Shown: positions 1 through 64,000 of the stretch, piece by piece
Layout of the letters: every line of letters starts with the position of its first letter
How positions within the stretch are numbered: position 1 is the first letter of the stretch
Virus record (IMG/VR): IMGVR_UViG_3300014697_000001
Location: 32,001-96,000 of that record
DNA: 64,000 bases
Direction: 5' to 3' (one strand)
DNA from: a virus
Lineage: Duplodnaviria; Caudoviricetes
Notes under the pieces: model-generated
Told to the model about the DNA's origin: nothing
Seen by the model: the letters and a program-made list of their open reading frames with translations, nothing else
Databases searched by the model: none
Made by a program: the position numbers and the translations under genes

Positions 1-148
1 CGAGGCTCCGGTTAGCGATCGGTTGGGGCGGTTACTCGATCTCAAGCAGACCTACGGTTTCAGTGCGATCACCCGGGACTACCTTCGGTATCACGTTGAG
101 GTCCATGGGTATACGTTCACCATGATCCTAGGGATCGAAGGGGAGTAA
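1..148 (+). CDS. 3' end of hypothetical protein (partial)
   Basis: Frame 2 is open from the window start (EAPVSDRLGRLL...GIEGE) to TAA at 146-148. Confidence 0.5.
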   Translation, partial: EAPVSDRLGRLLDLKQTYGFSAITRDYLRYHVEVHGYTFTMILGIEGE

Positions 149-251
149 CGTGATGAAACCCGAGACATCGGCGTGCTAGACGCAAAACGATAACCGTCTA
201 CCTGAAATTGTTCACCGATGCGGTGACAGAGGCTTTATAAGGAGCAGTACC

Positions 252-662
252 ATGCAATCACCGACGCTTGAATTTCTCTCCCAGCACTATGGTCTGATCA
301 TCACAATTCACCAGCACCGTTACGGAGACGTTGTCATTGCGTTGATCACCCCGAGCGATGCCGCCGACAAAGTGATCAGTTCCATTGAAGATTGCAATGG
401 AGAGTACGAATGGGAGCTCTGGGGACTACGAGATAGCTGGTGGCCGATAGTCACAGGAGGCACCATCCCTGATGCCCTGGATCGCCTGGATCGTTTTCTC
501 TACGACCACAAACCTGACTGGTACTCGATACAAATCGGGATACAGCAGACCATCGAACAGGCGATTAGTGATCGTCATGAGAAATGCAAGGTGAAGTCCT
601 TCGATGAATTGCGCGATGCTATCTATCGCTGGAATCAGGGTGATGAAGTCGGCTTCTTCTGA
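252..662 (+). CDS. hypothetical protein
   Basis: 136-aa ORF with TAAGGAG SD upstream. Confidence 0.8.
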   Translation: MQSPTLEFLSQHYGLIITIHQHRYGDVVIALITPSDAADKVISSIEDCNGEYEWELWGLRDSWWPIVTGGTIPDALDRLDRFLYDHKPDWYSIQIGIQQTIEQAISDRHEKCKVKSFDELRDAIYRWNQGDEVGFF

Positions 663-855
663 AAACACCGTAGCTGACGATCTGGTGGAACACGCCCGGA
701 AGTGTCTAATACCGTTGAACAACAACTGGTCGCGCAAACGCAAGAACGCGCACCGCCGTACCCAATGTAGGATAGTGTCGATTGCCACGACGATCTCGGA
801 CATGCTGGTTGACGAGGTCCTCAAGCCACAGGAGATGGAACATGTTGAACAGTGA
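604..855 (+). CDS. small hypothetical protein (start probably 643)
   Basis: Fills the gap between 662 and thyA with overlapping ends. Confidence 0.45.
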
Positions 856-2632
856 CCCGCGTCTAGTCGGAGTGCCCCAAGCCAAGATCGACCCCATTGT
901 AGAGGCTCTGTACGCTGAATGGGAACCTGCTTGCCAAGGTGAGGCAGTTCTTCAAGTGGTCCATAGTGTCTCCAGAAAGCTTCTCGAACAATGGAGGGGT
1001 TCTTACATCCGGCCTGGCGATATCGAGCTGTTCAATTACAGTATCCGCCAAGAGGTCGACGCGTGGATTGCAGAGAAGCACATAAAAGGCTTTACCGAGC
1101 TTAAAGCCGAAGACTTCTACTGGACAGTCACTCAGTCAGGTGACAGCTTTAACATCCAACCAACAGAAGCCCTCAGGCAACTGGATAAGGGTGTGTATCC
1201 GGTCAAGTTCTTCAGACCGAGTACTCAGACCCTTGCGGGTATGGTGGCAGAAGAGCTTGAAAAGATCACTCAGAAAAAGAAGGAACAACTTAAGATGAAC
1301 CACCAAGTAACTGATGAGCAACAGTACCTCGACCTACTGGAATCTATTGTGGACACCGGCCATTATAAGGGCGATCGTACTGGTACTGGAACCTATTCCA
1401 AGTTTGGTCAGCTCATGCGGTTTGATCTGACCGATAACAAGCTACCTTTACTGACCACCAAGCAGATGTATCACAAGAGTTTTTGCCATGAGACCCTGTG
1501 GTTCATCTCGGGCAGTACTGATGTCAAGTACCTGAAGGATCATGGAATCTCCATCTGGGACAGCTGGGTCAATCCCAAGACTGCGGTCTATACCGATAAG
1601 GAATATGATCGACTCGATGCCGATATCCGCAAGAAGATGGCCTGGGGCGGTGAGTCCATTCAGTTTGAAGTCTTTGATGTCAATGATCCCTCGTATTCGG
1701 CATTTGCCATGTCCTCTGCAAGTTACCACGTGGATCTGGGTTTTGCAAACCCCGTGGTTTTCTTCGACCCAGCTGTCTGGACAGTCTTTTCAGAAGAGGA
1801 GACGGCGTATCACGCGGTTATTCTTAAGGCAATGCAGTGGCTCGCGACTCAATGTGACATCAATACCAAAAGGCTCGTTTCGGGCTCCATCGGTCCAGGA
1901 GCCTACGGGGCCATGTGGCGTAACATCGAAGACATCCGCTCCATCGCACATGACGAGTTGGACGAACACCTAGATAAAGGGTTCCGTCTAAAAGGTGAGT
2001 TGGAAGGTGAATTGATCGTCACGCGTAAAATCGATCAACTCCAGAGCGCGATCAACCTACTGCGCACCAATCCTGACAGTCGGCGGATCATCGTCCACGC
2101 GTTCGATAACCGGATGGTGGACTTCTGTGAACTCCCACCGTGTCATTCGTTCTTCCAATTCCTCACCCGTGAGCTTCGACTGCACGAGCGAGCGAAGTGG
2201 TTCGAAAACAACGTTACATCGAAGACACAAGTGGGGTCGGGTAATGGTCCTGCTGGTGACGATCTCCACGCGTTCTACGATAAACACGGTGTCCCGCGTC
2301 GGGCATTGACTTGCCTACTGTATCAGCGTTCGATGGACGCGCCAGTGGGCGCGCCGTTCAACTTCTCCCAGTACTCACTCCTGACACACATGGTGGCGCA
2401 GGTCACTGGGATGGTGGCTGAAGAATTCGTTCACTTCGCAGGCGATGCTCACGTGTACGCCGACCAGGTGGATCTGGTTGAAGAGCAGATCAAACGTCCG
2501 ATTATCGAACAGACTGCTCGTCTGGTATTGAATCCTGAGGTCAAGGAGATCGATGGTTTCACCTTTGATGACATCTCGATCGTTGGCTACGATAACCATC
2601 ATCCTGCGATCAAGTACCCTGTCGCAGTGTGA
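842..2632 (+). CDS. thyA: thymidylate synthase with N-terminal extension and insertions
   Basis: Motifs [27 protein letters not shown] (catalytic Cys), YQRSMD...PFN and GDAHVY. GGAG SD precedes ATG 842; a possible internal start lies at 1295. Confidence 0.95.
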
Positions 2633-2650
2633 CAGAACACGAGGAGTGAA

Positions 2651-3019
2651 ATGATGGTCAAAGACTTCACCCTGATCGATACCCGCAACCTCACCGGCAT
2701 AGCACTTCGCTATGCCGTGGCCAAAGCTTTGGGGCTGGACTTTGTCGTCCACCCACCCGAGTACGGCCTCGGACATCGGATTCTGATCAAGGGCCAACCC
2801 AACTACTTCCGCCCAGAAGCAGAGTGGGCTGAGATGGCATTCATCGAACCAGCGTGGCGAGAAGTGACAGGTTGGTTGATAAATGAACTGGGGCCAGACT
2901 GGTACAGTGAGATCGACGCCCGTCAAGGCGACCTTCAGCGCTGGTTCTGTCGAGGACTGGTGGGGGCGCGTCTCGGTAACGAGGTGATGATTCCATCCTA
3001 TCTTGTCGTGTCCAGCTAG
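2651..3019 (+). CDS. NinX/DUF2591-like phage protein
   Basis: LTGIALRYAVAKALG...YFRPEAEW...LVGARLGNEVMIP resembles the family pattern; GAGGAG SD. Confidence 0.6.
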   Translation: MMVKDFTLIDTRNLTGIALRYAVAKALGLDFVVHPPEYGLGHRILIKGQPNYFRPEAEWAEMAFIEPAWREVTGWLINELGPDWYSEIDARQGDLQRWFCRGLVGARLGNEVMIPSYLVVSS

Positions 3020-3030
3020 GGAGTTAAGCA

Positions 3031-3189
3031 ATGCGTATTCATCTTGATCCGGCCATTAAGGATCGCATGACCAGGACTGAGGTCAGGGACGCCTGCTACT
3101 ACCACCATGGTCGCGGTCTGGCGGTAGGGTTTCTGGCAGGAATGGCAACGGCAGGGATCTTCACTTTAATCATCCGTTTGTTGGGGTAG
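3031..3189 (+). CDS. small membrane protein (52 aa, not in ORF track)
   Basis: GGGAG SD; MRIHLDPAIK...GLAVGFLAGMATAGIFTLIIRLLG has a C-terminal hydrophobic helix. Confidence 0.6.
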   Translation: MRIHLDPAIKDRMTRTEVRDACYYHHGRGLAVGFLAGMATAGIFTLIIRLLG

Positions 3190-3234
3190 GCATATACCCG
3201 AAATTGTGCCTTATTTAAAACAGGAGTGTTGAAC

Positions 3235-3531
3235 ATGACAGTAGAATTCAAGCCTGCAGCTGAATCGCCCTTACAAGGGTTTAAGATGTCCGACAAACAA
3301 CGGCTCAAAATGGTAGTTGGGATTCTGGAAGGGGTACTGAAGATCGACGTAAGTCGATTTAAGGTAGGGCGTGTCTACCATATCCGAAACTCCGACAACC
3401 TGATGATGATCAACGACATTGGACGCCATCCAATTAGCCAAGTCCCGACAGCGTATGGTTTCCAGATCAGCACTGAAGGTCACAGTCCTCATTGCATCGA
3501 ACTTTACGAACTAGGCAAAGAGTTCGTGTGA
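3235..3531 (+). CDS. hypothetical protein
   Basis: AGGAG SD; coupled to the next gene by TGATG. Confidence 0.75.
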   Translation: MTVEFKPAAESPLQGFKMSDKQRLKMVVGILEGVLKIDVSRFKVGRVYHIRNSDNLMMINDIGRHPISQVPTAYGFQISTEGHSPHCIELYELGKEFV

Positions 3532-3758
3532 TGGCATTGTTCACCCTCACCCCTCCTGATCAGGTGATATATGCGGAATATACAGTCATTACCAAGTACA
3601 GGTTAATCCACCTCGATACAGGGTTCTGGCACCGTCTCATGTATCGGTACGTGCCGTCCGGGGCAGACCATCAGCTAATGCAGTATCTGTACAAGAACTA
3701 CAAGATCAAGCGCCATCAGATCAAGTCCATTCAACGGAGGGTGAGACCTCCATTTTAA
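3531..3758 (+). CDS. hypothetical protein
   Basis: TGATG stop/start overlap. Confidence 0.65.
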   Translation: MALFTLTPPDQVIYAEYTVITKYRLIHLDTGFWHRLMYRYVPSGADHQLMQYLYKNYKIKRHQIKSIQRRVRPPF

Positions 3759-3778
3759 CTACTCGAGGAGGCAGTATC

Positions 3779-4105
3779 ATGCCCACGGCACGAACCCTCA
3801 ACCATCTTTATCAGCTACAGCGAGAACTCCACGAACGTCTACAGGGAGTGGATGAATGCATTCACCGTATTGCAGCCTTATTCAAGGACATCGATGAGGA
3901 CCTGCCTGCGTTGACAGAAGACTGGGAAGGATTGGTGAATTCGAACGAGGCGATGCGGATACTGTCTGTCTCCTCCACAACACTTAACAGGTACAGGAGC
4001 GGCAACTATCCTGCCGGCCGGGCTGCATTCCCCACCCCTGTTAAGTACAAAGGCAGGTCGCCATACTGGCACCGGGATGATCTGATTCGCTGGTGTTCTA
4101 CCTGA
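3779..4105 (+). CDS. AlpA/excisionase-like winged HTH DNA-binding protein
   Basis: LVNSNEAMRILSVSSTTLNRY...FPTPVKYKGRSPYWHRDDLIRW plus an N-terminal coiled coil; GAGGAGG SD. Confidence 0.75.
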   Translation: MPTARTLNHLYQLQRELHERLQGVDECIHRIAALFKDIDEDLPALTEDWEGLVNSNEAMRILSVSSTTLNRYRSGNYPAGRAAFPTPVKYKGRSPYWHRDDLIRWCST

Positions 4106-4113
4106 CTGTGACT

Positions 4114-4146
4114 AGGAGATGCCTTCGGGCATCTCCTTATGTCCGA
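4114..4146 (+). terminator. hairpin terminator (UUCG loop)
   Basis: AGGAGATGCC-TTCG-GGCATCTCCT followed by TATGTCCG. Confidence 0.75.
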
Positions 4147-4222
4147 CTCGCCTTATTTTTTCGTTCGATATCGTTATGTATAAGCCGTCTCGGCATTCTC
4201 ATTCTTTATCTGGAGGTGGAAA

Positions 4223-4291
4223 ATGCCACCTAGTCTCGCATTACTGTTAAGCAAAATAACACAGGTCTTTGTAATTATCCGTTATCTTTGA
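4223..4291 (+). pseudogene. 22-aa stub resembling the N-terminal helix of tail-fibre proteins
   Basis: TATG motif and GGAGGT SD precede MPPSLALLLSKITQVFVIIRYL*. Confidence 0.4.
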
Positions 4292-4301
4292 ACGGATAAC
4301 C

Positions 4302-4308
4302 ATATGTA
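4302..4308 (+). promoter_or_regulatory. TATG late-promoter-like motif (also near 6859, 11065, 12489, 14534, 15129, 32701, 39813, 49602, 50447; minus strand near 54912 and 58223)
   Basis: AT-rich run plus TATG lies tens of nt upstream of structural genes; matches the phiKZ non-virion RNAP late consensus. Confidence 0.55.
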
Positions 4309-4343
4309 CCGATCCTTCCCAGCCTTTCAAGAGATGCACAACT

Positions 4344-5084
4344 ATGGTCATTGTGACTCAGCTTAAAGAAAGTATGACTGCCTTGTTCACCGCTATTCGA
4401 TCCCATATCGACACCAAGCTGGGTAAAACCGAAAACGCTGTCTCAGCCACCCGTCTTAAAGACCCCTTTACCCTCACCTTAGAGGGTGACGTCCATGGAA
4501 GCGTGAGCCTGCGAGGTGATGCCCCTGCCATCATGGTGGTTAGGCTCCCTATGGCCTCCGTGGCGCCAGGTAGCTACTCGAAAGTATCCTTGGACGAGAA
4601 GGGACGCATTGTCGCTGCTGAACTGCTCATGGCGGCCGACATCCCAGCTCTCGATGCCAGTCAGGTTACTACTGGTACCTTCAGGGTCACTCGGATTCCT
4701 GGTTTGGACGCCAGTAAAACGGTCAGTGGTCAATTTCAGGAAGCCCGCATCCCTAACTTACCGATCTCCCATGTGACCGGACTTCAGACGGCGCTGGACA
4801 GTAAAGCGGCAGCAGACAGCCTCCCCTCGCGGTGGTATAGTGAGTTCAGCCTGCTGGCCGATACGCCGGTGGTATTCGACATCGCATCTATTTTTGGTCG
4901 ACCTGTTGATGGCGCTTCGTTGGTAATTTCACTCCGGGTTCTCGACACTGACGATACATCCCCTACCTACAACAAATACATCAACGCTGAAGCAGTCGCT
5001 ACTGTGGCAGTATCGGACAGTGAGGTAGTTGTGTTTAATCACTATACATCTACATTGATGTTCACGTTGGCATTGATTGCTTAA
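4344..5084 (+). CDS. short tail-fibre-like protein
   Basis: Shares IDTKLGKTENAVSAxRL, GSYSKVSLDEKGRI and IPxLDAS motifs with the 6901 fibre. Confidence 0.8.
   Translation: MVIVTQLKESMTALFTAIRSHIDTKLGKTENAVSATRLKDPFTLTLEGDVHGSVSLRGDAPAIMVVRLPMASVAPGSYSKVSLDEKGRIVAAELLMAADIPALDASQVTTGTFRVTRIPGLDASKTVSGQFQEARIPNLPISHVTGLQTALDSKAAADSLPSRWYSEFSLLADTPVVFDIASIFGRPVDGASLVISLRVLDTDDTSPTYNKYINAEAVATVAVSDSEVVVFNHYTSTLMFTLALIA
4407..4449 (+). repeat. 43-bp direct repeat, copy 1 (copy 2 at 6967-7009)
   Basis: ATCGACACCAAGCTGGGTAARACMGAAAACGCTGTCTCAGCCA, 2 mismatches between copies. Confidence 0.9.
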
Positions 5085-5099
5085 TGCGAGGTGATTTAA

Positions 5100-6773
5100 A
5101 TGGCTAACTACCAACACGTATCGCTCGTTCGGGCAGGTTATCTGAACGAGGTCATTCTCGAAAACGAATACATGAGCGTTGGTATCAGCTCTAACGGCAC
5201 ACATGGTACTAACGTTCCAGCGCCAGCTGGTTTCCACCCCATTACCAGTGTTCGTCAGACCGTTGGCCTGAGTATTAATCAGGAGGGCTTTAGCAGCGGA
5301 CAGCCGCCCACCGTTGGCGATTTCTTTCTACCCGGTATGCCAGAAGAGAGATTTACGGTAGGTATTAACGGCACCTCGTCGTTTTATAACACTCGGGATG
5401 GTGCGCAGGCCATCACCCCGATCAGTATCAGGGATGATTCGACAGCGTCACAGTTAAAATGCACCTGGACAGGCGCTGTTGCAGGGGTGTTTGACCTGAC
5501 GCTGTCATATTCGATTAACCCGTTGGATAAATATTTCAGCTGCACCGCCACCATTACGAATCGCTCTAACGCGGTCCAGTCCAGGGTTCGGTTTGTACGC
5601 TCCTTCGATCCGGATCAGGACCACGACCTCAGAGGTAGTTTCAACACCACCAATACCATTGAACTCCAGGGACCTACCGACGGCCAATCCTATATCCGTG
5701 CCAACGGCGTGGTTACAGGTGCGCCTTTTTCATTCTACTCGGACGATCCTCGCTCGTATGTCGGCACGGACTTTGGTGGTATAGCGCCAGCGACAGCCTA
5801 TGTAGCCAACGTAACAGGCCTGCCTAAAGGTTACTCGAGCACCGGGGACGCGGGGATATGCATTGCGTTTGAAGAACCATCCCTCGCGCCAGGTCAGTCC
5901 GTTACATTCACATACTACAGTAGTTTGGCGGCGACAGCTCAGGAAACCATCAACGAGATTCGTTCAGGTTTCACCCTATCTGTGCCTTCGGGATCGACTG
6001 TCACCCCTAGTGTTGATGTAGACAGATCCGTCGTTATTCCTGTCTCAGTTGCAACGCTCAGTGGGGTGCGTGACGGGCCGATCACCGTCAAGTACAGAAC
6101 GATCAACGACACGGCACTGGCTGGAACAGATTACACGAGCACTACAGGGACGATAACCTTCCCGGTAGGGACGGACTTGGTAAACATACCGATCACCGTG
6201 CTTAAAACCTCCCAAACAGGAGGCAGTAAGGCTTTTAACTTAGAGCTTTACGATGTCACTGGCGGTCGATTACTGAACAGTCTCTGTAAGGTGACGCTGG
6301 CGTATAACGCCATCCCGGCACCGGATGTGGTTGTACGCAGTCCTCAGAATTCCTTATTCGCAGATTCGTATAAGTTAGAGCTTTCGATTACCCCCCGCTC
6401 CCCTGTCCTCCATTCCGGGACTGTCACCAAGTCAGGCGTCACTGTAGCCACCTGGTCCACTGAAGACGGACTGACAGCCATAGTACCGTGTAGTTCAGTA
6501 CAACTCGCCAAAGGAGTCAACACGTTCTACCTCAACTTCACCACCCCTTCATTTGCCCCCGTTGCAGTGCTGGCGACGCGGCTAAATATCACCAACAGCA
6601 ATAACTTTAGGCTAAGTAAAATTGCGACCAGTCTCATGGTGGGTGAACTAGGGGGGCGAATAGTAAGCGCTGCTCGACTATTGCGACTGGCACGACAATA
6701 CGACGCCACATTAGTCAAGCGATCGACGTCAGGTGCTTTTCAGCACCTGTTCAATAAGTTCAGGGATATTTGA
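5100..6773 (+). CDS. putative virion adhesin with Calx-beta domain
   Basis: ITVKYRTINDTALAGTDYTSTTGTITFPVGTD is a Calx-beta signature; beta-rich N-terminal domain (GDFFLPGMPEE, RSFDPDQD). Confidence 0.75.
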   Translation: MANYQHVSLVRAGYLNEVILENEYMSVGISSNGTHGTNVPAPAGFHPITSVRQTVGLSINQEGFSSGQPPTVGDFFLPGMPEERFTVGINGTSSFYNTRDGAQAITPISIRDDSTASQLKCTWTGAVAGVFDLTLSYSINPLDKYFSCTATITNRSNAVQSRVRFVRSFDPDQDHDLRGSFNTTNTIELQGPTDGQSYIRANGVVTGAPFSFYSDDPRSYVGTDFGGIAPATAYVANVTGLPKGYSSTGDAGICIAFEEPSLAPGQSVTFTYYSSLAATAQETINEIRSGFTLSVPSGSTVTPSVDVDRSVVIPVSVATLSGVRDGPITVKYRTINDTALAGTDYTSTTGTITFPVGTDLVNIPITVLKTSQTGGSKAFNLELYDVTGGRLLNSLCKVTLAYNAIPAPDVVVRSPQNSLFADSYKLELSITPRSPVLHSGTVTKSGVTVATWSTEDGLTAIVPCSSVQLAKGVNTFYLNFTTPSFAPVAVLATRLNITNSNNFRLSKIATSLMVGELGGRIVSAARLLRLARQYDATLVKRSTSGAFQHLFNKFRDI

Positions 6774-6780
6774 CACCCAC

Positions 6781-6817
6781 CACCTCCTGTCAGGCAACTT
6801 TAGCCTGACAGGAGGTG
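6781..6817 (+). terminator. 15-bp stem hairpin
   Basis: CACCTCCTGTCAGGC-N7-GCCTGACAGGAGGTG. Confidence 0.75.
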
Positions 6818-6900
6818 TCTATGTGACGTCACATGTCATCCGCCATTAAGCAAAATACTATGTATCCAACCCCGTCCATTCCCGCACGAGATATTCTGCG

Positions 6901-9201
6901 ATGCTAATCAATCTGCCACAAATCAAAACCAGCATCACGGTATTGTTGACCAACATCCGTAATGCCATCGACACCAAGCTGGGTAAGACAGAAAACGCTG
7001 TCTCAGCCAGCCGCCTGTTGACACCCCGTAAAATCGCCCTGACCGGTGACGCCACTTGGGACGTAACATTTGATGGCGGTGCTGATGTCACTAATGTCCT
7101 GACACTTACCAAAACAGGCGTCAATGTTGGGAGCTACGGATCTGACCTGGAAACCCCTGTCTTGACCGTGGACAGTAAAGGACGGATCGTCTCCGCAGCA
7201 AGTACAGGTATCCGCCTCGCCAGTCTTACGAAAACCGGAGTGGTGCAATTATCGTCTGCTGTCAATAGTACCAGCGAGACACAGGCCTCCACCCCTAAGG
7301 CTGTTAAGGCCGCCTACGACCTTGCAGCGGCTGCTGTTCCAGCCAGTGAAAAAGGAGTGGCCTCCGGTGTTGCTACCCTGGACAGTAACGGTAAGCTCAC
7401 TGCTGCGCAGATGCCAACGACGGCTGCCAAAGCAACCGATGCCGAGAAACTGGGAGGTAACCTGCCAGCATTCTATCAAGACGCATCCAACCTGCTGGCA
7501 GGGACCTTGCCAACTGACCGCTTAGGTGATTCGGGGGCTGTCCCCGGAGACTACACCAAAGTCACCATCGATGCCAAGGGGCGGGTAGTCTTTGGGAAAA
7601 ATCTGGCCGCTGCAGACATCCCGACACTGGATGTCAGTAAGATCGGCAGTGGGGTGTTTCCAGCCGCTCGCATCCCGACCCTAAACCAGAGCACGACCGG
7701 AAATGCCGCCACAGCAAGTAAGGTGGTCGCCACGGCAAGTGATGATGGGACTGCTGAACTGCTGTTGGGGACCATGGGGGCCAATGACAAGTTTCGCATC
7801 CTCATCGGCGGCGCTAATGATTTAGGGTATGCTGAGATCGCCACGGCCGACAATGGCGGCGAACCGATCTATGTACGTCAGTATTCAGGTGTCTTCACTG
7901 ACCTGCGTCGTGAAGCAGTACTGCTCGATGCCAACGGTAACACTTCATTCCCCGGAAACTTGCGTGTCGAGGGAGGCATGACCTTCGATACGATCAGGCA
8001 TGTCAACTCGTACACCCAGCGCTTTTCACAGTCCTATGTCCCGACCAGTTACATGGTCGATGGTGAATACCAGGAAGTCCTGACTATCACGCCTTCGTCT
8101 TCGTCCCAGAACTACGTCATCAAAGGGCGGGTGGTGACGCAGGTCTCAATGACCATCCAGATCATCGACTTCACCGTCACATTGCGTTCCAACACCTTGC
8201 CTGACCTTGCCTGGGAAGCCAGCTATTCCGAGGAATTATTTGGCGGGATTTCGTTTGTCACCCCAGTCATTTGGGCCAAAGAAACCGACGCCGCCGTCTG
8301 GAAACTGGCCCTCAAGCACAATTCGGGCACTATCCACAACATCACAGTCGATGTTGAAGTGATTAACCGTGGCAATTACGACGATACGCGGATGAACACG
8401 GTGGTGACCTCCGAAACAACCGTGGTACCTACTGGCTACGTTGAGCATTCGATATCCAGGATGGCGACGGTTGTAAACCGGGCGATTAGCTTCGTTAATA
8501 ATGTCACCGCCCCATCCTTTACTGGCAACCTGGCTGGCAATAGCAACACTGCAACTAAGTGGTTAACTCCTCGCAGTATCGACATGACCGGCGATGCGAC
8601 CTGGACAGTGTCGATGGATGGTAGCGCTAACGCTTCAGCTGCGCTGACATTGTCAGACAGCGGTGTGGTCGCTGGCAGTTACAGTAAAGTCAGCGTTGAT
8701 GCAAAAGGCCGTGTATTGGAGGGCCTACCCCTTCTGGCCAGTGACATCCCTAACCTTGCCATCGGTCAGATCGATGGCCTGCAAGCGCAGTTAAACAACC
8801 AGGCTCCTGACAGTATCCTGGTCAGCGATACCCTGATCGCACCCCTGAATGGTGGCGGATACACCTACCGCAACCTTCAGCCTGTCATGATCAACCACGG
8901 CAATCGTTCCGGCGCCCTGCAACTTGACCTCGCGCTGGGCAGTGTCCACCGTGTCAGTGTTGTCGGTACGACCACGTTTACATTCGCCAACTTCTCGCAA
9001 CAGGCAGATGCATTCACCATCTTTGAAGTCATTCTGCAGGGTGCTGGCAATTACAGCATTATGTGGCCGACATCCGTCATCTGGGAAAACAACACCCCGC
9101 CACCGTTGGCCATGGGAACCAAGAAAACCATCTTGAATTTCCAAAGCCCCGACATGGGCGTTACGGTTTACGGTTCAGTCCAGGTAAGTGAGGTGGCGTG
9201 A
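6901..9201 (+). CDS. tail fibre protein
   Basis: Phage fibre repeat ASLTKTGVVQLSSAVNSTSETQASTPKAVKAAYD and EKGVASGVATLDSNGK; duplicated LTPRxIxxTGDATW and YxKVxxDAKGRV modules. Confidence 0.9.
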   Translation: MLINLPQIKTSITVLLTNIRNAIDTKLGKTENAVSASRLLTPRKIALTGDATWDVTFDGGADVTNVLTLTKTGVNVGSYGSDLETPVLTVDSKGRIVSAASTGIRLASLTKTGVVQLSSAVNSTSETQASTPKAVKAAYDLAAAAVPASEKGVASGVATLDSNGKLTAAQMPTTAAKATDAEKLGGNLPAFYQDASNLLAGTLPTDRLGDSGAVPGDYTKVTIDAKGRVVFGKNLAAADIPTLDVSKIGSGVFPAARIPTLNQSTTGNAATASKVVATASDDGTAELLLGTMGANDKFRILIGGANDLGYAEIATADNGGEPIYVRQYSGVFTDLRREAVLLDANGNTSFPGNLRVEGGMTFDTIRHVNSYTQRFSQSYVPTSYMVDGEYQEVLTITPSSSSQNYVIKGRVVTQVSMTIQIIDFTVTLRSNTLPDLAWEASYSEELFGGISFVTPVIWAKETDAAVWKLALKHNSGTIHNITVDVEVINRGNYDDTRMNTVVTSETTVVPTGYVEHSISRMATVVNRAISFVNNVTAPSFTGNLAGNSNTATKWLTPRSIDMTGDATWTVSMDGSANASAALTLSDSGVVAGSYSKVSVDAKGRVLEGLPLLASDIPNLAIGQIDGLQAQLNNQAPDSILVSDTLIAPLNGGGYTYRNLQPVMINHGNRSGALQLDLALGSVHRVSVVGTTTFTFANFSQQADAFTIFEVILQGAGNYSIMWPTSVIWENNTPPPLAMGTKKTILNFQSPDMGVTVYGSVQVSEVA

Positions 9202-10304
9202 TGTTAGTCGGACATGCAGGTGGTCGATCAAAGTGGAATGCCGCCAGTCTCATGGCGGGTACCAAGGTAACCACCCCCGGCGTCTGGTCGACGATTGAAA
9301 TTCCGTTTGGTGACGGTGGCTACGCGTTACTCATCGGTGGAGGGGGAGGCAGTGCCTATAACCCGGGATATAAAGGTCAGTTAGGGGGTGCTGGGGCGGC
9401 CGTAAAGGTCTGGCTCGGACCTGGTCGGTACCGGGTCTGGATCGGACTTGGGGGATTGTCGCTGGGTGCTGCTGCTGGACGGACTGACAATTCTGGATAC
9501 GCCGCTCACGGCGGGAAAGGTGGAAAAGGCGGAACTGAATCAAGCGAAGGGGGATCGGGAGGAACCCCTACCATCCTTGAGAAGCAGGCCAATGACGGCA
9601 GTTGGCAAATGGTCGCCGTCGCAGGGGCTGGGGGTGGCGGAGCCGTCCATGTCAACAGCTCTACATCCAGGGGCGGTGGTGGCGGCACCTGGTCCAAACA
9701 CACGTTAGACAACCAGTTACTGGTGGTCGATGGCGGTCACCAGGGGACGCTGGGTGGGGGCTACGGTGCTATCGCGGATCGCTTGGCAGGGGCTGGGGGA
9801 AGTAGTTTCTATCTAGGCGCAGTGGGGTTCACTGTGCCTGGTCTAGCTGCAGATGTACTTAACCAGTGGTCAGGTGGCCATGGCGCTGACCACCCGAGCG
9901 GATACACCCCAGGCGGTGGTGGCGGTGGGGGTTATGGCGGCGGGGCTGGGGGCGCTCCTGGAGCGACTACCACCACCACTGCCACCCGAGGCGGTTATAT
10001 CCTCGATGTCAACAATGTACGCTGGGGCGGCACCGGCAGTGGTGGTGGCCATTCCAATAGTTGTGGCGGTGGCGGAGGGGGTGGCGGTAGCTTCTATCCG
10101 CTCAATGATTCTCGCTCAGGTGAAGTTGTGGGCAGGGCCCGTGCACTGACGGCATATGGCACGTCTTCAACCACCTACCGTGCAACGATCTCCCCTGTCG
10201 TCAACCTCAACGGCCTCGATCCACTGACTGGCGCCGGCGGTATTCAGAACCAAGCAGGTGCAGCTGGAGGGTTTGTCTTCTGTGGTGTCACGGCTCCGTT
10301 TTGA
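9198..10304 (+). CDS. glycine-rich adhesin / receptor-binding protein
   Basis: Many GGGGG tracts (polyglycine-sandwich type); GTGA overlap with the fibre stop. Confidence 0.75.
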   Translation: MMLVGHAGGRSKWNAASLMAGTKVTTPGVWSTIEIPFGDGGYALLIGGGGGSAYNPGYKGQLGGAGAAVKVWLGPGRYRVWIGLGGLSLGAAAGRTDNSGYAAHGGKGGKGGTESSEGGSGGTPTILEKQANDGSWQMVAVAGAGGGGAVHVNSSTSRGGGGGTWSKHTLDNQLLVVDGGHQGTLGGGYGAIADRLAGAGGSSFYLGAVGFTVPGLAADVLNQWSGGHGADHPSGYTPGGGGGGGYGGGAGGAPGATTTTTATRGGYILDVNNVRWGGTGSGGGHSNSCGGGGGGGGSFYPLNDSRSGEVVGRARALTAYGTSSTTYRATISPVVNLNGLDPLTGAGGIQNQAGAAGGFVFCGVTAPF

Positions 10305-10334
10305 TCCATCTACTGAACAATCAAGGAACACATC

Positions 10335-10991
10335 GTGAAATATTCCCATGTCGTAAACGACATCCCAATGGAACCAAGCGAACTGCCTAGGTGCTTTGCC
10401 AATGTCAGTGGCTTTCATCATCTTGACGATGTCTCGCTGGCTACATATAACTGGTACCCGGTGAATGACGCACCACCCCCGCTCACTGACGGACAGGTCC
10501 TGCAGCGCGGCGGTTTGTCGTTTGACCGAGAAGCAGGGGTTGTAACCATTGACTACCTCGTAGAAGATCGGCCGGCAGAGTCGATAGAAAACCTAAGGGC
10601 GCGCAAGATCGAGGCAATCAATAGCCTATACAGTGCGGTCATGGCGCCGATTGCTCGTGAGTTTCCTGAAGAAGAGCGCTTCGGCTGGCCGACCCAAGAA
10701 GCTGAGTCCAAGGCCTATCTGAAATGGGTCGTGGAAGGTCAGGTCGGCGAACCGCCTGCAACACCTATGCTCAATGCACTGCTAGAAGGGCGTAACGCAG
10801 ACGGCGGCAATGAGACCCTTGAACACCTGGCGCAGCGGATCGAGACCAATGTGAAAACATTGATTCAAACACAGGTATACACCGGACACCGCCACCGTTT
10901 GGAGCAGTTGGCAAAAAATGCCGCCTCAGTAGAGGAGCTCGATCTGATCGATCCTTCGGTGGTGTTTGTTGTCAGTACGGCAACAGGCTAA
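10335..10991 (+). CDS. tail fibre assembly/chaperone-like protein
   Basis: LRARKIEAIN...EERFGWPTQEAESKAY...TPML pattern; position directly after the fibre and adhesin. Confidence 0.65.
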   Translation: MKYSHVVNDIPMEPSELPRCFANVSGFHHLDDVSLATYNWYPVNDAPPPLTDGQVLQRGGLSFDREAGVVTIDYLVEDRPAESIENLRARKIEAINSLYSAVMAPIAREFPEEERFGWPTQEAESKAYLKWVVEGQVGEPPATPMLNALLEGRNADGGNETLEHLAQRIETNVKTLIQTQVYTGHRHRLEQLAKNAASVEELDLIDPSVVFVVSTATG

Positions 10992-11101
10992 CGATCCAGA
11001 ACGCAGGACAGTTGTCTGTCCTGCGCACGGGTCAACGTTCGGTTTGGCAGGTCCCTAAGAATCTTATGTAGAACCATCCATTTCCCAAAGGGCTCCTGGC
11101 A

Positions 11102-11396
11102 ATGCTCACCAACCTTCTTCAATTCAAAACAGTGCGATGTCGTCTATACCACCAGCGCCTCGGAGATGGTTATTACTGGAACAGCCCTGGGGAAGACGGT
11201 GGTGAACATGTCAAACTTCTTCTACGAGGGCAGCGGAGCGTACCACCCAATCAGCCGACTGCTATTCAAAGCTCATCGCGACCACGGTGTGCGTCAGGCG
11301 CAACATGTGCTAGGAACACTGATCAATAGTCCGAAGAGCGGCATAATCTTCCCTTGGCAAAGCGACATTGATGATCGACTGGTGGGGCACTGGTGA
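11102..11396 (+). pseudogene. chimeric remnant: fibre-gene start fused out of frame to the 3' end of a glycosyltransferase-like gene
   Basis: MLTNLLQFKT resembles 6901 MLINLPQIKT; a different frame then reads KQCDVVYTTSASEMVITGTALGK without its own start. Confidence 0.55.
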
Positions 11397-11712
11397 TGTT
11401 TCAGACAAAGCACCGATCGTATCTGGCTGGTATTTCATCCGAGCAACTGATCGCACTACAGGTCGGGTTTACTACGGGTATCGTTACGTTATTGCCAATC
11501 GAGATAACCGAGGTATCCGGTTACAATTAGCAAAACTAACAGTCGCCTTACAGCAGCGCATGGGACAGAAAGATCGCACGGTGGACAATACTGTCTATAA
11601 TGCGGTAATCGGGTTTAAGATCAGGCCCAGTCACGCGCGGTCTACTCAAAACAAAGATGATCTGGATAAAGCTTTTACTACGCGCGTTCAATTTGCAAGT
11701 GAGCCAGATTGA
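11368..11712 (+). CDS. hypothetical protein
   Basis: 114-aa ORF overlapping the end of the remnant; start uncertain. Confidence 0.5.
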   Translation: MMIDWWGTGDVSDKAPIVSGWYFIRATDRTTGRVYYGYRYVIANRDNRGIRLQLAKLTVALQQRMGQKDRTVDNTVYNAVIGFKIRPSHARSTQNKDDLDKAFTTRVQFASEPD

Positions 11713-11772
11713 AGGAGTTCTAACCTCCTTGATTCTAGGTTGATGAATATAATGCTTTAAGAAAGGATTATA

Positions 11773-12459
11773 ATGAATACCCTGATATTAAGTGCCTCCA
11801 TGAGGCGCCTTAAGAATGTTGCCGTACCGAGTCTGCTCGGCAAGCCAATGCTTGCCGGGACGATGGAATTAGGGTATTATGGATCTTTCACCAGCACTGA
11901 GGTGATCACAGGTGCTTCTCTAGCCAGCCTGGCTAGAGTGACTTCAGGTACGTTGATCAACTCGAATACCGTCTGGGATGGATTTGCTATCGGTGGCAAA
12001 CGTCTATTGATAGCACGTCTACCGATCCGTCATACCGTCAGTTGGAACGTGTTGAGTAACGCAAACGTGGTGACCGGCGACAAAGTCGTGCAGATCAAAG
12101 GTCAGGCCATGCGAGTCCGTCTACTGCGCGGCGCCGCTACAAGCCCGACCAACAGTCCGACTGACGTCGACGATCCGACAGCTACTTGGGGTTCTGAATG
12201 GAACCGTCTATTGTACCGTCTAGCTGCCACGCCCTCAAACGGCGTGTCTGGAGAGGGCATTCCCTTCGGTGAATGGGCGAAACTTAGCGATACTGCGTTG
12301 GGCCTTAAAGATTACTGGACGTTCTGTCAAGAGACTCACACTGCATCCGGAAGTCGCGTCATACGAGGTGCTGCTGGAGTGAGGCGTATAAGTCGTATTC
12401 CGCCGACAGCGGCAATATCAAGTACCGTTTGGAAACCAGTGCTTGAATTAGTCGACTAA
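11773..12459 (+). CDS. virion structural protein, xWRPVLELV family paralogue 1
   Basis: GSEWNRL and FCQET...WKPVLELVD; paralogous to 13130 and 50480. Confidence 0.8.
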   Translation: MNTLILSASMRRLKNVAVPSLLGKPMLAGTMELGYYGSFTSTEVITGASLASLARVTSGTLINSNTVWDGFAIGGKRLLIARLPIRHTVSWNVLSNANVVTGDKVVQIKGQAMRVRLLRGAATSPTNSPTDVDDPTATWGSEWNRLLYRLAATPSNGVSGEGIPFGEWAKLSDTALGLKDYWTFCQETHTASGSRVIRGAAGVRRISRIPPTAAISSTVWKPVLELVD

Positions 12460-12544
12460 CTAACCGATTCGCTGTTTTAGCCAAATCCTATGACGTACTA
12501 CATCGTCATTGGTATTATCTGTTTATCCGCCCTGAGAGATCGAC

Positions 12545-13057
12545 ATGCAAGAAGCTCAAATACAAGCGCTGTTAGCGTCGCTTAACAACTACACCGGTAA
12601 AGTAAAAACCGCCATCGAAGATGGTGATGCTCACGGCATCGCTGAAACCGAGCGTCTGATCGATGAGCTGAGCACTCAGCTTGCCGCAGACACCAGTGCC
12701 ATGAGTTCTCCTGAGACTGGCGAGCAGCGCGTTGCTGTCACCGAGCGTCTGGTTGACCTGGGTGCTGACTCTGCTCTGGATTGCTGGCTGGGTAACCACT
12801 TCAACAAAACCATCACTGCACCGACTACCTTCTCCCTCCTGCGAGTGCCTGAAGCCGGTCGCGTCTACACCATGGCGCTGTACCTGACCAACGCTGGTGC
12901 ACATGCCATCACCTTCTGGCCGAACGTCTACTGGAACGAAGGTGTCAAGCCTGAGTTCTCAGCAGCTGGTCGTGACGTGGTTGCCATGTCGACCCGCGAT
13001 GGCGGTCTGACCTGGGATGCTTACCTGCTTGGTAAGGCGATGGCTCTGGCTGTCTAA
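12545..13057 (+). CDS. short fibre/adaptor protein
   Basis: N-terminal helix like 53211; C-terminal domain (TTFS...LTNAGAHAITFWPNVYWNEG) matches the 6901 fibre C-terminus. Confidence 0.75.
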   Translation: MQEAQIQALLASLNNYTGKVKTAIEDGDAHGIAETERLIDELSTQLAADTSAMSSPETGEQRVAVTERLVDLGADSALDCWLGNHFNKTITAPTTFSLLRVPEAGRVYTMALYLTNAGAHAITFWPNVYWNEGVKPEFSAAGRDVVAMSTRDGGLTWDAYLLGKAMALAV

Positions 13058-13129
13058 ACCGTAAATAGCCGACACGTCCCTTTAATCGGGACGTGTCGGT
13101 TTAATCCGTTTCGACGAGGGGTAAGAAAG

Positions 13130-13783
13130 ATGAGAATCATCAGACAAGCCGCAGCAATAAGAAGAGCGTTCAAGCGGGGAGGATGGTTCTACGGTGAGGT
13201 CCCAGTCTCTGAATTAATCACTGGGAATGCTTTAGCTAGTGCCATTGGCCTCACCGCAGGTACAGCACAGCACAGTAATGAACCTTGGTTGCACTTTGAG
13301 TTAGACGGTAAGACACTTTATGTGGCTAAGAAGACCTATCGCTTCTACATCAGCTGGAACCACATTCAAGCCGTGAACGCCGTCTACGGCTCACGCACGA
13401 TTGTGATAAACGGTAAGACCTATAAGGTCCGTTTGTTGAAGGGCTCCGCGACCGACCCGTATGTGGGCGGGAATGGGTATGACCCTGTCGGGGCCTACGG
13501 TTCCGAGTGGAATAGACTTATTTATAGTGTTCACAATGGGGTACATAGTAGAGCCGGTAATGTTACCCCACCGGGGACTTGGCCGTTATATTCTGATACA
13601 GATTTACTAATAGATAATACGGTGGGCGATGGTAGCTTTAGTTGGTGTCAGGAGACAAGTGCGTCAGATTCCACATTGCGGGTGAGGAGAGGTAGTGGTG
13701 GTCTGACCTTCTTGGGTTTAAATCGAGCTTCTGAATTTAGTACATATAGCGGCTGGCGCCCAGTACTGGAACTCGTCGAATAG
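13130..13783 (+). CDS. virion structural protein, xWRPVLELV family paralogue 2
   Basis: FYGEVPVSELITG, GSEWNRL, SWCQET and GWRPVLELVE. Confidence 0.85.
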   Translation: MRIIRQAAAIRRAFKRGGWFYGEVPVSELITGNALASAIGLTAGTAQHSNEPWLHFELDGKTLYVAKKTYRFYISWNHIQAVNAVYGSRTIVINGKTYKVRLLKGSATDPYVGGNGYDPVGAYGSEWNRLIYSVHNGVHSRAGNVTPPGTWPLYSDTDLLIDNTVGDGSFSWCQETSASDSTLRVRRGSGGLTFLGLNRASEFSTYSGWRPVLELVE

Positions 13784-13844
13784 TCAACCGAATATAGGAA
13801 TTGCCACGGACTCAATTATCACCATTTGTCTGGCGACCCTCTTC

Positions 13845-13875
13845 AGGAGATCCTTCGGGATCTCCTGTTATGTCG
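13845..13875 (+). terminator. hairpin terminator
   Basis: CAGGAGATCC-TTCG-GGATCTCCTG then TTATGTCG. Confidence 0.7.
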
Positions 13876-14120
13876 TCTCGTTAATTATTCCTCCTCTATC
13901 CAATTCTCTGAATAAATTCAAAAGACTATAAAGAGCGAAGCTGGAGGAGTGGAACGAGGGAAGCTGAGCACAAGCGGAGGAGCTAAAGGCGACGACATCC
14001 CTAGTGCTTTTTGAGAGGCGAAGCCTCTCTATAGGGTAAAATAATCCTGACCAAACCAATCTTATATCTGACAATTACCAGAGAGGGTCATCCTCTCTTT
14101 TATGCCGTCACTCTAAAATT

Positions 14121-14160
14121 CGATTCGAAATAATTTCAACAATACATTGTAGTGGTGAGT
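14121..14160 (+). promoter_or_regulatory. putative early (phage RNAP) promoter
   Basis: CGATTC-N16-TACATTGTAGTGGTGA; same architecture at 26366, 37289, 41255 and 58285. Confidence 0.7.
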
Positions 14161-14219
14161 ACGCAGAGTAATCCATCAAGGACTGCTCTACACATACCCC
14201 AATCGTAGGAGATACACCC

Positions 14220-14321
14220 ATGAAAACCTTTTTCGGAATCGTTGTTGGTTACATCGTAGTCGCGGCCATCACTGCACCTGCCCGTCAAAAGAAAATCGCT
14301 GAAGTAATGGAGAGCATCTAA
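14220..14321 (+). CDS. 33-aa membrane peptide (not in ORF track)
   Basis: AGGAG SD; MKTFFGIVVGYIVVAAITAPARQKKIAEVMESI. Confidence 0.7.
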   Translation: MKTFFGIVVGYIVVAAITAPARQKKIAEVMESI

Positions 14322-14444
14322 ATGAAAAACTTTCTGATCGGTACAGTCATCGGTGCAGCCATCGCTTACGCAGGTCATCGCGTTATCATGACTCAGATGA
14401 AAGCGGTAGAGAACCTCGGTAAAGCCGTGAAAGACAGCGAGTAA
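14322..14444 (+). CDS. 40-aa membrane peptide (not in ORF track)
   Basis: GGAG SD, TAA-ATG junction; MKNFLIGTVIGAAIAYAGHRVIMTQMKAVENLGKAVKDSE. Confidence 0.7.
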   Translation: MKNFLIGTVIGAAIAYAGHRVIMTQMKAVENLGKAVKDSE

Positions 14445-14452
14445 ACATAAGG

Positions 14453-14490
14453 CTAGGTATAGGGTATTCGCCCTATACCTAGCTAATTTT
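14453..14490 (+). terminator. hairpin terminator
   Basis: CTAGGTATAGGG-TATTCG-CCCTATACCTAG plus T-rich tail. Confidence 0.75.
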
Positions 14491-14583
14491 ATGAGTCTTT
14501 CTTTTTTCTTTGTTGGCATACTTGCTGTATAAGTATGACCCAGCCTCACCCGCAGTCTATCTATCTGTAGAAGGAATTTAAAC

Positions 14584-14829
14584 GTGAGCACTATCAGCAA
14601 CGTCATCCAGTCCTTGTCCAACTTTACCTCCAAGGTCAACAGCCTGTTGACAGGTAAGGTCGATAAGGTCAACGGTAAGCAACTGTCCACTGAAGATTAC
14701 ACCACCGAAGACAAGACCAAACTGTCGACTGTCAAATCCATGGCCATGCGCGACCTCCATGTTAGCACTTCCCTGCCAGATAACCTTCAGGGCACCGACG
14801 GTGACATCTGGTTGGTTGTCAAGCCTTGA
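14584..14829 (+). CDS. small fibre-associated protein
   Basis: GKVDKVNGKQLSTEDYTTEDKTKL and GTDGDIW motifs; AAGGA SD, GTG start. Confidence 0.75.
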   Translation: MSTISNVIQSLSNFTSKVNSLLTGKVDKVNGKQLSTEDYTTEDKTKLSTVKSMAMRDLHVSTSLPDNLQGTDGDIWLVVKP

Positions 14830-14844
14830 TAGAGGGGAGTTGGC

Positions 14845-15063
14845 ATGCTAATCAAAGATGGTGTATGGCCTGGTAGTACACAGGTCTTCGTGAAGCTAGA
14901 CGGGCAGTATAAAGAGGTCGTCAGCGGCTATTCCAAGATTGATGGGGTCTGGGTGCCATGGGACTTTGCTCCCGATGGTGACGTTGAAATAGGGGTTGCA
15001 GTGACAAACAAAACCCTGAACGGACTGACGCTGATCCTTTCGAAAGTATTACCAGAGGCATAA
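14845..15063 (+). CDS. small tail-associated protein
   Basis: FVKLDGQYK / YSKIDGVW beta-hairpin repeats; GGGGAG SD. Confidence 0.7.
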   Translation: MLIKDGVWPGSTQVFVKLDGQYKEVVSGYSKIDGVWVPWDFAPDGDVEIGVAVTNKTLNGLTLILSKVLPEA

Positions 15064-15178
15064 CGGGAGGGCTTCGGCCCTCCCTTGTTATTTTTAAATA
15101 ATATATGGTTTTTTCGGTGAACCTATACTATGAGGAAGGGTGATTTCCACTCTTTCCCACTGCGTCTGGAGACACAGA

Positions 15179-15715
15179 ATGATCATCGATCCCCTCAAGA
15201 GTTCCATCCAGAATATTCTGGACCTGATGAATGCTGACAACGCCCGTTCGTTGACTCTGGCACAAGTTGCCATCAGTGCCCCGTCTGAGTTCGTTGATCC
15301 GGAAGGCATCAACACCCGCAACACCCAGATCGTCGTATCTGCTGTTGAAGGTAGCACCGAGTTCAAGGGTTCTCAGACCCTGCGTTACACCCGTCTGGAG
15401 CTGGCCACCGTTGGTGCTGCCGTTTCCGAATTCCAGACCACTGCTGAATCGACTCTGGCTGACGTCAAAGCAGCTGTTGTCGCTGAGCTGGGCCTGATCG
15501 CCGAAGACGTAGACTTCGTCGAAACTGTCATGCCGACTTGGTCTGACGAAATGGTTGACGGTGAAACTGCACCGCTGACCCTGCGCGCTGCAGCTGGCTC
15601 GCACGCCTACGTGGGCGACCTGATCGTGACTCTGGTTGAGCCGGTAGACGGCCGTGAGCGCATGAGCCAGGTATACGCCACTAGCGACCTGAGCGGCTTT
15701 GATTACGCAGTCTAA
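15179..15715 (+). CDS. virion structural protein (YxRLxL paralogue family)
   Basis: RNT...FKGSQTLRYTRLEL...SHAYVG...LSGFDY. Confidence 0.8.
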   Translation: MIIDPLKSSIQNILDLMNADNARSLTLAQVAISAPSEFVDPEGINTRNTQIVVSAVEGSTEFKGSQTLRYTRLELATVGAAVSEFQTTAESTLADVKAAVVAELGLIAEDVDFVETVMPTWSDEMVDGETAPLTLRAAAGSHAYVGDLIVTLVEPVDGRERMSQVYATSDLSGFDYAV

Positions 15716-15735
15716 CTCGTAATCTAATGTCAAGG

Positions 15736-15812
15736 GCCACTGCACCTTCGGGTGCAGTGGCTTTATGCCGTCGGACATAAAACAGGGAGGGCCGAAGCCC
15801 TCCCTTATGCTG
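15736..15812. terminator. back-to-back hairpins at a convergent junction
   Basis: GCCACTGCACC-TTCG-GGTGCAGTGGC and AGGGAGGG-CCGAAG-CCCTCCCT. Confidence 0.75.
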
Positions 15813-15813
15813 G

Positions 15814-16830
15814 CTACATCGGAAGATCAAAACCAGAAAGATCAGTCACTGCGTAAACAGTTTTCAGATCCGGCAATCCAGAGAAGTGGAATTTGCTGCC
15901 AGGGACGTAGAACCAAGCATTCTCAGATGCCACCAAATCAAAGCTCGTAATGTTCGGGCCTTGAGGGATCATCGGGGTGGCGACTATTTCGACCGGTGTC
16001 AGCTTGAGGCCGAAGAATGCATTGATCTGCGGTAGCAGGTCGTGCGAGGTTGTAACACCTGTGAAATCAAAGACCGGATGAATGTCCTGGAACGACAACT
16101 CAATAGGGTATCGCTCGTAGTACACTGTAACCTTGCCAGAGTAACCTGACGATGGTTGGGCTGTGATTTCAAGTTGTGTATTCCACGTACCTAACTTTAG
16201 GCTGCGTGTAGGCAGGCCTGGCAGCACGTCACCGAGTTTGAACTTGGTACCGTTGTTGTTGTTGATGATCTCCAACAACCGCGTCCACGCATCGATGGTA
16301 AAGTTAGGTGGGGTGTTCTCTAGCGTCAGGTACTGAGCACGCATCCCCTTTAGGTAAAGGGGGTCTTTCTGAACCATCAAGACCTGACTCAGGATTCGGC
16401 GAACTGTCACCGGGTCCCGAGTCCGCTCCAGGTACTGGAGACGAGCGTCCCGTACGTTAGCAGGCGCCTTATCGATCACCATTGCTTGCGCCAATACACG
16501 TCGTAACGAGACAGGGTCTCGGGTCGATTCAATGTACTGGAGGCGTGTATCACGTACGTTAGCAGGGCCCTTGTCCACAACCAGTGCCTGCGCTAACACT
16601 CTTCTCAGTGAGACAGGGTCTCGGGTCGATTCGAGGTATTGCAGACGCTGGTTACGCAGGTTGGCAGGATCTTCAGACACGGTCAGCATTTGTGCATTGA
16701 CCCGACGTACTGAGACGGGGGCCTTGTCTACTGCCAAGTAATCGACCCGGATATCCCGTAGTGCTGCATCATTCTGATCTACGTAGAGGTACTGGATGCG
16801 AATACTTCGCAGGTTAGCTGACTCGGTCAT
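15814..16830 (-). CDS. virion protein: ten 17-aa repeats plus YxRLxL-family domain
   Basis: Tandem repeats, then WNT...YSGKVTVYYER...LSGFDLP. Confidence 0.85.
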   Translation of the reverse strand: MTESANLRSIRIQYLYVDQNDAALRDIRVDYLAVDKAPVSVRRVNAQMLTVSEDPANLRNQRLQYLESTRDPVSLRRVLAQALVVDKGPANVRDTRLQYIESTRDPVSLRRVLAQAMVIDKAPANVRDARLQYLERTRDPVTVRRILSQVLMVQKDPLYLKGMRAQYLTLENTPPNFTIDAWTRLLEIINNNNGTKFKLGDVLPGLPTRSLKLGTWNTQLEITAQPSSGYSGKVTVYYERYPIELSFQDIHPVFDFTGVTTSHDLLPQINAFFGLKLTPVEIVATPMIPQGPNITSFDLVASENAWFYVPGSKFHFSGLPDLKTVYAVTDLSGFDLPM

Positions 16831-16835
16831 GATGT

Positions 16836-17882
16836 TCAGCTTCCTGTTTTGGAGTTGATGAGGACCTCAAGCTGATCGATGGAATCGACCGTCCAAGGCT
16901 GGTTGTTCAGGTCCTTGTTGAGACACCCGATGCGGTTGGCGTTAGCACCCTCACGCAGCACACTGGTGTTAAGGGACTGAGTCTTCTTAGCCGAGACTGC
17001 CTCGCCCTGACGCAGCTGCGACTCGATGACAGGTACGGTACCGGTATCCCGATAACCATACATCTCAATTGAGACAGCCCGAATCGGGAAGGCAGTGTCT
17101 GGCTTGGCAAAGCTGAACGAAGCCACAGACTCGGCCGGTGAGGTACGAATGACAGGAGACACTTCACCGTTAGGGCCGAGGGTGGTGGTGTCCAGTACAG
17201 TGGACGGTGTGGCCCCTTCTGGCACGACCCAATCGGTAGGCACGACTGAGGTATCGACCTTGACAGCACCAACCTTGACAGGCCCCAGGCGCGACGACGG
17301 AGTGTCATCGAGATCGGAGGTGTCAACCAGCCAGTAGAAGTCGTTGTAGTAGTGCATTTCACTCGTTGGACTGTTTCCAGTCTGTCCGTAGTACATGAAC
17401 CCTTCGTTCGTCGAAGTCGTTTCGGCGGTGTTGAGTGGCCCACTGTTACGCATGACCCCATCGACCCAGACTTTGAATGTCAGGTTGGGGATGTCGATCA
17501 TGTACTCGATGTAGGCCTCACCCTGCACTGACGTTAACTGTGAATCTGTCAGCAGGGTGTACCCTGTCGCCCGAGAGAAGTACAGGATAGTAGCACCTTC
17601 AAACGCTGCGTTGTTGGTGATAGCGTACCGAAAGCCACCGTAAATTTTACGGGTCTTGGCCTCGGTGTTAGTGATCCCGACATTCTTGAGATCCATCCGG
17701 AGATAGGGTCCGGCCGCACCATAGATCCTCAACCAGCGTCGATTGTTGTATTGCACGCAACTAACATTCGCTGCGGTGGCCCCTGGGTTAAGTGCCGAAA
17801 TGATACCTTTACCCAGCAGCTCAAGTGTCGGGTAGCGGGTATCGGCCGGGAAGTCAGCGAACCCTAGAATTTCTTTGATCAT
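16836..17882 (-). CDS. virion structural protein (ConA/LamG-like)
   Basis: MIKEILGFAD, YIEYMID, VWVDG, DFYWLVD...RLGPVKV; paralogue of 17885. Confidence 0.75.
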   Translation of the reverse strand: MIKEILGFADFPADTRYPTLELLGKGIISALNPGATAANVSCVQYNNRRWLRIYGAAGPYLRMDLKNVGITNTEAKTRKIYGGFRYAITNNAAFEGATILYFSRATGYTLLTDSQLTSVQGEAYIEYMIDIPNLTFKVWVDGVMRNSGPLNTAETTSTNEGFMYYGQTGNSPTSEMHYYNDFYWLVDTSDLDDTPSSRLGPVKVGAVKVDTSVVPTDWVVPEGATPSTVLDTTTLGPNGEVSPVIRTSPAESVASFSFAKPDTAFPIRAVSIEMYGYRDTGTVPVIESQLRQGEAVSAKKTQSLNTSVLREGANANRIGCLNKDLNNQPWTVDSIDQLEVLINSKTGS

Positions 17883-17884
17883 GA

Positions 17885-19480
17885 TCAGGCTTCCCCTGTC
17901 TTGGATTTAACGATGAGCTTCAATTGACCGACGGTGTCTGCTGTCCATGCATCGCCGGTGTGACTGACTGCCAGGTTCTCAAGTATAGGACCCATCCGGA
18001 AATCAGTATCCATGCGAAGGTTTTGTTCAGGACCCTGAACATCACCAACTTCACTGCGGACAATGAGTCGTTCTTCGGTACCAGGATCGCGTTTACCCGT
18101 CAGGCGCAACTGCACCATCTTGATATCAGCACTACCTACCACCGGAGTAGCAAACCGGAATGCAGCTTCAGATTCACTGATCGAGGTCCGAAGCACTGGC
18201 GATGCAGTATCAACCATGTTGTGGTTATAAGACATGTTTACCAGCGACGTAGGGTCGGTGTTGATCCGTACATCTGCAGGATCTCCCAGCAACTGGAAGT
18301 GCTGCATGCTCACGTACCTACTTGCGCTGCTGCCGATTACCTGTTTGGTTGACACCAGTCGATAGAACTTATAGGCGCCGACCTTGTCGACCGGAAGACT
18401 ATGGACGATTGTCGCCCCCGATGCATGAGCGGTGGCCTGGTTTGTCTTGGTGTCGAGTACAGTCCATTGCACACCATCCGAACTGGCTTCGAAGGTCCAA
18501 TCATCCATGAATCCGTAATCAGTCCCTACAGGCCGTTTGAGTGCATAGGCAGTCACTTTCTTGGCGGAGACAAAATCTACACCGAGGGTGTTCTTGCTAT
18601 CGGTCTGCTGGTTGCTGAACCCGGTTATGCCTGTGCCAAGAGGATCGGCGGCGGCGAAGAATGAACCCACGCGGGACCCGACAGTGGTCGACAATGTCAG
18701 CTTGATAGACCCTTCCTTGACATTGCTTTCAAGGTAACGGGGAATCAGGCCTTGGTACGTCTTGTCGACACCATCGACCTGGTAGGTGAGCCGTGGCTCG
18801 TCCAGGTACCCCCAGTCTTCTGGGAATGTTGTTTCGGCCACCGGAAGCCACTTGACCTGCACCGGACCCAACCGGTCGCAGGGGGTGTCATCTTCCGTAT
18901 CCCAGAGGACGTACAAGTCCGAGAAGTCCATGACAACACCTGGGTTTCCACTGGGAACTGTGTTGAAATACTGCCAGATACCGAAGGTTGACGCCATGGT
19001 CATAGTCCATGCCCCACTTGCCTTCATTTCGCCGTTAATCCACAGTTCCAGGACCTTTTTGGCCACATCGATTACATACTCGACGTAATGCTCGCCAGGC
19101 GTTAGCTTGGAAATGATATCGATCGACGGACTCCATCCAACGCCATCGATAAGGACCATTGGTGCGGAAGGGTAATTCGCTACTATGGAATTGATATGGA
19201 TTCGGTACCCGATCACACCTTTTGTAAGTTTGGTCTGATTACCAAACCATGTCGACAGGGGTAGATTTTCGGTAAATCTGAAGACTCGGTTACCGGAATT
19301 GTTGTAGTAAACCAAGGCTGCCTGTAACCGAACCCGGCCATCGCGTTTAACCGTGTTCCACTGCATCGCAGTGGACGTTGATCCATCCAGTAGATCGAAG
19401 CCTTCGTGCCTAATGCGCGTTACACTGATGCCACTGATCAACGGCATCTGATCAAACCCGATCATGTTCACAATAGCCAT
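17885..19480 (-). CDS. virion structural protein with inserted discoidin/F5-8 type C-like domain
   Basis: Paralogue of 16836 plus VTAYAL...DWTFEASSDGVQWTVLD...YKFYRL. Confidence 0.8.
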   Translation of the reverse strand: MAIVNMIGFDQMPLISGISVTRIRHEGFDLLDGSTSTAMQWNTVKRDGRVRLQAALVYYNNSGNRVFRFTENLPLSTWFGNQTKLTKGVIGYRIHINSIVANYPSAPMVLIDGVGWSPSIDIISKLTPGEHYVEYVIDVAKKVLELWINGEMKASGAWTMTMASTFGIWQYFNTVPSGNPGVVMDFSDLYVLWDTEDDTPCDRLGPVQVKWLPVAETTFPEDWGYLDEPRLTYQVDGVDKTYQGLIPRYLESNVKEGSIKLTLSTTVGSRVGSFFAAADPLGTGITGFSNQQTDSKNTLGVDFVSAKKVTAYALKRPVGTDYGFMDDWTFEASSDGVQWTVLDTKTNQATAHASGATIVHSLPVDKVGAYKFYRLVSTKQVIGSSASRYVSMQHFQLLGDPADVRINTDPTSLVNMSYNHNMVDTASPVLRTSISESEAAFRFATPVVGSADIKMVQLRLTGKRDPGTEERLIVRSEVGDVQGPEQNLRMDTDFRMGPILENLAVSHTGDAWTADTVGQLKLIVKSKTGEA

Positions 19481-19481
19481 C

Positions 19482-19829
19482 TCACACCTCCATCAGGTTG
19501 TATTGTAGGCACACTTTGCCAGTCGGTGCCATTGACCCTTCAGGGAACATCAACATCAAGACATGGCTGTATTTGGAGTTAGTGGGCAAGTCAGGTGTGT
19601 TAACGCCGTTGTAGCAGACATGGACATTGGTCAGGTTCCACTGAACACTTACGTCATCTGTCACCCAACTGTCTTTACCCTCGCCCTTGTCGATTTCCTG
19701 AAGAAGCGCCACCATACCCAGCGCGGTATCGTCTTTCAGGACAGTGTCAACTTGGATGGTCTTCAGCGCTTCTGCCACCGGAGTGAAGTCCGTACCAAAG
19801 AAGTAGTTGATCCATTTACGTTCAGTCAT
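19482..19829 (-). CDS. C-terminal half of a split YxRLxL-family virion protein
   Basis: YNGVNTPDLPTNSKYSHV matches the 21237 protein; AGGTGG SD at the TAATGATG junction. Confidence 0.7.
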   Translation of the reverse strand: MTERKWINYFFGTDFTPVAEALKTIQVDTVLKDDTALGMVALLQEIDKGEGKDSWVTDDVSVQWNLTNVHVCYNGVNTPDLPTNSKYSHVLMLMFPEGSMAPTGKVCLQYNLMEV

Positions 19830-19831
19830 CA

Positions 19832-20311
19832 TTACCACCTGAGGCTGGTGTCAGTCACCGCCAGTGAAAGGGGTGGTAGATCCCGGAAAGTGAAGACTCC
19901 GGTCCCATACCAACCATGAGATTCAGGTTTAGCAGTCAGTGTCACCTGGAAGGTCCCATCCTCGAGCGCCACGACAGGCGAATCTTCCACCGCCTCATCT
20001 GTCAGATTGACACTGGTGGCATCGCGGAAGTTATCGAGCATCTCATAGAGCGTGGCTCCTGGACTGATGTTCGGGAGTACAGGGAACTTAGCAGCCAACT
20101 CAGCGAAGGGAAGACGGTTATACTGAATGACCGCCGTCCCCCGATACTGGTATGCGGGCTGACAGGTAATACGCACCTTGACTACTTTGCCTGAGGGATC
20201 GTCTACTGGAACCACCGGACTCATGTGAAGTCCTGTGTGATCCAGTGTTGCCAATGTTTCTCGGTTCAGTCCCGAGATGACATCAGCCTTGGAGCCTTGT
20301 ATCAGCGCCAT
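19832..20311 (-). CDS. N-terminal half of a split YxRLxL-family virion protein
   Basis: YRGTAVIQYNRLP...SHGWYG. Confidence 0.75.
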   Translation of the reverse strand: MALIQGSKADVISGLNRETLATLDHTGLHMSPVVPVDDPSGKVVKVRITCQPAYQYRGTAVIQYNRLPFAELAAKFPVLPNISPGATLYEMLDNFRDATSVNLTDEAVEDSPVVALEDGTFQVTLTAKPESHGWYGTGVFTFRDLPPLSLAVTDTSLRW

Positions 20312-20326
20312 GGGTCACCTCGACCG

Positions 20327-21187
20327 TTATACGTTGTAATGCATAATGATTTTTCCTGCAAACCAGCTATCGTCTCGACTGGAGATTAGGATCACGCGGT
20401 TGAACCTGCTAGCATTCCCTTCAGGGGCGTTGATGTTCGGTAAACTGAACCGAGTGAACACCAGCCCACCTATCCCTCCAACTTCCGTATGAGGTTTGTT
20501 GGTGTCTAGCATGATGCCAGAGACCTGCCGGTACCAGCCTATCAACTGGTTAAGTCCAATGTCGAACCTGTTGATGGTCCAATTGTTGGATATGTTCCCG
20601 GCCACTGCTGCATACGCACTGAAATCAAGCCCGACGTTAACCAACGACAGCAGGGGTTTACCTTCCACATAGCGACTGTCCCAGAAGCGACTCTGAAAGG
20701 TCTCCACGTTGGCTGGAAGGATCTGATCGAGTGCTCGCTTACCACGGGTATAGGTGAACCTGAACCGACCCTTGTACGTCAGCGATGTCGGTAAGATGTC
20801 GACGGTGTAGGTGGTTCCGCCCCAAGTTGTATTGGGAAGATCATCATCTACCAGCGTCAGACCAAACAGTTGGTTTATCTGTTCACGCAGAATCGTCCGA
20901 TCGATGGAGCCAGACGGCGTCCAACGGTCTATCTTAATCGTCATGTTGGCAAATAGCCTACTGACGTCGATTCGACGATAGTGGACAATCTGTTTCCCGA
21001 TGTAAAACGACTCTGGGGTAGCATACAACTCGAGGGAGGTGTCTGCGATCTCGCCGGCGGCGGGCGTTCGGTTAAAGGGTAATCCGAGCCGTGTATTGAC
21101 CAGATCCCTCGGTTCCAACAACCCAGGGTTGGACTCATTGATCAGGTTGTACAACAGGTCTATCTGAGGTTTTGAGTAATAAGACAT
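20327..21187 (-). CDS. virion structural protein (YxRLxL family)
   Basis: YIGKQIVHYRRIDV; ends MHYNV. Confidence 0.85.
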   Translation of the reverse strand: MSYYSKPQIDLLYNLINESNPGLLEPRDLVNTRLGLPFNRTPAAGEIADTSLELYATPESFYIGKQIVHYRRIDVSRLFANMTIKIDRWTPSGSIDRTILREQINQLFGLTLVDDDLPNTTWGGTTYTVDILPTSLTYKGRFRFTYTRGKRALDQILPANVETFQSRFWDSRYVEGKPLLSLVNVGLDFSAYAAVAGNISNNWTINRFDIGLNQLIGWYRQVSGIMLDTNKPHTEVGGIGGLVFTRFSLPNINAPEGNASRFNRVILISSRDDSWFAGKIIMHYNV

Positions 21188-21236
21188 TGTGAGTTCCGCC
21201 CATGTCAGGTCCCTGGCCTAGGCCAGGGACTTATGC

Positions 21237-22112
21237 TCAGACTGCGTTAGGATCGATTGGATCGTCGTAATGCAGGTAGAAGACACCGGGCGGCGTGATC
21301 ACGGTGTCACGCATCTTGATTCCTACCACGTACTTGTAGGACGAGTTGGTGGGCAGCAGCGGACTGTTGATGCCGTTATACACCACCTCAGCACCCCCAA
21401 GCGCCCATGTGGTCGCCGCACCGTCCAATGTCCACAGGCTCTTGCCGACGTTGGTATCGAGTGCCTTGATAGCATCCAGAAGCGTTGTATCTGTGTCGTC
21501 GATGAACTGACCTACCGTCAGGACGTCAAGCAGATCCTTGTACGCGGTAAAGTCGTACGGGTACAGATAGGTCAGTGCAGACCCCTGCGCACCGTCACCC
21601 TCGACCGGGTAGTCAAAGCCTGGGAGCTGAGTAGTGGTCAGGTGATCGGCCAGGACGGCATCACCCTGCTGGACCATGATCTCAACCTGACCGATCCAAC
21701 CGACTGCATGTGGTTGAGCCCGGAGTACGCACGCCACTGGCACGTCGCCGATTTCGGGCAGGGGTTCATCGATGAACTCATCGGGGTCCAGGACGATGCC
21801 GTAACGAAGCCTCAGGGGCTTGATGAGGTCATGGGTCGTGTCCGGCAAGTAGTTCTTGATGGACAGGGGGATCAGCTTGTTGAAATCGTCCAGCTTCAGA
21901 CGGTCGTAACAGATGACCCTGCTGCCTTGAAAGGAGGACGCCTCTTTGGCGGTGATCTTGATTGCGGTATTGCGGTCGATCAGACCTTCACGCCACGTCC
22001 CTGCAATAGGGGTGGGTAGGCCAAAATCCAGTTCAGCTACAGTCAGAGCGGCGCTGTTGGCGCTGTTGATGTAATCGACCAAGCTCTGTTTGGCGGTACG
22101 ATGAATACTCAT
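21237..22112 (-). CDS. virion structural protein (YxRLxL family)
   Basis: RNT...FQGSRVICYDRLKL; ends LHYDDP. Confidence 0.85.
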   Translation of the reverse strand: MSIHRTAKQSLVDYINSANSAALTVAELDFGLPTPIAGTWREGLIDRNTAIKITAKEASSFQGSRVICYDRLKLDDFNKLIPLSIKNYLPDTTHDLIKPLRLRYGIVLDPDEFIDEPLPEIGDVPVACVLRAQPHAVGWIGQVEIMVQQGDAVLADHLTTTQLPGFDYPVEGDGAQGSALTYLYPYDFTAYKDLLDVLTVGQFIDDTDTTLLDAIKALDTNVGKSLWTLDGAATTWALGGAEVVYNGINSPLLPTNSSYKYVVGIKMRDTVITPPGVFYLHYDDPIDPNAV

Positions 22113-22123
22113 ATTCAGTGCCC

Positions 22124-23122
22124 TTAGACGTTATAGTGGAAGTAGAGCTTACCCGCACCCCATGGGCAATCGTCTGGCAGTGTCAGAACAAGTACCCGGT
22201 TAAAGAACTCGGAGTTTGCCTCAGGTACTGCGGCATGCGGCAGTATGTACCGGTTGATGCGTGCGCCCGTCATCCCCAGTTCCTTGACGAGATAACCGGT
22301 TGTTGGATCGCTACCATCGTACGCGACCCCGTTGGTAGAAGCGGAGCGACCGACGTAGCGTGTAGCGGTGATCCGCGGGCCATTTCTGGGAATGACCATC
22401 GGGAAGACTTCGTTGATCAGTTGTGTGTGTAATAATGATACGTTGGTGCCAGCCCACTGGCCCAGGAAGGAAGCGCTCGTCACCCAGCTACTGTCAAGTA
22501 TGGCCGACTTATTGGAATAATCGGTGTTAAAGCCGTCTGGGGTGATCCAGTACTTGCGCATCGGATCGTCCTGGTCGTTACCGCCCGGATATAGACGTCC
22601 GCCCATCACATCCACTGGCAGCAACGATTCCAGTGTTCGTTCGCCTACGAACCATTTGGCCTGAATGGTTCCGATAAAAACCAAGTTACTGCTCGTGGGA
22701 GAAAGGATAAACGCGTCTCCCCGGATACCGTTATAGCCCGTCAACCACCCGTTATTCCACTCACCCACTGTGAACGGTATGCCGTACTTTTCAGAGTACA
22801 GTGGCAGTAAGGTATCGATCTGGATCAGGTTGCCGCTCGCCTGACCGCCATTCGCCACCCACTTCTGTACTTCCAGCGTCATGTTGCGGAAAAGAAAGCC
22901 CACATTCAACCGCCGGTAAGTCACTACAATGTTGCCAATGTAGTTGGTGTTCGGTTTGGCGATCACCCGGATCTTGGTGTTGTGGCCATTGCCTGGATCG
23001 GTGATCGTCTCAGGCAGGGTGAAATCAAAATCAGTGTCATTGATCGGGAAGGGGAGGTTGGGATTCCCTTCGTTAATCAGATCGACCAGCATCTGCTTGG
23101 CCGTTTTGGTATAGATAGCCAT
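22124..23122 (-). CDS. virion structural protein (YxRLxL family)
   Basis: HNT...YIGNIVVTYRRLNV; ends FHYNV. Confidence 0.85.
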   Translation of the reverse strand: MAIYTKTAKQMLVDLINEGNPNLPFPINDTDFDFTLPETITDPGNGHNTKIRVIAKPNTNYIGNIVVTYRRLNVGFLFRNMTLEVQKWVANGGQASGNLIQIDTLLPLYSEKYGIPFTVGEWNNGWLTGYNGIRGDAFILSPTSSNLVFIGTIQAKWFVGERTLESLLPVDVMGGRLYPGGNDQDDPMRKYWITPDGFNTDYSNKSAILDSSWVTSASFLGQWAGTNVSLLHTQLINEVFPMVIPRNGPRITATRYVGRSASTNGVAYDGSDPTTGYLVKELGMTGARINRYILPHAAVPEANSEFFNRVLVLTLPDDCPWGAGKLYFHYNV

Positions 23123-23157
23123 GCGCTAACCCTTTCATGAAAAGTAACTGGGAGACT

Positions 23158-23961
23158 TTACCAGTCCAGATCGTAATGGAAATACAGCGGTCCCATTACC
23201 CCACCGGTGGCGTACGTCTGGATCATCACACGTTGGAACTTCGGATTGGCGTTAGCGATCTCGCTCGTCGCCCGATCCACCACGGAGTTATTATTCCATG
23301 ACGGCAGTCCGGCTTTGGCACCGATTTCAAGTACGCGGCTGAAGTTCGCCCAGCGGCCTGTTTTCGGGTCAATCTGAAGATCTTTCTTATAGCCGGTAAA
23401 GTCGAAGTTATACGTGGACATGTACCCATACCGACGGTTCGATCCTAGAATCGTGAGGTCGGTCGGATGATCAAGCAGAGGCAATAACCGAACCAGAACA
23501 ACGGTTTCCAGCAGAGGGTTACCGTACGTGGTCTCGACCACCACCCGACCCATCCAGTTCCACGAGTTGTCCTTGACCTGGATCTCAATCAATTGAGTGG
23601 TTTCAAGGGTATCGAACTCAGGGATTACCGGTTCCTGGATATCGACTGGCTCGAGGTACAAGCCGTACTTGTTATTCAGGTGACTTAGCAGCCAGTCTCG
23701 GTTGATGGTTCCGTTGGTCCGGGCTTTCGCCGCGACTCCGTCACCACTAAACAAGGCAGAAAGGTCATGCCGATCAAAGAGGATCTCTACCTCGCCCTTG
23801 TATCCCTTCCCTACGATGCCTGAGAGCACCACACCGGTATTTCTCACTCCACCGCTGGCCTTAGCCATGGGTGTTGCCATCTCGACGTTATCGAGCCTTA
23901 CAGGGATGCGTAGATCGTTCTGCTCATTGACCAGTTGCAGAACTTTAAGACGTCCGTCCAT
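23158..23961 (-). CDS. virion structural protein (YxRLxL family)
   Basis: RNT...YKGEVEILFDRHDL; ends FHYDLDW. Confidence 0.85.
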   Translation of the reverse strand: MDGRLKVLQLVNEQNDLRIPVRLDNVEMATPMAKASGGVRNTGVVLSGIVGKGYKGEVEILFDRHDLSALFSGDGVAAKARTNGTINRDWLLSHLNNKYGLYLEPVDIQEPVIPEFDTLETTQLIEIQVKDNSWNWMGRVVVETTYGNPLLETVVLVRLLPLLDHPTDLTILGSNRRYGYMSTYNFDFTGYKKDLQIDPKTGRWANFSRVLEIGAKAGLPSWNNNSVVDRATSEIANANPKFQRVMIQTYATGGVMGPLYFHYDLDW

Positions 23962-23974
23962 CAGATCACCTCAC

Positions 23975-24820
23975 TTAAGCTTGAGCGAACGGGTCGACCG
24001 GATCACTGAAGTGGATGATAAGATCCCCACTGATTCCGAATGCATCGTTGTGGTCAAGACCCACAATCAGTCCGTAATCGTAGTTGTCGTTGAACAGACC
24101 GTTCTCTGCAGTAGGACCTGCAAACTTGATGATTGCACCCCCCAGACTGAACTGACTGTAACCGGTATGGGCCCAAGTGTCGCCCGTGATGTCGGTCAGG
24201 ATCGTCGCCAGCTCTACCGGGATGGCCTGACCTGCGACCAGGGTCTTCAGATAAGCGGCGTGCTCGGAAAAATCACGCCAGTAGCTGTAGAACTGCGCAA
24301 AGGGCAGGGTGGCGTACTGAGTCGGGTATTGGAACCCAGGTAGCGCCGTGTTGACCAGGTAGTTCTCCAGTGGGATGTCACCCTGTTTGACAGAAACATC
24401 CACTGTCCCGATCCAGCCCAGACTGGTTTCCTCAGCCGTCAATGTGACGGTCTTATAGGTCACCATGTCCACCGCATCTACCAGCACGATATCGGTCGGC
24501 TCGAGGTTCAGACCGAAACGCTCATTGATGTATGGCAGGATATCGTGAGAGTTGCTGAACTCAGGTGCCTGAATGCTCAGCGTTACAAGCTTTGGAAGGT
24601 CAGCCAGGCTCAACCGGTTATAGAAGATCTGTACCGAACCCTGATAAGGGGCGACGTTGTTGTTGGCGGTGACGGTGACGTAGGTGTTTTGCCCTGGATT
24701 GGTTCCGGTGTCGTTGACCGTCGGATTCTCAAAGTCATAATCTTCAGGACTCAGCTGAATCCCGTTGTTTTGGGCAATCACACCCAGCAGGGTTGTTACT
24801 GGGTCCTTATAAAGAGACAT
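23975..24820 (-). CDS. virion structural protein (YxRLxL family)
   Basis: QNT...YQGSVQIFYNRLSL. Confidence 0.85.
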   Translation of the reverse strand: MSLYKDPVTTLLGVIAQNNGIQLSPEDYDFENPTVNDTGTNPGQNTYVTVTANNNVAPYQGSVQIFYNRLSLADLPKLVTLSIQAPEFSNSHDILPYINERFGLNLEPTDIVLVDAVDMVTYKTVTLTAEETSLGWIGTVDVSVKQGDIPLENYLVNTALPGFQYPTQYATLPFAQFYSYWRDFSEHAAYLKTLVAGQAIPVELATILTDITGDTWAHTGYSQFSLGGAIIKFAGPTAENGLFNDNYDYGLIVGLDHNDAFGISGDLIIHFSDPVDPFAQA

Positions 24821-24834
24821 GAGTAAAACTCCGA

Positions 24835-25674
24835 TTAGATGTTGTAATGAAAGTACGCGGTACCAGAAAAGCCGTTACTTCGAATGCCAGTCTGTACAGC
24901 AACGTGCGAGAAGTTACGGTTAGCATCTGGTAGAGACTTGGTCTCGTAGACCTTGACCGAATCGGTGGAGGTCGACGATGCGTCAATGGCTGGCCAGTCG
25001 GCAATGTTGTACAGCTCTTGCAGTTTGGCTCGAAGCCCAGCATGGTCTGTCCAGTTTCCACGGTAATAGGCCCCGTTAGGACTGACTCTTAACTGAGGGC
25101 GAATAAGGGTAAAGTCCAACCCCCACGTGGTCAACCCAGCGCTCCGGTACCCGTCCAACACTGGATCTGGATGGGTAAGCTTGGCCACTGCACGCGTATG
25201 GATGACATCTGTTAACATCAACTGCCTGCGATTGAACAGGACTGTGGTGTATCCTTTATAGGCAATCGAACCCGGTTTTGCTTCCAGTTCAATCAGAACC
25301 TGCTCACCGGTACCGAGAAGCTTGAGGTCAATGTTGACCAGATCGTCTTCAGTCAGGGTGATGCCCAAGGCTTTACTGATTTCAGGCAACAGCCTGTGCA
25401 GAGATGACTGTCCTAGGGCACTGAACTCGGCGCGGTAATTGCCACCAAACAGGACGCCCAGATCAAGGCGGTTGTAGTAAACTTTGACCTGCCCCTTGTA
25501 ATCTTCGCCAGCCACACCTCGAACATTCAACTGAGTGTTGGCATTACCGAATCCCAGTAGATCACTTGGTTTGCCCAAAATGAGGTTAGTGGGCGTGAAT
25601 TCGATTTCAGGGGTGTTGGTCTGGTTGAGGAGATCCCTCAATTGCTGTTCGGGACGTTGTTGATATTGCTGCAT
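24835..25674 (-). CDS. virion structural protein (YxRLxL family)
   Basis: ANT...YKGQVKVYYNRLDL; ends FHYNI. Confidence 0.85.
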   Translation of the reverse strand: MQQYQQRPEQQLRDLLNQTNTPEIEFTPTNLILGKPSDLLGFGNANTQLNVRGVAGEDYKGQVKVYYNRLDLGVLFGGNYRAEFSALGQSSLHRLLPEISKALGITLTEDDLVNIDLKLLGTGEQVLIELEAKPGSIAYKGYTTVLFNRRQLMLTDVIHTRAVAKLTHPDPVLDGYRSAGLTTWGLDFTLIRPQLRVSPNGAYYRGNWTDHAGLRAKLQELYNIADWPAIDASSTSTDSVKVYETKSLPDANRNFSHVAVQTGIRSNGFSGTAYFHYNI

Positions 25675-25744
25675 GATAGACTCACCTTAAGAGGAAGCTA
25701 TAACCGCTGGGAAAGGAAGACCTAACCCAGCGGTAAGCAGATGC

Positions 25745-26254
25745 TTACATCGTCAGGGTCAGACCATCCAGTACAGGCTTGGTGACGGCAACTGCCAGAT
25801 CCACGTCAGCGGCCTGGATGCTGAGAACGACTTGACCACGGTAGGCATAGGAGCCAGCAGCAGCGATCATGGTCCACTGCTGAGGGGTGCTGGTCAGCTC
25901 CGCCGGCATGGTCAGGTCGTTACGGATGTCATCCAGTTGCAGGTTGGAGCCGTAGAAGGCATTGAAACCATTCAGGATGTTCTGAAGGGTGATGTCGCCT
26001 TCGACCTGGATGGCCGATGGGACAGCGTCTTCGAACGCCTGAAGTGGAATACGGTTGTACAACAGGGTGGTGGTACCCTTGTACCCCTTACCGGGGATAC
26101 CTTCGATTACCAGTTCGGTATCGCGTTCTGGTGCCTCACCCGGAGCAGCAGTCGGCACACCGAAGGAAACACTGTCGAATGTGAGGTTGAGTAGGTTTTC
26201 ATCATTGATCAGGGCCAGGACCTGATCTTTTGCGAGCATCGATACGTTATACAT
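25745..26254 (-). CDS. virion structural protein (YxRLxL family, N-domain only)
   Basis: RDT...YKGTTTLLYNRIPL...SYAYRG. Confidence 0.85.
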   Translation of the reverse strand: MYNVSMLAKDQVLALINDENLLNLTFDSVSFGVPTAAPGEAPERDTELVIEGIPGKGYKGTTTLLYNRIPLQAFEDAVPSAIQVEGDITLQNILNGFNAFYGSNLQLDDIRNDLTMPAELTSTPQQWTMIAAAGSYAYRGQVVLSIQAADVDLAVAVTKPVLDGLTLTM

Positions 26255-26365
26255 GTCAAGGTACCTGATGGGGAAGGATTGGTGGACGGTCCAACGAGAC
26301 TCAGTAAAAAGCTTCGTATAGTTAACCGGTCACACATCATTTGACCCCACAGTCGCGTATTTTCA

Positions 26366-26405
26366 CAATTCAAAAGAATTATAGCCCTACATTGTAGAGG
26401 TGATG
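26366..26405 (+). promoter_or_regulatory. putative early promoter
   Basis: CAATTC-N16-TACATTGTAGAGGTGA. Confidence 0.65.
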
Positions 26406-26582
26406 AACACAGCAATTTCAATCCCATTATATGTACAGGTACTTTCGAGTACACGTAAGGGGGTGATCCAGCCTAGTTCCTTCCCGGATCAGTGAGCCTT
26501 GTCGGGAGACATTGCATCTGTTCCAACGGCGCCTGTGCATCAGACCACATCGAAGGGCAATTCCCTCGATGTGGTCTTTTAT
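26402..26582 (+). ncRNA. candidate structured RNA with 18-nt complement of the 16S rRNA 3' end (contains a 30-codon ORF, 26403-26495)
   Basis: Lies between a promoter motif and a terminator. TAAGGGGGTGATCCAGCC at 26456-26473; UUCG hairpin at 26439-26452; closing helix 26431-26439/26532-26540. Confidence 0.6.
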
Positions 26583-26588
26583 GCCGCC
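26542..26588 (+). terminator. intrinsic terminator
   Basis: AGACCACATCGAAGGG-CAATT-CCCTCGATGTGGTCT-TTT then ATGCCG. Confidence 0.8.
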
Positions 26589-26626
26589 TGCCAATCATTT
26601 GACCATTGCCTCAAGGAGGTAACACC

Positions 26627-27010
26627 ATGCGTAATGTTGGTATCAACTTGATCCTGGCTGACTCGATGTCAGCTGTGGATGCCATCGCCGTAGAACTTGA
26701 TATTGAGGAAGTCTACCCGGTAGAGGAGCTTATCCAGACCTACCGTACCAGTCCTCATGCCACCTATTTCGCCCTGGGTGATTCGGTTCCAGAGCTGGAG
26801 CAACTGGCTACCTATTTTACTGTCCGACGTGGAGTCATTCGGGTAGACGGGAAGGATAAATTTCTCGGCTCCAATGTCGACTGGATGACTAAACTGCTGG
26901 TCAAGACTTCTAAAACAGCCGCGGCCGGGAAAGTTCAGACCATCCGAAGCTTCACAGTCCCTGAAGAGAAAGACGACCCGTTCGAAGAATTGGGATATGC
27001 CCGACGTTAA
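26627..27010 (+). CDS. hypothetical protein
   Basis: AAGGAGGT SD; followed by a terminator at 27014-27065. Confidence 0.8.
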   Translation: MRNVGINLILADSMSAVDAIAVELDIEEVYPVEELIQTYRTSPHATYFALGDSVPELEQLATYFTVRRGVIRVDGKDKFLGSNVDWMTKLLVKTSKTAAAGKVQTIRSFTVPEEKDDPFEELGYARR

Positions 27011-27132
27011 ATTATAGAGGCCGGGGACATCCCCGGCCTCTATGGTCTCTCTTTTTTTTTCTTTTCCCGTAATCAAAAACATTACAGCCGTACATTATCG
27101 AGGAGCACACACAACCAATAGGAGTATTACCC

Positions 27133-27711
27133 ATGACTGTATCAGTTGACAGCACTACCAATTCGAACGACGCACCCCTCATGCGTGCCGAGGACCTCGT
27201 GAACAATTTTCTGAGCGATCAGAAAAATGAATCCTCTGATGCGGGTCGTCAAGCCCGCGAAAAGATCCAGGCCCGATCTAAATCTGTAGGTGCGGCCCTG
27301 CTTCGCACCTATCTGCTAATCAGTGGTCTTTTCTTTGTGGCAGTCGGTGGCGCAGCGTGGTACCTGTATACGCAGATCAAGATGCCTGGGGTCATGGTCA
27401 CTGACACTCGACCGTGCGAGTTTGTCGATGAAAGTCGAGGTATCCACCTGACGGGCCGTCGGCACTACTCCTACATGGAGCGTGAACTCTTCGGCATCCA
27501 GTATAAGGACACTTCGAAAGTCCGTGAAGAAACCGAACTCGATGTCAAAGGCACCAGCATGAACGTCGTCGGTTTGAGTAACGATAACTGGTGGGGTGTC
27601 TTCATCGGACAGGGTGAGAAAGGTATTCAACTTTTGAAACCTGCCAGTGTCTTCGTCTTCACCATCGGTCCTAAGAACGTAGTTGTCAACGACCGCGACT
27701 TTTGCAAGTAA
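27133..27711 (+). CDS. single-pass membrane protein
   Basis: TM segment YLLISGLFFVAVGGAAWYLY; AGGAG SD. Confidence 0.8.
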   Translation: MTVSVDSTTNSNDAPLMRAEDLVNNFLSDQKNESSDAGRQAREKIQARSKSVGAALLRTYLLISGLFFVAVGGAAWYLYTQIKMPGVMVTDTRPCEFVDESRGIHLTGRRHYSYMERELFGIQYKDTSKVREETELDVKGTSMNVVGLSNDNWWGVFIGQGEKGIQLLKPASVFVFTIGPKNVVVNDRDFCK

Positions 27712-27717
27712 GGAGCG

Positions 27718-28128
27718 GTGGCGTTAAACCGCCTGAATCTTTCCGCACCACAGTCCCGATCCCTAAAGAAGGTTGATATGTCCGACACCCCGAACGCAGT
27801 CATCAAGTGGCTGCATTCGCCCTCAGGACGCAGTAAGCGCTCAGGTATCGTGAATCAGGGGTGTTATATCCTTGAACACGATGCCACCGGGCGCTTTTAC
27901 ATGGGTGAGTCTACCCACGTCAGTCAGGAGGTCGATAAACAGCTAGGCCTCCTGACAGTCAGCAAACACCCCTGTAAGCTCCTAAATGGCCTGTACGAGC
28001 GAGATAATGCCATCCGAGTACACGAGTACCCGTGCGCCTCCAAACGCGATCGGAAGAAGCTTCTCAAAGAACAGATCGACAATCAGGTATACGACTACCT
28101 CTGCCTCAATCCAGGTGTTATTAAATGA
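27718..28128 (+). CDS. GIY-YIG family nuclease (catalytic domain only)
   Basis: GCYILEHDATGRFYMGES motif. Confidence 0.65.
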   Translation: MALNRLNLSAPQSRSLKKVDMSDTPNAVIKWLHSPSGRSKRSGIVNQGCYILEHDATGRFYMGESTHVSQEVDKQLGLLTVSKHPCKLLNGLYERDNAIRVHEYPCASKRDRKKLLKEQIDNQVYDYLCLNPGVIK

Positions 28129-28604
28129 TCCTACCCCCGACTGCTGAAATTGCATTCCGTTACATCCAATCCACCCGCGACTACATCATGGAGACCGCCC
28201 GCGCCTGTCACATGCAGGTTTTTGCTACACCTGAGTTCTTGGAACAAAATCCTCACCTTACCCCTTACGTATTCACCACCCACGTGGGCGACGATGTAGT
28301 TATCTTGAACATCAGTCCCATGGCCATTCGTGACTTCCGGCTGGAAAACACCAACATCATCTTCAAGGCACGCTACCAGGGCGTTGAATACGTCCATACC
28401 GTCAGCCTGCACGGGGTGATTGGTGTATATGACCCTGCCATGCCGCAGATCATTCATACCTGCATCCCAACGACCATCCTCGTGTCCGAAACCGCGATGC
28501 ACATGGTACATGGTGTAGCCATTGAGGTGGTGGATGGTGCACCTACAGTCGAAGTCAGGAAAGAAGAACCCACCCGCCCCTCCTTCCTTACTGTGGTGAA
28601 ATGA
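28125..28604 (+). CDS. sspB: SspB-like ClpXP adaptor
   Basis: VILNISPMAIRDFRLEN..IIFKARYQG...VIGVY core and C-terminal RPSFLTVVK, resembling the ClpX-binding RPALRVVK. Confidence 0.8.
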   Translation: MILPPTAEIAFRYIQSTRDYIMETARACHMQVFATPEFLEQNPHLTPYVFTTHVGDDVVILNISPMAIRDFRLENTNIIFKARYQGVEYVHTVSLHGVIGVYDPAMPQIIHTCIPTTILVSETAMHMVHGVAIEVVDGAPTVEVRKEEPTRPSFLTVVK

Positions 28605-28607
28605 ATC

Positions 28608-29054
28608 ATGAACCAAGCTACCCTTAACCTGTTTCAAGCGCCGACCGATACCTACCATCACACCTCGCTCCACGCCCTACCGATTGCTTACAGCGAAGGG
28701 CTCTCCACCGAGGAGTGTGCCCATCTGCTTGAAAATACAATTCCGGTGTATTCCAAGTGGCCAGACCGCACGGTTACAGGCAACAATCCCGACCTGGTTG
28801 ATATCTATCGGTACCGAGCGCCCTTCAAGGTTGGATACCTTAAGCCGCTTGGTCTGATTATTGAAAACAAATCTGTCGTATTGCATGCCCAATTGCTTTA
28901 CGGTAATCCCGATGGTTTGGCCAGTGAAGTGTTTCTATCATTGGAGCTGATGACATTGACCGTGGATAAAGTTCTGGGTGACCAGAATTCCGGTCGCCGT
29001 ATTGTTGGTCTGTCTCGCGCTATTCTCACCCCACGACCTGAAGTCATCGCTTAG
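28608..29054 (+). CDS. hypothetical protein
   Basis: 148-aa ORF within the operon. Confidence 0.7.
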   Translation: MNQATLNLFQAPTDTYHHTSLHALPIAYSEGLSTEECAHLLENTIPVYSKWPDRTVTGNNPDLVDIYRYRAPFKVGYLKPLGLIIENKSVVLHAQLLYGNPDGLASEVFLSLELMTLTVDKVLGDQNSGRRIVGLSRAILTPRPEVIA

Positions 29055-29071
29055 GTCATAGGAGCCTGCTT

Positions 29072-31120
29072 ATGGACACCCGTATCGCCACCCTGCGTGC
29101 TGAACTGGCGCGACTCAATGACCTGTACTACAACCAGGGTCAATCGGATGTCTCTGACGAAGTCTATGATTCCCTTAAACAGGAATTGAAGGCTCTTGAA
29201 GGGGAGACCGACGATCCGCTTTCCCCTTTGAATCAAATAGGGGCTCCGCCCGGCGGCAGTTTCGATAAGGTCAAGCACCTGTCGCCCATGCTCAGTCTGA
29301 TGAACGTCTACAACGAAGAGGAGCTGATCGACTGGTGTGTGGGGCTTGACAGTCCTATTTACGCCGCTCTGGAATACAAGCTCGACGGTGCCAGCCTGAA
29401 TGTCCGTTACACCAATGGCAAACTTGTCTGTGCAGTTACCCGCGGTGATGGTTATGTCGGCGACGACATCACCGACAATGCCGTGTTCTTTGAGGGTATC
29501 CCTGCTGACATCGGTCCAATTCCGGGCGACATTGAATTCCGTGGAGAATGTATAATTCCCCACGCCCAATTCAAGAAAGCCTGCGAGCGCCGTGAAGCTC
29601 AAGGCAAGAAACCCTATGCCAACGCCCGTAACATGGTTGCTGGCCTGATGCGCAGAAAGGAGGGTGAAAGTCTGCTGGGCATGGGCATTCGTTTTATTGC
29701 ATACGACGCGGTGATATACGGTGATGGCATGTCAAGGTCGGTGTCGTTGGCTGATGTCGACGATACTGTACTCCAGGCCTTCTACAAAGTTGATGCCCTG
29801 TGGACTGGCCTGAGTACCTCGATTGATCAGATCATGGAGACGGTCAACCGAGTGGCTGAAGAACGCCATAGCCTCGAGTACGACATCGACGGCCTGGTAC
29901 TTAAGGCCATTAACGGTACAGTGCGTTCCTCGCTGGGTCAGCGTTCGACCTCACCTCGCTGGGCAGTGGCCTATAAGTTCGAAGCCCAGTCGACCACTTC
30001 GATCTTGGAGCGGGTTGAGGTACAAGTCGGCCGGACGGGAGTGCTCACCCCTGTCGCCAAGATTCGTCCCGTGAAGCTCTGCGGGGTAACTATCAGTAGT
30101 GTGACCCTTCACAACTTTGAAGAAGTCAAGCGCCTGGATCTTCGCATCGGCGATACGGTTGTGGTTTCACGTCGAGGTGACGTTATTCCCAAGATTGAAT
30201 CGGTCATCACCTCACTGCGCACCGATGAACACGGTATCATTCAGGTTCCAACGACCTGTCCTTGCTGTGATTCGCCGGTAGAGAGCCGCGGTGAGGGCGG
30301 TGAGTTGTTCTGTACCAATGACGAAAGCTGTGCAGCTCAGGTGGTCAACCGGATGAGCTACTTCGTCAGCCGTGCAGGCATCGACGTTAAGAACCTTGGC
30401 CCTGCGGCAGTCGAAGCCCTCATTGAAGCCGGATCACTCGGGTCGTACAGTTCGCTGTTCCACCTGTCGGAAGAGGACTTTTATCTGGCAGGTATCAGCA
30501 CCAACATGGCCGAGAAGATCCTGACCAGCATAAACCGCTGCCGAGTCCTACCGTTCTACAAGGTACTGCGCGCGGTCGGTATTCCTGAGGTAGGCGATAG
30601 CACTGCACGGGCGCTGGCCAGTCAGTTCCATAACTTCGAAGCCTTGGGACAGGCCATTCTATTGGAGCTTCAGGAGGTGGATGATGTTGGTCCAACTGTG
30701 GCCCAATCGATAATCAATGCGTTCCTTACCAACGGATACGACTTGTTGGCCCTGGATAAGATCCTGACCTACACCGATGAAGTGGTCAAGAAAGCTGAAC
30801 ATCAGGATCTAACCGGATTGACAGTCGTGGTCAGTGGATCGTCGTTTGATGGAAAGTCACGCAAGGAGATGGAAGATGAAGTCATCTCTCGTGGCGGTAA
30901 GCTCACCAAGAGTGTCAGTAAGAACACTGACATCGTGTTTCTAGGTGTCGGGCATGGTCCTGATAAGGCCAAGACCGCTAAGGAACTTGGGTTTACCGAA
31001 GTCGGGGCGATGCTCGTCAACCCCAAGACCCTGAATAAAGCCAATAACTTCCATTCGAAATTGGTCGTCATGCCTGTTTCGGACACGACTAAACCTCAAG
31101 GAGAAACAAATGAACAATGA
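29072..31120 (+). CDS. ligA: NAD-dependent DNA ligase
   Basis: EYKLDG adenylation motif, PRWAVAYKF, QVGRTG, RGDVIP, C4 zinc finger, HhH repeats and BRCT. Confidence 0.97.
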   Translation: MDTRIATLRAELARLNDLYYNQGQSDVSDEVYDSLKQELKALEGETDDPLSPLNQIGAPPGGSFDKVKHLSPMLSLMNVYNEEELIDWCVGLDSPIYAALEYKLDGASLNVRYTNGKLVCAVTRGDGYVGDDITDNAVFFEGIPADIGPIPGDIEFRGECIIPHAQFKKACERREAQGKKPYANARNMVAGLMRRKEGESLLGMGIRFIAYDAVIYGDGMSRSVSLADVDDTVLQAFYKVDALWTGLSTSIDQIMETVNRVAEERHSLEYDIDGLVLKAINGTVRSSLGQRSTSPRWAVAYKFEAQSTTSILERVEVQVGRTGVLTPVAKIRPVKLCGVTISSVTLHNFEEVKRLDLRIGDTVVVSRRGDVIPKIESVITSLRTDEHGIIQVPTTCPCCDSPVESRGEGGELFCTNDESCAAQVVNRMSYFVSRAGIDVKNLGPAAVEALIEAGSLGSYSSLFHLSEEDFYLAGISTNMAEKILTSINRCRVLPFYKVLRAVGIPEVGDSTARALASQFHNFEALGQAILLELQEVDDVGPTVAQSIINAFLTNGYDLLALDKILTYTDEVVKKAEHQDLTGLTVVVSGSSFDGKSRKEMEDEVISRGGKLTKSVSKNTDIVFLGVGHGPDKAKTAKELGFTEVGAMLVNPKTLNKANNFHSKLVVMPVSDTTKPQGETNEQ

Positions 31121-31571
31121 GCTGGTAAAGCTCCCTGCACCTTTGACTGTTGAGGAGGTGGTAGCCAAGCTACCGCCTTTCGACTGCAGTCTGGGCTGGG
31201 GCGTACAGTCAATGACTGCCGACACAGTCCGTGCCATGGTGTTGTTGGCCAGTAGCCGCAGCGAACATTACCGCTACGCCCTGGCGGCCTCCATCGGTAT
31301 CGCACAGTACCTCTTCGATATGCCGGAAGGATCGGTCACCTCGCGTGCCCACTTCGTCCGTGCCAAGCAAGACGGTACGCGGATCGGCCTGTTCGATAAT
31401 CTGGACCTCCATGTCATTCAGGAACCTGTACCTGAAGAGATCGAGGAAGAGTACCTGATGCTATTGATCCTGAATGACGACCACTTGGTAGACAGCTACA
31501 TCGTCTCCAGGCTTCGTCTTCCGAGCGATCACGTGGTTCAGACCATCAAGCTCCCGACGGCGCTCAGTTAA
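31110..31571 (+). CDS. hypothetical protein
   Basis: AAGGAG SD, overlapping ligA end. Confidence 0.75.
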   Translation: MNNELVKLPAPLTVEEVVAKLPPFDCSLGWGVQSMTADTVRAMVLLASSRSEHYRYALAASIGIAQYLFDMPEGSVTSRAHFVRAKQDGTRIGLFDNLDLHVIQEPVPEEIEEEYLMLLILNDDHLVDSYIVSRLRLPSDHVVQTIKLPTALS

Positions 31572-32119
31572 TGGATATCTTTGATCTGGTGGTCAGTGCG
31601 CAGAATCAGCGCATCCAATCCCCGGCTGATTTGTCCATTACCTGCTTTGGTAAGAAGGGCCATGGAAACCGAATCCTGAGGATGCACTATCACCAGAAGC
31701 ACCTGGTGATGAAGTGTACCCAACGCGATGACCTGAGCAAGTATCCCGAGGTCATGGCCGAGTACATCCAGGGCCTTGAGGCTACTCAGGAGTATCCGTG
31801 GGTGGTGCTGAAGGATCAGGCGTTCGTGGACCTTAAGACACTTCCGACTATCGCTGAGATTCAGCCTAAAGAGCACCTTACCTGTTCGTTGCAGACAGGG
31901 CAGGTGCTTTGGGAGACACTGGCTGAGGTGCCGCGTGAAAACGCTTACCTTCGACAGTGGAAGGCTGCCAATGGCGGTGTGGGGATTGAGCTGATCCTTG
32001 TAACGAGCGGTGAACCTGGCCGTGAGATCCATGAGTTCTCCATGAACTACTACGCCAAACCTGAAATGGAAAAGGTGGTAGAAAGCCTGTCGCATAAGCT
32101 GGCTCATCACGCATCGTAA
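31571..32119 (+). CDS. hypothetical protein
   Basis: TAATG coupling; followed by hairpin 32123-32152. Confidence 0.75.
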   Translation: MDIFDLVVSAQNQRIQSPADLSITCFGKKGHGNRILRMHYHQKHLVMKCTQRDDLSKYPEVMAEYIQGLEATQEYPWVVLKDQAFVDLKTLPTIAEIQPKEHLTCSLQTGQVLWETLAEVPRENAYLRQWKAANGGVGIELILVTSGEPGREIHEFSMNYYAKPEMEKVVESLSHKLAHHAS

Positions 32120-32172
32120 CGACATAGAGGAGGGCGTGTGCCCTCCTCTATGCTGACTTTAAAGGATTCGCT

Positions 32173-32688
32173 ATGAAAATTACGTTGGTATATGCCCAGA
32201 CTAAAGACTGCGCCATCGGATACAATGGGAATAAACCCCTACCGTGGAACTACCCCGAAGACCTGACTCACTTTGTCCAAGTCACACGGGGAAAACCCAT
32301 GATCATGGGCATGTCGACCTTCGAATCGCTGCCAGGTCTTTTACCTGGCCGGTTCCATCATGTACTTACCCGCAAGAAGTCTTTTCTTTCGTTGGGTCGT
32401 ACAGATAGGGTTATGTTCCATGCCTCTCTCGATGACGCCCTGAATGTGTGTCTGGAGGACATGGCCGAAGAAGTCTGTTTGATCGGAGGGGCTTCAGTCA
32501 TCACAGAAGGGATGGGAGCGGCTGACACTATTCATCTGACAGTGATTCTGAACAAAACCCTCGAAGGAGACCTGGCCGTTGTTCCTGAAATACCCGGTGA
32601 GTTTGAATGTGTCAATGTCCTGGCTTGCCCCACCAATCCCGACCTTGTTTTCCAGACATTTAAGCGAATCCCCCACTGGTCACCTTAA
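32173..32688 (+). CDS. folA: dihydrofolate reductase
   Basis: AIG...LPWNYPEDL.HF...MGMSTFESLP..LPGR...IGGA. Confidence 0.93.
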   Translation: MKITLVYAQTKDCAIGYNGNKPLPWNYPEDLTHFVQVTRGKPMIMGMSTFESLPGLLPGRFHHVLTRKKSFLSLGRTDRVMFHASLDDALNVCLEDMAEEVCLIGGASVITEGMGAADTIHLTVILNKTLEGDLAVVPEIPGEFECVNVLACPTNPDLVFQTFKRIPHWSP

Positions 32689-32726
32689 TGCAGTTTATCC
32701 TATGACTTCATTAACCAAATATAGGA

Positions 32727-33008
32727 ATGGTTATGGCCAGCGTGCCCCAGTTAACCACATCCCTTCGTAATCTACTGCAATCCATCCACAACACAATTGC
32801 TGGTAAATTGGATGCAGCCGGTACGGCGGCGAATGCCTCTAAACTCGATGGCTCCACCAAAATCCAGATTCAGCAAGAAGTGGTCAGCAGTAATCTGGGG
32901 CACGTTTCAGGCCGCATCTACAAGAATACAGAAGGTCCTGGGTTTGAAGCACTTTATCTGGACCATGACGGTACATTCCTGACACTGGGCAATGCTGGCA
33001 TAATGTAA
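32727..33008 (+). CDS. small fibre-like protein (N-terminal anchor module)
   Basis: PQLTTSLRNLLQSIHNTIAGKLD...AANASKLDG resembles the N-termini of 6901 and 53211; TATG motif at 32701. Confidence 0.65.
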   Translation: MVMASVPQLTTSLRNLLQSIHNTIAGKLDAAGTAANASKLDGSTKIQIQQEVVSSNLGHVSGRIYKNTEGPGFEALYLDHDGTFLTLGNAGIM

Positions 33009-33138
33009 TCTAAACCAACAGTATGTCGAAGTATGCTCAAAATTTCCATGACACTCTATTGCAAAGAGCAAGCTACACTTAAAATAATAGCCCTGCAATG
33101 TGTTGTCAGTAGTTGGAAACACAACAGGAACAGCTTTC

Positions 33139-33621
33139 ATGTCCAAGGGTAAATATGTAATACCGGTGATCCTAGGTCAGCGCGGTCGAGAATTGTTTTT
33201 TGTCAAGGGGGACATTCCTCGCGACCGCAACCTGATCCTGGTTCGAAAGTTCGGTGAGAGGGGACTCACCGACAAAGACATCCGTCATCTCGATAAACTG
33301 CTGGAAGGTCAACACAGCGACATTCCGCGGCCGAATCGGGTCAAAGAGCTTGAGCATATCTGCGCTCAGTCAATAGGTCTGATCAGTGAACGTGAAGCCA
33401 CCTTGGTTCATGGCTACGTCACCAATGTTCTTCCCGGTGCCTTCAAGGCTCCTGAGTTGAGCAACTGGTACATCTTCGAGCGACCAAGTGAAATCATCCC
33501 GCTCAAGTTGGCACGCTTCTCGATCAACCTGCTCGAGCGCACTGAACGATCTGCGTTGGTCGAGGCCTTGAATATCATCAAGGTCCCGTCCACTCACACC
33601 GATTTCAGCGACTATCGGTGA
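33139..33621 (+). CDS. hypothetical protein
   Basis: AGGA SD; followed by a hairpin. Confidence 0.75.
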   Translation: MSKGKYVIPVILGQRGRELFFVKGDIPRDRNLILVRKFGERGLTDKDIRHLDKLLEGQHSDIPRPNRVKELEHICAQSIGLISEREATLVHGYVTNVLPGAFKAPELSNWYIFERPSEIIPLKLARFSINLLERTERSALVEALNIIKVPSTHTDFSDYR

Positions 33622-33819
33622 CCGTAATTCGGCGTCCTGCGGGGCGCCGTTTTATGCCGCATGTCAAAATAGGAGACGTTATGACTGCATCAACCCCCAC
33701 GATGAAGTGGAGGCTAGGGTCTTTAAAGTCGAACAGATAACGGTCATTCGCGAGTACATGCTTTAATCCGTCAAAGAAAACGAATACACCATCATGTATG
33801 TTTAGTCAAGGAGTGTAAC

Positions 33820-34626
33820 ATGTCAGATTACCACGGAGCCGCCACTCGTTCGATAGACCCTGATACCTTCGCGCATTACGACGGCGAGACATGGTGGCGT
33901 CAGCTACGAGATGCGGTGATCAACGAAGAGAACTCTCGGGCACTGTGTCTGATCGACAGCCTGCCTCAGAGTCTGAAGTACCTCAAGCATGTGGGTCAGA
34001 CCCACGTGATTGTTGAGCATCCGGACCACATGACCGAAGACATGGTCGATGCCACCCGCAGTCTGCTGCTTTACACCGATACTTTCAGTACGCATGACGC
34101 GGCGCACATCCGTGAATTGCTCAGCATGCGCGGTTGGACCAAGCGTCATCTACCTGAGTGGTTCCAGACCTACGAAGGACATCTGACCAAAGCTGCTCGT
34201 GCGTCACTGGCGTATCACCTGACCATCATGGCGGCGATTGACCCACCTAAACCTGAAGAGCGGCACTTCCCCAAGGCCAGCACGAAGAAACCGCGACCGG
34301 GCGAGCAGCGCCTGTGGATCACTATCCGTGACACCAACAGCACCAAGGAACTGTGTTTCGGATGGGCCTATGAAACCAGCATCCTCTCCAACAAAGCTGA
34401 GGTACTGGATGTTCAGATCAACCGTCATCAACTGCCTGAAGACTGGCGGCATTACTTCAAGAAGCAGGCCATCGATGTCAGCGCTCGTGTCAGCAAAGGC
34501 GAGGACAATCTCTACCGCATCGAGCACCATAAAGCGCGCATGGGTGTCAAAGATGGATTCGCCCAGTGGCTGGAGATCGAAATCGACGATGGGGTCGAAC
34601 GTTATAAACGGGAGAGTAACCAATGA
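33820..34626 (+). CDS. hypothetical protein
   Basis: AAGGAG SD; 268 aa. Confidence 0.8.
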   Translation: MSDYHGAATRSIDPDTFAHYDGETWWRQLRDAVINEENSRALCLIDSLPQSLKYLKHVGQTHVIVEHPDHMTEDMVDATRSLLLYTDTFSTHDAAHIRELLSMRGWTKRHLPEWFQTYEGHLTKAARASLAYHLTIMAAIDPPKPEERHFPKASTKKPRPGEQRLWITIRDTNSTKELCFGWAYETSILSNKAEVLDVQINRHQLPEDWRHYFKKQAIDVSARVSKGEDNLYRIEHHKARMGVKDGFAQWLEIEIDDGVERYKRESNQ

Positions 34627-34901
34627 GCCGTAAGCTGGGTAAGAAACATCCTCAATACGTCGGTACGAAAGGACTGGAGCGTCTGAAACGTGAACGATAC
34701 TACTGGAACCATAAGCGTCGGCTATGGGATACGTACATAGTGCAGAACCTTCTGACCCATAATAGCTTGCGTGATGTCTACTGGAACCCACAATGTGGGG
34801 TGGCGTGCTCCAAGGGTATTTTTAAGACGCTGACTCCAGCCAAGCAAAAGCACTACGCTAAACTGGAACGCTATTACTACCGCGCCAGTACCGGCCGTTA
34901 G
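34623..34901 (+). CDS. basic hypothetical protein
   Basis: ATGA overlap, GGAG SD. Confidence 0.7.
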   Translation: MSRKLGKKHPQYVGTKGLERLKRERYYWNHKRRLWDTYIVQNLLTHNSLRDVYWNPQCGVACSKGIFKTLTPAKQKHYAKLERYYYRASTGR

Positions 34902-34957
34902 AAGTCCCCCCATGTCGTAACCACCATCATTTAACATCACCACCAAGGAGTGCTCCA

Positions 34958-36034
34958 ATGAGCCAGCATCAAGAACTGAAGCAGTACAACCGCACCAAGC
35001 GCGATGAGATGACTTTCGGCGTGTTGCCCGAGTACGTCCCCGCCAACCTGGTCGGTGAAGATGGTATCGGTGCCCGTATGTACGACTCCAATGAGATCCA
35101 CAATCTCATGATGGAAATGGATGCAGGTTTTGTCGGCATGCGTCGCAGCCTGATCGACAAACTGGAGAACGTCCAGCAACTGATCCTCTACACCGTGGCC
35201 GGTCAGATTGACAAACACGGCGTGCTGCGTTTCGCCACCTATCAGCGTGCCGCTGGTGCCGATGCTCGTCTTAAAGACGGTTTCTCCATCGGCTTCGGTG
35301 GTCATGTGGAAATCCCAGATCTCTTCGGTCAGTACAACATCACGCCCAATGGCGAATACGTTGAAATCGCCGAAGTGCCGTCGAGCTTCTATTCCACCCT
35401 TCGTTCAGGTATTCGCGAGCTGCAAGAGGAGGTGGTATTCTTTACGGCGGGTGATGTGGAGACCCCGTACAGCGAAAAAGAGATGCTGACAAACCTGGCG
35501 CGTGGCTTTGGTCTGGACGTCGAACTGGAACACATCGAGGTCGATGGCGAATTCACGGCTGAATTGCGTGAAGGTGCCATGGTGGTCACACCGCCTGCCG
35601 TTATCTCCCGCGATGCCGAAGCAGGCAAAGCATACATCTACACCATCCGTGAAGGCGCTACCCTGGCCGAAGTGTATGGGATGTTCACCGGCCAAGAACC
35701 GATCAATAAGGTTGAACCGCTGGATCTGGGTGCCAACGTGGTCCCCTTTGGCTTCGTCTGTGACCGCGACATGAGCAAGCCTGGATTCGTGGGCAATACC
35801 CATCTGGGCGTGCTGGCAATGTTCCGGGTAGATGCTAACGTCGACTTCAAGGTCCTTGAAGACAAGTACACCACGATTGGTTGGAAGACCAAGGATGAGC
35901 TGCGTGAGATGAAGGCACGCTGTGAGCCCTGGACCCAGTACGTGATCGAGCATCTGGATGCCATGGAAGCTCGTCTGATCGAAGATTGCAAGATCGATGC
36001 GCGTACCCAAGAGCTGGAAGCTAACTTTCAGTAA
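34958..36034 (+). CDS. Nudix-superfamily phosphoesterase (COG4112-like) with insertion
   Basis: YQR...DARL...SIGFGGHVE, GIRELQEEV and VGNTHLG. Confidence 0.75.
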   Translation: MSQHQELKQYNRTKRDEMTFGVLPEYVPANLVGEDGIGARMYDSNEIHNLMMEMDAGFVGMRRSLIDKLENVQQLILYTVAGQIDKHGVLRFATYQRAAGADARLKDGFSIGFGGHVEIPDLFGQYNITPNGEYVEIAEVPSSFYSTLRSGIRELQEEVVFFTAGDVETPYSEKEMLTNLARGFGLDVELEHIEVDGEFTAELREGAMVVTPPAVISRDAEAGKAYIYTIREGATLAEVYGMFTGQEPINKVEPLDLGANVVPFGFVCDRDMSKPGFVGNTHLGVLAMFRVDANVDFKVLEDKYTTIGWKTKDELREMKARCEPWTQYVIEHLDAMEARLIEDCKIDARTQELEANFQ

Positions 36035-36079
36035 TCTAAGTACTTGAAGTAGTTAGTTTTTACTGGCTAGATTATCTAT

Positions 36080-36925
36080 ATGTAGTAGCACTGTGACAGC
36101 ATTTAAGGAATTGAATGTTTCTGACACTCTCGCCATTACTGTCGATGTTTAGACCAGGTGCTCTGTGGCTGGCTCAACGGGTGATGAAGGCCTTACCGCC
36201 CACTTATCACTCGTTGGACCGCGGTCATAGAAGTCCTCGGGTCAAGGCAAGAGACGGTTTCTCGCAGATGGCGCGCACCTCATGCCGTTGGAGCATGGTA
36301 GGGTGGCGACCAGAACGCACCTTGAACTTAACTGACAGGATCTGGGCACTGTCCAAATGCCCCACTAAAAATTCCCTCCAAGGAGGACGATATCGTCACA
36401 CGCGGACCAGTCTTGGTATTGGTCTTCTTACTAGGACACTTGATGGGATATTCCGGCCAGATAACAGCCGGATGGTTTTCCAGTGAGCAACACTTTAGTG
36501 CACCAAACAACTCATTCTATCTCGAGACCCCGGCCATTGTGCTGGTTAAGGCAGTATTACCATACTACCATGAGATTGAACTGTACGTTGGAATTGATCG
36601 CGGTGAAGCTCCAAGTAAAGTAGTAAGTGGGCAGGTATTGAAGACGGCTCGATCTGTCGAATTGCACGGGTACTGTGGGTCCCGTAAGCATTTCTAGGTC
36701 GAGTAGCATAATTGGGCTACCACCACACTCCTCACCGATTAAGTTCGGCCATTGATGATCAGCGGATCATCCAAGTCCTACCACCCGTAGGCACCGGTAG
36801 CAAAGGTTACGGAGAAGACGGCAATGTACACAGCTCAGGTAGCCCCTGAGTGGAACCTGAGCGTTCCTTCAATTGTGGTACACCCGAGCTTCTCCAATAC
36901 TTTCCTTTATTTTTTTGTTTTCTGT
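36080..36925 (+). ncRNA. candidate large structured ncRNA (~800 nt)
   Basis: No convincing ORF; many local and nested long-range helices; ends in a U-rich tract. Confidence 0.5.
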
Positions 36926-36960
36926 AATTGTGTGTCTCTTTTCTATCGAGTGCACTCACC

Positions 36961-37254
36961 ATGATGGTTTCTGTTTCTCCTGCTAATCGAGTGGCGCCCG
37001 GTCACCTCGACAACCGTGAACGCTGGGTGGCTGCCCGCGTAACCGCCTCCCACCTCAACACCTTCTTGAAGCTGATCAAGAACGCCGATCCTGAGATGTA
37101 CAGTGGTGATGAATTTGAATCGGCCAAGCACCTGATGACCCACTTCCAATCCGCCTGCGGTGTATTTATCGACGCTCTACATACCGCAACCAGTGTCGAC
37201 CAACTCATTGAGATCAACGATGAGTTCTACAAAATGGCCTGCGCCAAGTCCTGA
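36961..37254 (+). CDS. hypothetical protein
   Basis: Phage-like codon usage; followed by hairpin 37258-37283. Confidence 0.65.
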   Translation: MMVSVSPANRVAPGHLDNRERWVAARVTASHLNTFLKLIKNADPEMYSGDEFESAKHLMTHFQSACGVFIDALHTATSVDQLIEINDEFYKMACAKS

Positions 37255-37288
37255 CACAGAGCCTGGGGAGTTCCCCAGGCTCTTTATG

Positions 37289-37330
37289 CGATTCGACTTT
37301 TTTTCAACCATACATGATAGCGATGAATAC
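37289..37330 (+). promoter_or_regulatory. putative early promoter
   Basis: CGATTC-N16-TACATGATAGCGATGA. Confidence 0.7.
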
Positions 37331-37359
37331 CCTACCCAGATCTTAAGGAGATCAGTACA

Positions 37360-37527
37360 ATGAAAGCATTACTCACCGTAGTTGCGATTGTAGGTGTTTC
37401 GGCAATCTACGCCTGGAACTGTAAGGACGTCAAAGAAGTCCGCCGCCAAACAGCAGAGCTTAAGAAACGCAACGAACATGACATCGCTGAGCTGGCTAAA
37501 GTCGGCATCCATATCAAGAATTCCTAA
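37360..37527 (+). CDS. 55-aa signal-anchored membrane protein (not in ORF track)
   Basis: TAAGGAG SD; MKALLTVVAIVGVSAIYAWNCKDVKEVRRQ... Confidence 0.75.
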   Translation: MKALLTVVAIVGVSAIYAWNCKDVKEVRRQTAELKKRNEHDIAELAKVGIHIKNS

Positions 37528-37554
37528 CCCCCCTGTTCTTAAGGAGAACACACC

Positions 37555-38238
37555 ATGACTAAGAATATCGCAATCGGCAGCGCCATCGTTGTAGGTCTGG
37601 CAGCAGTTGCAGGCCTTGGCTGGAAGACCCTCAAGGCCCGTAAGGCTTCTAAGGTCACTGCAGCACCGTCCCCATCGGTTACCACTGTCAACACTTCCCC
37701 GAAGGAAGCTGTGGCAACCGGTGAACAGGAGAAGGTCAAATCCACCCTGTCCATTGTCAAACCTGTTGTAGCCGAACCTGTCGCTGCAGAAGAAGTTAAA
37801 GCAGTGGTTCAGGATGATGCCGTCTCCAGTGTCACAGGCACAGACGGTGAAACCATCGCTGCAGTATCTCGCATCCGGGTACCTGAAGCATCCGAAGAAC
37901 CTGCGGTCGACACCACGCCGGCGTTCTGGAGTTTCTTCTACCGCAACATCCGTCGGGAGGAGGTTGTTAACCTGACTGCACAGGACTTCACCAGCAGCAC
38001 CAAGCCCACCCTGGCTAAGGGGTATCACAAGGCCCATATCGAAGGCTTTGATGCCCCGGCTATCGTTCACGTTACCAAAGGCCATGTATCGGCAGTGGTA
38101 CATGTTGGCGGTACTGTGTTCATGGGCTTTAGCACCTCGGGTAGCCGGTTCCCTAAGGCAGTCTCGAGTGAGGCGGATATCGCTGGGACATTCCACCTCG
38201 ATGCCCGCGCCGCTAAGGACTTCCTGAACGGTCGGTGA
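37555..38238 (+). CDS. N-terminally anchored membrane protein
   Basis: IAIGSAIVVGLAAVAGLGW TM segment, low-complexity linker, then a globular domain. Confidence 0.8.
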   Translation: MTKNIAIGSAIVVGLAAVAGLGWKTLKARKASKVTAAPSPSVTTVNTSPKEAVATGEQEKVKSTLSIVKPVVAEPVAAEEVKAVVQDDAVSSVTGTDGETIAAVSRIRVPEASEEPAVDTTPAFWSFFYRNIRREEVVNLTAQDFTSSTKPTLAKGYHKAHIEGFDAPAIVHVTKGHVSAVVHVGGTVFMGFSTSGSRFPKAVSSEADIAGTFHLDARAAKDFLNGR

Positions 38239-38290
38239 GACGGCATAGAGAGGGAGCGCAAGCTCCCTCTCTTAGCTGTTTCTTTTTTCT
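38239..38290. terminator. terminator, near-identical to 43950-44003
   Basis: GACGGCAT-AGAGAGGGAGC-GCAA-GCTCCCTCTCT-TAGCTGTTTCTTTTT. Confidence 0.8.
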
Positions 38291-38295
38291 TTGGT

Positions 38296-38763
38296 TTACC
38301 AGTTCATGGCGGATCTGGCAGAGGAGAGGATGACTTCTTTACGCCCCAGGTATGTCTTAAGATCAACCTGTTTACAATGGTTGATCATGGCGGCTGGAAT
38401 AATCTCCTTTGTCTTATATTCGTGTTTCATGCCATTGTGCAGGTTGTTGACAGCAACCCAGATGTCTTTGTGCCAATCCACCTTATAGAGGTAGACGGTC
38501 AAGGCTTCTATTTCCTTCAGGGTTGGAGGGACATCCTCGAAGATGAACTCCAACGTCCTGCCAGAGGACTTAAAGCGGCTCATGGCGAAGTGTTTCTCCA
38601 CCACCGAGGCTAACCCTTGCGAAATGGCTTCCTCCATCACAGCCGTTGCGTAGAGCCACTCGTTGGATTCGCTCTTATCCCACTCGACTTTAACACCCGT
38701 GTAATGGATACCGGGCTTTAGTTCGGTATGGCGATAACCAGAACCATGGTAAAGATGATGCAT
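38296..38763 (-). CDS. hypothetical protein
   Basis: AAGGGA SD; LYHGS motif; 155 aa. Confidence 0.75.
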   Translation of the reverse strand: MHHLYHGSGYRHTELKPGIHYTGVKVEWDKSESNEWLYATAVMEEAISQGLASVVEKHFAMSRFKSSGRTLEFIFEDVPPTLKEIEALTVYLYKVDWHKDIWVAVNNLHNGMKHEYKTKEIIPAAMINHCKQVDLKTYLGRKEVILSSARSAMNW

Positions 38764-38831
38764 GGTGAATTCCCTTTGTTAAATAAGAAAAAGCTCACCG
38801 ATCCTGTAGAACAGAAACGGACATCGCCCCA

Positions 38832-39362
38832 ATGAAAAAGCTGCTAGTCTTCCGAGAAGGCATGTGCCCAGATTCTCGTGAGGTGGATGATTACCTACAT
38901 GATAGTGAGGTGATCAAGGGTGATTTCATAGACCTCAACCCCGACGACGAGCGTAAATACACGAAGGGTCGAGTGGCCCTCTACGATTCGACCTGGTCGG
39001 TTGTGTTCAAAGACGATCACCTCTATGACCACTGGCACCTGGTGGGTGAAGGCACTCGACTCTATGCCTTCGATGAGGATACCTTTAAGGCCACCAACAC
39101 ATTACTCGAACCTTACCGCGAACACCTCTTACTGACCGCGGTGTTACACAAGAACAATGCAATCACGCTCATCTACCGAGCGGGTAAGGGCATGTCTCAT
39201 CTACTGGACATGCACATGTCATTTATCCTCGACAGTTTTAACGATGGAGCCTACACCTATGTCATTCCTAGTGCAGATGTGGCTGCTGCTGCTTTATCCG
39301 ATTCGAAAGCGAAGGCTGCTCAAGACACTGAGAAGGACGATAAAAGCCACCGTCCTAAATGA
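38832..39362 (+). CDS. hypothetical protein
   Basis: 176-aa ORF. Confidence 0.75.
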   Translation: MKKLLVFREGMCPDSREVDDYLHDSEVIKGDFIDLNPDDERKYTKGRVALYDSTWSVVFKDDHLYDHWHLVGEGTRLYAFDEDTFKATNTLLEPYREHLLLTAVLHKNNAITLIYRAGKGMSHLLDMHMSFILDSFNDGAYTYVIPSADVAAAALSDSKAKAAQDTEKDDKSHRPK

Positions 39363-39837
39363 GACCACGTATTTTGTCTACATGGACCTGCGGGGTCATT
39401 ACGGTTCATCGTACGCATTCAGTCAATTAAAGCAAGCCACGTACGACATGCTCCTTGACATGTACAGGCGCAAGCACCTACATAACGAGTTTTATCGTCA
39501 GCAGGTGCCGCGCTGGATAGACGAGTGGTTTGAGCGGATGTCTTGTCAAGGCAGTTACGTCTATCAACCCGGTCGGGATAAGCACGTTTACCATCTACCT
39601 AAAGCCCGACCTGCGCGGCGCATTTTTCTGCTGGTGGGTGACACCGTTCTTAATCAGCTGGGCGATACACCGGTTGAACGGTTTGAACTGTCAAACATGC
39701 TCTTCGACATTCTTGGCCGAAAGGCCAGTGAGGATGTAGCCACCGTTGTATTCGCCGACGGTGATCGGATCGTTAATCTATTCAAGTTAAAAACAACTGG
39801 CCAAGTGCCATCATATGACAGACCTAATAACGTCTGA
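39277..39837 (+). CDS. hypothetical protein (start uncertain)
   Basis: ORF with protein-like composition from MWLLLLYP. Confidence 0.65.
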   Translation: MWLLLLYPIRKRRLLKTLRRTIKATVLNETTYFVYMDLRGHYGSSYAFSQLKQATYDMLLDMYRRKHLHNEFYRQQVPRWIDEWFERMSCQGSYVYQPGRDKHVYHLPKARPARRIFLLVGDTVLNQLGDTPVERFELSNMLFDILGRKASEDVATVVFADGDRIVNLFKLKTTGQVPSYDRPNNV

Positions 39838-39881
39838 TGGTGTTACAAATCCATTTTAATGCACTGAAGGAAATGTCCAAC

Positions 39882-40289
39882 ATGACCACCGCTACCAAGA
39901 AAGGCACTGCCGCTAAACCGGCTACCAAGGCCCCAGCCAAGAAGCCCGCCGCTACCAAAGCAGCCCCGAAAGCCCCCGCCAAGAAGCCGGTGGCTACCAA
40001 GCCCGCCGCAGCAAAAACTGCTCGCAAGCCGGTTGCAAAGCCTGCTGCCAAAGCTCCGGCCAAGAAGCCTGCACCGAAGGTCAAAGCCACCGTCATGGCT
40101 CTGGACCTGACCGAACTCCTGAAAGCTTTCGCTGCCGGTGGTAAGTCGCCGCGTAACGTGCGCCTGCCTGGCAGCGTCGATGTGAACGTCAAGGCTGCAC
40201 TGATCGCTGAAGCCAAGCGCCTGAAGATCTCGGTCTCGGCACTGACCTCGGCAATCGTGACCCAGTACATCGCCACGCTGTCTGCCTGA
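39882..40289 (+). CDS. histone H1/AlgP-like K/P/A-rich protein with C-terminal ribbon-helix-helix-like domain
   Basis: APAKKPAA repeats, then LPGSVDVNVKAALIAEAKRLKISVSALTSAIVTQYI. Confidence 0.75.
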   Translation: MTTATKKGTAAKPATKAPAKKPAATKAAPKAPAKKPVATKPAAAKTARKPVAKPAAKAPAKKPAPKVKATVMALDLTELLKAFAAGGKSPRNVRLPGSVDVNVKAALIAEAKRLKISVSALTSAIVTQYIATLSA

Positions 40290-40371
40290 CCAAACGGGAG
40301 AGCTTCGGCTCTCCCCTTATGCCGGCTCGACGGTACCATTGTATGTCTTTATCTATCGGTGAGATTTCATT

Positions 40372-40887
40372 ATGTGGACAAGACTTATAGCAGCAGTTGG
40401 TTTGAAAGGTATACTGGTCGGTCTTCTGGTAGCGGGGGTTGCCTCCACGTTCATCTACTGGGTGAACTGGACCGTTGAGGCCAATCGGACCCTGGTAAGC
40501 AATGCAGAGACCATCAAACAACACGAAGAGACCATCAACACCCTTCGTGGCGAGATACAGCAGTACCTCCAGGAAAACCACCAGCTAGAGGAGAAGTTCT
40601 ATCAGATAGAACAATCTCAGAGTGACCTTCTCTGCGCAGCCCGTTACGGTCAACCCGTCCAGGACAGTACGGTGCAGTTACCTCTGGTCAAAGAAGTTGT
40701 GGTCTACCGGGACCGGATGAGCAAATGCCCTACGCTTGACATCAATCAGGCTGAAGTGACGGACTCACTGGGCACTGCACTACGACCGTCAAATGAGCAG
40801 ATCGCTGTAAAGGTTCTTGAGAACTCTTGGGAGGCATTCTGCATCGCCAATAAACAGGAGCATCCCTCATGCTTACCTACCCAATAA
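40372..40887 (+). CDS. i-spanin (Rz-like)
   Basis: N-terminal TM helix, coiled coil and Cys residues; overlaps the lipoprotein gene. Confidence 0.7.
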   Translation: MWTRLIAAVGLKGILVGLLVAGVASTFIYWVNWTVEANRTLVSNAETIKQHEETINTLRGEIQQYLQENHQLEEKFYQIEQSQSDLLCAARYGQPVQDSTVQLPLVKEVVVYRDRMSKCPTLDINQAEVTDSLGTALRPSNEQIAVKVLENSWEAFCIANKQEHPSCLPTQ

Positions 40888-41213
40888 AGGCTCACAGTAA
40901 CAACCCGTTTAACCGATTCGTGATGTTCAGTACTCCGTACTCCCCCAAGCGCCCTAAACGCAGTCGGTGGTGGCTGTTGCTACTGTTTGTGGCCGTGGTC
41001 ACCCTACCGGGGTGTACAGCCAGGTACCTGGCTGTACCTGAATGTGAGATCACCTCGCCTCCGGATGCCGACCGCTACCTGCAAGCTGTCCCAGATGAGC
41101 GTTTGATCATGATGAGCAGTGCCTACATTGCTCAGGTCAAACAAACAGCCAGCTGCAACAAGAAGATACGTCTGGTCAATGCTGGCAATAAAGCACGTGA
41201 CACCCTCGATTGA
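40869..41213 (+). CDS. o-spanin (Rz1-like lipoprotein)
   Basis: Lipobox LLLLFVAVVTLPG-C. Confidence 0.7.
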   Translation: MLTYPIKAHSNNPFNRFVMFSTPYSPKRPKRSRWWLLLLFVAVVTLPGCTARYLAVPECEITSPPDADRYLQAVPDERLIMMSSAYIAQVKQTASCNKKIRLVNAGNKARDTLD

Positions 41214-41254
41214 CCCTATAGAGAGGAGCCAACGGGCTCCTCTCTATGCCGTCT

Positions 41255-41296
41255 CGATTCCAATTTATTACAACGATACATGATAGCGGTGAATGC
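41255..41296 (+). promoter_or_regulatory. putative early promoter
   Basis: CGATTC-N16-TACATGATAGCGGTGA. Confidence 0.7.
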
Positions 41297-41324
41297 ATCA
41301 CCGAGTTCTTAAGGAGAACTGATC

Positions 41325-41495
41325 ATGAACGTCAAAGCCATTTCTGTCATCGCTATTGCCGCTGCCGCTATCGGTTACTGCAGTTACAGGCAGTATAAGA
41401 AGTTCAAAAGCGAGACCCCTCTTTCGGCGGAACAAGCCGCTGAAGTTCAACGCATCCTTGACCCGGTTGCCGAGATTGTCAAACCCAGTCGTTAA
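41325..41495 (+). CDS. 56-aa signal-anchored membrane protein (not in ORF track)
   Basis: TAAGGAG SD; MNVKAISVIAIAAAAIGYCSYRQYKKFK... Confidence 0.75.
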   Translation: MNVKAISVIAIAAAAIGYCSYRQYKKFKSETPLSAEQAAEVQRILDPVAEIVKPSR

Positions 41496-41526
41496 CTACC
41501 CCCCAGCGTTCTAAGGAGAACGTGCC

Positions 41527-41799
41527 ATGAACGTGGCTGCTGTATACACCGGACACTCCAGTGAAAGTGTCCTAAAAGTCTACCGGGAGATTCAACGACT
41601 CCCACTGACCGAAGCCCATGCCGAACAGATCGAAGCCATCAAGGCACATGTCGATGTCCTGGTGACACAAGCCAGTCAGTGCATCGATCCTGTGGTTGGT
41701 GATAAGTTGTTAGCGTTGGCCCATAACCGTGTTCTTGAGATTGAACGTCTTATCGAGGAGAATGACCGTGTCCAATATTTCGGTAGTAGCTGCATTTAA
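41527..41799 (+). CDS. hypothetical early protein
   Basis: TAAGGAG SD. Confidence 0.75.
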   Translation: MNVAAVYTGHSSESVLKVYREIQRLPLTEAHAEQIEAIKAHVDVLVTQASQCIDPVVGDKLLALAHNRVLEIERLIEENDRVQYFGSSCI

Positions 41800-42106
41800 A
41801 CTCACCATTGGCGTGTGGGTTGATGACATGTTCTTCATGCAAGACTACAATGGTGAAGGATATGTACCCGACCGGATCGAGATTCATAATGACGCCGGTG
41901 AAGCAGTGGTGAAGGTCATTGACGAGAACGATCAAGTCATCTACACCAAGCCCACTCATTATTCGTTCGACAAGATAGTCACCTACGCCGAGGCACTGCA
42001 CGAGCTACCTATCTTTACAAAGCTGGACGAACCCGAACCAAGCCATCAAGCCTGTGTCGAGACTACAGACCAAGTCATCACCCTACGCGCCCCATCGCGC
42101 ACCTGA
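41762..42106 (+). CDS. hypothetical early protein
   Basis: ORF within the operon; start uncertain. Confidence 0.65.
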   Translation: MTVSNISVVAAFKLTIGVWVDDMFFMQDYNGEGYVPDRIEIHNDAGEAVVKVIDENDQVIYTKPTHYSFDKIVTYAEALHELPIFTKLDEPEPSHQACVETTDQVITLRAPSRT

Positions 42107-42131
42107 CCCCGATCTTAAGGAGATCATGACC

Positions 42132-42800
42132 ATGAACACTTATTCTTTCGTCATCAGCCACGATGACCTGCTCGAAGCCCGTATCAACACCACCGAGCCT
42201 TTCTCCGGCCTCTTTATCACCAAACTGCCAAGCTTTGATACCGAGCTTGGATATGAAGTCCGTGGAACCGAACTGATCGTCAAGTACGAAGAAGTCGATG
42301 GTGAACGCCTCCTACTTACCACAGGGAGCTACTACGCACAAGAGACTCCGTTACCAACTATCTACGGAATCGTCCTGAAATTACACGGCTTACGTACCCT
42401 GCGGGTTGGGAACAATCCAGTTGTGGTGGCAGATGTACATGTCAACAGTCCGGATGACTTCTACGTCACTCGCCGTAATGCCGGCGGGTTAGTCGAGAAC
42501 CATCCCGTCAAAGGCGATGTGTTCACCTACAAGGAAGGCTTTGGTTACACCACTCTCACCGAATCGGCCATTGATGATCTATACCGCAAGTATGTTCATC
42601 TGGGACATGGTGCCTTTATCCCAGGATGCTATCTGGTCCGCTTTGGCTCGGTAGTCGATAACGGCTCGGTGCTCTACGTGCCACTTGCATGGTTGTTCCA
42701 CGACCCTCTGGTGGCCCAGGCCCATTTCCCGACCATCGATACCGACCTCTGGAAGATGAAAGCCGATATGTTTTCCCTTAACTACGATGGGGGTGAGTGA
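42132..42800 (+). CDS. hypothetical early protein
   Basis: TAAGGAG SD. Confidence 0.8.
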   Translation: MNTYSFVISHDDLLEARINTTEPFSGLFITKLPSFDTELGYEVRGTELIVKYEEVDGERLLLTTGSYYAQETPLPTIYGIVLKLHGLRTLRVGNNPVVVADVHVNSPDDFYVTRRNAGGLVENHPVKGDVFTYKEGFGYTTLTESAIDDLYRKYVHLGHGAFIPGCYLVRFGSVVDNGSVLYVPLAWLFHDPLVAQAHFPTIDTDLWKMKADMFSLNYDGGE

Positions 42801-43087
42801 TGAACGTCTACCATGAACCCAATGGCCTTCTCTTCCGCAAGTTGGAAGGGGAGGCCGGGATCAGCTATGTCGCCATCGATCCAGACGAGGTGGATGGCAA
42901 CCTTACAGGCCTGCTTGTCCGTCACGGCTCGCCCGAATCGGGCTGTGGCTATTATCCCGCTAGTCTGGTAATGGCTGACTCTGAACTGCGTGAAAAAGTA
43001 GCGGCTGTGAAAGGTCGACGGAAACCCAGTGAACGCTGGATAGACCAGATTAAAAACCGCCTAATCGAATCGGGCATCCTTCATTGA
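42797..43087 (+). CDS. hypothetical early protein
   Basis: GTGA/TGATG overlap. Confidence 0.7.
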   Translation: MMNVYHEPNGLLFRKLEGEAGISYVAIDPDEVDGNLTGLLVRHGSPESGCGYYPASLVMADSELREKVAAVKGRRKPSERWIDQIKNRLIESGILH

Positions 43088-43102
43088 TACAGGAGCAACA
43101 CC

Positions 43103-43624
43103 ATGCCGTACGCCATTTACACCATCGAAAGTAAGGAACCAAGTTATCTCATGGCGAATCCATTCACCATGAACTCGGAACCGATCGTCGACATGCGTTT
43201 CATCACCATGGCAAAAGACCCCTCTGGAGTCATGGCGGATCTCGTCAAGTTCATCAGCGACATGATCGACAACCGGCTCCGCGATGGTTTTGATGACGAT
43301 CCAAGCGAGATCGACAATGTTGGGGAACTCACCATGGTCATGCATGATCGGTTCATGACCCTGACGTCAATCCTGGCCGGGATCAAACTGACGCCTGTGT
43401 ATGTCCTCGATGATAACGAGGCGGCCATGGTGGATCAGGCCATTGAGCTGCTGGCCAAGTGTGAGGCGATCAATCGAGATCCCTCAGCAACCGACCGTCG
43501 CGTGTATGGTGGTAAAATACGCGACCTCAGAAGAGCCATGTTGGTGAGGCTGTCCAACTCCTCACTAGACCCTTCCGAACACGCTAACGAAAACCTTTCC
43601 GCTGCAATCCAACAACTGCTGTAA
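43103..43624 (+). CDS. hypothetical early protein
   Basis: AGGAGCAACACC-ATGCCGTA start context shared with 43648. Confidence 0.8.
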   Translation: MPYAIYTIESKEPSYLMANPFTMNSEPIVDMRFITMAKDPSGVMADLVKFISDMIDNRLRDGFDDDPSEIDNVGELTMVMHDRFMTLTSILAGIKLTPVYVLDDNEAAMVDQAIELLAKCEAINRDPSATDRRVYGGKIRDLRRAMLVRLSNSSLDPSEHANENLSAAIQQLL

Positions 43625-43647
43625 CCCATAACCCAAGGAGCAACACC

Positions 43648-43944
43648 ATGCCGTATAAAGCCATTGCTAAAACCATCATCGAAGCCATCGAAGCCCGTGT
43701 CAAGGCTAACATCGCGGTCGGTAATTTCGGTACCATCAACTTGACCATGTCCGATAGCGAACTGAAGAACCGCATGGGGCTCGAGCGCCTGAAGACCATT
43801 ACCCGCAAGCGCCTGATCGCCAGCCTCTGCGCTGCCGATTATATCGTTAGTGATGATGGTGAGGAGATCACCATCGAAGTAGATGTAGCCTCGCGCTACA
43901 CCGATTTCGAGAGCCTTGAGGATCTCCTCGAATCGCTCGAATAA
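43648..43944 (+). CDS. hypothetical early protein
   Basis: AAGGAG SD. Confidence 0.8.
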   Translation: MPYKAIAKTIIEAIEARVKANIAVGNFGTINLTMSDSELKNRMGLERLKTITRKRLIASLCAADYIVSDDGEEITIEVDVASRYTDFESLEDLLESLE

Positions 43945-43949
43945 CCGGT

Positions 43950-44003
43950 GACGGCATAGGGAGGGAGCTTGCGCTCCCTCCCTTAGCTGTTTCTTTTTTC
44001 TTT
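43950..44003. terminator. terminator at a convergent junction
   Basis: AGGGAGGGAGC-TTGC-GCTCCCTCCCT-TAGCTGTTTCTTTTTT. Confidence 0.8.
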
Positions 44004-44004
44004 G

Positions 44005-47000
44005 TTACTTGATTGAACGATCAATCCATTTGATGATGGCTTTAGCTGTGGGGTAGACTTCGATCATTTCGGTGAGGCTGAGCGTCCACATCTCAGGCTC
44101 GCGTTGGTGATAAAAGCGCTCCCAGTAGGCTTCATCGAGTTTCCGATCGGTGACGTACAGCCAGTCATTGAACTCGTTACCATCCTTGAAATCGAGCCAA
44201 GGGATAAATCCAATGGATGGGTCCCATTTCTTATCAGTTAGCATTGCTTTGACAAGCTGAGCTGCTTCTAACACCTGCGTGGCATTTAGTGCAGGGAGTG
44301 TTTCAGCAGCTACTAACTCCGGGACAGTTCGAACAACAGGCGTACCTTTAACAACCTCTACCTTAAGGTTCTTCAGAGACGTTCCTTCGAACTTCGGAAA
44401 GCGCTTCATGGGATCGGGGAGAGCGTCGAACTCGTTAACTGATTTTCGAACGAAATCCAGAATAGACTCGGTGTCTCCGGCGCTCTTCTCCCAGTGCTTC
44501 ACAGTGCGGTTGTGAATTTCCTGGACCTTGTCGTTCAATGGCCCAAGCACACCCATCCATGCCTTGGTGTGACGAGCGACTCTACCGTGAGCCTTTATCA
44601 CATTGCCCAGTGGACTGTCCCCTAACTTACCATCCAACATGAAGTACGTCGAAATATCCTTCGCAGGCACATCCCCTTCAACATATTTCTGCTTGTCAAG
44701 CCAGGTTCGACTCAGATAGGTTTTGTTCATCTCCTCCATGAACCGCTTGAGTTTATTAGCATGTTCGTATCTGAGGTATTCGCTATCGTCGTCCTTGTAC
44801 TTGGGTTTCTTGGGTCTAAGCAAGCCACCTAAGAGATCGGACAACCCTTCAAACGACACGGTGTCCTCGCCACCATCCCTTACGTCGATTGGCAGTTCGA
44901 GTTTCACCCTGTCGATAAATCGCTCAGCATCGCCCAGGGTAGCCGCTGGATTCTCCACCAAAGACTCCAGCGATGCCTCTAGATCATCCGGAGCACTGAC
45001 CCCGAGGATAGCCTCGACTTGAGATTTACTCCATGCCATGATGTCCTTAGAGCGCGTCGAGATGTTCGGCTCTGCACCGGTATCCAGATACGTCTCCCAG
45101 ACATGGCAGCGATGCTTCTGTCCGATTCGGTCAACACGGGCAATGGTCTGCGTCCGTTCGTAATCACGGAACGGGGCATTGGTGAACACAACTGTGTTTG
45201 CCATGGTCAACGGTACAGCTGTCGACAGGGACTTGAAGGTTGCCACCAGAGGATTGATGTCGTCGTCATTCTCAAACCGCTTGACGATGTTCGGCAAGTC
45301 CTTGTTGGTCTCCCCGTACACCAGCAGGGGTTTATACCCCGCCTTCGTCAGCAGGCTCTCAAGCTCCTTGACCACTTCCACGTAACTGGTAAAGATCACC
45401 GTTTTGGTGGTCGCGTTGTCGATGATCTCATCCAAGGGCATGTTGGGTAGCATGTCCAGGTGACACTGGATGCGCAGACGCCCCAATACCTGAGACAACG
45501 CCTCACCCATGACCCTGAGGTCAACGTACTTGATGATGGCACGGACATTCAAGAACGGTTTGCGGTACCGTTCAGGTAGCGAGGGAACAATGGTCTTCAG
45601 CTCGTACCGGTTACAGTACATCACCAGATCCTTCATGGTAACCGGATCATACCCCTTGCGAAGTTGAGCCACGCCACGTCGGTATTCAGAGAACGCTGCG
45701 GAGGCCATTCCGCCCTTTACAGTCTGCCCGTGAAGCTCCATGCAAGTCGCGTAGAGTTTTTCATACTCCGGCATCCCCTTTCGGTAGAAGGCCAAACGCT
45801 CATCGATAAACTTGCTCATCTTCTCGCGGACACTGGTCAGGGTATATTCCGATGAGTTGTTCATCGGTACCTTGATCTCATGGTAATCCACACCCGGAGT
45901 CTCGATGTCAGCTTTCACCACTTTGAAGGAGACAATACCGATTCGGTTAGCCAAGATCTCAATCGCCCGCTTAGCCTCCTTGCCAAATATCTTACGGAAG
46001 GACCCTTGTACTTCAGGAGTGAAGTCATTACAGATCGTCGCCAGCAGGGTGATGGCTTCAGAACCCATGGCCTTGAACGGCGTACCCGATGCATGGATCA
46101 CATCTCGGGCCTTGAGGGTCTGGCAGAGCTGGATCAGCAGGTTGGTCCGGTTGGACTGCTCGTTGAAGTTGTGCGATTCGTCGATCCCTACATAGACCTT
46201 GCCGAAGCTGCCTTTGTTAGCCCCGACGAAGGCCAAGAACTTCTCCAGATAATCGTAATGGACGATGTAGTACTTCTTGCCCAGAGTCAATTCCTCTCCA
46301 CTCAGGCTGTGCCAGTACTCTGGCGTCTGCTTGAAGAGTACCTTGATGGTTTTGACCCAGACGTCAAACACAGAGTTCTTCGGCACAACGAGCACTGAGG
46401 TGTCAGCCCCTAAGCAATGGGCCGTGGCGTATTGCGAGATCGTGTTATGGGTGACAATGAAGTCATCGGTGATGTACAGGTGTTTCGGATGATCCACCCT
46501 GATACATTGCGCCTCTTCCTGACCGACGAGCTTGATTGACTTAACACGTAGTTTGAGCGTTGCAGCATACTGTCCATCGTCTTTACAACGTTCCTGTTTG
46601 CGTTTTAACCTGAACAGTTCGGATGGTTTGGAGTGACGAATGTTGACTTGATATGCAGGGCGGCCATTTCGCGTCTCGCCGTTGTAAGTATAAGTCGGTT
46701 TCCGAACAGCGATCCTGGCGATACCACCCAGACTGCGAACCAGATACTGCACACCTTCCGCCAATTGCTTACTACTGGAGCAAAATGAGACGGTCCCTTG
46801 CTGATCCGAAGTTCCATCGGTGTCCATGAGGCCTTGAAGAAGACTCAGGCGTTGTGTCCGGGAACCCTGGAGATACTCACTAGGAATATGTTTTTCGTGA
46901 GAATACTTACCAAATAATCCAAGTTCTCTAACTATCCGTCTCAGTACATTGTCGCCGCGCTCAACACCCACAATGCTGTAGTCGATTTCAGTTATACGTT

Positions 47001-47946
47001 TGAATTCCACGGTGTCTGGTAAGGCATTACGGACATTCTCCAGTACCTCGGCATCTGGAGTACAAAAGGCAACATGGTATCGAAGACCACCGTCGCCCAA
47101 TAACGCACCCAGCACATACGGGTCAAGTGGGTATTGTACCTCTGTACCTTCATCTGGAGTGATGAGAGGAACGTACAGTCGATTCCCACCGCGAGATTCT
47201 AAAATCTCTTTCATGCGCAACGTCGATCGGACATCCCACTGGCGGGAAACATTACTCTGCCTTCCGTCGTGACATTCCCAGAGATGCTCACCACACGCCC
47301 TGGTTTTCCGCCCATCGACGAACTCAATTTCATAGATGTCTTTTACACCTTGAGGATAAACACCCGACACATTGACGGTCGTACCGTCCGGCGCAATCAC
47401 CTGACTCCCCACGCGCATGTCACCCATAGTGGCCCAACCACCAGGTACCTTGATTTTAGCGTCAAGAGGCTGAGCCTTACCCGATCCTGCTGCCGCGTCC
47501 ATCAACATTCCATTGAGCGAGTATTCAAACGTAGCTCGGTCGTAATGCTGTAAAAAGTTAATTTGATGGGGAAATAATGTGACTGTCAAGTCCTTCAGTG
47601 CCGACATGTTAAGCCTGGAGGTGAAATCACCCAGACCTATGTTGCGCAGCCACGTGCCAGCAATCAACTCATCGCGTACACGCTGTAGCGTCCGCCGACC
47701 CACATACGTCCGACGGGATTGGATCAGTTGATCCAACATGTACAGAACTTCGATGGCGTAGAACTTGGGAAACTTTACGCCACTTCGCGAAATAGCAGTG
47801 AACATGTTGTTGTTCAACTTGCTAGTTTTCCAGTGATTGTATACGTCTTTAGAGAACCTGAGCCCAGGTATTCCATTGACTATAATGTGAGAGCCGGTCT
47901 CCTTCACGGAGATCAACCCTAACAGACGCGAGAAATTGGCGTACAT
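44005..47946 (-). CDS. SF2 helicase with intein and C-terminal head-protein-like extension
   Basis: Walker A AAGSGK/T split by the intein; DESH, ASGTP and QTIARVDRIGQ. Confidence 0.9.
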   Translation of the reverse strand: MYANFSRLLGLISVKETGSHIIVNGIPGLRFSKDVYNHWKTSKLNNNMFTAISRSGVKFPKFYAIEVLYMLDQLIQSRRTYVGRRTLQRVRDELIAGTWLRNIGLGDFTSRLNMSALKDLTVTLFPHQINFLQHYDRATFEYSLNGMLMDAAAGSGKAQPLDAKIKVPGGWATMGDMRVGSQVIAPDGTTVNVSGVYPQGVKDIYEIEFVDGRKTRACGEHLWECHDGRQSNVSRQWDVRSTLRMKEILESRGGNRLYVPLITPDEGTEVQYPLDPYVLGALLGDGGLRYHVAFCTPDAEVLENVRNALPDTVEFKRITEIDYSIVGVERGDNVLRRIVRELGLFGKYSHEKHIPSEYLQGSRTQRLSLLQGLMDTDGTSDQQGTVSFCSSSKQLAEGVQYLVRSLGGIARIAVRKPTYTYNGETRNGRPAYQVNIRHSKPSELFRLKRKQERCKDDGQYAATLKLRVKSIKLVGQEEAQCIRVDHPKHLYITDDFIVTHNTISQYATAHCLGADTSVLVVPKNSVFDVWVKTIKVLFKQTPEYWHSLSGEELTLGKKYYIVHYDYLEKFLAFVGANKGSFGKVYVGIDESHNFNEQSNRTNLLIQLCQTLKARDVIHASGTPFKAMGSEAITLLATICNDFTPEVQGSFRKIFGKEAKRAIEILANRIGIVSFKVVKADIETPGVDYHEIKVPMNNSSEYTLTSVREKMSKFIDERLAFYRKGMPEYEKLYATCMELHGQTVKGGMASAAFSEYRRGVAQLRKGYDPVTMKDLVMYCNRYELKTIVPSLPERYRKPFLNVRAIIKYVDLRVMGEALSQVLGRLRIQCHLDMLPNMPLDEIIDNATTKTVIFTSYVEVVKELESLLTKAGYKPLLVYGETNKDLPNIVKRFENDDDINPLVATFKSLSTAVPLTMANTVVFTNAPFRDYERTQTIARVDRIGQKHRCHVWETYLDTGAEPNISTRSKDIMAWSKSQVEAILGVSAPDDLEASLESLVENPAATLGDAERFIDRVKLELPIDVRDGGEDTVSFEGLSDLLGGLLRPKKPKYKDDDSEYLRYEHANKLKRFMEEMNKTYLSRTWLDKQKYVEGDVPAKDISTYFMLDGKLGDSPLGNVIKAHGRVARHTKAWMGVLGPLNDKVQEIHNRTVKHWEKSAGDTESILDFVRKSVNEFDALPDPMKRFPKFEGTSLKNLKVEVVKGTPVVRTVPELVAAETLPALNATQVLEAAQLVKAMLTDKKWDPSIGFIPWLDFKDGNEFNDWLYVTDRKLDEAYWERFYHQREPEMWTLSLTEMIEVYPTAKAIIKWIDRSIK
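46444..47475 (-). mobile_element. class 3 intein (344 aa) with LAGLIDADG homing endonuclease
   Basis: Begins AQPLDAKI and ends VTHN/T; W (EHLW), C (AQCI) and T (VTHN) triad; LGALLGDG and LQGLMDTDG motifs. Confidence 0.92.
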
Positions 47947-47995
47947 TTGAAAATATTCCTTTTAACTAGGAGTATAATGGAAGAGGATTCATAGA

Positions 47996-49570
47996 ATGAG
48001 CCACACCGCAAGCAAACCGACTGCAGCCGTCATGCTTAACGAAGCCCAGAACTACCGCACCAGCCTGGAAAGCCTGATGAGTGTAGGGCGTGCCCTGCTC
48101 AGCAGTCCGTCGATGGAAGATGCCTCTGCAACCGCCTTCCAGGTGTTGGCCGAGAATGTTCTTGAGCAAGCAGACCACCAACAGGACCTCGTAGCCGTTG
48201 ACGGTGTTGAAGAACCACAGGTCCGGGTCGAGCTGATCATGCAGGATGTCCTGACCCCTCGTCTGACCGAAGTCGAGCAGATCGAAGACGCTCTGCAAGC
48301 CAAGGCCGATGCAGAAGAACCTGTAGCTTTCCATACCAGCGAACGCGCCACTCACGCCTCGCAGGAAGAACTGATCCTGTCGATGGAGATGTTGGCTATC
48401 CATCGTAACTACATTGGTGCCATTCGCTCGGTCCTATCGATGGAATCCTTCCCGGTAGCGGCCGCCACACCTCTGCTTCAAAGCGTCACCCGCTGCTTTG
48501 GCTCGTATGCTGACAAGCTCGGTGTGTCGATGGAATCGTTGGAACAGACGCAAGTCCTCGGTGAAATGAGCGATGCCGTTGATCGCATCGAACAGTTGGT
48601 CACCAAGGCCCATGAGTCTGTGCTTGAGCAAGCTGAAGCCATTCGTGCAGACGCTCGAGCCGTCGGCAGCGATGAAACGGACAAGCTGGGTGACCTGATC
48701 GAAAAGCATCGCCAGGACAACCCGGTCGGTATCCAGTTCGAGGAAGGCACCTCTGTCAACAGCATCCAGTCGGATGCCGAACCCAAAGACGACGAAGAGC
48801 AAGAAGAAACGCTCGACGAGTCCGAGTCTGACGGTGAACAGGACGGTGCTATGGACGACACTTCCATGACCGATGACGAAATGGAACTCGTCCCGAACGA
48901 GGATGATCAGGAACAAGAGGAAGAAGCACCTCTTGAAGAAGACCCCGATCTCGAAGAGGCGCCTGAAGAAGAGGAAGAAACCGACCTCGACGACGAGCAG
49001 GAAGAAGAACTCCCTGAAGAAGTCGAAGAAGTCGAAGAAGAGGAGCTTCCCGAAGAGGAGGAAGAGCTCCCTGAGGAAGAAGAGGAAGGTGACGACCTCG
49101 ATAACGAAGAGGAAGAAGTAGCCAACGCCGACACGATCGACGAAGACGCTATTGAAACCGAAGTCGAAGAGGAAGAGGAGCCTGAATCCGAAGAGCAGGA
49201 AGAAGAGGAAGAAACTGCTGAAGAAGACGAAGACGACCTTGAAGAGGAGGAGGAAGACGGTGAAACCAATTCAAACGAATCTCTGGTCGAACCCATGGTC
49301 TGGGATGCCGACGCGTACGGCGAACAAGCCGCCGAAGTCCGTGGTATCCACACACAGATCCTTCGCTTCCTTGGCGATCACGGTATGCTCACCCCTGAAG
49401 GTCAGGCTATCGCTGAAAACGACCAAGCGGTCGATTTCGTGTTCTCCACTGACCTGATGACCCCGCATGCTGCTGAAGTATTGGCACGTCATTATCAGAC
49501 GTGGATCGGTGCCTCGCTGCGTGATGGGCAAGCCAATCTTCTCTCACTCGGTATCCTCCTTGGTGTGTAA
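47996..49570 (+). CDS. acidic internal head/scaffold-like protein
   Basis: Repeated S-x-E motifs (SLE, SME x4) of the phiKZ prohead-protease type; long E/D tract. Confidence 0.7.
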   Translation: MSHTASKPTAAVMLNEAQNYRTSLESLMSVGRALLSSPSMEDASATAFQVLAENVLEQADHQQDLVAVDGVEEPQVRVELIMQDVLTPRLTEVEQIEDALQAKADAEEPVAFHTSERATHASQEELILSMEMLAIHRNYIGAIRSVLSMESFPVAAATPLLQSVTRCFGSYADKLGVSMESLEQTQVLGEMSDAVDRIEQLVTKAHESVLEQAEAIRADARAVGSDETDKLGDLIEKHRQDNPVGIQFEEGTSVNSIQSDAEPKDDEEQEETLDESESDGEQDGAMDDTSMTDDEMELVPNEDDQEQEEEAPLEEDPDLEEAPEEEEETDLDDEQEEELPEEVEEVEEEELPEEEEELPEEEEEGDDLDNEEEEVANADTIDEDAIETEVEEEEEPESEEQEEEEETAEEDEDDLEEEEEDGETNSNESLVEPMVWDADAYGEQAAEVRGIHTQILRFLGDHGMLTPEGQAIAENDQAVDFVFSTDLMTPHAAEVLARHYQTWIGASLRDGQANLLSLGILLGV

Positions 49571-49601
49571 CTGAAATACTTGTACTGTTTTTACGGTATA
49601 G

Positions 49602-50030
49602 TATGTCAGACTATGCATTTAAAGCATGGTCAACCTGATGCGCTTCACTGCGTAGAGCCTGCTGGGGTACTTTTTCCCTAGCCCAGTACCCGACTACCCC
49701 CTTAGTCGTGGTGCACCTTCGTGAGGTGGGACAATCCCACCTCACGTCCCTGTTCGTTGCCCTGAGTGAACTTGTCGTGATAGCTCAGGTGATTGTGGTT
49801 CCGCCTTCCAGGCCAAGGGAAGGTGGTAAACGATGGTGTGTAGAGTGTCGTTGCTCCACATCGCTGCAAGAAACACAGTCGGGGAGTTTTCCGGCTTTCT
49901 CCTTGCCTGTGGTGTCTGGATTGGGGTCCGCTCCTTCTCTGATTCAGACATAAAGTGCAGCCTCCAGTGATCCGTCCTTTCGAACGATTGGGCTGATCAC
50001 TGGGGGAAGTACTTTATTTCTTTTTTTTGT
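49602..50030 (+). ncRNA. candidate late ncRNA made of serial hairpins (~420 nt)
   Basis: TATG motif at 49602, about 9 consecutive stem-loops, terminal hairpin plus T run, no credible ORF. Confidence 0.5.
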
Positions 50031-50080
50031 TTTGCTGTGATTTCAAAATAACCCAGGGTAGGGTATGACAATCTTCGGAG

Positions 50081-50452
50081 ATGAGCATGGACGTTTATAC
50101 GATCGCGATACCACAGTGGCGGAAAGCCCGCGACAGAGACATTGAATTATTCGACATCACAGTCAAATCAGGTTTTGAACCCTTCGCCCCCTACAAGGAC
50201 GTCCTGTACGCCTACAAGCGCGGTGAAGTTACAGACGACCAATATACCGAGATCTACCTAAAGAAGCTCACAGAGCGTCTTAGGGCCGTTCCTGAGGACT
50301 TCCAGAGCTTCCTTGAACGTAAGGGACCGATAGCGGTGGCCTGTTACTGTAAAGCCGGTAAGTTCTGTCATCGTCACCTGTTTGTGGACTTCATTCAGGA
50401 AGTAGCAGAGGACAATGGATACACCGTCAGGCTAGGGGGTGAAATACTATGA
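50081..50452 (+). CDS. conserved hypothetical protein (DUF488-like, CYC...CHR)
   Basis: VACYCKAGKFCHRHL motif. Confidence 0.7.
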   Translation: MSMDVYTIAIPQWRKARDRDIELFDITVKSGFEPFAPYKDVLYAYKRGEVTDDQYTEIYLKKLTERLRAVPEDFQSFLERKGPIAVACYCKAGKFCHRHLFVDFIQEVAEDNGYTVRLGGEIL

Positions 50453-50479
50453 GGGCTCCCGATATAACCTGAGGACGAT

Positions 50480-51148
50480 ATGAACCCATTACTTATTTCC
50501 GCTGCCCGGCAGCGGTTAAAGAACATTCGAAGAGTCTACCCGAACAGCGGCCCTGGTGCCATTGAGCTGATCGCAGGTGACGATAGCGTAGGCTGGCTAG
50601 GTGAAGTGACCACCGGTTCACTGATTACTGGTGCCGCATTGATCTCCCGACTTGGGGGTGGCCTTGGCACTGGCGTCAATTCATCCAGTCCGTGGCTGAA
50701 ATTCGTTCACAACGGTAAAGTACTGTTTGTGGCAAGTCGTCCTTATTCTCGGCAAGTGTCTTGGTCGATGCTCAACAGCAAAGACATTCTGACTGGCGCT
50801 CGGACCCTGGTCATCGGGGAACACACCTACAAGGTACGTGTCTTGACTGGCGGTAACGCCAACCCAGCCAGTGTAGCCGGCGGCGAATGGGATGCATTGA
50901 TGTACGCGGTCAGTGAAGGCCGCCCGAGTGAATACGTGGGTCTTAAAGCGGCCAATTACAGTGACTCAGCTTTGGGGGTCGGTACTTCGTCCAACCCGAT
51001 ACGCACGATCTGTATGGAAACTATGGCTAACAACGCCGCCAATGGTCTGAACCGTGGTCGGGTTGGGGTACAGTGGTTTGGCGGACTCGTTAAGAGTGAT
51101 GACGGGACCTTGGTCTACTGGCGTCCTGTATTAGAACTGGTTGAATAA
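50480..51148 (+). CDS. virion structural protein, xWRPVLELV family paralogue 3
   Basis: GWLGEV..LITG, WLKF, GGEWDAL and YWRPVLELVE. Confidence 0.85.
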   Translation: MNPLLISAARQRLKNIRRVYPNSGPGAIELIAGDDSVGWLGEVTTGSLITGAALISRLGGGLGTGVNSSSPWLKFVHNGKVLFVASRPYSRQVSWSMLNSKDILTGARTLVIGEHTYKVRVLTGGNANPASVAGGEWDALMYAVSEGRPSEYVGLKAANYSDSALGVGTSSNPIRTICMETMANNAANGLNRGRVGVQWFGGLVKSDDGTLVYWRPVLELVE

Positions 51149-51149
51149 C

Positions 51150-51707
51150 ATGGCCTGTAAAACAGATAACTTTAAGTTTGACCCGGACAAGACAGCCCTG
51201 GAGAACCTCTTTGCCCTGATCTTCAGAACCAACCGCATCCGCTTGAGTTCTCGTGATCTGGATGTGGGGGCACCACGTGCCATTGAACCGGATGAACACG
51301 GTGACAACACTGTCATTAAGGTCAGTGGTAAGGTTAACGGCCCCGTCAAAGGCGATGCCGATCTTTACTATGCCCGTGCTGACATCGATACTCACTACCC
51401 GGTCTTTGAAATTGACGCTGCCAAGGCACCCCTGATTGACGGTAAGGAAGCCCTGATCCGTTACTTGGACGGTAAGTTCAACCTGGTCGATGGTGAATTC
51501 GATGTGGATATCGATCACCCCTTCGATTCGCTGGCGCAGTTCCTTGAGATAGAGATCTTTGCCAAAGACACATCCTACATCTACATCGGCCGTAAGACCA
51601 TCCACATCTTCTGGTCTGAAGCCGTACGGCGCATTACAGACGAAGGCATCATCCGGGTAACGGATGAGGGTCAGGTGCGTGGCGTACCGATTGAAGATTT
51701 CCAGTAA
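51150..51707 (+). CDS. virion structural protein (divergent YxRLxL family)
   Basis: DNT...VKGDADLYYARADI...SYIYIG; C-terminal RITDEG repeats. Confidence 0.75.
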   Translation: MACKTDNFKFDPDKTALENLFALIFRTNRIRLSSRDLDVGAPRAIEPDEHGDNTVIKVSGKVNGPVKGDADLYYARADIDTHYPVFEIDAAKAPLIDGKEALIRYLDGKFNLVDGEFDVDIDHPFDSLAQFLEIEIFAKDTSYIYIGRKTIHIFWSEAVRRITDEGIIRVTDEGQVRGVPIEDFQ

Positions 51708-51759
51708 AGCGCATAAAGACGGAGGGGCAGTGCCCCTCCGTCTATGCCGCGGGTATTAC

Positions 51760-53211
51760 TTAGACAGCCGGAGCCGGCGTCAGGTCAGCAGCAGCACTGT
51801 CGAACGCTGCAGCCATCTGAGCCATCAGGTCGTCGATGGACGCGGTGTTGTCAGCAATGGCCTGAGCCTGTGCATCGAAGCTAGGCTTCAGTGCAGCCGA
51901 GGTCACGTACTTGACATCATCGGTACCAGCTTGGACGTCAGCCGAAGTGGCCTTGTCGAGGATGTTCAGCTTGGTGTCAACCACAGCACTCAGGTCAACG
52001 ATGGCCTGAGCGTTCTGAGCAACCAGATCCTGCAGAGCAGTGATCACATCCGGGTTGTTCTGCAGAGCAGTGGCCAACTCGTTGATGGTGTCCAGGGTCT
52101 CAGGAGCGGCACCAACAAGAGCAGCTACGGCAGCGTCGATAGCTGCTTTGGCGCCGAGGGAGGTGACGTACTTGGCATCGTCGATACCTTCGATCACTTC
52201 AGCGCTTGTGGCCTTGGCGGCTACGAATGCGTTGAAGGAATCCTGCAGGGCCTGGATGGCAGCTGCGTCGCCAGCGTTGGCAGCTTGCAGTTGAGCAACC
52301 AGCGTGTCGAGGGTAACCTCAGCAGCCAGTTCGCCTTCACCCTGGGTCAGGGTGTTGGAGCCGATGTTGCCGCCTTTGTCGACCTTGTTCAGTTCCAGAC
52401 CGTCGGTCAGGGCAGTGAACTTGGTGTCCAGGGCAGTGTCGGCGTCGCCACGAGCGACGACTTCAGCGTCCAGAGCAGTCTGCAGGGCAGCATCTGCATC
52501 GGTACGAGCAGTGACTTCAGCTTCCTGAGCAGCTTGACCAGCAGCGATGTCGCTCTTCAGACCGGCCAGAACGGTGGCCAGAGTGACCTGCTGAGCATCA
52601 ACGCCTTCACCGACGGTGAGGGTGTTGGTGTCGACGTTGGCACCGACTTCGACGTAGGTCTTGCCAGCGTGAACTTCCAGCGCATCCACACGAGTGGAGA
52701 CGTCGGCGATCGCAGTGGCGTTGGCGTCGATCAGGGTCTGCAGAGCAGCGATGACGTCAGGGTTGTTCTGCAGCGCAGCTGCCAGTTCGTTGATGGTGTT
52801 CAGGGTTTCAGGAGCAGTACCTGCTACGTCGGCCCAGAACGCGTCCAGCAGTGCCTTGGAGACAGCCGGAGTCATGTACTTGTCGGAAGCCAGACCAGCA
52901 ACGGCTTCTTCCAGAGTAGCCGGTGCGTAGTTGGCGACCAGACCCAGACCGACCTGTTCGGCGGTAACTTCATGCGGGTTGTCGCGACGGGCGACGAACG
53001 CAGCGAAGTCAGCTTCCAGGATGGCCAGAGCGGCATTGATGTCGTCGCCGATCAGCGACTGGATCTCAGCCAGGGTTTTGCCTTCGAGCTTAGCGGAGTT
53101 GACCGCGGTGTCGATGGCGTTCAGCTTGGCATCAAGACGATCCTTGATGGTGGTGCTGAAGTTGGAAAGAGAAGCCAGCAGTAGAGCCAACTTGGTAGGA
53201 TCGAGTGACAT
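51760..53211 (-). CDS. coiled-coil tail fibre protein
   Basis: RRDNPHEVTAEQVGL; duplicated APETLxTINELAxALQNNPDVI and DDxKYVTS. Confidence 0.85.
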   Translation of the reverse strand: MSLDPTKLALLLASLSNFSTTIKDRLDAKLNAIDTAVNSAKLEGKTLAEIQSLIGDDINAALAILEADFAAFVARRDNPHEVTAEQVGLGLVANYAPATLEEAVAGLASDKYMTPAVSKALLDAFWADVAGTAPETLNTINELAAALQNNPDVIAALQTLIDANATAIADVSTRVDALEVHAGKTYVEVGANVDTNTLTVGEGVDAQQVTLATVLAGLKSDIAAGQAAQEAEVTARTDADAALQTALDAEVVARGDADTALDTKFTALTDGLELNKVDKGGNIGSNTLTQGEGELAAEVTLDTLVAQLQAANAGDAAAIQALQDSFNAFVAAKATSAEVIEGIDDAKYVTSLGAKAAIDAAVAALVGAAPETLDTINELATALQNNPDVITALQDLVAQNAQAIVDLSAVVDTKLNILDKATSADVQAGTDDVKYVTSAALKPSFDAQAQAIADNTASIDDLMAQMAAAFDSAAADLTPAPAV

Positions 53212-53232
53212 ATTTCACCTTTATGGTAAGTC

Positions 53233-53709
53233 TTAAATGGTGATGAGATCAGTGAGCTCATCGATGCTTTTCGTTACTTCCACCAACGCATGTTCAAACT
53301 CATCGACCAGAAGGTAGTCAGTTGCCGGACGTCCCGCCAGGTTTTCCGAGTTCGAAGCCGTGCCTTGTCTTGCTTCCACGACAATCTCTTGCCGAGTTCT
53401 ACCGTCAAGTCTCATAGAATTGACGGCAATATCTGTTACGCCCAGCTTCTCCTCAAGGAGAGCCTTGATCTGTTCGATGGTGTAGCTGCCGACTTGCTCA
53501 GCGGTAACCTGGTTAGGGTTATCCCTGCGCTTGGCGTAGATCGACAAGACAGCATTGAGAGTGGTGCGGTAAGTCCGTTTGGGCATCCCGGCACCACCAT
53601 CAGCACGGGTGCTGATGGTTATCTCAATACTGTCATCACCTGAGAGCAGATCAGGTTCGAGAGGAGGAAGTTGGGCGATCGTTACCACCTGCGGGACGTT
53701 ATCGGCCAT
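53233..53709 (-). CDS. fibre-associated protein
   Basis: RRDNPNQVTAEQVG and AVNSMRLDG motifs. Confidence 0.8.
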   Translation of the reverse strand: MADNVPQVVTIAQLPPLEPDLLSGDDSIEITISTRADGGAGMPKRTYRTTLNAVLSIYAKRRDNPNQVTAEQVGSYTIEQIKALLEEKLGVTDIAVNSMRLDGRTRQEIVVEARQGTASNSENLAGRPATDYLLVDEFEHALVEVTKSIDELTDLITI

Positions 53710-53731
53710 GACGCTTCCTCACTTCGGCAAA

Positions 53732-54865
53732 TTATACCGGCTCAGAACCAGGCACGGATACGCTAACGCTGATCTCGACCTGCAGCGGCTGTACCAGGCC
53801 TTCACGCCGAACGGCATTCAGACTGATCAGGAAGTCACCGATTGGCGAACCCAGGGTGTTGGTGGTCATCTCACCCAGCTGGGCCTTGTAGAAGGTAGCC
53901 CGCTGAATGTTCTGCACAACATCACCGGAGGCAGTCACTGCGCTGTCGGAAATGTCCAACCCGTGCTGCTCGTTGATGAAGTGCATTTTGCCTTCAGCGT
54001 CACGAACCAACTGGAATGGGAGGGCGACACCCGTCTCAAGCGAGGTGATCGACAGGACGACATCGTACAGGTCGGTGACCGGACGGCTCTCGCTGAGCAG
54101 GGCCACCGAGAACGGCCAGTTCCAATCGCCGTTTTCAGCGATCTCGATGCTGTAATGACCAGCCTCCGGTACCGGCAGGACACCCGACTTCCAGATACGG
54201 GCACTGACAGCCAGTTCCAGTTCACCGTTATTGGCGACAGTGAATTCGGTCGACGGGTTGCCACTGCCATTGAGCATGGTGCCATCAGCCTTCTGACCTT
54301 TGAGGGTCAGTTCACCAGTCACGATCACCGGATCGATGATATACGCTGGAACGGGAGCGGGGTATTCAGGGCCGTCGAGGACCGGGTCCACGACGACTTC
54401 AGCTAAAGGGATGCTACCCTCCACCAACTGGATTTCCAGCTGACCTTGGAAGCCGTAGGAGCCTTCCAGGGCCTGCAGAATCACCGAGGTGGCAGCCGGA
54501 TCGACTGCAACATTGAAATCGATGTCTTCGGCAGTGAAGCCGAGACCGAAACGGGCATTCAGAGCAGCCACAACATCACCGGTGGTGCTGGCGCCCTGGG
54601 TGAGCTCGACATTGACAATGCCTGCACTGACGAACAGCTGCGTCAGGTCAAGGCGGTCGTAGTAAGCGACCTGGCTGCCTTCGTACTGACTGTCAGCGGT
54701 GGCGGTGTAGATGACTTGGTTCTGGCGTGCCGGGTTGCTCGATGCTTCCACTGGACCGAAATTCAGATCGGTCGGAGCAAAAGAAAAACCCTTAGTAGCC
54801 GCTGCCTTATTTAGGGCAGCCAGCAGGACGCCACGTCCAGATTTGTCGACAAACGTGCTGGTCAT
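53732..54865 (-). CDS. virion structural protein (YxRLxL N-domain plus distinct C-domain)
   Basis: YEGSQVAYYDRLDL...SYGFQG...VLDGPEYP. Confidence 0.85.
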   Translation of the reverse strand: MTSTFVDKSGRGVLLAALNKAAATKGFSFAPTDLNFGPVEASSNPARQNQVIYTATADSQYEGSQVAYYDRLDLTQLFVSAGIVNVELTQGASTTGDVVAALNARFGLGFTAEDIDFNVAVDPAATSVILQALEGSYGFQGQLEIQLVEGSIPLAEVVVDPVLDGPEYPAPVPAYIIDPVIVTGELTLKGQKADGTMLNGSGNPSTEFTVANNGELELAVSARIWKSGVLPVPEAGHYSIEIAENGDWNWPFSVALLSESRPVTDLYDVVLSITSLETGVALPFQLVRDAEGKMHFINEQHGLDISDSAVTASGDVVQNIQRATFYKAQLGEMTTNTLGSPIGDFLISLNAVRREGLVQPLQVEISVSVSVPGSEPV

Positions 54866-54977
54866 GTATATTTTCCTCTTCAAGAGATGAAGCACAGTTT
54901 AAATGACTGTACATAGGATTGCGGACATAGTGGCCAGACGGTGCCCCCGTCTGGCCATGTATGCTGGTTCGGATTAC

Positions 54978-55196
54978 CTACGCAGGGCTGAACAGGGTTG
55001 TCTCAGCCTTCAGGCAGTTCTTGCACAGGCACTGGTCGGTTTCAGCGATGTTGACCGCTTTGACGTCCATGCACCAGCACAGGTTACCTGATTTACCATC
55101 TTCGATAGCACAGTACGCAGGCCCACTGCAAGCCGGGCAGTTGTGTGTACTGGTTTGTCGCTGGATCTGTTTTAGTAGCCGTGCACGATCTTCCAT
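54978..55196 (-). CDS. cysteine-rich CWC family protein
   Basis: CPAC...C...CWC...CLCKNCL. Confidence 0.75.
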   Translation of the reverse strand: MEDRARLLKQIQRQTSTHNCPACSGPAYCAIEDGKSGNLCWCMDVKAVNIAETDQCLCKNCLKAETTLFSPA

Positions 55197-55209
55197 GGTA
55201 AGTACCCGG

Positions 55210-55956
55210 TTAACCGCACTTGGAGTAACCACATCCTTCCACACACGTCGGACAACCGTCCATCAGGACCAGGCTACCGGTGCAGGTGGGGCATGTGCCG
55301 ACGCTATTGACTTTAAGACCAGTGTCCGTCACAGCGACTTCTTCATTGGCCTTCTCGTCAACCGTAACCGGGGCGCTCAGGTGACGGGTGTTCATCTGGC
55401 TGGCCAGTTTTTCCACCGAGACCTGGTTACCTTCGTCATCCAGAAAACCGCGATGCATGAGGATCTGCTGGATGGACCAGGCAATAGCCGCGACTTCAGA
55501 GTCGTGGAACTGAGGCTTGTTCCACTTGTTCATGCCACAGCGAACCACACCCTTGTCCCAGGTGACCTTACGCAGGTCTTGCAGGGCTTGGGTGATGTAC
55601 CCACCCCTAGCAGCTAGGGAAAGGCTGCGCATGCTGGCTGTGATCCACTGGTGTTCACTGGAGAGCTGGCCGCTCGGAATGAAGAATTCCACCGGACGCT
55701 CGATGGTGACTTCTTTACCGTTGACCACACCGGTGACTGGCATGAACGACACCAGTACGTAGACTTTCTTCTTGCCTTCACCGCTGACGTAGACAATCTT
55801 CTCGGAGATGGCCTGCAGAGCCCCTTGGGGGCGCGATTCAATTCGCAGGGTCAGCGGGTTTTCATCAACTGTCGGGGCGACAGGTGCAACCGGATCGTTG
55901 GCTTGCTCTTTCTTGAGACGTACCGCAACGATCTTGGAGGTTATTTCGATGGTCAT
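55210..55956 (-). CDS. nrdJb: class II RNR small component (TSCPD-like with C-terminal Cys cluster)
   Basis: RPVEFF...ARGG...SEVA and CPTC...DGCPTCVEGCGYSKCG; follows nrdJa. Confidence 0.85.
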   Translation of the reverse strand: MTIEITSKIVAVRLKKEQANDPVAPVAPTVDENPLTLRIESRPQGALQAISEKIVYVSGEGKKKVYVLVSFMPVTGVVNGKEVTIERPVEFFIPSGQLSSEHQWITASMRSLSLAARGGYITQALQDLRKVTWDKGVVRCGMNKWNKPQFHDSEVAAIAWSIQQILMHRGFLDDEGNQVSVEKLASQMNTRHLSAPVTVDEKANEEVAVTDTGLKVNSVGTCPTCTGSLVLMDGCPTCVEGCGYSKCG

Positions 55957-56030
55957 GCTATTTGTTCCATAACGCGTGAATGGGATGTGGGGTGTGGAAT
56001 GACCTGGGACCGAGTCCCAGGTCTGGGGTA

Positions 56031-58148
56031 TCACCACTTACCGTAGGTTCCTTCCTTGATCCCGTCAAAGAGGTTGGCCGCTACGTGCTCTTCGCCCTGG
56101 TAGATGACTTTCTCACTACCGGGCAATTCGATGGTCTCACCGTTTTCCAGCTCGAAGACGTAGACGGTGTTGTCCAGGTCTTCCTTACGTACCAGGACGC
56201 CCTGGAAGGCTTCTGGGTTGAAACGGAAGGTAGTGCAGCCCTTCAGACCTTGCTCGTATGCATCCATGTACAGATTCTGGAAGCGGTCGAACGGGAAGTC
56301 CGTCGGGACGTTCACGGTCTTGGAGATCGACGAATCGATCCAGCGCTGAGCGGCAGCTTGAACCAGCACGTGCTGCTCGGGACTGATGGTGTCAGCCGTA
56401 GCGAAGCAAGCAGGCAGGTCACCTTCTTTGGCTTCTGGGTTGATGAAGTGACGGTAGGCCGCCAATTCAAAGGACACCACCTCAACCTGTTCCTTGGTCT
56501 TCTTGCCTGGAACAATCACGTTGCGCATGTAGCTGTGAGAGAACGACGGCTCGATGCCGTTGGAGGCATTGTTACCCAGCGACAACGAGATAGTGCCGGT
56601 CGGTGCAATGGAGCTGTGGTGTGTGAAGCGTGCGCCCACTTCAGCCAGTTCAGCTACCAGCTCAGGCTCGACCTGTGCAATCTTGTTCATGTAGTGACTA
56701 TACTTGGCATGCAGGATACGACCTGGAACTTCATCACCAACCTTGTAGCCGTCTTCAACCAGCTGAGGACGCTGGCGCAGGTGACGGGCTGTCAGGGCGA
56801 AGACTTCATCCATGATCGGGGCAGGGCCCTTCTCTTTAGCCAGTGCCAGTGCATCACGCCAGCCTTGAACGGCCAGTTCCATGGTCACCTTCTCAGTGAA
56901 CTCCACGGAGGCTTCATCGCCGTAGACCATACCCAACATGGTCATGGTGGAACCCAGGCCCAGATAGCCCATGCCATGGCGACGCTTGCGGGTGATTTCC
57001 TTACGCTGATTTTCCAGCGGCAGGCCATTCAGCTCGACGACGTTGTCCAGCATACGGGTGAACACCGACACCACTTCACGGTAACGATCCCAGTCGAAGC
57101 GTGCTTCAGGGGTAAAGGGATTGATGACGAACTTGGTCAGGTTGATCGAACCCAGCAGGCAAGCGCCTTCCGGAGGCAGTGGCTGCTCACCGCAAGGGTT
57201 GGTAGCCTGGATGACTTCACACCACCAGTTGTTGTTCATCCGGTTGACGGCGTCAATCAAGATGAAGCCCGGCTCAGCGAAGTCGTAGGTGGACTTCATG
57301 ATGAGGTCCCACAGGCGCTTGGCACGCACGCGGCTGTAGATCTCACAGGCAACCAGACCTTGGTCATTGACGGTGTACTCGTCCTCGATGACGGGCCAGT
57401 CACGCCAGATCAGGTCTTCGGCCCGCACATCGTTAATGGCGAGCTTGTTGGTGACCGGGAAGTACAGATCCCATTCGGCATCGGCTTTCACTGCTTCGAT
57501 GAATTCATCAGTGATCAGCAGGCTCAGGTTGAACTGACGCAGACGACCATCTTCACGCTTGGCAGTGATGAAGGATTCGACATCCGGGTGAGACACGTCG
57601 AACGTACCCATCTGCGCACCACGACGGCCGCCTGCAGATGCTACGGTAAAGCACATCTTGTCGAAGATGTCCATGAAGGCCAGCGGGCCGTTAGTGCCAG
57701 CACCGGCACCGTGGACGTAGGCACCCTTCGGACGAATGGTCGAGAAGGCGTAGCCAATACCGCAACCGGCTTTCAGGGTAATGCCTGCATCGGAGACAGC
57801 GGCGAGGATGTTGCGCATCGAGTCGCGGACGGTCTGCGACACAGTGCAGTTGATCAGCGACACTGCAGGCTTGTGGAAACCAGCACCGGCGTTGGAGGTT
57901 ACGCGGCCTGCTGGGATGGCGCCGTTGTGCAGTGCCCAGAGGAAACGCTTTTCCCAATGCTCGGGGTCTTTCTCGACGGAGGACAGGGCTTTGGCCACGC
58001 GGAACCAGGTAGAGTCGATGTTGGCATCTACCGGATCGCCGTGACGGTCGCGAAGACGGTATTTCGATTCCCAAATGTCCAGAGAGGGAGCCTGAAGCGG
58101 GACATCCGTAGTCATGTTCTCGGTACATTTGGCAGCGACAGCAGTCAT
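56031..58148 (-). CDS. nrdJa: adenosylcobalamin-dependent ribonucleotide reductase
   Basis: SLINC, GGRRGAQM, TNPCGEQ, IAPTGT, DSSISKT and GLKGCTTFR. Confidence 0.95.
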   Translation of the reverse strand: MTAVAAKCTENMTTDVPLQAPSLDIWESKYRLRDRHGDPVDANIDSTWFRVAKALSSVEKDPEHWEKRFLWALHNGAIPAGRVTSNAGAGFHKPAVSLINCTVSQTVRDSMRNILAAVSDAGITLKAGCGIGYAFSTIRPKGAYVHGAGAGTNGPLAFMDIFDKMCFTVASAGGRRGAQMGTFDVSHPDVESFITAKREDGRLRQFNLSLLITDEFIEAVKADAEWDLYFPVTNKLAINDVRAEDLIWRDWPVIEDEYTVNDQGLVACEIYSRVRAKRLWDLIMKSTYDFAEPGFILIDAVNRMNNNWWCEVIQATNPCGEQPLPPEGACLLGSINLTKFVINPFTPEARFDWDRYREVVSVFTRMLDNVVELNGLPLENQRKEITRKRRHGMGYLGLGSTMTMLGMVYGDEASVEFTEKVTMELAVQGWRDALALAKEKGPAPIMDEVFALTARHLRQRPQLVEDGYKVGDEVPGRILHAKYSHYMNKIAQVEPELVAELAEVGARFTHHSSIAPTGTISLSLGNNASNGIEPSFSHSYMRNVIVPGKKTKEQVEVVSFELAAYRHFINPEAKEGDLPACFATADTISPEQHVLVQAAAQRWIDSSISKTVNVPTDFPFDRFQNLYMDAYEQGLKGCTTFRFNPEAFQGVLVRKEDLDNTVYVFELENGETIELPGSEKVIYQGEEHVAANLFDGIKEGTYGKW

Positions 58149-58284
58149 GTGTTGGCTCTCTTTTACTGGATTGATCATGGGGTTAAATGGCTATCGAAAA
58201 GGTTGAGTTTTCGTCGCCTGCACATAATTAGACCGCCCTCTAGTTCTTAAAAATAGAACCCCTAAATAGACTCGAGGGAAGTTA

Positions 58285-58325
58285 CCATTCGACCATTTAA
58301 TGACCCTACATTACCACCGTGTAGA
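58285..58325 (+). promoter_or_regulatory. putative early/middle promoter
   Basis: CCATTC-N16-TACATTACCACCGTG. Confidence 0.6.
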
Positions 58326-58357
58326 CAGTCGTTAAAATAAAAGACTGCGACTTAACT

Positions 58358-58900
58358 ATGACTGTACAAGGGGACGTTATGGAAGGTTTTACTGTTCACA
58401 AGGTCTGCGATCACCTTGTGGTGAGTCTGTATCCATTACCGGGGTTCAAGACGTTGGGTACCTGTGTGGCTCGCGATAAGCAAGGTAAGACATCGAGCAT
58501 GATTCGGGTGTTCTACGCAGGCGATTTCTTCATCCGCCGCTTTGACAACGTCGAGCTCGAAGTGGTCCGCAAAGCTGTACTTAAACTGGCCCAGAACTTT
58601 GCGGTCAAGACTAAACAAGGCGTGGCCACGACCCGCTTGAATCTTTCCACTGCCCTCAGAAAGTGCGTCGAAGTCAATATTGTAAAGGATCTCAATCATG
58701 CCGTCACTGTTTCGCTTCTTCCGTCAGTATCCAACGAAGCACCAAGCTGCAACCAAACTCTTCAACGAAATGAAACAGATTTCGGTGAAGACAGCAGTGG
58801 TGACCATGCCAACGGCCGTCTATCGCAATCGCCGCGAGTTGAGTGCGGTGCAGGTGGAGGTGACAAACCTCCAGTTGAAGTTCGATACCGCCAGGCTTAA
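58358..58900 (+). CDS. hypothetical protein
   Basis: First ORF after the promoter; 3' part overlaps the next gene by about 200 nt. Confidence 0.6.
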   Translation: MTVQGDVMEGFTVHKVCDHLVVSLYPLPGFKTLGTCVARDKQGKTSSMIRVFYAGDFFIRRFDNVELEVVRKAVLKLAQNFAVKTKQGVATTRLNLSTALRKCVEVNIVKDLNHAVTVSLLPSVSNEAPSCNQTLQRNETDFGEDSSGDHANGRLSQSPRVECGAGGGDKPPVEVRYRQA

Positions 58901-59048
58901 ATACGATGCACTGGTCAAGACCATGGGCCCTCTTGAAAATCTACTGAACCGCAAATCCCTGGCTGTCCAGAAACGGGAACTGGATGCCCACGGTCGCAAT
59001 GTGGCCCATGCCCTCTTCTACCTCAACCATAACCACAGGAACATCTGA
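58698..59048 (+). CDS. hypothetical coiled-coil protein
   Basis: AAGGA SD; abuts dcd. Confidence 0.7.
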   Translation: MPSLFRFFRQYPTKHQAATKLFNEMKQISVKTAVVTMPTAVYRNRRELSAVQVEVTNLQLKFDTARLKYDALVKTMGPLENLLNRKSLAVQKRELDAHGRNVAHALFYLNHNHRNI

Positions 59049-59050
59049 GC

Positions 59051-59878
59051 ATGTCTATCAAGTCTGACAATTGGATCATTCATCAGTGCACCCGCCCTAC
59101 GCACCGGGTGTATGACTGCGATGGTCTCCCAGGCCGCCTGATTGCCCCACCGTACAGCGAAGAGGAGAAAGCCCTGATCGCCAACTGGTGCGATGAGAAC
59201 AAGCGCGACATCTTCGGCAATAAGGCTTATGCCAAACCCCTGTCGGATGATGATTGGCTGGATTGGAAGCCCATGATCGACAAGTTTCATGACCGCCCTG
59301 TGCGGTATGTCGATAAGGCCACCAACATGCCTTATCAGGGCGTCTTCATTGATGGCGAACCGTTGGATGAGGGCGTCCGTAAAGTGATTTCGTTCGGCAC
59401 CTCGTCCTATGGTTACGACGTTAGCCTGACGAGTGACCCCGACCAGATCAAGGTCTTCACCAACGTCTTCGAGCCTGAAATAGATCCCAAGCGCATGAAG
59501 GAGACCAACTTCGCAGCACCGTACATCCGGGTTGACGAAGACGGTGCCAAGTATGTGCTGATCCCGGCCCACAGTTACATCCAAGCTCCGACGGCCGAGT
59601 ACTTCAATATCCCGCGTGACGTATTGGTCATCGTGTTGGGTAAGAGTACCTATGCACGATCTGCGCTGATCTGCAACGTCACCCCCATTGAACCAGAGTT
59701 CGAAGGTGAAGTGGTCATCGAGGTCGCGAACGTGACCAATAGCCCGGTTCGCTGTTACCTTGGCGAAGGCATCGCACAGTTCTGTTTCTTCCAGGGTGAT
59801 GAAGCATGCCTGCGGTCGTACAAGGACAAGGCCGGCAAGTATCAAGGTCAACGTGGCTTGACCCTGGCACGGGTCTGA
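59051..59878 (+). CDS. dcd: dCTP deaminase
   Basis: ISFGTSSYGYD, GKSTYAR, NVTPIEPEFEG, EGIAQ and KYQGQRG. Confidence 0.95.
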   Translation: MSIKSDNWIIHQCTRPTHRVYDCDGLPGRLIAPPYSEEEKALIANWCDENKRDIFGNKAYAKPLSDDDWLDWKPMIDKFHDRPVRYVDKATNMPYQGVFIDGEPLDEGVRKVISFGTSSYGYDVSLTSDPDQIKVFTNVFEPEIDPKRMKETNFAAPYIRVDEDGAKYVLIPAHSYIQAPTAEYFNIPRDVLVIVLGKSTYARSALICNVTPIEPEFEGEVVIEVANVTNSPVRCYLGEGIAQFCFFQGDEACLRSYKDKAGKYQGQRGLTLARV

Positions 59879-59965
59879 TTGGATTCACCTCCATTGTCAT
59901 ATCGGCAATGGTTAACCCGCCCACAAGGGCACAACCCATGCTACCGATGTAGCAGGAGGCTTCCC

Positions 59966-60361
59966 ATGGAAGATGTAAAAACCGCACCAACCGTCGTCGA
60001 CGGAATGACCGAGCGTCAAATCAAAGCACTGTACTGTCTGAACATTCTTCAGTTGATGGCTGTTCAGCGTCAGACAGTCCACTACGAGACCCTGGCCATC
60101 ATGTTGGGCCTCCCGACTCGTGGGAATGCCATGGCCAATGCTGTCTCTCTGGTGTTGCGTGATGTCTTTTCATTCTGCATCCGCGCGGGCTTGCCGCCAT
60201 TGACCGTGCTGGTAGTTCGTAAGCGTGGGACTGACAAGGGTATTCCAGGACCGGGTTTCTGGAAGCTGTACTTCCCAGATACTGTTCCGGACCTTGAAAC
60301 GCGTGTCTCCGTTACCGAACGCGAAACCGCTCGCTGTTTCGAGTTGTTCAGTCACCTGTAA
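59966..60361 (+). CDS. hypothetical protein
   Basis: AGGAGG SD; LPPLTVLVV...PGPGF motif. Confidence 0.75.
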   Translation: MEDVKTAPTVVDGMTERQIKALYCLNILQLMAVQRQTVHYETLAIMLGLPTRGNAMANAVSLVLRDVFSFCIRAGLPPLTVLVVRKRGTDKGIPGPGFWKLYFPDTVPDLETRVSVTERETARCFELFSHL

Positions 60362-60424
60362 CCCCTAAGTCAACCATACAGGCGGGGCTACCCCGCCTGT
60401 ATGCCCCTTGTCAGAGAGATAATC

Positions 60425-61387
60425 ATGCCTAAGACGATTGTTCTGTACCACAAGAGCTGTAATGACGGTATTGCTGCTGCTTGGGCGGTGCACCAGAAAC
60501 TGAAAGACGTACCCGGCGAAGAAGTGAGTTACCTGCCTTACCAGTACGGCGATGAGCTGCCTGCAGAAGTCTGGGGGAACCATGTCATCATGGTGGATCT
60601 CAGTCTGCCCCGTGCCATGTTTGAGGCGATCTGTGTTGAGGTGGCCTCCATTCTCATCATCGATCATCACAAGACTGCCAAGGCCCTTGAGTCGATTATC
60701 CGCTCAGTGACTGGATATTCCGATTACATGGATCTGCGGCGTCAAGGCAAAAACACCTTCCTCTACCTGAACCAGCATTATAGCGGTGCTGTTCTTGCCT
60801 GGTCTTTCTTTAACGACATCCCCAATCTCAGTGAAGAGACCCCGCTGCCTGAAGCCTTGTCCCTGATCCAGGATTACGATCTCTGGAAACACAAACTGAT
60901 CCACACCCGGTCTTTCAATGCCTGGCTGTCGGCAGGGTGCTTGTCCATCGAGCGGTTCGATAGCGCGCTGAATGAAGACGGCACTGTCAAACCTGAAATC
61001 CTGGAGACAGGTCGGACGCTGGTGGAATACGACCATCGGATTGCATTGGGTATTGCCCGTGCCTACACCCGCCCTGTGGTCTGGAACGGCATCGAGGTGG
61101 CCACGGTCAACGCCCCTGCTCACTTGCGTAATGAAGTGGCAGACCTGTTGATGAAGGACTACTCTGTGGTGGTCTGCTACACCGTACGCAAAGACAAGAT
61201 CATCTACAGCCTGCGGTCAAATGAGGATGTCGATGTGAGTTCAATTGCCGAACAGTTCGGAGGTGGCGGTCATGCCAGTGCCGCAGCGTTCTCAGTGATC
61301 TCTGAAAACGGTGAACTTCGCGCCCTTCAATGGCTACATCCTAAACCCACTCTTCTCCAGCGCATCAAGCGCCTATTCGGGTTTTAA
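60425..61387 (+). CDS. DHH/DHHA1 phosphoesterase (NrnB-like)
   Basis: YHKSCNDG, MVD, IDHH, DYDLW, SLRS and GGGHASAA. Confidence 0.9.
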   Translation: MPKTIVLYHKSCNDGIAAAWAVHQKLKDVPGEEVSYLPYQYGDELPAEVWGNHVIMVDLSLPRAMFEAICVEVASILIIDHHKTAKALESIIRSVTGYSDYMDLRRQGKNTFLYLNQHYSGAVLAWSFFNDIPNLSEETPLPEALSLIQDYDLWKHKLIHTRSFNAWLSAGCLSIERFDSALNEDGTVKPEILETGRTLVEYDHRIALGIARAYTRPVVWNGIEVATVNAPAHLRNEVADLLMKDYSVVVCYTVRKDKIIYSLRSNEDVDVSSIAEQFGGGGHASAAAFSVISENGELRALQWLHPKPTLLQRIKRLFGF

Positions 61388-61412
61388 CTCAACACTTCTG
61401 AGGTACACAACC

Positions 61413-62216
61413 ATGACTATTCAACGCACCTTCTGGCTTACTGTAGCGCTGCTACTGGTCTCTCTGATTGTCCTGCCGGCCCATGCCTTCAACCCACCCA
61501 CCCAAAGCAACATGAGCAACCTGCCGCTTTACTACCCCTGCTCTGTCAAGACGGCCAGTCACCATAAGCAAGGGGAAGGGTTCGTTTCCTGTGCCTGGAT
61601 CGGTGAATCGACCGTGGAGTTGTTCGATGAAAGTACAGGGCGGCACTACAACACCTTCAATCAGATCCTCTTCACGTGTTCGGGCCGTGGGCAATGCGTA
61701 GGTACAGGGGTCAACCAAGGCTACCCTGTAGGGGCTTATCCGGTCGGTAACCGGGGTGTCATCAATATCTGGTATTACCTAGATCAATCCACCGAAGGTC
61801 AGCCAATGGCTTATCGACTGGACCAGGGTCCTAATGCTGGACGGGGTCAGGTGGCTTACGTGGATGCTGCCAATTACATCCTTGAATACTACCAGACTTA
61901 TGGTGCCAGTGAAGATCTGATCAAGAACCGGATGGATCATCTCTACATTGGCGGTTTGGATGGTTATCTCTCTGACAGCCAGGTGCCTGACCTTGCACAG
62001 AAAGTCTCGATGGATGAAATCAATGAAGCCTGGTGCAACCCCAGGGCAGATGACGACTGCTCAATCAATGGTCGGGCGGTAAAGATAGCTGACCTGCCCA
62101 AATACCTGCCATTGGTCGATGAGACCCGTGTCGAGAATGAAGGTGGGATGTGCGAATACCCCATCTGCTACGACGGTAACGATAAACCCGTTGGTCTGCG
62201 TGCCAGCATGTACTGA
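61413..62216 (+). CDS. secreted Cys-rich protein
   Basis: Signal peptide ending PAHA/F; 8 Cys. Confidence 0.75.
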   Translation: MTIQRTFWLTVALLLVSLIVLPAHAFNPPTQSNMSNLPLYYPCSVKTASHHKQGEGFVSCAWIGESTVELFDESTGRHYNTFNQILFTCSGRGQCVGTGVNQGYPVGAYPVGNRGVINIWYYLDQSTEGQPMAYRLDQGPNAGRGQVAYVDAANYILEYYQTYGASEDLIKNRMDHLYIGGLDGYLSDSQVPDLAQKVSMDEINEAWCNPRADDDCSINGRAVKIADLPKYLPLVDETRVENEGGMCEYPICYDGNDKPVGLRASMY

Positions 62217-62226
62217 GGAGAGACTC

Positions 62227-62610
62227 ATGAAAGAAGCATCTGTACGTCTAGGGGAATCTGCCTTGAACCTGTCTCCTGAGGCTGTCGAGAAACTTCATCG
62301 GTCAGCAGTTGCGGGTGGCCTACCGGTTGAGTTCGGTACGCCATCACTCTTTGGTCACCAGACGATCCAGCAGCGCGCCGACCGTCACGCCTCGGTGAAC
62401 GAGAAGAACGTCTGTGCAAAGATTGTCAGTGTTCACTATGACGAGTCCACTGGCCAACTGCGGGGTGTCATTCAACCTCATGGTCCCAAGAGCAAGTTGA
62501 TCAAGCAACTGATCGAGCGGGATCAAGCCGATCGGATGGTCCTTGGGATCAGGACACATATCAGCTCCAAGGCCTCTGAGATCATCGGGTTTGACCTGGT
62601 GCGGTTCTAG
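62227..62610 (+). CDS. hypothetical protein
   Basis: GAGGAG SD. Confidence 0.75.
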   Translation: MKEASVRLGESALNLSPEAVEKLHRSAVAGGLPVEFGTPSLFGHQTIQQRADRHASVNEKNVCAKIVSVHYDESTGQLRGVIQPHGPKSKLIKQLIERDQADRMVLGIRTHISSKASEIIGFDLVRF

Positions 62611-62677
62611 GGGCTGTAGCCGAGTCCTCACGGATTATTGTAAATCTAAAGACGAGAAGAAGACCAACTGGTGACCA

Positions 62678-62714
62678 CGACACAGGTGATGGGACATCCC
62701 ATCACCTGTGTCGT
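62678..62714 (+). terminator. long palindromic hairpin
   Basis: CGACACAGGTGATGGGA-CA-TCCCATCACCTGTGTCG. Confidence 0.7.
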
Positions 62715-62768
62715 ATTCTGTGACAGTAGCTGGAATTGTTATTTTTTTCTTTGGTCAAGAGTCGACAC

Positions 62769-63698
62769 ATGAACGGACTAATATTAAGCGCGGCAGCGTA
62801 TCGCAGATTGTCGAGAGGGTATTCGCGAGTCCTTGAGACGGTAGCGCCCTTCGAAGCCCGATCTCGGGTGGCCTCAGCAGTTATAGAGTCTAAAATTTAC
62901 TACTTTGGAGGGTGGGTTGATAGTGGCGATAACTACTCCGATGCTTTTTTCAGTTACGATGTAACTACAAAACAATTTGAATCACTGCCAAATCCATACG
63001 GAAAGCGAGCATTCTCGACATTAGTAGCCCATAATGGATTACTGTACATGTACGGCGGGCGTAACGCGACAGCTCGGTTCTCAAATGTTAGTCGATTCAA
63101 TCCTGTCACCAAAACATGGACAGAGCGAACATCCTTCCCGACTGCGCAGCGATTGATGGGTTCGGCCGCCACTGTGCTCAAAGATAAAATATATATCACA
63201 GGAGGCGCCTCAGATACCGGCCATTTCGACGGCCTGATGATCCACGATATACCGAAAAATACTAGCACTGTATATTCACTCGGTTCGAAAGGGCGCCGAT
63301 ACGGTAAGGCGGTCACTCTGGACAATAACGTATATTCTATCGGCGGGATCAATTCCGATATAGCAACTATATTTCCCGATGTCGATATTTATAGTGAGGC
63401 GCCCCAGAGGCAGGCAGGTGTGCCGTTACCTGCAGGTATGGAAAGATTTGGGGCGGCAGTTGTCGGTAATGAAATCGTCATTTACGGAGGGATTCGCTCA
63501 GAAAGCGGGTCGGCATACAGAACAGCAGATACCCAAATCTATTCACCTGCCACAAACACATGGAAAGTACTACCTAGCTCAGATACACCCATTGAACAAG
63601 TGACACTAGATGTTGTCAATGGAGAACTATATGCCTCGTTTGGCTGGATGTTAGACGAAGGGCGTCAAAATAAGATTTGGAAACTGGTTAGACAATAA
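62769..63698 (+). CDS. Kelch-repeat beta-propeller protein, probably virion-associated
   Basis: Six Kelch-like blades (IYYFGG, LYMYGG, IYITGG, VYSIGG, IVIYGG, LYASFG). Confidence 0.85.
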   Translation: MNGLILSAAAYRRLSRGYSRVLETVAPFEARSRVASAVIESKIYYFGGWVDSGDNYSDAFFSYDVTTKQFESLPNPYGKRAFSTLVAHNGLLYMYGGRNATARFSNVSRFNPVTKTWTERTSFPTAQRLMGSAATVLKDKIYITGGASDTGHFDGLMIHDIPKNTSTVYSLGSKGRRYGKAVTLDNNVYSIGGINSDIATIFPDVDIYSEAPQRQAGVPLPAGMERFGAAVVGNEIVIYGGIRSESGSAYRTADTQIYSPATNTWKVLPSSDTPIEQVTLDVVNGELYASFGWMLDEGRQNKIWKLVRQ

Positions 63699-63728
63699 CC
63701 CATTGTATCGATTTATTAGAGAATAACC

Positions 63729-64000
63729 ATGATCCGCATGACTCCCCCAATGGGTATTTCTGGTGCCTTCCTGTTTCGTGCGCCTTTCGTTGCAGATACG
63801 GACAAAAGTTATACCGTCATCGCCATTCGTCAATTCAACGAACTCATCGCCCGTGGGCAAGAGCCGTTGAAGCTGATCTATGCTCCAGTCGGGCTGACCG
63901 AGACCGCCTACAAGGATGACCTCTCACTGAATGCCCTGGTCATCTGTCTGCGTGATAAAGATGGATCATTGATCTATGTGCCTGACACCTACATCGAACG
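63729..64000 (+). CDS. putative virion structural protein (partial)
   Basis: MIRMTPPMGISGAFLFRAPF... is open to the window end. Confidence 0.6.
   Translation, partial: MIRMTPPMGISGAFLFRAPFVADTDKSYTVIAIRQFNELIARGQEPLKLIYAPVGLTETAYKDDLSLNALVICLRDKDGSLIYVPDTYIE

Follow-up and report, generated by a model that had tools for sequence, protein, structure and literature searches.

The window analysed here, a stretch of 64,000 nucleotides covering positions 32,001 to 96,000 of the 250.5-kb IMG/VR jumbo phage record IMGVR_UViG_3300014697_000001, contains an intergenic region that follows a virion-protein gene on the minus strand and precedes a gene on the plus strand. The same genome encodes a fragment of a phiKZ-like RNA polymerase beta subunit, which matched above the Pfam cut-off, and nothing translation-related was found among the proteins neighbouring the RNA locus. 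Rfam 15 returned no family at gathering score in the window, the best matches within 26300-26650 having E-values of 0.7-9 and belonging to unrelated families. The genes and signals of the locus are the following:

25745-26254, minus strand: virion-protein gene (PHROG virion structural protein).
26255-26626: intergenic region holding the RNA, between the gene at 25745-26254 (minus strand) and the gene starting at 26627 (plus strand).
26378-26401, plus strand: conserved block ahead of the RNA, made up of ATTATAGCC and then a small hairpin, CCCUACAUUGUAGAGG, common to the relatives L135, L060, L053 and L204.
26424-26433, plus strand: promoter-like CCATTATATG, with TATG at 26430-26433 and G26433 as the predicted first base of the RNA.
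26433-26582, plus strand: predicted small RNA of ~150 nt, core plus terminator (CM match with the terminator directly after it).
26456-26473, plus strand: complement of the 16S rRNA 3' tail, positions N1-N18, with a core (26458-26471) that is invariant save for one G/A position.
26543-26582, plus strand: intrinsic terminator, a 15-pair stem-loop (26543-26576) followed by UUUUAU, with a fold of -24.5 kcal/mol.
26579-26586, plus strand: terminator tail TTATGCCG, which contains TATG and is common to the terminators of this phage.
From 26627, plus strand: downstream gene, function not assigned, with AAGGAGGU ahead of its start.

The 18-mer TAAGGGGGTGATCCAGCC at 26456-26473 on the plus strand had been singled out in an earlier note on this DNA as a complement of the 3' end of 16S rRNA, and our analysis reproduced this observation: against GGCUGGAUCACCUCCUUA all 18 of the 18 positions pair, with one G-U, and no second match to TAAGGGGGTGATCCAGCC was found on either strand of the whole 250.5-kb record. 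By our own arithmetic, 128 kb of sequence, both strands counted, should contain such an 18-mer, one mismatch allowed, ~1e-4 times. The further remark that no start codon lies at Shine-Dalgarno distance 3' of the motif was confirmed in the window, and the 16S end sequence that had been given for many bacteria, Pseudomonas among them, was verified in Pseudomonadaceae genomes and at the Rfam SSU boundary. The complement of the motif, GGCTGGATCACCTCCTTA, closes the 16S gene of a Stutzerimonas (Pseudomonadaceae) genome as its final 18 nt, and the Rfam SSU match ends exactly at that 18-mer in a Pseudomonadaceae genome. The same 18-mer was present as an exact match, in rRNA-like copy numbers, in 44 of 61 sampled Pseudomonadaceae genomes, and it is the only site within 2 mismatches in the 4.2-Mb host-family genome of Stutzerimonas. 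No site complementary to the motif was found in the phage genome, and the known hosts all have one and the same 16S tail.

A blastn search led to one relative, Pseudomonas phage pPa_SNUABM_DT01 (DT01), and further members were obtained from pattern scans of IMG/VR, GenBank phages and metagenomes; the first loose scans gave mostly chance matches, and members were selected by further features. The resulting family comprises at least 23 distinct members with one copy per genome which, among the matches listed, come only from Pseudomonas jumbo phages and their uncultured relatives, the named hosts being Pseudomonas in all cases. Type A consists of the window, DT01 and uncultured contigs of 250-277 kb, and type B of phiKZ and its close kin, PhiPA3, PA1C-like phages, 201phi2-1, Viktualia and uncultured relatives. 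No second copy was detected in the genome of the window, where the second match had E = 0.5. Bacterial copies were considered and rejected, the 26 pattern matches in 596 Gb of genomes being close to chance expectation (about 17, own arithmetic) and none of them fitting the model. A search with the model, under strict filters that may miss weak homologues, gave no match in nine jumbo phages infecting Serratia, Xanthomonas, Erwinia, Vibrio, Klebsiella, Edwardsiella or Aeromonas. The sole motif-like match among these nine phages resembles an ordinary strong Shine-Dalgarno site.

The secondary structure was written from seven type-A sequences and the rest were aligned in two Infernal rounds. Its elements in the window are as follows:

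26433-26439, plus strand: 5' strand of P1, GUACAGG, pairing with 26532-26538 (98% paired, 4 of 7 pairs compensatory).
26440-26451, plus strand: hairpin P2, UACU-UUCG-AGUA (97% paired, 3 of 4 pairs compensatory; CAGU/ACUG in relatives).
26483-26485, plus strand: CCC adjoining the 5' side of P3, candidate partner of the G-run of the motif (short helix P2a).
26486-26492, plus strand: 5' strand of P3, GGAUCAG, pairing with 26518-26524 (88% paired, 5 of 6 pairs compensatory).
26496-26515, plus strand: P3a, GC at 26496-97 with GC at 26514-15, around P4 (helices 4 and 5).
26500-26511, plus strand: hairpin P4 with a GGGA (GNRA) loop, within P3a.
26518-26524, plus strand: 3' strand of P3, CUGUUCC (covariation).
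26525-26531, plus strand: conserved junction AACGGCG between P3 and P1, ACGG[C/U]G being nearly invariant in the family.
26532-26538, plus strand: 3' strand of P1, CCUGUGC (covariation).

In the alignment of 23 sequences, which is model-fitted and hence flattering, with the type-B and L135-group sequences lying outside the structure derivation, 93.7% of the cells held standard pairs, compared with 22-41% when the partners were slid by 1-3 columns. Compensatory changes on both sides occurred at 17 of the 23 pairs, so that five helices are backed by covariation, and the model matched 26431-26540 with 101-107 bits. Helices 4 and 5 (P3a and P4) were 91-94% paired with 5 of 6 pairs compensatory, the P4 loops of relatives being GGGA, GCGA, GAGA or GUGA. 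The CCC at 26483-26485 and the G-run of the motif may form the short helix P2a (GGGU/ACCC), in which 83.5% of the cells pair; a one-column slide still gives 75%, and its 5' side never varies. No pairing partner was found for the junction AACGGCG, and type B has an extra hairpin ahead of the terminator.

Taken together, the comparative evidence indicates that the unit is a real, structured RNA family absent from Rfam, and the structured non-coding RNA with its own strong terminator that the earlier note had described is thereby upheld in outline, with covariation in 23 members and a terminator stem at 26543-76 followed by UUUUAU. Several of its details had to be revised. The closing helix given as 26431-39/26532-40 holds at 26433-39/26532-38, and the UUCG hairpin given as 26439-52 holds at 26440-51. 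The two mutually exclusive pairings proposed to act as a switch can be drawn in the window but are not conserved: the central pairs of UGAUCC/GGAUCA are broken in 10-18 of 20 relatives, and UUCCCGG/UCGGGAG scored no better than shuffled columns, CGGGAG being the GNRA loop of P4. The 30-codon leaderless ORF assigned to 26403-26495 was abandoned, the relatives having no common frame and carrying indels of 1-2 nt, and two further ORFs, with GTG at 26492 and TTG at 26499, were rejected as not conserved.

The motif sits in the long joining strand between P2 and P3. Nucleotide-level conservation in relatives, by which the earlier note proposed that its reading be judged, was found throughout, the motif being invariant in 23 diverged members. 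The block AGG[G/A]GGUGAUCCAG is fixed in 23 of 23 members, whereas the helices, the terminator stems and the surroundings vary, and 13 members, all with the motif, were recovered when a scan used no anchors but P1 and the 3' junction. Contiguous pairs with the 16S tail number 17-21 in each of the 23 members, the pairing of phiKZ reaching 21 bp. In 20 members the first pair of the run involves the terminal A1542, and in the remaining 3 the run begins one base further in. The triplet on its upstream side changes from one lineage to another, and its 3' boundary falls at N17-N21. Within the run, N2 is A or G opposite U; N6, also opposite U, is G in 22 of the 23 members and A in the metagenomic member L320; N17-N18 are C or U opposite G, with an A at N18 ending the run in some members. 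Every substitution inside the run thus keeps pairing, which is weak evidence taken alone, these substitutions being few and all transitions; the stronger point, on comparative grounds, is that the boundary of conservation coincides with the end of the rRNA. A strand pairing with a fixed external partner that ends there should show such a pattern, and on this comparative evidence the invariant stretch would have the 16S 3' tail as its partner.

Two other origins of the match were tried and rejected. A reading of the minus strand as a mimic of the 16S tail disagrees with the U-run 3' of the hairpin, which exists only on the plus strand in every lineage, and with the U-G pair in P1, which would turn into A-C. 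As for a captured antisense fragment of rDNA, the likeness beyond the 18 nt is faint, present in the lineage of the window only and not conserved (judged by eye); in that lineage AGUUCC lies against GGAAC of the helix-45 loop region.

The predicted duplex between the motif and the 16S tail amounts to -34 to -42 kcal/mol, versus -12 for the consensus 8-nt Shine-Dalgarno sequence AAGGAGGU, and the predicted cost of opening the motif from the RNA's own fold is 5-11 kcal/mol. In the predicted ensembles most of the GAUCCAG half is unpaired and the G-run is largely paired. Helix 45 includes five of the 16S bases in the duplex: in the established ribosome structure, positions 1530-1542 of 16S are free and 1525-1529 make up the base of helix 45, which would need opening.

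The signals around the RNA resemble those of a phage-transcribed unit. TATG stands directly 5' of P1 in all type-A members, and the late-promoter consensus of phiKZ is TATG, with G as +1, used by the non-virion phage polymerase (PMC4666361). A twin of the promoter-like sequence, CCATTGTATG at 40336-40345, is located 27 nt upstream of an ordinary gene at 40372, and sites such as the sigma-70-like one at 26341-69 occur about as often as chance predicts (2 found vs 1.8 expected). TATAG precedes the RNA in type B, and a match to the phiKZ middle-promoter motif AAanTTACc, as defined in PMC4666361, occurs ~22 nt upstream of it with equal spacing in phiKZ, PhiPA3 and PA1C (own reading). The terminator is found at the equivalent place in every relative with a stem sequence that differs per lineage, and the tail UUAUGCCG follows five other strong hairpins of the window (14100, 15063 on the minus strand, 15763, 33652 and 40317). 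From these features we predict a stand-alone RNA of ~150 nt, running from G26433 to ~26582 and made in the middle or late phase; the label 'early' and the start near 26402 given previously are not supported, a late-type TATG promoter motif abutting P1 on its 5' side throughout type A. The upstream conserved block at 26378-26401 could be an alternative upstream start or another signal, leaving room for a longer form of the RNA; its hairpin stem is compensated in the relative L053, and ATTATAGCC is similar to TGATATAGCC, which adjoins the RNA in PhiPA3. The corresponding unit of phiKZ is:

~212,870-213,050 of phiKZ, plus strand: predicted RNA of ~180 nt, starting near the G of TATAG at ~212,870 and ending at the UUUAUGCC terminator.

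The genes that follow the RNA differ among the phages. In many type-A phages a co-oriented gene begins 40-50 nt past the terminator, and several of these genes are homologous and start with MRN like the 26627 gene of the window. The gene that follows the RNA in the window has no relation to the one that follows it in DT01. The gene after the RNA in PA1C is convergent. Past the RNA terminator of phiKZ and L150 lies TATATTAC, which we take to be the early-promoter consensus of phiKZ and which in phiKZ is placed between the RNA terminator and gp204.

Our proposal, to which we give a probability of roughly one half, is that the members of this family act in Pseudomonas jumbo phages as stand-alone, non-coding small RNAs and dock on the 30S subunit of the host. 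The RNA would be transcribed by the phage's own RNA polymerase from the TATG-type promoter and stopped at the standard phage terminator; that it folds into the junction of P1, P2 and P3-P3a-P4 is shown by the comparison of relatives. The 17-21 nt between P2 and P3 would then pair with the free 16S 3' tail, that is, the anti-Shine-Dalgarno sequence, and with the base of helix 45. The open GAUCCAG half could nucleate the pairing according to the predicted ensembles, the G-run being probably held by its short CCC partner until displaced. Having no start codon to use, a bound subunit would not proceed to initiation, and the RNA would therefore occupy the docking site of mRNA. Most likely, the RNA would then either compete with Shine-Dalgarno-led mRNAs for 30S subunits that are free or newly made, or be sheltered or carried by the subunit. 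We are more tentative about the physiological consequence: that a dedicated start-less RNA of jumbo phages occupies the anti-Shine-Dalgarno tail of 30S and thereby redirects or throttles initiation in infection is possible, and we would sooner doubt it than assert it.

Some observations speak against this proposal, among them the need to melt the five paired 16S bases of helix 45. The G opposite U1537, a wobble in 22 of the 23 members, is not what maximal affinity would select, and the invariant G-run could be kept for internal GGG/CCC pairing or for a protein. A strong block of initiation would hurt the phage too, because its own genes use strong Shine-Dalgarno sites, as AAGGAGGU before 26627 illustrates.

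Several other explanations of the conserved stretch were weighed against docking on the 30S subunit. The match to 16S might be a by-product, the stretch being conserved for the tertiary fold of the RNA or for a protein or other ligand with the ribosome left untouched. Long invariant strands at junctions are a typical trait of RNAs that bind ligands or proteins, and the internal pairing of the G-run with the conserved CCC, the second invariant junction strand ACGGCG, which has no relation to 16S, and the retention of GGGGG rather than GGAGG in 22 of the 23 members would all suit such a role. We nevertheless find it unlikely: it leaves unexplained why conservation starts exactly where 16S ends, why the complementary run spans the entire invariant block and why the internal substitutions are all pairing-neutral, and a chance 17-nt match to one special site would be expected at ~1e-4 per genome (own arithmetic). 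A direct action on 16S itself, in which pairing with the 3' end of the precursor or of mature 16S would block late 30S maturation factors, shield that end from 3' exonucleases or defence nucleases or form a cleavable duplex, would seem of little use within one lytic cycle as far as it affects the assembly of new ribosomes; for this we see a small chance only, even though the pairing reaches the exact 3' terminus and enters helix 45, further than any mRNA needs, and extends to 21 bp in phiKZ. It is hardly credible that the motif serves a very small or non-canonical ORF as its ribosome-binding site, in the manner of the bacterial gene rreB. GenBank records do put small hypothetical CDSs on the RNA locus, and rre genes join such a site to an ORF of 14-18 codons (PMC5711450), but the annotated CDSs differ in strand and position, the 20 nt downstream of the motif hold no conserved AUG, GUG or UUG, every frame is shifted by indels from one relative to the next, and GCC, GUC, GCA or GCU is found in the family where rreB has GUG.

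Action in cis had been put forward in the earlier note in the form of a leader that controls the gene at 26627. As the leading portion of the downstream mRNA, the RNA could serve either as a holder of 30S in the style of a STAB-SD or standby site, which would protect the message or load ribosomes on it, or as an attenuator in which the binding of a ribosome or ligand sets terminator read-through. This reading cannot be general because the next gene of PA1C is convergent and because the early-promoter-like TATATTAC lies 3' of the terminator in phiKZ, and the same sequence stands after the terminator in L150. A conserved junction closed by P1 with an intrinsic terminator directly after it is a riboswitch-like arrangement, the co-oriented genes close behind the terminator in many type-A phages, several with MRN starts, fit a leader, and phiKZ-type phages make many 5'UTR-derived short RNAs through premature termination (PMC10914365, PMC11512511). 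Against it stand also the unrelated downstream genes of the window and DT01, the lack of conservation of the two alternative pairings, and the TATG in the terminator tail, which may restart transcription for gene 26627 and could thus itself begin the downstream message. As a whole, we rate action in cis as quite improbable, with the reservation that a cis contribution is conceivable in those several type-A phages that have a homologous MRN gene close behind the RNA.

Docking of a phage RNA on 30S would bear on an existing question of phiKZ biology. Grad-seq of phiKZ-infected cells showed that phage mRNAs are enriched on 30S and 70S and host mRNAs are displaced (PMC8545117), and only a phage protein has so far been tied to the ribosome in phiKZ-like phages (PMC10914614). 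The RNA described here is a candidate agent of the advantage that phiKZ-like phages gain for their mRNAs on host ribosomes, and it belongs to a model system for which gradients, long-read transcriptomes and phage genetics already exist. In the literature searched, no paper names the RNA, matches PHIKZ204 or ties phiKZ RNAs to an anti-Shine-Dalgarno sequence. Irrespective of the function, the locus provides a covariation-supported RNA family new to Rfam and corrects the small hypothetical ORFs annotated over it in GenBank phage records.

Occupancy of the anti-Shine-Dalgarno sequence has precedents of artificial origin, synthetic oligonucleotides and PNAs complementary to the 16S 3' end having been used from the 1970s to the 1990s to block initiation in this way; the phage RNA would be a natural, virus-encoded counterpart. 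The STAB-SD elements of Bacillus, said to have been described by Agaisse and Lereclus in 1996, reportedly stabilise the 5' ends of mRNAs by a start-less, Shine-Dalgarno-like site near the 5' end that holds 30S. STAB-SD is a short site acting in cis in a long mRNA leader, whereas the phage site belongs to a terminated, structured small RNA: the motif lies 23 nt from the predicted 5' end, a strong terminator comes before any gene, and some members have no gene downstream.

Among small RNAs of infected cells, 5'UTR-derived and intergenic short RNAs have been reported in the transcriptomes of phiKZ and 201phi2-1 (PMC8545117, PMC10914365, PMC11512511), two phages that carry the present family, and they share its style of short terminated transcripts. 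The short RNAs named in those reports lie elsewhere (the 5'UTR of p40, the 3'UTR of PHIKZ298, upstream of gp182 and gp277, PHIKZ221 and PHIKZ302), and the main texts of the three papers carry no mention of 16S complementarity or of the family RNA, which may be among the 17 phiKZ or the 11 201phi2-1 candidates of their supplementary tables. The RNA antitoxin SprF1 (Pinel-Marie et al. 2021), borne by a prophage of S. aureus, binds ribosomes and attenuates initiation (PMC8158120), and, as is proposed for the phage RNA, it is a small non-coding RNA that contacts the ribosome through a purine-rich stretch. Unlike the phage RNA, SprF1 acts as antisense antitoxin within a type I toxin-antitoxin pair, with a short purine-rich 5' end in place of a 17-21 nt complement of 16S, and it bears no structural or sequence relation to the phage RNA.

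The closest known systems are the small mRNAs rreB and rreR of alpha-proteobacteria (Hahn et al. 2017, RNA Biol 14:1353; PMC5711450). The rreB RNA is 165 nt long, carries a 17-nt complement of the 16S tail and co-sediments with 30S, and its long pairing suppresses translation; its over-expression did not slow growth, the ribosomes far outnumbering the RNA (PMC5711450), which argues against a simple sponge. Like rreB and rreR, the phage RNA is short, has its own terminator and possesses a long complement of the 16S tail (16-17 nt and perfect in rre, 17-21 nt in the phages), the site being partly buried, in a hairpin in rre and by prediction in the phage RNA, with an open seed left. Contiguous complementarity of at least 16 nt to the 16S end, by which rre genes are recognised, was present in all 23 members, whereas the other hallmark, a start codon at the 3' edge of the site with a conserved small ORF (GUG and 14-18 codons in rre), is absent from the 23; because these are lacking, the phage RNA is not classed as an rre gene. 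Its multi-helix fold also differs from the folds described in PMC5711450, it has G and not A at the centre of the Shine-Dalgarno sequence, and by description it is set apart as an RNA of phages only, the rre RNAs being bacterial. By analogy, the phage RNA plausibly works like rre at the binding step. If the proposed docking is true, the family would represent a start-less counterpart of the bacterial rre RNAs and, within the literature searched, the first natural virus-encoded RNA built on a full-length complement of the 16S 3' tail.

Among the members of the family, a canonical GGAGG in the motif complementary to the 16S rRNA 3' tail (UGAGGAGGUGAUCCAGCC) was found in a single sequence:

L320 1808-1917, minus strand: family member with GGAGG motif, metagenome contig JACYYJ010079711.1

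This GGAGG could still be masked by CCUUCC located 5' of P3, the helix that follows the motif. In 201phi2-1 (L003) and Viktualia (L249), position N19 is mismatched, after which five further pairs are possible between N20-N24 and 16S 1519-1523. This extended pairing would take in A1519, a base that carries two methyl groups once the 16S rRNA is mature, and hints that immature rRNA could be the pairing partner of the small RNA.

Short hypothetical proteins have been annotated over the small RNA in GenBank, on differing strands and at differing positions:

L001 3034-3156, minus strand: hypothetical CDS, DT01 PA10_00263
L249 598-687: hypothetical CDS, Viktualia CDS0006
PhiPA3: hypothetical CDS, gene 232

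The locus carries no annotation in phiKZ and 201phi2-1, and these short CDSs are probably artefacts. A small conserved hairpin lies upstream of the small RNA, and its stem is compensated and longer in L053 and L204:

Window 26386-26401: hairpin CCCUACAUUGUAGAGG, 30-45 nt 5' of the small RNA; also in relatives L135, L060, L053 and L204

This hairpin could belong to a longer transcript as its 5' extension, or serve the divergent promoters as an operator.

The intrinsic terminators of the window phage have a fixed tail in common:

Window 14100, 15063 (minus strand), 15763, 26579, 33652 and 40317: (U)UUAUGCC(G), directly 3' of a GC-rich tetraloop hairpin
Window 40290-40372: textbook gene junction with stop codon, hairpin GGGAGAGC-UUCG-GCUCUCCC, tail CUUAUGCCGG, then CCATTGTATG

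Because the tail contains TATG, the core of the phiKZ late promoter, transcription of the next gene may also restart at these terminators. At the junction, CCATTGTATG sits 27 nt 5' of the next ATG, and the promoter-like decamer is the same as that preceding the small RNA.

Other genes of the window include:

Window 782-2632, plus strand: 616-aa ORF, thymidylate-synthase match at residues 159-616
Window 23975-26254, minus strand: three tandem virion-protein paralogues
Window 44005-47946, minus strand: 1313-aa helicase, 17 kb from the small RNA

As the thymidylate-synthase match starts at residue 159 and its profile spans about 300 positions, the 616-aa product has an N-terminal extension and probably also a large insertion, conceivably an intein or homing element. 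Two of the three virion-protein paralogues have full-length matches to DUF7941, while the remaining one hits PHROG virion structural proteins; a YNR(L/I) motif is common to all three. In phiKZ-type phages, the small RNA adjoins the divergently transcribed gene of the homologous virion-associated SNF2/DEAD helicase (phiKZ gp203, L247), whereas in the window the two are far apart; the small RNA has therefore moved relative to the helicase gene.

Follow-up and report, generated by a model that had tools for sequence, protein, structure and literature searches.

The region under study lies in a window of 64,000 nucleotides, bases 32001-96000 of a single viral record of 250,515 bp, between two genes that are listed in Table 1 with the other features. 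By its flanking genes, the nearest isolate relative is Pseudomonas phage pPa_SNUABM_DT01 (DT01), with amino-acid identities of 53-67%. DT01 is a phiKZ-related giant phage that encodes RNA polymerases of phiKZ type, both virion and non-virion (PMC8541153). When compared with 16 related giant-phage sequences, positions 36079-36921 read as one promoter-to-terminator unit, which holds two small open reading frames (ORF1 and ORF2) and a folded 3′ domain.

Table 1. Features of the putative transcription unit and of its flanking genes, in window coordinates.
Feature	Position	Strand	Description
Upstream flanking gene	34958-36034		358 codons; the DT01 homologue bears a Nudix note
Promoter-like region	36057-36082	+	A/T-rich box ending in TAC, and TATG
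Box ending in TAC	36057-36063	+	Positions −25 to −19
TATG	36079-36082	+	G at 36082 is the putative transcription start
Near-invariant 20-mer TATGTAGTAGCACTGTGACA	36079-36098	+	Putative start site and first 17 transcribed bases
ORF1 ribosome-binding site, AAGGA	36105-36109	+	5 bases upstream of ATG 36115
ORF1	36115-36486	+	123 codons here; 64-77 codons in relatives
Compound hairpin	36276-36305	+	In the 3′ part of ORF1; kept in all relatives
ORF2 ribosome-binding site, AAGGAGG	36380-36386	+	Partly within a mini-hairpin
ORF2 start codon, ATC	36392-36394	+	Five bases after AAGGAGG
ORF2	36392-36697	+	101 codons
Proximal 3′ domain	36698-36798	+	Four hairpins; consensus fold of seven group A sequences
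Hairpins of the proximal 3′ domain	36703-36720, 36735-36748, 36754-36771, 36777-36791	+	
Terminal branched element	36799-36921	+	Outer helix, stem, two inner hairpins, U-rich tail
Downstream flanking gene (dn)	Starts at 36961		97 codons

Homologous regions were collected, and 17 were retained after the removal of duplicates. They fall into two sequence groups: group A with seven members (the window, L018, L003, L010, L023, L020/L021 and L022) and group B with nine (DT01, L015, L007, L005, L016, L012, L013, L009 and L011). Exact matches to the 20-mer at the beginning of the unit occur in six viral contigs, six metagenome contigs and DT01, each 0.9-1.9 kb upstream of a homologue of dn. Four more contigs, in which the 20-mer carries one or two changes, were reached through protein matches. 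An exact match in a Lachnospiraceae contig (L017) was discarded as a chance match, since this contig has nothing else in common with the unit.

The box ending in TAC and the TATG are both present in all relatives, and the spacing between them is identical. In phiKZ, the late promoter is a TATG whose G is +1, and middle promoters have in addition a box of the type AAanTTACc with its centre near −24 (PMC4666361). The promoter-like region agrees with this middle/late layout as a sequence match only: the TATG stands at the putative start, and the A/T-rich box is centred about 23 bases upstream of it. We found six sites with the same layout in this genome. Thus, we infer that 36057-36082 is a phiKZ-like promoter, which is likely read by the non-virion polymerase of the phage. 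It differs from the phiKZ late promoters, which have no conserved downstream sequence, in that the 16 bases downstream of the TATG are also nearly invariant.

Of the 17 distinct homologous regions, 13 have an exact copy of the 20-mer made up of the TATG and these 16 bases, and in the other four it carries one or two substitutions. We also considered the 20-mer as a general promoter or a repeat. Both were rejected, because it is present in a single copy in the 250-kb genome and differs from the abundant early promoter and the common terminator motif of the phage. A conserved pairing partner for the 20-mer was sought elsewhere in the transcript and none was found. Pairing between the first 24 nt of the transcript and the remainder did not exceed that of shuffled controls, and its targets vary. 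The 16 near-invariant bases might serve the promoter as a downstream element or act as a binding site at the 5′ end.

All 17 sequences have ORF1 open from a common start, and in DT01 and four metagenome contigs it had been called as a gene. Its AAGGA is invariant in the 15 aligned sequences and is followed, five to six bases later, by ATG or GTG in the relatives. The window copy has one base fewer than that of its closest relative, L018, at about position 36319. The missing base skips the usual stop near 36334-36340, and ORF1 therefore runs 95 nt into ORF2 in the window. In the last 25 or so codons, the reading frame differs among relatives and the position of the stop is kept. The indels in group B are multiples of three, the codon-usage score of −0.12 is not gene-like, and the peptide is poorly conserved. 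We consider that ORF1 is probably translated.

In the compound hairpin, an outer stem of 4 bp is separated by an internal loop from an inner stem of 5 bp, which is capped by a loop of 7 nt that contains an invariant GG. Its cells are paired in 98.3% of cases, and this share drops to 25-43% once the partner is slid along the sequence. Both sides are changed in four of the nine pairs, and the covariation score was reached by none of 500 shuffles. The hairpin always lies inside the end of ORF1, where changes in the stem alter the encoded residues, and it is read in three different frames within group A.

The predicted start codon of ORF2 is ATC. This codon stands 4-9 bases after the GGAG core of the binding site in 17 of 17 sequences, and in L015 it is immediately preceded by a stop codon. 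The first ATG, GTG or TTG to follow comes 7-10 codons later; its position varies, and it has no binding site of its own. The features of a near-cognate (AUH) start are all found here: a correctly spaced binding site, the absence of a usable canonical start nearby, and a conserved codon. ORF2 is also the only ORF of at least 80 codons in the genome that has an AUH start (ATC, ATT or ATA) after a strong site and no in-frame canonical start upstream; the same genome-wide scan for near-cognate starts gave one CTG candidate too. Because no canonical start lies near the binding site and the AUC codon is present in every relative, gene finders have overlooked ORF2 at its full length. Thus, the list of ORFs in the window shows only 36413-36697, and public gene calls are cut at the N-terminus.

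Initiation at AUC reaches about 1-2% of that at AUG and is discriminated by IF3 (PMC5499595). The combination of a strong binding site, normal spacing and a conserved AUH codon is shared with bacterial infC (AUU/AUC) and E. coli pcnB. In ORF2, the strong site together with the conserved AUH codon implies that initiation may be deliberately low or IF3-sensitive (PMC5499595). ORF2 differs from infC and pcnB in that it is a phage accessory gene for a small, putatively exported protein, with no sign of an autoregulatory loop. We regard ORF2 as very probably translated, and it would initiate at AUC with a low-level output.

The product of ORF2 ranges from 98 to 117 residues across the sequences. 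In the window it has a basic residue at position 4 and a hydrophobic stretch of about 14 residues, which are followed by about 75 residues that have no known fold. A Sec-type signal peptide would have a basic n-region, a hydrophobic core of 10-15 residues and small residues at −3 and −1 of the cleavage site. When the alignment was read by eye, all ORF2 proteins were found to have a hydrophobic core and, among their first five residues, a basic one; an A-x-A-like cleavage site was clear in group B and unclear in group A. AlphaFold2, run on a 14-sequence alignment, gave a pLDDT of 48, which is too low for a fold search, and placed a helix at residues 5-18 with low confidence. The product is most likely a small protein with a putative N-terminal signal peptide or membrane anchor, which would act at the host envelope.

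Sp of phage T4 is a small periplasmic protein of a lytic phage that causes superinfection exclusion. It resembles the ORF2 product in its size of about 100 residues, its N-terminal signal or anchor, its lytic phage origin, its accessory nature and its fast evolution. This is an analogy of design only.

A previous sequence-only reading had described the span as a candidate large structured non-coding RNA with nothing more than shadow-like ORFs. Our comparison does not bear out the latter description. The ORF at 36115-36486 and the frame of 36413-36697, extended to the ATC at 36392, are open in all 16 relatives and carry a frame-specific coding signal. Stop-to-stop maps showed ORF2 to be open in 17 of 17 sequences. 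By dinucleotide shuffling, the chance of staying open in any one sequence is 0.005-0.09 for ORF2 and 0.05-0.18 for ORF1, and the open frames persist in at least four lineages that are mutually saturated at synonymous sites. There are no gaps in ORF2 among the three group A sequences that were first aligned. The ORF2 gaps in group B are 3, 6 or 9 bases long, apart from two compensating cases (1+1 or 1+2), and those in the 3′ region are 1, 2 and 5 bases long.

We calculated pN/pS from nucleotide alignments of five independent pairs. For ORF2 it was 0.69 in frame (binomial P = 0.0027), compared with 0.95 and 0.98 off-frame, and for ORF1 it was 0.79 in frame (P = 0.01), compared with 0.96 and 0.95. 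The 3′ region gave no frame effect in this calculation. By these values, the selection that acts on the ORF1 and ORF2 peptides is weak. The codon-usage score of ORF2 was +0.08 in frame, compared with −0.56 and −0.67 off-frame; the long genes of this phage, taken as reference, reach 0.32 ± 0.14 in frame, compared with −0.59 ± 0.21 off-frame. Coding-type conservation, which the sequence-only reading had itself named as evidence against a non-coding RNA, is therefore present in the frame that ends at 36697 and, more weakly, in the ORF from 36115. The pattern expected of a non-coding RNA, with no conserved ORF and no coding-type substitution, was found only in 36698-36921. On the minus strand, no conserved frame was found in the relatives.

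We then turned to the folding of the span. All 11 of the helix pairs that had been listed are present at their positions, and the U-rich tail was correctly recognized, with a T-run at about 36905-36921 that ends the span. However, the description of some 800 nt as highly structured holds for the 3′ part only. The plus-strand folding z-scores by third (100 shuffles) were −1.86 for 36079-36391, −0.32 for 36392-36697 (ORF2) and −3.03 for 36698-36910. As a baseline, 40 random 310-nt pieces of the same genome gave a mean z of −0.93 (sd 1.2). Excess folding is thus confined to the last 210 nt or so, which fold better than shuffled sequence, and ORF2 folds no better.

The strand had been assigned to plus on account of G-U pairs. 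Such pairs are indeed retained where helices covary, and the plus strand is also indicated by the ORFs with their ribosome-binding sites and by the terminator. However, folding energy does not favour it, since the whole span (20 shuffles) has a lower z-score on the minus strand (−4.25) than on the plus strand (−2.5).

Compensatory changes beyond the controls were found in 36698-36921. Over the whole 3′ domain, 19 of the 59 predicted pairs are compensatory in seven sequences, from whose alignment the structure was itself derived. In the proximal part, hairpin 36754-36771 has four pairs changed on both sides, and hairpin 36735-36748 is present in groups A and B, with a compensatory change in L001 and L015. 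A long-range helix, of about 36716-36721 with 36793-36798, may close this part.

In the terminal branched element, the stem is formed by 36811-36817 with 36889-36895. Among the seven group A sequences, 93.7% of the cells over 36 pairs are paired, compared with 36-54% after sliding, and 14 of the 36 pairs are changed on both sides, compared with 4.2 ± 1.7 in shuffled and 1-4 in slid alignments. A covariance model built from group A found one copy in the genome and all of the group B counterparts (E-values of 2 × 10−6 to 0.06). Its weak matches at 5101-5163 of L008 and 10658-10721 of L007 are short and look like ordinary terminators, and they were not counted as copies. In all relatives, the stem and outer helix run into a T-rich tail, which extends to 36921 in the window; a G+C-rich stem with a U-run immediately behind it defines an intrinsic terminator. 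A simple terminator scanner missed the element because its stem encloses about 70 nt of inner hairpins. We predict that 36799-36921 is the intrinsic terminator of the unit.

We searched for known families at both the RNA and the protein level. No family of Rfam 15 (GOLLD, ROOL, OLE, HEARO, group I and II introns and others) reached its gathering score anywhere in the window. At E-values up to 10, the interval 35900-37100 gave just three chance-level fragments of snoRNA or MS2 type, with 12-13 bits. No tRNA or tmRNA was found in the window, and the span matched none of 50,697 phage records by blastn. The ORF2 proteins likewise had no tblastn match in phage isolates, and ORF1 and ORF2 from several relatives had none in Pfam and PHROGs, apart from one sub-threshold match to DUF3325 that was taken as chance. 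Deep searches of 1.8-5.8 billion proteins returned only six to eight proteins; every one belongs to this phage clade and was called with a truncated N-terminus. Thus, these searches revealed no wider family of ORF2 proteins. The case for coding is tempered by these negative searches, by the low pLDDT, by the weak selection and by the lack of profile similarity between the ORF2 proteins of groups A and B.

The distribution of the unit is that of an accessory segment. L008, otherwise a close relative, is without window positions 33622-36913. Compared with L018, DNA identity is 98% in dn, 85% in ORF2 and 86% in ORF1. Compared with L003, identity is 57% in dn and 93% in ORF2, and ORF1 is unalignable. 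The cassette is therefore dispensable, and its alleles are mosaic and have been swapped between phages. The greater conservation of the cassette than of its neighbours in some pairs reflects segment exchange between phages rather than extreme constraint. Both the mosaic identities and the absence from L008 indicate an accessory module that is prone to recombination.

Phage morons are self-contained inserts of promoter, gene and terminator, as in lambdoid phages. The present unit resembles them in having a promoter-like site and a terminator of its own, in lying between conserved genes, in being absent from a close relative, and in its mosaicism and small genes. It differs from them in belonging to a lytic nucleus-forming giant phage, in its extensive conserved RNA structure and in its non-AUG start. 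Taking all of this together, we think that 36079-36921 is probably a structured bicistronic accessory mRNA of moron type in a phiKZ-related, DT01-like giant phage. One transcript would most likely carry two small protein genes that evolve fast and, behind them, a conserved and folded RNA tail of some 200 bases, and about 580 of the 846 bases of the span are most likely translated.

As such an mRNA, the unit could work as follows. The RNA polymerase of the phage would start at the G of the TATG (36082), assisted by the A/T-rich box ending in TAC near −24, and would stop at about 36895-36921, which gives a predicted mRNA of about 830 nt. Ribosomes that translate ORF1 would open the leader. The output of ORF2 would be kept low and conditional by its weak start codon, by a binding site that is half sequestered and by the hairpin-bearing ORF upstream. 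The 3′ domain of about 200 nt would terminate transcription and would probably shield the message or bind a factor. The pattern of the cassette would suit a gene under conflict, and a putative role of the protein could be superinfection exclusion or manipulation of the host envelope.

It may also be that the element is dual-function or acts chiefly as RNA, so that the ORFs are translated mainly for the sake of folding or stability and the peptides are minor. The folded parts could then sequester protein as a sponge, serve as a scaffold or give rise to a processed small RNA from the 3′ end. Between groups A and B, nucleotide motifs and helices are better conserved than peptides: only the RNA or DNA motifs and the helices can be aligned between the groups, and profile comparison detected no similarity between the ORF2 proteins of one group and those of the other. 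In both ORFs, stems covary at the expense of amino-acid changes. In ORF1 the frame shifts over the hairpin and the stop position is retained, and at the end of ORF2 in group B a stretch of 30 nt is nearly without synonymous change and forms a predicted hairpin. The 19 compensatory pairs of the 3′ domain agree with this reading as well.

However, ORF2 retains its signal-peptide design, its exact start context and indels in multiples of three in all lineages, which speaks against an RNA-level role. The ORF2 segment has no excess folding energy, and the 5′ leader lacks a conserved partner to pair with. Within ORF2 of group B, local hairpins with compensatory change are predicted, but RNAalifold yields some helices from any alignment, and the helices in ORF2 are predictions only. 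For these reasons, we consider an element that is dual-function or acts chiefly as RNA to be rather unlikely. A dual function nevertheless stays a live alternative, because conservation at the RNA level is no lower than that of the peptides.

In a more specific form of this alternative, the RNA of about 830 nt would be of a new kind in nucleus-forming giant phages, with a scaffold that is active itself and a trickle of translation from the AUC. We hold this to be quite unlikely. The scaffold would be made up of the near-invariant 5′ leader, the hairpins covarying through both frames and the multi-helix 3′ domain of 200 nt. If this were true, the scaffold could bind a host or phage protein or yield a stable 3′ RNA.

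A toxic membrane protein under tight repression, in the manner of hok/mok/sok, would make ORF1 the leader frame that permits translation of ORF2. With that system the unit shares a leader frame ahead of a frame with a hydrophobic N-terminus, the two overlapping in the window, as well as a very weak start codon and a heavily structured message with a complex 3′ end. However, type I systems like hok/sok have a toxin of less than about 60 residues, an overlapping leader, fold-back pairing and an antisense RNA, and the first three of these were not found together here. ORF2 has about 100 residues and, in group B, a cleavable-looking signal peptide, and it is not a short pore-forming peptide. The overlap of the two ORFs occurs in the window only, the frames being non-overlapping in most relatives, and no fold-back of the 5′ end onto the 3′ end was found. 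A non-exhaustive search also found neither an antisense promoter nor a conserved minus-strand feature. We therefore regard a repressed toxin of this type as very unlikely.

The least probable of the readings is a single ornate non-coding RNA of about 800 nt and of a new class, in which the ORFs are open by chance: the many helices, the z-score of the whole span, the covariation of some helices and the absence of a known protein family fit it, but it is contradicted by two frames that are open in all 17 sequences and show an excess of synonymous change specific to the frame as well as indels in multiples of three, by a central 300 nt that folds no better than shuffled sequence, by helices in ORF2 (36363/36494, 36405/36418 and 36452/36467) that are uncompensated in L003 and L010, and by the lack of an Rfam match. 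The unit is like GOLLD and ROOL in its length, its phage origin, its many helices and the absence of a known function. It differs from them in that two-thirds of it consists of conserved coding-type frames, and only the 3′ part of about 200 nt behaves as a structured non-coding domain. What stands from the proposal of a new large non-coding RNA is that the bounds of the unit were nearly exact and that it contains covarying RNA parts for which no family has been described; the two coding-type frames set it apart from RNAs of the GOLLD or ROOL kind.

The accessory mRNA that we favour suggests that hairpin-rich gaps of nearly a kilobase in giant-phage genomes, which appear free of genes, can hide small genes that gene finders overlook. 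Two new conserved RNA elements emerge from the comparison: a single-copy branched terminator of about 120 nt, within the 3′ domain of about 200 nt, and the compound hairpin in the leader frame. ORF2 provides a clean natural case, in 17 sequences, of an apparently obligatory near-cognate start codon in a phage gene, and this start could be used for studying how giant phages set very low levels of translation. The hairpin design seen at the ORF2 binding site recurs at 37339-37362 and 37534-37558, around the binding sites of the genes that start at 37360 and 37555.

The middle of ORF2 (window 36392-36697), the second frame of the cassette, occurs in two allele types when it is compared with its counterparts in the related loci L018, L003, L010 and L020. 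L003 shares its type with the window and L010 shares its type with L018, and these groupings disagree with the relatedness of the flanking gene. Because of this disagreement, the aligned sequences point to recombination within this small gene.

The homologous locus L008 was compared with the window, and about 3.3 kb, comprising three genes and the cassette, was found to be missing from L008 and replaced by about 150 unrelated bases. Homology restarts precisely at the terminator's T-run. Among the first loci compared, L008 has the closest counterpart (88% amino-acid identity) of dn, the 97-codon gene downstream of the cassette in the window. In L003 and L010, an additional 0.7-1.0 kb separates the cassette terminator from dn. 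The two extra stretches share about 71% identity and, to judge from gene calls in L020 and L023, may contain a gene of about 200 codons.

In the GenBank annotation of Pseudomonas phage pPa_SNUABM_DT01 (L001), the ORF1 counterpart is annotated as PA10_00292 and a 640-bp gap is left unannotated. Both the ORF2 counterpart and the structured 3' domain of DT01 are located inside this gap.

The promoter-like layout of the cassette, namely an A/T-rich box followed by TATG, recurs elsewhere in the window at the start of a second unit. This unit contains a frame opened by CTG and is closed by a T-rich tail that closely resembles the cassette tail at 36895-36921; the second unit and the cassette may be sisters.

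Coordinates of the features in the window, the phage genome and the related loci
Feature	Location	Remark
Segment missing from L008	window 33622-36913; L008 3800-4000	
Extra stretch, L003	2100-3136 (-)	
Extra stretch, L010	3277-4000 (+)	
Unannotated gap, DT01	L001 7161-7800	DT01 record 250160-250799
ORF2 counterpart, DT01	L001 7201-7527	ATC start
Second unit	window 49588-50035	5' end: TAC-ending box followed by TATG (~49612-49615)
Frame in second unit	window 49648	CTG start; 101 codons
Copies of 10-mer core	window 37311, 41277	
CTG frame outside window	genome 176676 (-)	90 codons

The 10-mer core TACATGATAG is present in ten copies, eight of them at further genome sites. Nine of the ten are embedded in a longer conserved motif ahead of plus-strand genes; this motif is probably the early promoter of the phage. 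A separate recurrent 13-mer forms the 3' arm of strong hairpins, and these look like common terminators of the phage.

Outside the window, a minus-strand frame with CTG as its first codon lies directly behind AAGGAG, and an upstream in-frame canonical start is absent. It is possible that this is a second, predicted non-canonical start in the phage.
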